In this document: positions 1-64,000 of the stretch, piece after piece | Position numbering within the stretch: position 1 is the stretch's first letter | Layout of the letters: every line of letters starts with the position of its first letter | Assembly (NCBI RefSeq): GCF_006345805.1 | Contig: NC_042998.1 | Coordinates: 199,888,001-199,952,000, forward strand | Length of the DNA stretch: 64,000 nt | Reading direction: 5' to 3' | From: Octopus sinensis | Taxonomy: Eukaryota | The notes under the pieces: generated by a model | What the model saw: only the letters and a program-made list of their open reading frames with translations | What the model was told of the DNA's origin: nothing | Database searches by the model: none | Program-made: the position numbers and the translations under genes

Positions 1-344
1 CTACTACTACTACTACTAATAATAATAATAATAATAATAATCCTGGTTTATGTCTAACTAGTAGAGGGATTCCGCAGTAAAGGAATACTCCCGGTTTAGT
101 ATAGGGATAAAATGAAGTAATCACTAAATTTCCTACAGCTTAATTTAACATTTTGGCAAAATTATAGCTTATGTTGCGTAACATGTGTTATGATGCATCA
201 AAACTATGTGAGTTGAAGAGACAGGATTATAAAAGAATTATATCCTGCAATCAACAGACACATGTGTCTAGTCCTCAGTAAAATGAACATCATTATTGCA
301 CGTATTTGCACTTCGAAGCAAAATCCATGCCTGTGCTCAAATTA

Positions 345-1530
345 TTGGGTTATCCGGAAAGTGCGTGCCGATTTATAGTAGCTTACCTTTCGACTTATTT
401 TAGAACAGGGTTGAATCCATAATATAAGATTTGACTACACCTCCATTTAGAGCACAGTTTAAGCTATCTTTTCGTGGAAGAAGGTTTATGTTCCTATGAC
501 CTATGTTAATTCTGTAACCCTTTAAAATGGAAGACAAGAAAGTTCATTTTCGGCACCTGATGCTTTTCTTTTTCCGTAAAGGGAAAAATGCCTCAGAAGC
601 AACCAAAGAAATATGCGCAGTTTACGATGATGTTTCCTTATCCGAGAGAACTGTACGGAAGTGGTTCGCAAGGTCCCAAGCTGGTGATTGTAGCCTTATT
701 CATAAAGAGCGGTCAGGCAGACCATACACTACAGATAATGACAAAATCAAGTCATTAATTGAGAATAACCCACATTGCACAACTCGAGAATTGGCAGAAA
801 GCCTCAACATATCAAAATCTGTCGTTCATGAGCACCTGGTAAAACTTGGTTACACAAATCGCCACGATGTTTGGGTACCACATGAGTTGAGTGAGAAGAA
901 CCTTCTGGATCGCATTTCCATCTATGATTCGCTTTATAAACAGAATGAAAACGCGCCTTTTTTAAAACAAATTGTTACAGGTGATGAGAAATGGATTGTC
1001 TACCGAAATACTCAGAAAAAGCGATCCTGGAGTAAGCGAAATGAGCCACCCTTAGCCACTCCAAAAGCGGGTCTTCACCCTGAAGCAGCAATTCAAGAGT
1101 TAAAAGCAGCAATTCAAGAGAAACGTCCAGAATTGGCCAGCAGGAAGAGTGTTGTTTTCCAACATGATAATTTAAGACCGCACGTATATTTGGGAACCAG
1201 ACAAAAATTGCTGCAGCTCGGCTAGGATGTGTTACTCCAACCTCCATATTCACCAGATATTGCTCATTCAGATTTCGACTTATTCAGGTCTCTGCTGAAT
1301 AGTCGTAATGGTAAACATTTCAATTCCTTGGATGACGTAAAAAGGTACCTTGATGAATTCTTTGCCATGAAACCACCTCAATTCTGGGAAGTGGGTATTT
1401 TCAAGTTAAAGGAAAGATAGAGATGCATTGTGCAAAAAAATGGTTCATATTTGGTTGATCAAAAATGGAAAGTATTTATTGACCTTTTTCTTTCCTTTAA
1501 AAGTCGGCACGATCTTTCCGGACAACCTAA
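345..1530 (+). mobile_element. Mariner (DD34D) DNA transposon, internally deleted, both TIRs present
   Basis: 5' TIR TTGGGTTATCCGGAAAGTGCGTGCCGATTT (345-374) matches the reverse complement of 1501-1530 (TTAGGTTGTCCGGAAAGATCGTGCCGACTT) with 5 mismatches. TA dinucleotides flank it at 343-344 and 1531-1532, and it encloses a transposase frame. Confidence 0.95.
527..1462 (+). pseudogene. Mariner transposase pseudogene
   Basis: One frame carries the HTH N-terminus (FRHLMLFFFRKGKNASEATKEIC, RSGRP), WVPHEL, TGDEKW, HDN and YSPDIAHSDF motifs. There are in-frame TAG stops at 1223-1225 and 1418-1420 where mariners have Trp, and the segment normally between LHP and QELKAAI is missing. Confidence 0.93.
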
Positions 1531-1625
1531 TACATTCACACATCCATCGCAAAAAGATGCAGCTTCATCTTATATAAATCCCTTCCCCAAAACCCACATG
1601 AGTCGAAATCGATGGGTGTTACATA

Positions 1626-1627
<2 letters not shown>

Positions 1628-1701
<74 letters not shown>

Positions 1702-1703
1702 CA

Positions 1704-1747
<44 letters not shown>
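1628..1747. repeat. (ATT)n microsatellite
   Basis: Near-pure ATT run. Similar tracts lie at about 2304-2452, 2833-2970, 3345-3404, 3803-3961, 5013-5330, 6464-6610 and 9138-9232. Confidence 0.98.
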
Positions 1748-2301
1748 GAGTGAGAGAGCAGTTCATGCCATCAAAGTGACACTGGGGTAAAATATACGAA
1801 GCCCAATATACCCATCATGACTACCCGTCTGATAAAGGTACACCAGGCACATGCATCACAACCATATGTGCGCAACATGGTGATCTCATATCAAGATAAA
1901 CAGCACATGACCTTGCAGGTGGGGCCCAGTTAGAATTTTCTTCAGGTTGAGTAGCCCATCCCGCTCAAACGGTCCCTGAATAAGGGTTGCTTAAGGATGT
2001 TGAAAGAACCACCCATGTTTCCAGAGGTGAACTATTCAAACCCCAAAGAATCCCTCTCAACACATGGCTATGATGCTCCCCCACTACTTCTGCTCGTGAT
2101 CAGAGATGCACATATCGTCAGCCACTAAGGGACATGCTCAACTGGTTAAGGTCAAACAACTGACAAGCAAATCTGTGGTATTGAGCAGAATATTTGCTGT
2201 AGCCCATCTTTTATACCAAGACAAAACAATGTACATGATAACACTTCCAATCAGTTAAGATCAGAAGCCATGAGAGCCACTGCCTGGTACTGCATCAGGG
2301 C

Positions 2302-2303
<2 letters not shown>
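1748..2303 (-). mobile_element. ~556-nt AAT-tract-associated non-coding repeat, full-length copy 1
   Basis: High identity to 6611-7206, 3405-3802, 11570-12122 (opposite strand) and 44221-44571 (opposite strand). In sense orientation it starts ATGCCCTGATGCAG and ends CTCTCTCACTC-(AAT)n. Orientation is inferred from the truncation pattern. Confidence 0.9.
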
Positions 2304-2354
<51 letters not shown>

Positions 2355-2454
2355 TTATTATCATCATCATCATCATCATTATTATTATTATTATTATTAT
2401 TGTTGTTGTTGTTGTTGTTGTTATTCTTATTCTTATTATCATTATTATTATTGT

Positions 2455-2660
2455 TCTGCGAGCAGGCAAAATCGTTAATGCGCAGAGCAAAATGTTTAGC
2501 AATATTTCGTCTTTACGTTCTGAGTTCAAATTCCACACTGGTCGACTTTACATTTCATCCTTTCGGGGTCGATAAATTAAATACCAGTGAAACACTGGGG
2601 TCGAAGTAATTGACTGATTCCCTCTCACCAAATTTGAGGCCTTGTGCCTTCAATAGAAAG
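2455..2660 (+). mobile_element. tRNA-derived SINE (diverged)
   Basis: B-box-like GTTCTGAGTTCAAATTCC followed by CATCCTTTCGGGGTCGATAAATTAAATACCAGT, the same family as 5748, 21649 and 48334. Confidence 0.85.
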
Positions 2661-2671
2661 TATTATTAATA

Positions 2672-2831
2672 TTCCTTCGTTACACAGTGCAGGTAAAAAT
2701 GCACCGGAGACTTTAGTCATCTGTTAAGTTTAATGGACCTCATACAGATAATGCTTTCCTTACGATGTGCGATGTGCCCAATAATGCTGCTTTTTGCCAG
2801 TCATCAATCTTGCATGGGATTTCCAGTTGCC

Positions 2832-2832
<1 letters not shown>
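2672..2832 (-). mobile_element. Short 3' fragment of an R4/Dong-type LINE
   Basis: Minus strand reads QLEIPCKIDDWQKAALLGTSHIVRKALSV*, the C-terminal LLGT-HILR-LS motif seen in the longer copies, then a short 3' UTR running into TAA repeats. Confidence 0.7.
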
Positions 2833-2889
<57 letters not shown>

Positions 2890-2891
2890 CA

Positions 2892-2961
<70 letters not shown>

Positions 2962-2984
2962 CATTATTTTTTATTTATTTATTT

Positions 2985-3336
2985 TTGATATGCATGTTTA
3001 TTTCAGTCACTTGTCGAGATACACCCATCGTCTTTGGGTGAGTGAAGGCTAAGAGATGTTACGTTATGATTGAAAGCTTGTCGAGAGGTAGTAGCTAAAT
3101 ATCTTCATGCAATACAACACAAACATTTAAATGGATAGGGTTTTTCAAAGGATGTGGTCAGTACTAGTCAGTACAATCTTTTGGATTCCTCTGAGACATG
3201 GTTCTCTTTTTTGACACCCCTTTTTTCATCATAACTAGGGTACCTACAATAACAGAAATAGTTCTCGCTTTAGCATGCTACATCTTTTGTATTTCAAGTT
3301 GAAGGTCCAATTTACTCAGTTTGCCAAATTGCGTCT
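2985..3336 (-). mobile_element. Degenerate 3' fragment of an R4/Dong-type LINE (same subfamily as 11080-11502)
   Basis: Decayed KLSK..LEIQKM..ISVIVGTL peptide on the minus strand. GAAATACAAAAGATG and the 3' UTR motif CAAGTGA are shared with the plus-strand copy at 11.1-11.5 kb. Confidence 0.65.
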
Positions 3337-3346
3337 ATTTTATTAC

Positions 3347-3404
<58 letters not shown>

Positions 3405-3802
3405 GAATGAGAGAGCAGTGCATGGCATCAAAGTGGCACTGGGGTAAATTACACATCATGACTACCCGTCTGATAAGGGTACACCAGGCACATGCATCAC
3501 AGCCATATGTGCACGACATGGTGATATCATATCGAGATAAACAGCGCATGAACTTGCAGGTGGGGCCCAGGTTGAATTTTCTTCTGTCTAGTAGCCCATC
3601 CTGCTCAAAAGGTCCCTGAATAAGTGTTGTTTAAGGATGTTGAACGAACCACCCATCTTTCCAAATGTAAATTATCCAAACCTCTAAGTATTCCCTTCAA
3701 CACACGGCTATAATGTTCCCCCACTACTTCTGCTAGTGGTCAGAGATGCACATAGCATCAGCCATTATGGGACATGGTCAACTGGTTAAGGTCAAACAAC
3801 TG
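3405..3802 (-). mobile_element. AAT-associated repeat, 5'-truncated copy 2
   Basis: Same 3' terminus (GAATGAGAGAGCAG on +) as copy 1 with small internal deletions. It stops at GGTCAAACAACTG and enters ATT repeats. Confidence 0.88.
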
Positions 3803-3842
<40 letters not shown>

Positions 3843-3874
3843 TATTATTATTATTATTATTATCATTATTATTA

Positions 3875-3922
<48 letters not shown>

Positions 3923-3961
3923 ATTAGTATTATTATTATTATTATTGTTATTATTATTATT

Positions 3962-5012
3962 CAGTAGTTTTATTTTTATAGCGTGCTTTCACTTCACTAC
4001 CGAGCGCAGCTCTGTGTGCCTTGGGTATGTGCTGTGATTTGTTGTGATGCTCTGATGGTTATTGTATGGAAAGTGTTCTGCGTAGGATGTGTGCAGTGCC
4101 TAGTAGTGCAATTTTCTGTATGTTATATGTGTTTGTAAGTCCTGGTGTTTTTGTTATGTATTTGTCTGAATATTTTTTATCATGCCTAATGCACCTACTA
4201 TGATAGGAATTGTTTCTGTTTTCAGATTCCACATTCTAGTTACCTCTATTTCCAGGTCTTTGTATTTTGAGAGTTTCTCCATTTCTTTTAGAGACACGTT
4301 GTCATCAGCCGGTATTGATACATCAATTAGAAAGCATTTTTTTTCTTCATGATCTCTGACAACTATATCTGGTCTGATGGCCTTAATTTCTCTATCTGTG
4401 TGTATCGGCATATCCCAGAGTATGGTTGCTTTCTCGTTTCCTGTGACCTTTTCTGGTGTGTGCCTATATCATCTTTTTTCTGTTGTTATTCCATAATGTT
4501 GGCATAGCTTCCAGTGTATGTAGGTTCCAACTCTGTCATGTCTGTGAATATATTCCTTCTTAGCCAGGACTGGGCAGCTAGAGATAATATGATTTATTGT
4601 TTCTTGTCCATCTCCACATATTCTGCAGTTACTTGTTATATTTCTTTTCATTACATGTTTTTGGTAATTTCTGGTGGGGAGGCTTTGGTCTTGTGCTGCA
4701 ATTAAAAATCCCTCTGTCTCTGCTTTGAGTCCTGAGCTTCTCAACCATTGCTGGGATTTTTCTTTGTCTATTTATTTTGCGTTTAGTTTAGTCCAGTATT
4801 TACCATGAAGGGGCTTTTCTTGCCATCGTTTTATCATGGTTCGCTGCTGTTCTATTTTTAGTTTGAATTTCATTTGTTTTATAGCTTTTGTTGTTTCTTC
4901 ATCTTCTTCTTCATGTTTATTAGGTGGTATGGTTTCTTGTTTGTATTTGTCAGCTTCCTTAAATACTGAGAACAGTTTTTTGTTTTGCTCGTGTTTTGCT
5001 GCTATCTGGATC
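3962..5012 (-). mobile_element. R4/Dong-clade non-LTR retrotransposon, 5'-truncated (zinc knuckle + restriction-like endonuclease + 3' UTR)
   Basis: ORFs 4469-4744 and 4154-4411 give CRICGDGQETINHIISSC (CCHC), RHD, RPDIVVRD, LIDVSIP, EKLSKYKDL and PIIVGALG. The 3' UTR ends ACTACTG-(AAT)n. Confidence 0.9.
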
Positions 5013-5062
5013 AGTTTTCCTTCCTTGTTATTATTATTTTTATTACTATTATTATTATATTA

Positions 5063-5133
<71 letters not shown>

Positions 5134-5334
5134 TTAATATTAATATTATCATTATTATCATCATCATCATCATCATCATCATTATTATTATTATTTTCAT
5201 TATTATTATTATTATATTATTATTATTATTATTATTATTATCATTATTTTAATTATTATTAATATTATTATTATTATTATTATTGCTGTTGTTGTTGCTT
5301 TTGTTTTTGTAGTTGTTATTATTTTTTGGAGTCT

Positions 5335-6460
5335 GGGCGCTGACGACAAACAAACTGGCTTGTCTGTTGTAGAGGACCTTCTAGTCAGAAACTATCATGG
5401 CTAATTTCTAGATGTACTTTGCCTGGCAGTGCTACAGGAGGTCGCTACCAGTTCCCTCTACAGCTAGGGATGTGCTGTGAGACAGACTTGCCCAAGGTGC
5501 AGAAAGAGTGAAGATACTGTTCCGCACGCTCTCGTTCAGAGTCCGGGCATTGCTAACGTGTTGGATTATGTCGAACAGATGTTGCTACGTGTGGGACGGA
5601 TCCGTCTATCGGCCGGGTCTGTAGTGATGATTGCCTCGTCTCCCTCCTCAAACAGGCAGTCAAGGCAATGTTCCTTTGCCTGGTAGTGTTAGCGAAATAG
5701 GTTGGTGGACAAGGCTGAAAAGCATGAGGGGAGATACATTCCTCTTTGAAGGTGGCGAACTGCCAGAAATGGTAGTACGCTGAGTGAAATGATTAGCGGT
5801 ATTTTGTCTGCCGCTACGTTCTGAGTTGAAATTCCGCCGAGGTCCACTTTGCCTTTCAGCCTTTCAGGGACGATTAAATAAATACCAGTTACTCACTGGG
5901 ATCGATATAATCGACTTAATCCGTTTGGCTGTCCTTGTTTGTCTCCTCTATGTTTAGCCCCTTGAGGGCAATAAAGAAATAAGATACATTCCTCTTTAGC
6001 AGAGCTCTCATTCACTTCTTAAAGTTTCACTTAAAAACTAACTTGACGGTGGAGAGGGATGTGCTCTCCTCGAGTGAGTTAGTTGAAAGGTGGGCGAAAT
6101 TTGCCTAAATGGTATGACTGGGTGGTACCTAATTAAGCGTAGACATGTGGGTCGGAGAGAATTACTTGAAGTGGGCACTTACTCTAGGTGTTCAAGGAAC
6201 TCCCGGACAAAGGGCTTGCTAATTATCCCTAGAGGTCATCCTGTATCAGAAGGGTTACATCTCTATCATCCACCCACTTTTTTCCTGTAAACCTTTCTAT
6301 TCTGTGCATATGTCCCTTCCCTTTCATTGTATGCCGTTTTTACGTTCATTTTGCTTTCTCTTATTTAATTATTTTATCATTTCATTATATATAAAGCGCA
6401 ACACTTTATAGCTATCTTCCAACTATTCTTCTCCTCCTTTGACCTGGGGACAAATAAATG
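5335..6460 (+). mobile_element. Tx1/L1-like LINE C-terminal fragment, interrupted by a SINE
   Basis: TCPRCRKSEDTVPHALVQSPG resembles the L1/Tx1 C-terminal CCHC region, followed by LIHFLKFHLK..ERW-like helices and a T-rich 3' UTR. The clade call is from motif memory. Confidence 0.6.
5748..5981 (+). mobile_element. Full-length tRNA-derived SINE with 16-bp TSD
   Basis: AGATACATTCCTCTTT at 5732-5747 and 5982-5997 flanks a tRNA-like head with GTTCTGAGTTGAAATTCC and an A-rich tail. Confidence 0.92.
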
Positions 6461-6481
6461 AAATTATTATTATTATTATTA

Positions 6482-6537
<56 letters not shown>

Positions 6538-6565
6538 TATTATTATTATTACTACTACTATTATT

Positions 6566-6610
<45 letters not shown>

Positions 6611-7206
6611 GAGTGAGAGAGCAGTTCATGCCATCAAAGTGACACTGGGGTAAAATATACGAAGCCCAATATACCCATCATGACTACCCGTCTGATAAGG
6701 GTACACCAGGCACATGCATCACAACCATATGTGCGTGACATGGTGATCTTATATCAAGATAAACAGCACATGACCTTGCAGGTGGAGCCCAGTTAGAATT
6801 TTCTTCAGGTTGAGTAGCCCATCCTGCTCAAACGGTCCCTGAATAAGGGTTGTTTAAGGATGTTGAAAAAACCACCCGTGTTTCCAGAGGTGAATTATTC
6901 AAACCCCAAAGAATCCCTCTCGACACATGGCTATGATGCTCCCCCACTACTTCTGCTCGTGATCAGAGATGCACATATCGTCAGCCACTAAGGGACATGC
7001 TCAACTGGTTATGGTTAAACAGCTGACAAGCAAATCTGTGGTACTGAGCAGAATATTTGCTGTAGCCCATCTTTTATACCAAGACAAAATAATGTACATG
7101 ATAACACTTCCAATCAGTTAAGATCAGAAGCCATGAGAGCCACTGCCTGGTACTGCATCAGGGCATTCTGGTACTGCATCAGGGCATCCTGGTACTGCAT
7201 CAGGGC
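6611..7206 (-). mobile_element. AAT-associated repeat, full-length copy 3 with triplicated 5'-terminal 21-mer
   Basis: Near-identical to copy 1. CTGGTACTGCATCAGGGCAT(T/C) is repeated at 7147, 7168 and 7189. Confidence 0.9.
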
Positions 7207-7249
7207 TATTATTATTATTATTATTATTATTATATTATTATTATTATTA

Positions 7250-7281
<32 letters not shown>

Positions 7282-7288
7282 GGTATTA

Positions 7289-7340
<52 letters not shown>

Positions 7341-7373
7341 GTTATATTATTATTATTATTATTATTATTATTG

Positions 7374-7411
<38 letters not shown>

Positions 7412-7589
7412 CTACTACTACTACTATTATTATTATTATTATTATTATTACTATACTATTATTATTATTATTACTATTACTATTATTATTATTATATTAT
7501 TATTATTATTATCTTATTATATTATTATTATTATTATTATATATTATTATTATTGTTATTATATTATTATTATATTATTATTGGTATTA

Positions 7590-7641
<52 letters not shown>

Positions 7642-7669
7642 GTTATTATTATTATTATTATTATTATTG

Positions 7670-7702
<33 letters not shown>

Positions 7703-7773
7703 TATTACTACTACTACTACTATTATTATTATTATTATTATTATTACTATTACTTATTATTATTATTATATAC

Positions 7774-7855
<82 letters not shown>
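7207..7855. repeat. ~650-bp compound (ATT)n/(ACT)n microsatellite
   Basis: Interrupted ATT run with ACT, GTT and GGT variants; it is the source of ORFs 7133, 7339 and 7371. Confidence 0.98.
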
Positions 7856-7858
<3 letters not shown>

Positions 7859-9137
7859 TAGTTTTATTTTTTATAGCGTGCTTTCACTTCACTACCGAGC
7901 GCAGCTCTGTGTGCCTTAGGTATGTGCTGTGATTTGTTGTGATGCTCTGATGGTAATTGTATGGAAAGTGTTCTGCGTCGGATGTGTGCAGTGCCTAGTA
8001 GTGCAATTTTCTGTATGTTATATGTGCTTGTAAGTCCTGGTGTTTTTGTTATGTATTTGTCTGAATATTTTTTTATCATGCCTAATGCACCTACTATGAT
8101 AGGAATTGTTTCAGTTTTTAGATTCCACATTCTGGTTACTTCTATTTCCAGGTCTTTGTATTTTGAGAATTTCTCCATTTCTTTTAGAGATACGTTATCA
8201 TCTGCCGGTATTGATACATTAATTAGAAAGCATTTCATGATCTCTGACAACTATATCTGGTCCGTTGTCCTTAATTTTTCTATCTGTGTGTATCGGCATA
8301 TCCCAGAGTATGGTTGCTTTCTCGTTTTCTGTGACCTTTTCTGGTGTGTGCCTATACCATCTTTTTTCTGTTGTTATTCCATAATGTTGGCATAGCTTCC
8401 AATGTATGTAGGATCCAACTCTGTCATGTCTGTGAATATATTCCTTCTTAGCCGGGACTGGGCAGCTAGAGATAATATGATTTATTGTTTCTTGTCCATC
8501 TCCACATATTCTGCAGTTACTTGTTATATTTCTTTTCATTATGTTTTTGGTAATTTCTGGTGGGGAGGCTTTGGTCTTGTGCTGCAATTAAAAATCCCTC
8601 TGTCTCTGCTTTGAGTACTGGGCTTCTCAACCATTGCTGGGATTTTTCTTTGTCTATTTCTTTTGCGTTCAGTTTAGTCCAGTGTTTACCATGAAGGGGC
8701 TTTTCTTGCCATCGTTTTATCATGGTTAATTGCTGTTCTATTTTTGTTTAGATTTCATTTGTTTTATAGCTTTTGTTATTTCTTCATCTTCTTCTTCTTG
8801 TTTTTCATATTTATTAGGTGGTATATGATTCTTGTTTGTATTTGTCAGCTTCCTTAAATACTGAGAACAGTTTTTTGTTTGCTCGTGTTTTGCCGCTATT
8901 TGTATCAGTTTTCCTTTCTTCTGAAGTAGATATTTTGCAGTCCTATGGTGGTTATTTTATAGTAGTTTTCCAGTTGTATAAGGCCTTTCTACCACCTTCT
9001 ATACGTTGTATATATAGTCTTTCTATGTCAGATTTTGGGTGATGCATCCTAGATCCTGTCATTATTTTTCTTGTGTTCCTATCTATTTTGGTCAGTTCAT
9101 TTAGTGTCCAGTTAAGGATTTTGTAGCTGTAACTACA
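7856..9137 (-). mobile_element. R4/Dong-clade LINE, 5'-truncated, same subfamily as 3962-5012
   Basis: Same 3' end (CAGTAGTTTTATTTTTATAGCG on +), CCHC knuckle, LIDVSIP-like and EKFSKYKDL motifs. It extends further 5' into the RT thumb (MHHPKSDIERLY). Confidence 0.9.
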
Positions 9138-9232
<95 letters not shown>

Positions 9233-9235
<3 letters not shown>

Positions 9236-10520
9236 CACTGAACAGATTAGACTTTGGAAATGATAAGAATCCTAACATCGGGTTACAAGTTGCCTCAAAT
9301 ACCAAGAACCCTCCTATTGGGTTACAAGTAATCACGGATGCCAAAACGCTCTTAAGTATCCTAGCTGTCCCTAATAACACTGTTCTCAGGAGCTGTACTA
9401 AACTGGGTTTTATGCCTACTTCCTCTATCCATCTGTTAAGAGCTTTAGAAATAGTTCCCAATATAGCTATAACTACTGGGATACATTGTACCCGCACTTT
9501 CCATAGTCTCTGTAATCCAATAGCCAGGTCCTCATACTTTGCTATTTTTTCTATACCTCTGATATTAATTTCTCATCATTTGCAACTGTACACTCAATTA
9601 TCTGACACTTTCGAATCTCCTCTCTAATACTACCAAACCAGGCCTTCTAGCTTCTATCGCTCTGTCTGTCAGAATGTAAATGTCCCACAACATGTAGTAT
9701 TTCTTACTTTCTAGTATTTTACTAAGTTCATGTACATACGATTTATCAACATTACAAATCCTAGCTTTCTACATTGCTCCCAGTGGATTATTCCTCTAGA
9801 TTGTCATGTCTTTTCTTGTATTCTTTCAATGCAAGCATGCTACATTCACTTACTATATGAACAACGCTTTCTTCTTTGCATTGCATAAGCTACATTGGGA
9901 ATCTACTTTGTTTTTGTCTATCTTGGCTTTTATCCAATTAGTCCTTAATGTTTGATCTTGTGCTGCTACTAACACAGTTTTTCTCCCTCTTCAGCTTTCC
10001 TTTCTGCAAACATCACCATGACTCACAACTACTATTTGTTGTAAATATCTTTGGGAATCTACCATGCAACGCTTTCTCTTACCAGATAATTTCTGTTCTT
10101 TTTTCTGATTTTTAACTTCGTTTGGTTTTTTTGGTTTCCCTATATCTTGCAGATTTTATTAAATTTTCTTCATTATTACCTACATATCAGTTTATATCTA
10201 CTCTAGCTAACTCTACATAGTCTTCTACTGATGTCAACCCTCATCCGCCTTCATTTATAGGTAGGTTTAATATTGCTACTCCTGCAGTTGGGCGGAGTCA
10301 TCCACTTATATTGAATTCCTCCCCATTTCTTTTGTCTAGCTTTACAAATTCAGTTTTTGTCCAATCTAATAATGCTGCCGAGTAGTTTTACGCGTCAGTA
10401 GTTTTATTATTATTCTATGGTTCCACCACTGTTCAACCGATTGCGTGATACCGCTTGGATACTTGAAGAATTTCTATTTTGTATTGTATAGGAAGTACTC
10501 TAGGTATTGTTAGTGCAGAG
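9233..10520 (-). mobile_element. R4/Dong-clade LINE of a second, older subfamily
   Basis: KYEDLA..LQRLWKVRVQCIPVVIAILGT..LLGTARILKSVL on the minus strand, with a decayed CSLC..ESVVHIVSEC knuckle and AAQDQ motif upstream. The 3' end adjoins the TAA tract. Confidence 0.82.
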
Positions 10521-11079
10521 GATATGAGTTCTATTTTTTCTATTCGGTGTTCTTTTGCGTAAGATCTGGAATTCAGTTTATGTTTTTACGTATGCATATA
10601 TGCATTATATTTAATAGTTCCTAAAACACCTATTTATAATTGTTCAACCTCACTCTGAATATCGTATACTTCTATATTAAAATATTTAGATAATTTCCTC
10701 ATTTGTTCAAGAGGTATATAATCTTCTGCATCTTTTATTAGAAGACATCTCATTTTTTTTAGTCGCCCTTTACGAGAACAATAAAATGACAAAACTGACA
10801 ACGTACTGAGATATAATTGTTTGGAAATTGATTACATCTCGGAAATAGTCTTGGAGGATCAACAAATACATTGTGGTTGAATAATTAAAGAGACTCTTAT
10901 ATTAATTGTTACTCTTCAGTTATTTTCTGATAATGATATATATTACAATATAATAACTTTGTCAAACAATATTAACAACGCTTTTATTTTTGATACTGGT
11001 TCTTCTGGCTCTGCAATCATTCATTTAATTATCATATATAATATATTATGCCGTTTGCATAACGTTGAAAACATAATAA

Positions 11080-11502
11080 TAATATTTCAAGACCTGACAG
11101 AAAAATCCAGACTAATCGACCGTACATAATTATGAAAGACAGGGAAGAAAATACTTCTTGACTTATGACGTATGTGCCCCACACTGATAAAAATGTAAGC
11201 GCCTGGGTATTGAAATACAAAAGATGTGGTATCTTAAGGTAAGACTGTTCTTGTTATTGTACATGCCATATGTACGATAAAAAATATCTTGTCAACAAGG
11301 GAAGTCCTATCACAAAGGAATCCAAACTTTTGTATTCACAAGGACTGTTCATATCCTATTAATTCAAATGTTTGTATTGTATAGTATGAATGTATTTCTG
11401 GATTTCCCTTCCTAAGCTTTTAGTTATAATTCATCATCTGTTGTTTTTCACTTACCCTAGGATGCTAGGTGTGTTCCGGCAAGTGATTGCATCAACATGT
11501 AG
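11080..11502 (+). mobile_element. Degenerate R4/Dong-clade 3' fragment on the plus strand
   Basis: PDRKIQTNRPYIIMKDREENT..PHTDKNVSA is a decayed RPD..D endonuclease region. The 3' UTR runs into (TAA)n at 11503. Confidence 0.7.

Positions 11503-11569
<67 letters not shown>
11503..11569. repeat. (AAT)n microsatellite (opposite strand polarity to the upstream ATT tracts)
   Basis: Direct reading. Confidence 0.98.
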
Positions 11570-11570
<1 letters not shown>

Positions 11571-24594: not shown

Positions 24595-25942
24595 CAGTGG
24601 TCCCCAACATTTTTTCAGCCAAGGGTCCATTTTTTACTTGAAAAAACCTCTAGTGACCACTTTTATTTTTACTTTATGCTGTTCTATTTTCACACTAACA
24701 TACTTAATGAAAAGACGAAGTAGTCTACATTTTAAAATTTATTTTAGCAAACAAAAGATAAAATTTTAAATTTATTTTAGTAAACAAAGATAAACTCAAA
24801 ATATCAAAGTCATTCATTTTTAGTCCATTCAGCTGGTGACTAGCTTGATATTAGTGTTTCTGACAAAAGATATAATCAATTTTAATGAACTCATTTAGTC
24901 TTAGTCTGATAGTTCGTCTGCTGTTGACATCTAAGTTATTACTTTTTCTACTTGAAATTTCTACATCAGTTCCAAATGTAGATTCCACCATCCATGTGGT
25001 AGGGAAAGAAATGATGCTTGCTTCTACATGTCGAAAAATATTTGGGTGTGATTCCCTTACATATATGTAAGCAAAGACGCCTATTTCAACTCTTCTTCTC
25101 ATTTCATATTCTCACAATCTTTTCCTCAGGAAAATTAGACATTTCATCCTGTCTTCTTGTAACTGTATTATTTGAAAGTGGAATTGTACTCGGAATAGAT
25201 GCAGCATCTTTTACCAGAACCTCATTTTCGCAAGCTATCATAGCAAGCTTGACTAGGTTCTCACCATAAATGTGAGGTACTGCAACCTTGGCTATAATTT
25301 CAGAAACCAAGTAATTTGTTTTGAGTGTCTTTGCTTTTCCAGTATATATCTTCTTTACAATGTCGAGTAGTTTGAATGGCTGTATTTTCTTTTCCCTCTC
25401 AAACTATTCCCTACCTTTACCAAGAGATGATGGATGCCATCATTTCTGGTGTTGTTCCAACTTAACTTTCTTCATAGAATGATTTGTCATGATGTCATCA
25501 CATTCAAACACATAGTTTTTGATTCTACAAATACAAAACCAAAGGTGGTGTCTGTAGTTCCTCAGTTTTGCCTTTTTACCAGTTGGTTCATACATTATTA
25601 CAACTGATCTTAAAAAATAAAAGTAATAAATACCTTATTTCTATAATTAAAAGTATCAAATTTATTATTAATAAATTTTTGAAGTGATCTATTAAAGATA
25701 TCACATTTATTAAGAAACTGTTGTGATTGTAAAATTTAAATTATGTAATTCATGACTGTAATATATTATTGATTATATATTATACAGTATTGATTCTTAT
25801 GGAATAATTATTGAATTTTCTTTTCTTATTCTGTCTTCATATAAATTATTATTAACTAATGGTGTATTTATTATCGAACAATATTGTGTAGATCTGAAAT
25901 GACTTCAATTTTTTATGGCAACGAATTCTCTGGGGACCACAG
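24595..25942 (-). mobile_element. hAT (Buster/Charlie-like) deletion derivative
   Basis: Termini CAGTGGTCCCCA (24595) and TGGGGACCACAG (ends 25942) are 12-bp TIRs with one mismatch. Minus-strand remnants include a BED-finger-like segment and VSEIIAKVAVPHIYGENLVK..TIPLSNNTVTRR. No matching 8-bp TSD was found. Confidence 0.8.
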
Positions 25943-25989
25943 CTTATTCATCCCAACCAATATATATGTATATATATATAAGATATATA

Positions 25990-28900
25990 TATAAGCGAGA
26001 AAGAAGCAACAAGAATGGATAGGTTTTTAGTACGATCGTTTCATACAAGGACAGGTTTTATTAAAAGTTGCAAAGATCAGCATATAAACGAGTCCCGTAC
26101 TCATCAGCTAAAATACATGTAAGTTCTCTAGACATCCAGTGTTTGAGGCTATACTCATGAAGTAATGTAGATAATTAAACAGATTTCTAAAGTTCATTAA
26201 AGTTCCTTAAAGATGATGTATAGTCTTATCACAGAATTTTAAAAAAGTTTTGATAGCATCACAGAGAGAAGGTGACTAATCCATATGAATTTCCATAGAT
26301 ATGATGAGGGATTATATCTCACAGAAGACAAATTTATCCATTGTTATTAGCATTACAGAGAGGGTGAATTAATCCTTTGTATATATGCACAGATTCCAAT
26401 GGTGTAGATGTAAATTTCCAGAGAAATGGAGATGAATTTCATATTCACAGGCGATAAATTTACAATGTTGAACACAATGAGGTAGGTACCAATCCTTGTT
26501 ATATGATTAGGTGTTTGCCATATTAATCACATTACTGCTATTCACAGAGGCTGTAGCTATTTAACTCTTAAAGGTTGAAGGCTTACTAGATCGGCCAAGA
26601 ATAGAGAAGGGAATAGAAGAAAAGAGAGAAAAGAGAAAATAATGGAGGAGGGAGCAAAAAAGGGGGGGAAAGGGGGACTAAGAGAAGAGAAAGGAAACAG
26701 AGAATAAGAAGAAGAAAAAGAAGAAGAGAAAAGAGAAAGAATAGGGAAAGAAGGGAAAAAGAAAAAGAAAAAGAGGGTTCTAGTTATACAGAAGAGCTAG
26801 TAGACTGTAAGTCTGGGTTTTAATCAACAGGCATCTAAGAACTGGAGGGGATATTATTCTTTGACCAGTAAACCGTTAATTTATTGCTGTTGAAATCAGC
26901 TATGAGTTTAAAGAGAATCTAAAGAGATAACACAGTCAGGGGTTAAGGGTCAGATGCTAAAATCACCAGAAAATACATTAGGAAAATCTAAGTATAATCT
27001 TCTCAAAAGTCATTAAAAATTTACTTATTTAATTTATATCATTTATTGTCTTAAGGAGTTGTCATTATTATTCATACATCCGAACTACAGGTCAAATCTT
27101 ATAAGATCATTTACAAGTTGTTAGGGGATTGTCTATCAAATGAAGATAATCATATTATCACCGAGGGAATAGCCTTATTTATTTAATTATGAAATAGAAT
27201 TATGGGGCTACAGTAACTAATTATAATTTATTAGAGTTATCTATTTAAATTAGATTAAGTTAGGAATTAAAATTAAATATTACAATTAAGATTTAAAATT
27301 AAGAATTTAAAAATTGCGAGTTTTGAATTAAATAAAGCCTCAATTAAGTAGCGAATAAGTACTATTCATTTCCTCTGTTCTCAAAAAACTGATGTAGATA
27401 TAAGGAAAAAAGATAAAGATAACTGTAATGTGAGAACTCTTAGTTATCTACTTAAAGCAGTGCTATACTAGTAGAAATCAAGTTATATCTATGTATCTAG
27501 TTATGAATATTCCAATCATTTAAAATATTTTAAGTCTTCAATTTAGCGTGACACAAACTTGACCTAGTTCGATATGGTTATTTCAATAGTTTCTATGTTT
27601 ACTATGCTTTAGAATTTCGTACGTCTCCATGGAGCATAGTTTTACAACCAACCCTACTATTTTTATACGGAATTGCTCTCCTAACTATTTCCCAATTAAG
27701 GGTATAATTTTTGTTATTATTTTTGAGTTCCCAGATTTTGTTTGAAAGTGTGGTGGTACCAGCTTTATGACGTAATTTAAAAGTCGAGATGTGATTTCTA
27801 ACTCTGGCTAAAAAATTAATTGTACAGCCAATGTAACAAATATTTGTTATTCTCCGTGGATATGTTACATTTATAGATTACATTATTTTCCCTACATAGA
27901 CCAGGTGCCGGGCATTTTGATTTTATTCTACACTTACACACAGGAGGAACAACTTCAGGCCTTGGATTATTCCTGGGTAGATTTTAAGGTTCCTATTATT
28001 TTGATTATCATTTCTCTAGTTGTACTGATATCTAAAGTATTGTTATTATTTATTGATCCTTCCGTTTCATCATTTAGGTGGTAAAGTCCTACCAAGATTT
28101 CTTATATTATTCGTAATGTTATTATTATTGTAGTCTTTTTATCCAACTGTATATTTTGTATAGATATCACTGATATTTTCATTCTCCTTATTTTCTCATT
28201 AGCCTTATTTCTATTATTTCTTTATTAACAATATTACTTCTATTAATATCGGCATTGTTATTATTACTATTAATGTTATGTTATTAGTCATTCTGTGGTT
28301 ACTAATTTCACCTATTTTTGATAGTTCCTATTGCTGTTTTTATTGTTGGTAGTATTATTGTTATTGCTATTGGTATTCATTCTGATATTATTATTTTTAT
28401 TTCTATCTTTCCTGGCTAGTTTAATGTTGTTATTATTATTTTAGCTATTAAAGTGGACATATTTGGGAGGGTTGAATAAGAAATCCTAACTGTTTTCCTA
28501 GAAATAATTCTATGATATCTATGAGAGATAGGGAAATTTTTTTTCCAGAATTACTTTGAATTTGTTCTGTATATCCGATTGTATCGCACAGTTGAAAGAA
28601 TATTCAGCCATAATATATCTTTTTTAAAAATTTAGGGTTCGTAGAATTACTAACTATTCATCTCACCGGAGTTATTGTATTTATTACCATTATTTTATTT
28701 TTATTTGTGTGCATCTAGGTTTATCTACTTCAATCTTAATCCGAGTTACCTATGTTCTGGTCAATGTTTCTATTTGAATTGTTGGGCCTTCTTTAGTTAG
28801 CGCTTTACTTCTCTAATTCACCGTTCTACTTTTATTTCGGGTTTGGTCTTTTTTGCTGCTTACTTGATTACTGATAACTTCATTATTAGGAATACGTGAG

Positions 28901-29462
28901 TTCTCCCTATCAACGAATGTAATCTTTTGGTTGTATCCAGCCTTAGTTAACGCGCATTATAATGCTCAGAATGGGAGTTAATATATCCTTATTGGATGAT
29001 AATTTTGAAATTCTTATGAAATATTTCTTACTAAAGATTCTATTATTTTGGGGGATGATTTGATAATTTATTTACGTAATTCGTGACTTCGCCTTCCTTT
29101 CTAAATGGGTAATGTAGCTTGGAGTTAAGGTCTAGGGTAATATCTAGGAAATTAGCTATTTAGTGCCCGGTTCATACGTTATACTGAGGTTGAAATCCTT
29201 AAAGAACTTATTAATTTCTTTCTAATCCTTTCTATAACAGATTTATTATTACTAGGGATAACAAACAGAGCATCATCTCTATATAGACCCCTGTATTTCT
29301 GGGATATCCTTGCTTATGCATTTTAATAGATATGCGCCTACTAGGTTGGTTACCTCAGCCGAATCACTGGAACCCATTGGTATATCAAAAAAATTTGGTG
29401 TATCTGCTCTAGTCCATAATTTATCTTCAAATTCAATAAATGTTCCTAGCTAGTAGCACAAT
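25990..29462 (-). mobile_element. Penelope-like element, 5'-truncated inverted copy (left arm)
   Basis: Reverse complement of 30757-34238, differing mainly by single-base indels. It starts inside the RT and includes the GIY-YIG domain, 3' UTR and hammerhead. Confidence 0.93.
26025..26113 (-). ncRNA. Type I hammerhead ribozyme, copy 1
   Basis: Reverse complement of TTTTAG-CTGATGA-G..T-GAAAC-GATC-GTA-CTAAAA, the same fold as 29597-29687. Confidence 0.8.
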
Positions 29463-29463
29463 T

Positions 29464-29830
29464 TTTTTAAAATTCTGTGATAAGACTATACATCATCTTT
29501 AGGAACTTTAATGAACTTTAGAAATCTGTTTAATTATCTAAAATTACTTCATGAGTATAGCCTCAAACACTAGGATGTCTAGAGAACTTACATGTATTTT
29601 AGCTGATGAGTACGGGACTCGTTTATATGCTGTAATCTTTGCAACTTTTAATAAAACCTGTCCTTGTATGAAACGATCGTACTAAAAACCTATCATTCTT
29701 GTTGCTTCTTTCTCGCTTATAATCACCCCACATTACTGTATTGTTAAATCAGTATGTTTTTTTGGTGCATCTAAGTTAGGTACCATATTCAAGTAAATTT
29801 TTTAAATAACTTGAATCTTATTGCTCTTTG
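29464..29830 (+). repeat. 5' pseudo-LTR (direct repeat of 33984-34347)
   Basis: TTTTTAAAATTCTGTGATAAGAC to GCTCTTTG occurs in both places. Confidence 0.93.
29597..29687 (+). ncRNA. Type I hammerhead ribozyme, copy 2 (predicted cleavage after GUA at 29681)
   Basis: Stem I TTTTAG/CTAAAA; core CTGATGA (29603-29609); stem II GTACGGGAC/GTCCTTGTAT with a long extension; GAAA (29670-29673); palindromic stem III ACGATCGT; GUA triplet. Confidence 0.85.
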
Positions 29831-29929
29831 AATATATTCCCATACAGTCTGTATGTTTTTCTGGTACTTAATTTCTCAACAAGAAGGAAAAAGTAACATT
29901 AAGTTCTCCCCTAAAGACATCCCTTTACA

Positions 29930-32712
29930 TAGTATAGATGAATATAATTGGCTTCTCATTCATAGGATTACGATTTCATTAGAAGAATCAGGTGGGAAAA
30001 ACGTACCATTTTGATGTCAAACAGAAGAAGAAACCTCAGGAAATGAATACCGAAAAGAATTTAGAAGAATTTTAAAAAGAAAAAAGCCCACCTCAGAACC
30101 CATTCCTGGAGAACTTTGAGAAAGATTGCTGAATCTTATAGATGATATTAGCTTCAATGAACACCCGTTAAGATATAACCCTCACTTAGACACCTTAGGA
30201 ACTTTATTCAGTCAACCCGGTGCAAACATGGAATCCTAGTACAGCAGATAAAACGGGTAATATGTATATAGAGTTGATTACGATATTTATAGCAATTAAT
30301 TAGGAAAGAACTAAACTCCAAATATAAAATTACAACTAAGAACAATTTGAAAAAAGTAAACATGGAAATGAAAGAGATCATGGAGAAACTAAATTTAACA
30401 GATAGAACGGAGCCACTTAAACCTGTGAGCCCAGGATCAACCTAAAGACCACAAAAAGGACTTCTTGGATAACCCTTCAGTAAGGCTGATCTGTCCAACT
30501 AAGTCGGACATTGGCCGACTTAGTAAATCTATCCTGGATACTGTTCTACCCCAAATAAACCCCTCTTCTCCCCTTAAACCTATGGCTAAGTACCGACGAA
30601 GTTCTAAAATGGTTTTAACTCTCTAACTAATACTAGTAGTCTGTCTTTATTCAGTTCGATATTAATAGTTATTACTCTAGCATTTCCCCTATCTTACTCA
30701 ACAAATCACTAATATTTGCCATGAATCGCTCCCTCATAACTAGAGAAGAAATCAATATTGTGCTACTAGCTAGGAAGACATTTATTGAATTTGAAGATAA
30801 ATTATGGACTAGAGCAGAACACCAAATTTTTTTGATATACCAATGGGTCCAGTGATTCGGCTGAGGTAACCAACCTAGTAGGCGCATATCTATTAAAATG
30901 CATAAGCAAGGATATCCCAGAAATACAGGGGGGTCTATATAGAGATGATGCTCTGTTTGTTATCCCTAGTAATAATAAATCTGTTATAGAAAGGATTAGA
31001 AAGAAAATTAATAAGTTCTTTAAGGATTTCAACCTCAGTATAACGTATGAACCGGGCACTAAAATAGCTAATTTCCTAGATATTACCTAGACCTAACTCC
31101 AAGCTACATTACCCATTTAGAGAAGGAAGCGGCGAAGTCACGAATTACGTAAATAAATTATCAAATCATCCCCCAAATATAATAGAATCTTTAGTAAGAA
31201 ATATTTCATTAAGAATTTCAAAATTATCATCCAATAAGGATATATTTAACTCCCATTCTGAGCATTATAATGCGGCGTTAACTAAGGCTGGATACAACCA
31301 AAAGATTACATTCGTTGATAGGGAGAACTCACGTATTCTAATAATGAAGTTATCAGTAATCAAGTAAGCAGCAAAAAAGACCAAACCCGAAATAAAAGTA
31401 GAATTAAATTAACGGTAAACGCTAATCTAGAGTACAGGCCCAACAATTCAAATAGAAACATTGACCAGAACATAGGTAACTCGGATAAGATTGAAGTAGA
31501 TAAACCTAAGATGCACACAAATAAAAATAAAAATAATGGTAATAAATACAATAACTCCGGTGAGATGAATAGTAGTAATTCTACGAACCCTAAATTTTAT
31601 AAAAAAGATATATATGGCTGAATATTCTTTCAACTGTGCGATACAATCGGATATACAGAACAAATTCAAAGTAATTCTGGAAAAAAAATTCCCTATCTCT
31701 CATAGATATCATAGAATTATTCTAGGAAAACAGTTAGGATTTCTTATTCAACCCTCCCAAATATGTCCACTTTAATAGCTAAAATTAATAATAACAACAT
31801 TAAACTAGCCAGGAAAGATAGAAAAAAAAATAATAATATCAGAATGAATACCAATAGCAATAACAATAATACTACAACAATAAAAACAGCAATAGGAACT
31901 ATCAAAACATAGGTGAAATTAGTAACCACAGAATGACTAATAACATTAACATTAATAGTAATAATAACAATGCCGATATAATTAGAAGTAATATTGTTAA
32001 TAATAGAAATAATAGAAATAAGGCTAATGGAGAAAATAAGGAGAATGAAAATATCAGTGATATCTATAACAATAATATACAGTTGGGAATAAAAAGACTA
32101 ACAATAATAATAACATTACGAATAATATAAGAAATCTTGGTAGGACTTTACACCTAAATGATGAAACGGAAGGATCAATAAATAATAACAATACTTTAGA
32201 TATCAGTACCAACTATAGAAATGATAATCAAAATAATAGGAACCTAAACATCTACCCAGGAATAATCCAAGGCCTGAAGTTGTTCCTCCTGTGTGTAAGT
32301 GTAGAATAAAATCAAAATGCCGGCACCTGGTCTATGTAGGGAAAATAATGTAATCTATAAATGTACCATATCCACGGAGAATAACAAATATTTTTACATT
32401 GGCTGTACAATTAATTTTTTAGCCAGAGTTAGAAATCACATCTCGACTTTTAAATTACGTCATAAAGCTGGTACCACCACACTTTCAACAAAATCTGGGA
32501 ACTCAAAATAATAACAAAATTATACCCTTAATTGGGAAATAGTTAGGAGAGCAATTCCGTATAAAAATAGTAGGGTTGGTTGTCAACTATGCTCCATGGA
32601 GACGTACGAAATTCTAAAGCATAGTAAACATAGAAACTTATTGAATAACCATATCGAACTAGGTCAAGTTTGTGTCCACGCTAAATTGAAGACTTTAAAA
32701 TATTTTAAATGA
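29930..32712 (+). pseudogene. PLE polyprotein (reverse transcriptase + C-terminal GIY-YIG endonuclease), frameshifted as assembled
   Basis: Motifs across frames: [114 protein letters not shown], then a TGA stop at about 32710. The start codon was not determined. Confidence 0.9.
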
Positions 32713-34113
32713 TTGGAATATTCATAACTAGATACATAGATAACTTGATTTCTACTAGTATAGCACTGCTTTAAGTAGATAACTAAGAGTTCTCACATTA
32801 CAGTTATCTTTATCTTTTTCCTTATATCTACATCAGTTTTTTGAGAACAGGGAAATGAATAGTACTTATTCGCTACTTAATTGAGGCTTTATTTAATTTC
32901 AAACTCGCAATTTTTAAATTCTTAATTTTAATCTTAATTGTATATTTAATTTTAATTCCTAACTTAATCTAATTTAAATAGCATAACTCTAATAAATTAT
33001 AATTAGTTACTGTAGCCCCATAATTCTATTTCATAATTAAATAAATAAGGCTATTCCCTCGGTGATAATATGATATCTTCATTGGATAGACAATCCCCTA
33101 ACAACTTGTAAATGATCTTATAAGATTTGACCTGTAGTCGGTCAATGTATGAATAATAATGACAACTCCTTAAGACAATAAAATGAATAAATTAAATAAG
33201 TAAATTTTTAATGACTTTTGAGAAGATTATACTTAGATTTTCCTAATGTATTTTCTGGTGATTTTAGCATCTGACCCCTTAACCCCTGACTGTGTTATCT
33301 CTTTAGATTCTCTTTAAACTCATAGCTGATTTCAACAGCAATAAATTAACGGTTTACTGGTCAAAGAATAATAATTCCCCTCCAGTTCTTAGATGCCTGT
33401 TGATTAAAACCAGACTTACAGTCTACTAGCTCTTCTGTATAACTAGAACCTCTTTTTTCTTTTTCTTTTTTCCCTTCTTTCCTATTTCTTTCTCTTTTTC
33501 TTTTTCTTTTTCTCTTCTTATTCTCTGTTTCCTTTTCTCTTCTCTTTTAGTCCCCCTTTCCCCCCCTTTTTTGCTCCCTCCTCCATTATTTTCTCTTTTT
33601 TCTCTTTTTTCTTCCCTTTCTATTCTTGGCCGATCTAGTAAGCCCTTCAACCTTTAAGAGTTAAATAGCTACAGCCTCTTGTGAATAGCAGTAATGTGAT
33701 TGATTAATATGGCAAACACCTAATCATATAACAAGGATTGGTACCTACCTCATTGTGTTCAACCATTGTAAAATTTATCGCCTGTGAATATGAAATTCAT
33801 CTCCATTTCTCTGGAAATTTACATCTACACCATTGGAATCTGTGCATATATACAAAGGATTAATTCACCCTCTCTGTAATGCTAATAAAATGGATAAATT
33901 TGTCTTCTGTGATATATAATCCCTCATCATATCTATGGAAATTCATATGGATTAGGTCACCTTCTCTGTGATGCTATCAAAACTTTTTAAAATTCTGTGA
34001 TAAGACTATACATCATCTTTAGGAACTTTAATGAACTTTAGAAATCTGTTTAATTATCTACATTTTCATGAGTATAGCCTCAAACACTAGGATGTCTAGA
34101 GAACTTACATGTA

Positions 34114-34203
34114 TTTTAGCTGATGAGTACGGGACTCGTTTATATGCTGTAATCTTTGCAACTTTTAATAAAACTGTCCTTGTATGAAACGATCGTACTA
34201 AAA
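34114..34203 (+). ncRNA. Type I hammerhead ribozyme, copy 3 (predicted cleavage after 34197)
   Basis: Same core and stems as copy 2, within the 3' pseudo-LTR. Confidence 0.85.
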
Positions 34204-34452
34204 ACCTATCCATTCTTGTTGCTTCTTTCTCGCTTATAATCACCCCACATTACTGTATTGTTAAATCAGTATGTTTTTTTGGTGCATCTAAGTTAGGTAC
34301 CATATTAACTAAATTTTTTAAATAACTTTGAATCTTTATGCTCTTTGTATATATATATTATATATATATATGTATGTTGTATGCATGAATTATATATATA
34401 TTATATATAGTATATATATATATATATTACATACACACACACACACAACATA

Positions 34453-34483
<31 letters not shown>

Positions 34484-35082
34484 GGCCGCACGTGAATAAT
34501 CGGAACACTTCAGCACTGAATATATTCCGGTTTAGTTTTTAAGTAAAATATAAGGAAACAATCTATATAAGATTTATCAAGTAGCTGTACATATATATAT
34601 ATATTCACGTGCGCCGAATTAAACATGGGAAGCTCCTTGCATGAATATATAAGTGTGAACATGAATATATAAGTGCTCTGCTGGGTGCATTGTTGTTCGC
34701 TTGATATGTGGAGATGTTTATATTTATATTTTCTGGTTATGTTGTACCAATGATTAGCGAGCATATTATACATGCTGATCATGAAATCTTTAATGATATA
34801 CGACTAAAACGTTTTTGAAAGGAACTTCTATGTTCATTCCCACAATTTCGGTGCCCATGTATATGTATTGAAATAGTTTGACATTAGAGTCAAACTATAC
34901 ATTTTATATGCATTTTATATATAAGAAAAAAAAACTATATACTTCGTATTGTTTTTTTCCCTCAATTGGTTTTTCACGCTGCGTACTAGATAAATCTTAT
35001 ATATATTTATCGTTATATATATATATATATATATATACATACATACATTCACGCACACACAAACACACACACATACACACAC

Positions 35083-35131
<49 letters not shown>

Positions 35132-35166
35132 GATATATATATATATAATATATATATATATAATAT

Positions 35167-35199
<33 letters not shown>

Positions 35200-35842
35200 G
35201 GCCGCACGTGAATAATCGGAACACTTCAGCACTGAATATATTCCGGTTTAGTTTTTAAGTAAAATATAAGGAAACAATCTATATAAGATTTATCAAGTAG
35301 CTGTACATATATATATATATTCACGTGCGGCCGAATTAAACATGGGAAGCTCCTTGCATGAATATATAAGTGTGAACATGAATATATAAGTGCTCTGCTG
35401 GGTGCATTGTTGTTCGCTTGATATGTGGAGATGTTTATATTTATATTTTCTGGTTATGTTGTACCAATGATTAGCGAGCATATTATACATGCTGATCATG
35501 AAATCTTTAATGATATACGACTAAAACGTTTTTGAAAGGAACTTCTATGTTCATTCCCACAATTTCGGTGCCCATGTATATGTATTGAAATAGTTTGACA
35601 TTAGAGTCAAACTATACATTTTATATGCATTTTATATATAAGAAAAAAAAACTATATACTTCGTATTGTTTTTTTCCCTCAATTGGTTTTTCACGCTGCG
35701 TACTAGATAAATCTTATATATATTATCGTTATATATATATATATATATATATACATACATACATTCACGCACACACAAACACACACACATACACACACAC
35801 ATACATACACACACACACACAACACACACACACACACATATA

Positions 35843-35870
<28 letters not shown>
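34484..35870. repeat. Tandem duplication of a ~716-bp unit bounded by (TA)n tracts
   Basis: GGCCGCACGTGAATAATCGG at 34484 and 35200. The units are nearly identical apart from microsatellite lengths. Confidence 0.92.
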
Positions 35871-35873
<3 letters not shown>

Positions 35874-36477
35874 CATAGAAGTAAATATAAGGCAAATATA
35901 CTGGAAAGCAATACTCTCGTATTGCATTACAATATATATATATATATATCATGAAAGATGGCATGCGATTCACTACAGCTGTTTCGGGCGTCATTTTGTT
36001 GATCAATAGGAGTGTTATATCATATAAAAAAATACAAAACGAAAACCGTTTTCGTCATGTGGATACAGGTAAAAAATAACAATTAGAAATACTCCAGAAA
36101 TTCGGTCAGCGAGCAAAAAGTTTAATGTAGTATCAATTACATATAGGCTTCAGCCTATATAAGAGAAGGTAGTAGGTGGAGAAGTATAAGGAATAAAGTG
36201 GAGAGAGAAAGAGTATAAGAGAATGCATGATCTTGTTTGACCTCGTAAATGATCATAATTAAAATAAACCTTGTTTCTATATAGTTGACAGGGGTATTTA
36301 TATGCATAAATAATAATAATTAAAAGAAATGGTGGTGGGAAAACAAAACCCTACGCACATATACATTTATATACAAACGTCCCCACAAACTCACATAAAT
36401 GGATACATATACTTACATGCATTGGGAAAAAGTTATCGGACTAGTTACGTGTAATAATGTATAACTTTTTTACCTAG

Positions 36478-36700
36478 GTTTTAACATAATCTCCTGCGCA
36501 TTAATACACAGGTCCCAGGGTACCTGCCACATTTGGAATCCGGCCTGGAAGTCATTTTCTGTAACCGAGGCGAGGAAGTTCTGTGATGCGTTCTGGTTCT
36601 CGAAAACGGTGTTAAAACAGCAATCTTTGAGCCGAATCTTCATCTTGGAGAAGAGATGAAAGTCCGTAGGTGCTAAAGTTGGCGATTAGAGTTGGTGTTG
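36478..36700 (-). mobile_element. Mariner transposase C-terminal remnant
   Basis: Minus strand SPTLAPTDFHLFSKMKIRLK..ENDFQAGFQMWQVPWDLCINAQ, a decayed SPDLAP.DF..F motif plus mariner terminal helices. Confidence 0.72.
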
Positions 36701-37446
36701 AACCGATACATGAAATACTATACTGAAGGCGGAAATAAGTGAGTAAAAATGATATTTTACATCTCTTTAATCCAGAGACGCGTATATAGTTGATCAAAGC
36801 CGTGTGGATTCGTTATTTTCTCATTTGCCAGCGTGAGTTGGGAGTATTGCTGTCTAGGAGATATATTATGGTAGTGGAATAGTATTTAACTGCTATTTCG
36901 AAATGTCGGTATGCGGTGAAGCAATTTTGCTGAACACTAATTATATAATTATGCTTATAATTTGGAAATCAGTCTTGAAATAGTAACCTCACATTTATCA
37001 ATAGTGGCAGCGTCATAAACTGCAAAATAGTTTATAGTGGAGTGCGGGAATAATTTTATGTCTTTATATTTCCATATCTGCACCGCCCTTTCAGTAAGTA
37101 CAAACTCAATATTAACTGCTATGATATTACAACTGAAGCCGCTCAGTAAATGCCCTGAATATTGTTCTTCGCTAAACAATAAATAATAACCCAAAATATG
37201 TCGAAAATATAAAGTGCCAACAGAAATATACAGAAATAGAACAATATACATGTATGTGTGTAGCGTTTATTTATTGTTTTGCTTTATATTAAGTGACGTA
37301 ACAGTCAATGGGATCATTACTGAACCGCTTTGCAGGGAAGTATAACCCAAATCCAAGAGAATTTTATTTCATTTCTCTTATTTCTGAGAAGTGTGGCAAG
37401 CAAGAATCATATTTTGGTAAGTGTTGCATATATGTATACGTATATG

Positions 37447-37484
<38 letters not shown>

Positions 37485-37620
37485 TATAAATATATATATA
37501 TGCATATATATATATATATACATACATATGTATATATACATATTTATATACATACATATATATGTATACATATACATACATATATATATATACATATATA
37601 TACATATATATATACATGCG

Positions 37621-37661
<41 letters not shown>

Positions 37662-37752
37662 AAATATGCGTGCACATATATGTGTGTGCGTATATATTTA
37701 TATGTCTGTGTATGTATATGTATGTGTGTGTTTTATGAGTGTCTTTATGCGT

Positions 37753-37786
<34 letters not shown>

Positions 37787-38035
37787 TTGTATTGAGCGAA
37801 AAGGAACGATATTAATATAATTCCAGAAAAGAAATGTCATTGAGACCCAAAGCTCTCTTGGAGTCACCTGCGCTCACTCTTCACCCTCCAACGCTCAATT
37901 TTGTTCGCTGTATTTCTTCATTCATGTTAAACTTGTGTTGTGCTAATACTTTGGAGATTAGATTACATATGCTTTTAAGCAGCTCAATTCTGAGACGCAC
38001 ACTATGTGAGCTTGCTAGATTAGAAACGACGTCGT

Positions 38036-38099
<64 letters not shown>

Positions 38100-38234
38100 A
38101 TAAAGAGAGAGAGAGAGAGAGGCTGTGGGAGTGAGAGTAAAAGATAGGGAGAGATGCTGAAAGACGGTTGAGAAAGAATGAAATTGAACGGAACAGGAAA
38201 GCAGAATATAAGAAAGAGACTACAGAGAATGAGT

Positions 38235-38265
<31 letters not shown>

Positions 38266-38270
38266 AAGAG

Positions 38271-38308
<38 letters not shown>

Positions 38309-40045
38309 GGAGGGAGAGAGAGAGATACAAACAGATGGATAGTGAAATAAAGGAGATCACTAATGCCGAAGTAATCAAATACCTGGTCTATGATTTGTTA
38401 CGAAACACAGCAGAGTTTTCCCCATTTCGTTATAATGCGTTGAAAGAATATTAGGAAGCGATTTTTCGCCAGAAATATATGATGAAATTCAAAAGATATC
38501 AAACGATATTCTGGTGGGAGAGGAAATGTTATGGTTATATTCCTGATTGTAATTTCAGACAAAATAACATGAAATTCTGCCTTGATTAGTTGTCAAAGAC
38601 ATTACTAAAATAGTCCAGTGAAAGTTGATATACATCAAGCCATGCTAATTCAATCGGAATTAAGCAAAAATACAATACTGGCTAAAAATAACAAACACGT
38701 AGCTAGTCTAATTTGCTACTCTGTTTCGATTCGTGTTTCCATTCAATTCTTGTAGAATAGTTAATATTTGTACTTTTACTATTTCATCCCAGGTTAGATT
38801 TGATCAAAGAGCTTCATATTATTTATATAGACATAATGCAGTATCAAGAAATAAATTTTTAATTGAATGATGAAATGCTTGAATTGGTGGATATTTTTAC
38901 TTCTAATTCTGGTATTCGATGCAACAACATAGGTACTCCGAAATTGGCTCTTTTCTTCTGGAATATGTATACATGTCATAACGCATCGTAATCTAAAACG
39001 TTGACCATTGGATCCGTAGTAGCATGCTCGTGGTGAAAGTTCCATGTTAAGGCTGATGTTAAAACGCTTGAGAAATTTCTGAAGATTAGAGGCAGAGTTT
39101 GTTGGTGTTTGCAATTGTTTATAACTCATCCGACGTTTATCCAAATATCAAATTACAAAAGAAATAGGCAAACAGATACCTTCGAATTTAAAAATAAATA
39201 TAGGAAGAACAGTAAATATTGTGTTCGGTGAAGAAGTATCATAGTATCTAGTCAATATGTAGGGGTCCCTGAAACACGTTTTGTTGTATCTGTCATCGAT
39301 AGCATTATAATTTACCGCCATGTTTCACTTTCAGTATGTATATGTGAGTCTATGAGAGTTTCAAAATGGCTTCTCGATACACTAGAAATGGTAGCCAAAT
39401 TTTGCTCAAATCCCGCTCTAATAACTTTAAAAGCAACGAAATAGCACATTAGTTATAGCAACAGCAATAGAAACACCATCTGAATAAGATACAGGATGGA
39501 TTTGCAATTTGTTTATAAATCGACTCGAACAGGTCAGGCAACTAGAGAAAGGACAACAACGTGGACTCTAACAACAAAACAAAAAAGAAATCTACAAACA
39601 ACACCACTCGAAATGAAAAAAAATGCTACTGTTATTTATCTTCAATTCAGCGCTCATGTGGAAGCCATATGATCAAAAAATTCCTGCCGTGGCTATCTCG
39701 TAGTTTAAGAGTATCTAAGTTCACATGTTTGATGTCTGCTTCTAGTTATTCATAACGACGGGATGTAATTCGAGTCATCCCTCAATTAAAAATCTACTTC
39801 TTTACATTGCATTATGTCTGAATAAATGATATGAAGTGCTTTGAATCAGTGGTAACCTGAGGCGAAACAAGTGTACAAACAACCTTTTAAAAATGGACAT
39901 TTCTTCGTTGCTAGCAGCAGGAATTACTATAAATATAGACGCGTTCCCTTTATGGTGATACTGAAAGCGGAAATGTGTATTCCAATTAATTTTACACTTC
40001 ATGTATAGTTTTATACTTCATATTTGCACTTTATATAAAGGGATC

Positions 40046-40432
40046 GGAGGCGCAATGGCCCAATGGTTAGGGCAGCGGACTCGCGGTCATAGGATCGCGG
40101 TTTCGATTGCCAGACCGGGCGTTGTGAGTGTTTATTGAGCCAAAACACCTAAAAGCTCCACGAGGCTCCGGCAGAGGATGGTGGTGATCCTTGCTGTACT
40201 CTTTCACCAGAACTTTCTCTCACTCTTACTTCCTGTTTCTGTTGTACCTGTATTTCAAAGGGCCGGCCTTGGCACTCTCTGTGTCACGCTGAATATCCTC
40301 GAGAACTACGTTAAGGATGCACGTGCCTGTGGAGTGATCAGCCACTTGCACGTTAATTTCACGAGCAGGCTGTTCCGTTGATTCGGATCAACCGGAACCC
40401 TCGTCGTCGTAACCGACGGAGTGCTTCCACAC
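40046..40432 (+). mobile_element. Full-length tRNA-derived SINE with 52-bp TSD
   Basis: A box TGGCCCAATGG and B-box-like GGTTTCGATTGCC. Direct repeats at 39994-40045 and 40433-40484 differ at 2 positions. Same family as 61551-61866. Confidence 0.92.
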
Positions 40433-43400
40433 ACACTTCATGTATAGTTTTATACTTCGTATTTTCACTTTATATAAAGGGATCAGTTAAATGAGTATTG
40501 TATATATTCTGTCATTTATTATGAGAATATTGTTCATGGTCGTCGTCCTTCAGGTTAAGTATTGTGAACGTATTTCAGCTGGGTACTGAAACTGCGTAAC
40601 CATGCTAACAGATTTAGAGTGTACTTGTTCATTTGCAGCGGTGTTATGTAACTTAATATTTAATTGCAAAACATATTTATTAAAATTCGTATCATATTTT
40701 ATATTATTTTTAATGAGCTTTTTGAATGAGAATTCCGCAAAAATCTATGGAATATTCCCATAACATTGCTTTTATTGATTAGAAAACCAAATTTGGAGTT
40801 TCACCTTTGCGGTTAATCTAATGATATACATAACTATTATTTATGGGCAGAAAACACATGAAACTTGCACTGAAATGTTTTTCCTTTCTGGTATGAAATT
40901 TCAGTTTCTCAAGAGAGAGCATTTGAATTTTACGATTGTAATCATTGCATTTATATAGGAAATCGAATTGCCAAACATTTAATTAAAACACACTTCTTTT
41001 TGTATTTCTCTTTCAATTTCGTACTGCAGATACGACGGAATAAAAATATGTAACAAGACTGTGAAGCATCAGTAGCCCTTTTCATTGAATTCAATTACTC
41101 AAATGAAGGATAATAATATCAACCGGGAATCGAAATCAGATGTATGTGGCTCGTCTGCAGATTGTGAATTTTTACTTTACCTACAAATCACTTTTCTTTT
41201 TACTTTCATTCAATCACCTACGGCGATTCTGGAGCACAATCTTCAAGAGGTTTCCCTTCATGATAACGATCACATTACGTAATATAGTCTAGTGTTTATT
41301 TTATCGAATACAACCTATCGAATCGCTACATGACATATTGGTTTACACCGGCAATTGTAAACACCGAATAAGAAAAAGACACATGCATAACATCTGACAT
41401 ATACTATAATTATATAACTATGCAACCAGTGGTTTAATTTTTCTACACCAAAGTCCACTCCTATGTAATCCAAAACAACAGTAGATGAATCTTGCCCAAA
41501 ATGCCGTAAGGTGTGGTAAAACACAAAACCTTGTAGTGCAGAAATGAATTTCTGAAGCATACAAGCCTTCTCAGAATCTATAACATGTAAAAGACATATT
41601 TTCTAGGTTTCATATTTTGACTGTCGTTGAAACACATCCTACCCATATTTATGTTTACCGTCACTCACAAGTGAGTACCATCTGGTAGCTTGTACCACGC
41701 TTATATTAACGGTTTTAGGTGGGTATGTTATCATGTGCAGATATATATATGCCTCTTATCTCGTTGCCCATGACTGGAACAAACGAAGATGCGCGAGTGG
41801 TAATGACAACATTATGCACGAGGACTAGGGTGGTACACATTTCTAGCCAGGTAGACGGGAAAAACAGATAAGCATGACACATGGTTATGATAACAACATG
41901 CTATCTAGTAAAAGAATTGCAGAACGACCATATACTTGTCCTCATGTATATATACATCTCCTCCATATATACATCGATCAGACAAGACCGGCCGGTGTAA
42001 TTCTTGTCTGATCGATTTTTTTTTTTTTTTTTCCGCGTTAAGTTCTCTTTGGATTTTTGTCTGCTTATATGTACATTTTTACTTTAATATTGTAACTTTT
42101 TTCAAACATAGTCTTGCCTATCACTATTTAGCCTCGTGTAAAATATATATACATATATTTTTTCATTTTTCAATATTAATATATATATATGTATAACTCT
42201 CTATGTTTTTTTCTACTAGTCCACCTGTTACGTTATATTCTACAATGCACAAGTGGCCTTGATAATTATACTTTGTCCCGACATGTTACCATTTTTTAAA
42301 CATACCTGTTAGCTTTTCATTCTTATTTTTATGTTATAGTTTACCGCACATAACGGCGTACATACACATTGACATGTCTGTCTTTTTTTCTCTTTCGTCT
42401 CTGTTACTATTATTATTACTGCTATTTTTCCCCTTTTACAACTTGCTTGTAAATATCCGATTTTTTCCCTATTACTCCATTCGTATTCTCCCGTATTGTA
42501 TCATATTTTACTTTACTTTATTTTATTAAACCTTACAAAAATTCCTCACACTGAGGAAAATGACAATGCATACATTTAATTATTATTACTATAGTTATAA
42601 TTCTTTTGTTACATGTCTGTATTGTCTTTTGTAACGCGCGCATGTATTGAATCCTATTTTGTATTAAATCTAATTTTGGTTCAACATCTTTTTCTCTTCC
42701 ATTTTTCTATAACTGTTTATGGACATTTTATACATTTAACGATATTTTTCAACAAAAGATGTGTGTATATATAACATAACTAGAACTACATACATAGATA
42801 GACACAAGTCCGCACACACATGCACCCCCCACACATATATACAGCGTAAAGCTGTTTTCCCCAAGTCAGAATAGAAAAGTCACTTTTTTAACATATAAAC
42901 GTGAGAAATGAATTCTTTCAATGAAAATGATATCGTTTCGTTTGCTATTACTATACACATGTTATACCAATACAGGTAACGTATTCATCATCGTACTCAA
43001 TACGGAGGGTTCAGTATATTGTTTTGGGTGGAGATGTGAGAACGTATGATATTTACTCGTATTACTTCGTCAGAAAATGAAGTGTGGTGACAGTCACATA
43101 ACGTAGGTTTTCCGAGCTTGATAGCGGAAGAAACAAAATGTGGAAGAAAGGGACTCTATGTGTAGGTGCTAGTATTGAACCATGCAACGGATTAAATCTA
43201 GTCCCAATAAGACCCATACATCTTTTAGTCTTGTGTACAATACAACTCTACTTAACTCACGAAGCCTGAGCCAAGACACATTTATATGAAAGCAGAAAAA
43301 ATATATTGAGGCGTTGCCTGGATTCCGTGGTGCATATATCCCCACACCAGAATGGGACGTCAGTCCGTCAGAGATTTACTCATTGTTGCCCGCTGACTGG

Positions 43401-44097
43401 ACTTGAGAAACGTGAAGTGATAGCTCAAGAAATCAACGCATTACCTAGGTCAGGAATAGAAACTACAATCTTACGGTGCAACACTCGAACCACTGACTCC
43501 ATATCCACACTATTACTTGATTAGTAATCCACAACGATTGCGGAACAAACTTCTGAACTATTCGGCTACGCATATGATGAAGAGGGAAACACTCTCTGAA
43601 TCATTAAGATATGGAGATACACATTTCTTTTGTAAATAAAGTTAAGAATAGAGATAGATTACTATAGCACACAACGCTCAGGAAGAGATATTAGCTGCAG
43701 AAACATCTTAGCCGTATGAGAGATTGGTTGAAATTTCAGAACCTAGAGGACATATAGAAATAGTATTGGCAATCAAATATAAAGGAAAAAAAACTGGTGA
43801 CTCATACATCTTGCGGTCTATCAAACAGCTGCTTGAGCATTGATTGTAATATGTCACAACTTCTATTCATATACTGCATATATAAAACAAAAAACTCTAT
43901 GCTTATCTTGTTTACAGAAAATAACCAAGAAAAACATCAAAACACAGACATTACTAGACATGTGGTAATTGGTAAACAATGATAAAAATTGAAACCTAGG
44001 CATTACAGATAAACAAAATGTTGTTTCCACTTAACTGCAGACAAAATATATGTACTTTCACTTTTCTTTTTACTATAACAGTTTATACCTCTTAAAC

Positions 44098-44149
<52 letters not shown>

Positions 44150-44184
44150 AGCTACTACCACCACCACCACCACCACTACTACTA

Positions 44185-44220
<36 letters not shown>
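44098..44220. repeat. (CTA)n/(CCA)n microsatellite
   Basis: Direct reading. Confidence 0.96.
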
Positions 44221-44571
44221 CACGAGCAGAAGTAATGGGGGAGCATCATAAACATGTGTCGAGAGGGATTCTTTGGGGTTTGAATAATGCACCTCTGGAA
44301 ACATGGGTTTTTCGTTCAACATCCTTTGACAACCCTTATTCAAGGACCTTTTAAGTGGAATGGGTTACTTGACCAGAAGAAAATTCTAACTGGGCCCCAC
44401 CTGCAAGGTCATGTGCTGTTTATCTTGATATGAGATCACCATGTCGCGCACATATGGTTGTGATGCATGTGCCTGGTGTACCTTTATCAGACAGGTAGTC
44501 ATGATGGGTATATTGGGCTTCGTATATTTTATCCGAGTGTCACTTCGATGTCATGCACTGCTCTCTCACTC
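44221..44571 (+). mobile_element. AAT-associated repeat, 5'-truncated copy 5
   Basis: Begins about 205 nt into the unit (CACGAGCAGAAG) and ends CTCTCTCACTC followed by (AAT)n then (GAT)n. Confidence 0.88.
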
Positions 44572-44575
44572 AATG

Positions 44576-44624
<49 letters not shown>

Positions 44625-44632
44625 TGATGATA

Positions 44633-44683
<51 letters not shown>

Positions 44684-46455
44684 CTCATGAACTTGATTTC
44701 ATTTTGGAATTGACTGATGGCTTTCTAAAATATAAAGAATATATAGTGTATGCTGAAGATGATAGGAGAAACAAATCTGTTCTCTGGGTATTTCTGTGCT
44801 TCCACTTAGTTTACAAATATTATTGAAACGCTCTATGTTATTATATGAGAGAACTAGGACTATGGGAATGTGATTGGACAGAGACGCTGTCCTAATTGAA
44901 GATTTATAAACATACATACATATATTCATAAGCGCACACGCACACACACTCACAAAAACACACACGCATACACATAGTTACTTTATATATGTATATACAT
45001 GTATATATATAACTTACAACGCTAAACATGACACTTGATATTAACACACGGACGCAGCGGGGAACCAACACAAATTTCTACGACCAGTCATGTGACAATC
45101 CTCTACCAATCGAACCCTATTCAAAACATATGCTAATTTTGAATCATGACCTTCCTATAAAAATAGGGCAAGCTTCAAACAATAGTCAGAAACAAAACCA
45201 TGTGACATAAGCCAAGTCTTTCTATTTCAACATTTTGAAAATCAGTATAAACTGTGAAACCAGTTAAATCTTTCAATATAATAATGAAATAATATTTTAA
45301 CTATTCTCAGTGTATATTCAACTCTATTTTCCCTATATTTCCACCCGTGTGGCATATTACGTGGTGAATGAAAATGAGTGAACTAAAAAGTATTTTTCAA
45401 GCATAAATGTTTGCCATTTTAAAATAAAATGCAAATGCATCGCTCTAATATGTATTTATAATAAATATTTTTCGTTTTAAAATAAAATCCAAACGTATCT
45501 CACTAATATGTATTTATAATAAATATGTTATTAATGAGAACAATACTGTTTAACTCAATTAATTACAGGAGCAACTTTGCTATATTCTCTCAGCTGTGAC
45601 AACGATAGGTAAAAAAATCTAATTAGTATATAGTAAACAAGGTAGATAATATCAAACATTCTCCCTTTGGAGATGGGCAAACAGAATGGCTGAGGCAATT
45701 ATGCTTAAATGATTTAAATGACAGACATTTCATGACATGATAATTGATCCTGGTGCAGACTCTGTTGTTACTTCGCTCTACTCTGCTAAAATAAGCCAAA
45801 AATCAAATGTCTATCAGCTGTGTTTATTTGCATTTATTTGCATATCAGTATAATTTATTGCCTTTTTTCTCTTCATTTTAAAGAGAGTAGTTTGTAATTT
45901 TGAGGGGTTCGGCTGCTCTTCTTCCCTGTTTGGGCAAACACAAAGCAACAATTTTATTGAATGAAATACATTCACAACGACTAGTATTGTTCTACACTGC
46001 TGAGAAATATAGTTTATTTTTTTTACGTGTGGAGTTTATTTCGACGTTTATACTTTTGTGCAGCTTCTCAATACATTCCATGAGATTATTCTAATTTTCT
46101 ATGAGGCAAGAAAACAATCTTTCATCGAAATGATAATGGGGGAAGCGGCTTTAATTATTGATTGACTTATTGACATTGTATAAGAGATGCTCACGTTCAG
46201 TGCCCAAAGGTATCTGGAAATGAGATGAAGTGAGCTTTTATATTAAATTAATAATGAACATCTACTTCATATAAATTAAGTACTTTCGCGCGGATAGACA
46301 CACTAACACGGGCGTGTGTCCTACAATACATATACGAACAAAAACACTCATAATTAATGACATATGTCCCTGAGTCTGTGTGTATGTCTGTGTGTCTTTG
46401 TGACTGTCAGTTTACCTACCTACCTACCTACCTACTTACCTCCCTACCTCCCTCC

Positions 46456-46506
<51 letters not shown>

Positions 46507-46678
46507 CCTAAATAAATAAATATATTGTAAATATATACTTATAATGTAAATACATGTATGTATTTATATATACGTATATGTAATATATACATATTTGAAT
46601 ATGTATGTATATATATATATATATATATATATACTTTATTTAAAGCAGCAGAAAATTCAACAAAACCTGTTACTCCGG

Positions 46679-46739
<61 letters not shown>

Positions 46740-47187
46740 ATGTATGTATGTACATATATACATCACACATCACACGTGTGCACTCTCACGTGTCTGTATT
46801 CAGGCACACACACACATGTGTACAAATAGAGAAGTATTAATATATTTTTATGCTCATATTGATATTATACACAATCCCATATGTCATGGTTGCTAGCTAG
46901 GATACTGAATTTATTTCTTTGGAATATTGTGTGCTGTGGCAACCATAAACGTGACATTTCAGATGTCAGACAGCAGTCATTAAGCTAAAGTTTGTTTCGT
47001 TTATGGGAGCTTTCAAATTTTACCGGCAACTTAAGTTGAAAATTAGATCATCAGCAGAAAGGTATACTTAAACATAGGGAGTTTTATATTATTTAATAGA
47101 ATATCCCCCCCCCCGAACATATGGTATTTTAAGAACTGTGATTATTTAGAAATAATATTTTCTTAAATCTCAGAAAATCGTTTAATA

Positions 47188-47222
<35 letters not shown>

Positions 47223-47254
47223 TATATATATATATATATTATATATATATATAT

Positions 47255-47330
<76 letters not shown>

Positions 47331-47426
47331 ATATATATATATATATAATATATATATATATGTTATATATATATGTATATATATATATGTATATATATAT
47401 GTATATATATATGTATATATATATGC

Positions 47427-47457
<31 letters not shown>

Positions 47458-48333
47458 TACATATGTATATTGGCTCTCAAAATTGGAGGTGTTTCGAAAA
47501 GTATCTTTCTTCAATAGACAGTGGAAGCAACCGAAATTGTATTAAAGAGAGAGAAAACAGTATTTATAAAGGAATAACCTGTTTAAATATTCAAAGGGAA
47601 ATACATATTATCATATGATCCTTCTACGTAAAATGAATGCTGATGTTTTTGTGCTACTCTGCAGAAGATATTAATCACTTAAACATATTATTGAGAAACA
47701 TACAGACTGTAGGCTATTTCTGTTGATATTACGATTGCAAAGTTGCCTTAAAATTCGATTGTGCGTCTGTATTATTTATTTGATTGGTAGATAAATTACG
47801 ACGAAATATAAAATTATAAAATTATTATAATCTTTGGTGAATGTGCACTGTCCATTTGGTTCTAGAATATGTACTCGGAAGTGGTCCGATTTGAAATGAA
47901 AGGAAAAAAAATGAAAATATCAACGAAATGTAAACCACGTATCGACACATAATTTTGTTAATGTGTGTGTATAAAATTTTGTGTCTATGTATAACGTAAA
48001 CAGCAGAACGAGAGTATGACCAAGTCACCATGCGGCTCATTTAATTTATAATGAGATACTAAATTTGATACCACTAAACGTCTAGAATAGATGCTGTCAT
48101 CACCTTTAAATTTTACTGTAATCTTGGTTTCAATTAGCTCCGTAAGTGACAGAAGTTGTGTATAGATTGGCGGACGCATTCTATCTTTAAGTAAAAGGGT
48201 TACCCTTCTCATATATTACGTCACGTTCGTTTGGCCCAATGCTCATTAATTAGTAAGTTGATCGAACTATTAAATAATCACCATGGATGTTTACGAAGAT
48301 ACTCATCATCATCATCAATATATGCATAATATC

Positions 48334-48487
48334 TATTTTTTTACTACCTACAAGGGGCTAAACACAGGGTGGACAAACATGGACAGACAAACGGATTGAG
48401 TCGATTATATCGACCCCAGTGCGTAACTGGTACTGAATTTATCGACCCCGAAAGGATGAAAGGCAAAGTCGACCTCGGCGGAATTTG
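48334..48487 (-). mobile_element. 5'-truncated SINE with perfect 23-bp TSD
   Basis: ATCATCAATATATGCATAATATC at 48311-48333 and 48488-48510 flanks the 3' part of the 5748/21649 SINE family. Confidence 0.92.
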
Positions 48488-49384
48488 ATCATCAATATAT
48501 GCATAATATCATATAATTCAATACGTGCGCGCACATAGACACACACACGCAAGTACGCACACACACTCGCACACACACATACACACACAAAGGCAGAGTA
48601 CACATATACATGCATGCATACATACAGATATACATATATACGCGAGTGTACTGAAGACCTCCTGTTGTGAAAGGCCTGGTTTGTGCCCCAACCTTCGTAG
48701 TTCTTTTAAAGAACTTAGGAATATTAAAGGACCGCTGCAATAAGTGTGAATCTGAGCGGGCAATATGTTGAATAAAATCATGATTGACTAATCCCTCCCG
48801 TATTTTCTTTTACTCAAAACGAGAAACTTTTCAGCACCCCCTCCTATGTCTGTGTGTGTGTGTGTGCCAAAATAATAGAGGAAAATTCGCAAATGAATAT
48901 GTGTACTCATGTGCAGTAGAATAGACGGACAGTGACGTATAATATAATGAAAATTTGGTATTTTCTCATAGAAATCAGGATGAACTTAGTCAATAAGGAA
49001 GAAGTAATAGAGTTACAGAGATTTTGAAGGAGTGGCTGAGAGAGAAAGGAATGGAGAGATCTAGAACGAAACAGGAAGAGAGAAAGAGAAACAAAGAGAG
49101 TGACAATTAGGCAAATGGCAAGTTGAAAGAATTTTACAGTAATATAAGGATTTTAATTAGAGAGAACTAAAAAAATAGTGAACTAAAGAAAGACTGAGGC
49201 TGGAGCAAGGGGATTTGAGGAAGAGAAACAGAGAGGGGAAAGTGAAAGCGAAAGGGAGAAAGAGAGAGAGAAAGAGAGAGGGAAAGAGAGAAAGAGTAAG
49301 AGAGTGACATGCTCATAAAATATTGAGATACTAATGAACATAAATAGATCGAATGGGAAAGAGGTGGATGCATTAAGAAGTGGG

Positions 49385-49482
<98 letters not shown>

Positions 49483-63456: not shown

Positions 63457-64000
63457 TCTTTTATATAACCTTTTTGTAAACCACTGTGGATAAATCCCAG
63501 CAATGGCCTTCTGAGACTCTCCAATATTTCAAAATTATAAATAGACACAATATATATCAGAGTGACAAACTAGGAAGGTGGTTGTGAGATGTACTTGACA
63601 CAACACACAAATTTCCCTTAAATATGACACCTTTAGCGTCTGAAATTATTTACATTTTTTTCTTTTTTACCAAAAGGGCTCCTCCCATGGTTTTTAAGTA
63701 TGTAGAAACGTGAAAGTTGGCAAAAATCGGTCTGCAGTTGGGGGATTGTGAAATTGGTGATAAAAAGCCATAAATTTTGGAATTTTATTTTTATAAAATG
63801 GTGCCTCTCATCATTTCAAATGTGTGGTGAAAAACAAATTGGAGAAATCCCCGTCACAAGAGAGAAAGCCAAACTTATGTGGGAATACGCATGCAAAATT
63901 CCGCCTAATTGTCCTCAAGAAGTCCTCCTTATATCCAGGACAGGTTGAGTGATTGATGTTGAAATATTGGTCTTTGCGAATGTTAGATCCATAGAAGCTG

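What the first reader, a model, noticed from the sequence alone, without database searches (positions are those of the whole stretch)
1748..2303. Orphan ~556-nt non-coding retroposon that sits in (AAT)n tracts
Five copies (1748, 3405, 6611, 11570, 44221) share one terminus, CT(C/G)CTC(ACTC/ATTC)-(AAT)n. Three share the other terminus (ATGCCC) and two are truncated from that side, which is the pattern of target-primed reverse transcription of a defined-length RNA. I see no ORF, TIRs, convincing tRNA B box, or 3' sequence shared with the neighbouring Dong LINEs. It nevertheless takes the same orientation as those LINEs relative to the microsatellite strand. A short 3' stem-loop (GTGTCA-CTTTGA-TGGCAT) could be the recognition signal. 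Inference: a microsatellite-targeted non-autonomous partner of R4/Dong LINEs whose promoter or 5'-processing mechanism is unknown. I cannot tell whether it is already catalogued.
Basis: partly seen in the sequence, partly recalled or inferred. Interest (0 to 1): 0.75.

Follow-up and report, generated by a model that had tools for sequence, protein, structure and literature searches.

The report
Non-coding retroposon targeting AAT microsatellites
A 556-base non-coding jumping element, present in at least 12,000 copies in this octopus-type genome, inserts in one orientation into (AAT)n microsatellites and probably borrows the enzyme of a neighbouring Dong-like LINE, which makes it a modest new variant of a familiar kind of genomic parasite.

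Summary
All five window copies exist. Three are full length (556 nt, 5' ATGCCC...CACTC 3') and two are cut short at the 5' end. All are followed by (AAT)n.

- **Copy number:** the exact 3' 25-mer occurs 11,990 times in the genome and the exact 5' 25-mer 5,674 times. Reversed-pattern controls give 0.
- **Truncation:** in a sample of 40 copies not chosen by structure, 19 start at nt 1 and 20 are cut at nt 47-448. I found no sign of 3' truncation.
- **Target:** 17 of 21 copies lacking nt 1 still have (AAT)n directly upstream, so the microsatellite is the target and not only a tail.
- **Content:** the element has no ORF, tRNA, Rfam family or internal repeat. It shares no sequence with the roughly 4.1-kb R2-like LINE that lies in the same tracts in the same orientation.

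The most likely mechanism is trans-mobilisation by that young Dong-like LINE, with the (AAU)n tail pairing to the nicked repeat. This link is inferred, not shown. The proposed 3' stem-loop is not supported. How the 5' end is made remains open: an HDV-like ribozyme, which Bombyx Dong has, was not detected.

The scan had already noted this family at least eight times on other DNA of this genome. Verdict: a real new variant of a known kind, of moderate interest.

The parts
1748..2303 (-). Full-length 556-nt copy of the young 'A' subfamily. This is the copy in the finding.
   Evidence: More than 40 genomic copies are 99-100% identical to it over nt 1-556.
1624..1747 (-). (AAT)n on the element's sense strand, forming the 3' tail and downstream target of copy 1748-2303
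   Evidence: TRF; flanks
2304..2452 (-). (AAT)n upstream (5') flank of copy 1748-2303, taken to be target microsatellite
3405..3803 (-). 5'-truncated copy (sense nt 141-556, 84.9%), older 'C' subfamily, with (AAT)n on both sides (3336-3404 and 3803-3961)
6611..7166 (-). Full-length copy (97.1%) with (AAT)n on both sides (6463-6610 and 7207-7855)
7167..7206 (-). Two extra partial copies of the first ~21 nt of the element, placed directly upstream of copy 6611-7166 (a head duplication)
   Evidence: TRF reports 7146-7206, period 21, 2.9 copies; sequence
11570..12123 (+). Full-length older copy (86.6%, sense nt 1-553). It has (AAT)n upstream (11503-11570) and only ATAATAATA downstream.
44221..44571 (+). 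5'-truncated copy (sense nt 206-556, 92%). It has (CTA)n upstream and (AAT)n then (GAT)n downstream (44572-44682).
3962..5027 (-). 5'-truncated copy of LINE A, the candidate mobiliser. It is 97.4% identical to the last 1.07 kb of the ORF-bearing copy in L043 and has (AAT)n on both sides.
7856..9137 (-). 5'-truncated copy of LINE A carrying the CCHC motif and the restriction-like endonuclease region. Its 3' end is ...AAAACTACTG followed by (AAT)n.
9235..10400 (-). Fragment of LINE C, a second and old RLE-type LINE family (25-30% aa identity to LINE A). It also ends in (TAA)n and has the same orientation.
   Evidence: The best genomic copies are only 80-85% identical.

Best explanation
The element is a non-autonomous, non-coding retroposon of 556 nt plus an (AAU)n tail, copied into (AAT)n microsatellites by target-primed reverse transcription.

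**Shown:**
- The unit has a fixed length and is dispersed on all large scaffolds.
- Its orientation relative to the AAT strand is invariant.
- The 3' end is intact, and about half the copies are truncated at the 5' end only.
- (AAT)n lies upstream even of truncated copies, and these tracts usually sit in ordinary unique DNA.
- The element has no coding capacity.
- About one head in six carries a partial duplication of the 5' end.

**Inferred:**
- The enzyme comes in trans from the young, very abundant R2-like LINE A. This Dong-like LINE has RT, a CCHC motif and a restriction-like endonuclease, is about 4.1 kb long, and occupies the same tracts in the same polarity.
- The element and this LINE share nothing but the repeat tail. 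Recognition is therefore most likely through the (AAU)n tail, which pairs with the nicked (ATT)n strand and primes cDNA synthesis. This would resemble the way L1 accepts poly(A) RNAs.
- The constant 5' junction register (TAA|ATGCCC) and the head duplications suggest microhomology-guided joining and template jumping or re-priming at the RNA 5' end.
- Pol III is unlikely to make the RNA, because TTTT runs lie at nt 78 and 512 and there is no A/B-box head. A Pol II internal promoter, or read-through transcription followed by processing, is more likely.
For: - **Copies and termini:**
- **Genome counts:** searches give 11,990 3' ends and 5,674 heads, with controls at 0.
- **Sample not chosen by structure** (first 40 exact 3' hits on scaffold C1): 19 copies start at nt 1 and 20 are truncated at nt 47-448. 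All 40 have the AAT tail. 17 of 21 copies lacking nt 1 have (AAT)n upstream.
- **What precedes the upstream tract**: unique or other DNA in 37 of 40, and a LINE A 3' end in only 3.
- **No 3' truncation**: 25 of 44 heads have an exact 3' 25-mer about 531 nt downstream. About 0.53 is expected from roughly 2.5% divergence alone.
- **Junction registers**: TAATAA|ATGCCC in 29 of 51 heads, and CACTC|AATAATAAT in 67 of 77 tails.
- **Head duplications:**
- **LINE A:** about 48,900 first-look candidates; constant 3' end plus (AAT)n in 17 loci; open frames up to 862 aa; Pfam RVT_1 4e-32; aligns to solved R2 proteins from RT through RLE at 2e-36; truncated copies sit in the same compound AAT tract and orientation as three element copies.
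- **No shared sequence:** (local alignment no better than shuffles).
- **Chimeric copy L049:** a LINE RT N-terminal part is joined to element nt ~355-556 plus (AAT)n.
- **No Pol III-type head:** ARAGORN finds 0 genes and Rfam gives no real match; TTTT runs are reported.
- **Literature:** Dong inserts in (TAA)n (PMC3774820). Dong-R4 LINEs are abundant and recently active in octopus (PMC13282606; PMC9115989).
Against: - There is no direct evidence that LINE A protein copies this RNA.
- The two share no 3' sequence or detectable common structure, unlike stringent LINE/SINE pairs and R2 SIDEs.
- Only two RLE-LINE families were examined, while O. vulgaris is reported to have five recently active Dong-R4 families. 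An unexamined family could be the true partner and could even share the element's 3' end.
- The single chimera could be a genomic deletion between adjacent insertions rather than a template switch.
- The R4/Dong clade placement of LINE A was not tested by phylogeny.
- The species identity (octopus) rests on earlier scan notes and on genome size. I did not verify it.
Confidence: 0.65

Rival explanations
1. The element is mobilised by a different (TAA)n-specific LINE family that I did not sample. That family may share the element's 3' region, which would make this an ordinary stringent LINE/SINE pair or an internally deleted derivative.
For: O. vulgaris is reported to have 5 recently active Dong-R4 families plus Hero and R2, and only LINE A and LINE C were examined here. 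The old chimera L049 joins a LINE part only 80-87% identical to the sampled LINE A copies.
Against: LINE A is by far the most conspicuous neighbour, with about 48,900 candidates. The L049-type LINE copies have the same 3' end as LINE A. No copy among about 100 aligned continues 5' into LINE sequence collinearly. LINE C is too old, with best copies at 80-85%.
Confidence: 0.15
2. The RNA is cut out of read-through transcripts by a self-cleaving ribozyme at its own 5' end, as in Bombyx Dong, R4 and R2 and their SIDEs. It would not start at an internal promoter. This concerns only how the 5' end is made and is compatible with the main explanation.
For: B. mori Dong carries an HDV-like ribozyme that cuts exactly at the (TAA)n/5' junction, and R2 SIDEs keep only the ribozyme plus the 3' UTR (PMC3774820). 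The element has a very sharp 5' end immediately after (TAA)n, with no upstream promoter sequence possible. The first ~150 nt are slightly the best conserved part in old copies (0.92-0.95 against 0.81-0.88 mid-element).
Against: No Rfam ribozyme family matches, even at E up to 10. [quoted passage not shown] A relaxed descriptor gives as many hits in shuffles as in the real sequence. The descriptor was not validated on a positive control, so this result is inconclusive rather than negative.
Confidence: 0.15
3. It is merely the 3' UTR of a LINE, seen as heavily 5'-truncated LINE copies.
For: The element has an (AAT)n tail and 5' truncation like the LINEs beside it. One copy (L049) has LINE coding sequence upstream.
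Against: There are 5,674 exact heads, and about half of sampled copies stop at exactly the same nucleotide with (AAT)n upstream. There is no similarity to any part of the ~4.1-kb LINE A. In L049 the LINE part is the RT N-terminus joined at element nt ~355, not a collinear 3' end.
Confidence: 0.02
4. It is an ordinary, untargeted SINE-like element with an (AAT)n tail, for example riding on RTE or CR1 LINEs with microsatellite tails. The upstream AAT would be coincidental or would be the tail of earlier insertions.
For: The octopus RTE is reported to end in a microsatellite (PMC9115989). A few truncated copies have non-AAT DNA upstream (L089/L094, L090, L048).
Against: 17 of 21 copies lacking nt 1 and nearly all full-length copies have (AAT)n directly upstream, against a background of 0.4-2.4%. 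What precedes that tract is unique or other DNA in 37 of 40 cases. No Pol III head is present.
Confidence: 0.03

Closest known systems
Dong (Bombyx mori) and R4-clade, (TAA)n-specific non-LTR retrotransposons
   Same: Both insert into (TAA)n/(AAT)n microsatellites in one orientation, carry a simple-repeat tail and show 5' truncation typical of TPRT. The neighbouring LINE A has the single-ORF RT + CCHC + restriction-like endonuclease layout and aligns to R2 proteins.
   Different: The 556-nt element encodes nothing and shares no sequence with the LINE. The HDV-like 5' ribozyme shown for Bombyx Dong (PMC3774820) was not detected in it.
SIDEs (short internally deleted elements) of R2 and R1 in Drosophila
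   Same: Both are non-autonomous passengers of a site-specific RLE LINE, insert at the same target as the LINE, and are non-coding.
   Different: SIDEs consist of the parent's 5' ribozyme plus its 3' UTR (PMC3774820). This element has neither the 5' end nor the 3' end of LINE A, so it is not an internal-deletion derivative of that LINE.
Alu/SVA-type 'relaxed' trans-mobilisation by L1 through the poly(A) tail
   Same: The only feature shared by passenger and LINE is the homopolymer or simple-repeat 3' tail. Both reach high copy number, show 5' truncation, and have non-coding RNA.
   Different: Here the tail is (AAU)n and the target is the matching microsatellite. The enzyme is an RLE-type LINE, not an APE-type one. 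There is no 7SL or tRNA head and the transcript is probably not made by Pol III. Tail-only recognition is my inference and has not been demonstrated.
Classical tRNA-derived octopus SINEs and other Pol III SINEs
   Same: They are short, non-coding, abundant retroposons that depend on LINE enzymes.
   Different: This element has no tRNA, 5S, 7SL or snRNA head. It has two internal TTTT runs and its insertion is targeted to a microsatellite.

Membership tests
Non-autonomous non-LTR retroposon (TPRT product) | Defined 3' end with a repeat tail, and truncation from the 5' side only | tested here: met
   The 40-copy sample has 19 full-length copies and 20 truncated at nt 47-448, all with the tail. 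Head/tail pairing is consistent with no 3' truncation.
Non-autonomous non-LTR retroposon (TPRT product) | No coding capacity of its own | tested here: met
   The longest stop-free stretch is 59 aa on either strand, with 5-13 stops per frame.
(TAA)n-targeting retroelement (Dong-like target specificity) | The microsatellite is present on both sides of the insertion, including upstream of 5'-truncated copies, and the orientation is fixed | tested here: met
   17 of 21 copies lacking nt 1 have AAT upstream, P about 1e-20. Orientation is invariant in all of the roughly 100 copies examined.
(TAA)n-targeting retroelement (Dong-like target specificity) | Mobilised by a Dong/R4 LINE protein | not testable with these tools
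   The evidence is only circumstantial: same tracts, same polarity, a young abundant LINE A, and one chimera.
SIDE-type internally deleted derivative of the partner LINE | 5' end (ribozyme) and 3' UTR identical to the parent LINE | tested here: not met
   There is no local similarity to the composite ~4.1-kb LINE A above shuffles. The 5' ends differ, and so do the 3' ends.
Classical SINE (Pol III head) | A tRNA-, 5S-, 7SL- or snRNA-derived 5' head with an internal Pol III promoter | tested here: not met
   ARAGORN finds 0 genes. Rfam at E up to 10 gives only spurious AAU-repeat hits. TTTT runs lie at nt 78 and 512.
Stringent LINE/SINE pair | 3' tail region of the SINE derived from the partner LINE's 3' end | tested here: not met
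   for LINE A. The LINE C 3' end is also unrelated. Other LINE families were not examined.
HDV-like ribozyme-processed retroelement 5' end | Nested double-pseudoknot (P1, P1.1, P2, P3, catalytic C) starting at the 5' junction | tested here: inconclusive
   The strict descriptor gives 0 hits. The relaxed descriptor gives 49 hits against 38 in shuffles. No Rfam ribozyme matches. The descriptor was not validated on a known ribozyme.
R4/Dong clade (for the neighbouring LINE A) | RT followed by a CCHC motif and a restriction-like endonuclease, and a (TAA)n target | tested here: met
   Sequence motifs, Pfam RVT_1, alignment to R2 proteins across RT-RLE, and (AAT)n at the 3' end in 17 loci.
R4/Dong clade (for the neighbouring LINE A) | Phylogenetic placement inside the R4 clade rather than R2, NeSL, Hero or CRE | not tested

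The most novel reading that the evidence does not exclude
The element may be the first case of 'relaxed', tail-only trans-mobilisation by a site-specific RLE-type (R2-superfamily) LINE. Under this reading, any RNA ending in (UAA)n could be written into (AAT)n microsatellites by the Dong-like enzyme. The element's sharply defined 5' end would be made by an as-yet unrecognised promoter or self-processing motif in its well-conserved first ~150 nt.
Probability: 0.3. Interest if true: 0.6.

Novelty: new variant of a known kind. Interest (0 to 1): 0.4.

Why it matters
Passengers of site-specific, R2-like LINEs are rarely described. The known ones, the R2 SIDEs, are cut-down copies of their LINE. A very successful passenger that shares only the microsatellite tail with its presumed driver would show that a Dong-type enzyme can accept foreign RNAs by tail pairing alone. 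That is relevant to how these LINEs choose templates. It is also relevant to current efforts to use R2-family enzymes for targeted DNA insertion.

The family also matters for practical reasons. It has at least 12,000 copies, perhaps a few tens of thousands by my extrapolation, with many 99-100% identical. It expands and interrupts (AAT)n loci, so it will complicate microsatellite markers and repeat annotation in octopus genomes, where it probably sits among the 'unclassified SINE' or 'unknown' families.

Tried and rejected
- **LINE 3' UTR reading:** rejected. Heads are sharp and abundant, and there is no similarity to the LINE.
- **Shared short piece with the LINE** (an earlier scan note): not reproduced. 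The best local alignments score no better than shuffles.
it is absent from the MFE fold and the z-scores are weak. By eye, diverged copies often break it. Covariation among dead genomic copies is not a valid test in any case.
[quoted passage not shown] Inconclusive.
- **Rfam and ARAGORN:** nothing real.
- **Internal repeats or ORFs in the element:** none.
- **LINE C as current partner:** rejected as too old.
- **3' transduction from an upstream LINE:** rejected. Only 3 of 40 upstream tracts are preceded by a LINE A 3' end.
- **Technical dead ends:**
  - 100-nt DNA queries to the own genome returned nothing, because very common words are skipped.
  - Exact termini are not printed in any paper of the library.
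  - Dfam and Repbase are not available here.

Full report
**Observation**

| Window position | Identity | Strand / extent (sense nt) |
|---|---|---|
| 1748-2303 | query | minus, full length |
| 6611-7166 | 97.1% | minus, full length |
| 11570-12123 | 86.6% | plus, nt 1-553 |
| 44221-44571 | 92% | plus, nt 206-556 |
| 3405-3803 | 84.9% | minus, nt 141-556 |

Read in sense orientation, the unit is 556 nt and runs from 5' ATGCCCTGATGCAGTACC to CTGCTCTCTCACTC 3', followed by (AAT)n. The three full-length copies are also preceded by (AAT)n. Copy 6611 carries two extra partial copies of its first ~21 nt directly upstream (TRF 7146-7206).

**Abundance and age**

The window lies on scaffold C2 of a 2.72-Gb assembly. 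A whole-genome search returned more than 40 copies that are 99-100% identical over nt 1-556, spread over many scaffolds.

Exact-pattern counts are as follows.

| Pattern | Count | Reversed control |
|---|---|---|
| 3' 25-mer | 5,068 | 0 |
| 3' 25-mer with the A/C subfamily position (nt 541) degenerate | 11,990 | 0 |
| 5' 25-mer | 5,674 | 0 |

Copies in a sample not chosen by structure are 91.9-99.3% identical to the window copy. Older copies at 77-89% also exist, some of them full length. The family is therefore old and was active recently. Because a 25-mer survives intact in only about half of copies at 2-3% divergence, the true copy number is probably a few tens of thousands. That last figure is my extrapolation.

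**Truncation and target**

I fetched the first 40 exact 3' hits on scaffold C1, in genomic order.

- 19 begin at nt 1, one at nt 6, and 20 at nt 47-448.
- All 40 have the (AAT)n tail.
- 17 of the 21 copies lacking nt 1 have (AAT)n directly upstream. The exceptions are L089 and L094 (one duplicated locus), L090, and L092, which has the inverted repeat.

Perfect (AAT)>=5 tracts cover 2.4% of this window and 0.4% of its 13-64 kb part, so this enrichment has P about 1e-20. Upstream of the AAT tract there is unique or other DNA in 37 of 40 cases and a LINE 3' end in only 3. The targets are therefore ordinary microsatellites, not mainly the tails of earlier insertions, and the element is not routinely carried along behind a LINE.

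I paired the listed coordinates of heads and tails. 25 of 44 exact heads have an exact 3' 25-mer about 531 nt downstream, which is what roughly 2.5% divergence alone predicts for complete copies. Only 23 of 100 tails have an exact head.

The junctions are strikingly regular: TAATAA|ATGCCC in 29 of 51 heads and CACTC|AATAATAAT in 67 of 77 tails.

**Head duplications**

About 9 of roughly 50 heads are preceded by a partial copy of the element's own 5' end. The structure is [1..k][1..556], with k = 3, 17-21, 68, 85 or 104, sometimes with 1-3 nt (A, TAA) in between. Coordinates also show runs of heads 27-164 nt apart, for example five on C1 at 68,851,373-68,851,807.

I read these as template jumps or re-priming at the RNA 5' end during integration. 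R2-type reverse transcriptases are known for this behaviour; that is established knowledge and was not tested here.

**What the element is not**

- It has no ORF longer than 59 aa and no internal repeats. Its GC content is 45%.
- ARAGORN finds no tRNA.
- Rfam finds nothing except spurious matches to the AAU repeat, even at E up to 10.
- Two TTTT runs, at nt 78 and 512, argue against a 556-nt Pol III transcript.
- Folding gives no exceptional stability at either end (z -0.3 to -1.5).

**The neighbouring LINEs**

Window 7856-9137 and 3962-5027 (minus strand) are 5'-truncated copies of one LINE, which I call LINE A. Its properties are:

- **Abundance:** about 48,900 first-look candidates in the genome.
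- **3' end:** a constant ...AAAACTACTG followed by (AAT)n in 17 loci.
- **Coding:** open frames up to 862 aa, Pfam RVT_1 at 4e-32, and an alignment to solved R2 proteins from the RT through the endonuclease at 2e-36. CCHC and RHD...PD...D...K motifs are visible.
- **Length:** walking upstream, two copies start at the same point right after a repeat tract, with GG(T/G)GGACGTTTAACA..., giving a full length of about 4.1 kb.

This agrees with the roughly 4.2 kb per insertion implied for recently active Dong-R4 LINEs of O. vulgaris (PMC13282606).

A second family, LINE C (window 9235-10400), has 25-30% aa identity to LINE A and also ends in (TAA)n. Its best copies are only 80-85% identical, so it is long dead.

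All retro-insertions in the compound tract 1624-9234 share one orientation: three element copies and two LINE A copies, plus LINE C adjacent at 9235-10400.

**Relation between the element and LINE A**

Blastn and Smith-Waterman comparison of the element with the composite LINE find nothing above shuffled controls. The composite covers the 5' 1.1 kb, the middle and the 3' end. The 5' ends and the 3' ends are plainly different. The element is therefore neither a LINE 3' UTR nor a SIDE-like internal-deletion derivative of this LINE, and it is not a stringent-type SINE partner.

One old copy, L049, is a chimera. It reads (AAT)n, then ~570 nt of the LINE's RT N-terminal coding region, then element nt ~355-556, then (AAT)4. 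This fits a template switch between element RNA and LINE RNA. A deletion between adjacent insertions would explain it equally well, so it is weak support.

**Mechanism**

The best-supported account has three steps. An RNA of 556 nt plus an (AAU)n tail is used in trans by the Dong-like LINE A protein. That protein nicks the (ATT)n strand of the microsatellite. The tail then pairs with the nicked repeat and primes reverse transcription.

About half the cDNAs stop early. At the 5' end, joining to the upstream (TAA)n occurs in a preferred register, and jumps sometimes duplicate the head.

The anatomy, target, polarity and truncation pattern are shown. The identity of the enzyme, tail-only recognition and the polymerase are inferred.

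**How the 5' end is made**

This remains open. Bombyx Dong and R4 carry an HDV-like ribozyme that cuts exactly at the (TAA)n/5' junction, and R2 SIDEs retain such a ribozyme (PMC3774820). That made a 5' ribozyme an attractive idea for this element.

A strict descriptor found none in the element or in the LINE A 5' end, a relaxed one was no better than shuffles, and Rfam ribozyme models are silent. My descriptor had no positive control, so the result is inconclusive. The first ~150 nt are slightly better conserved in old copies than the middle of the element, which is a weak hint of function there.

**Comparison with what is known**

- **Literature:** Dong-R4 LINEs are known to be abundant and recently active in octopus. 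I found no paper in the searchable library that describes a non-coding passenger in (AAT)n or prints its termini.
- **Databases:** Dfam and Repbase could not be queried. The family may well be present, unnamed, in octopus repeat libraries, which list 893 "unclassified SINE" families.
- **Earlier scan notes:** this scan's notes show the same family reported at least eight times on other DNA of this genome, with the same general reading. I tested the main claims independently. I could not reproduce one note's claim that the element borrowed a short piece of the LINE.
- **Species:** the assignment to an octopus comes from those notes and from the genome size. I did not verify it.

**Limits**

No RNA or read-level evidence could be obtained. 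Only two LINE families were examined. LINE A was not placed phylogenetically.

**Verdict**

This is a real and well-defined new variant of a known kind: a non-autonomous retroposon riding on a target-specific LINE. It is of moderate interest.

Noticed in passing
window 527-1225 (+): A 232-aa ORF with a Mos1/mariner-type transposase HTH domain (Pfam HTH_48, 1e-18), probably a mariner-like DNA transposon remnant just upstream of the compound AAT tract. A weaker HTH_48 fragment lies at 53027-53401.
   Followed up: partly
window 9235-10400 (-): A second RLE-type LINE family (LINE C, 25-30% aa identity to LINE A) that also ends in (TAA)n. Its genomic copies are only 80-85% identical, so this is an extinct (TAA)n-specific lineage next to the active one.
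   Followed up: partly
window 2969-3335 (-): A ~360-nt repeat with defined ends (query nt 6-361 in most hits). It has about 2,200 first-look candidates, and the copies scored are 74-86% identical. In the window it lies between two (AAT)n tracts in the same orientation as the element. It may be an older AAT-associated passenger family or an unrelated SINE.
   Followed up: partly
window 2453-2831 and 5285-6462: Two further non-LINE A segments enclosed by (AAT)n tracts in the compound locus. The first contains a stretch that looks like a tRNA-SINE B box (GAGTTCAAATTCC) on the plus strand. Neither was identified.
   Followed up: no
G000:C1:68851373-68851831, and pairs such as C1:819774/819801 and C1:47526328/47526357: Runs of exact 5' 25-mers of the element spaced 27-164 nt apart, that is, arrays of element heads without bodies.
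   Followed up: no
L049:4488-5335 (G000:C9460): A chimeric old insertion: (AAT)n, then ~570 nt of LINE RT N-terminal coding sequence, then element nt ~355-556, then (AAT)4. Both copies of a similar CTG(G)AAGAAAA motif are retained at the joint.
   Followed up: yes
L048:4835-5400 (G000:C2:86833335-86833900): A 77%-identical, 5'-truncated old copy (nt 329-556) with non-AAT DNA upstream. It lies just downstream of an exon-like stretch encoding a cadherin-type motif (...DENDNHPVF...), so it probably sits in an intron of a cadherin or protocadherin gene.
   Followed up: no
window 44098-44220: The truncated copy at 44221 is preceded by a (CTA)n/(TAC)n tract rather than (AAT)n. Similar (TAC)n or (TAG)n tracts adjoin the AAT tracts in L022 and L052.
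   Followed up: no
window 21651-22016: A 184-nt unit repeated twice in tandem (88% match, TRF), unrelated to the finding.
   Followed up: no
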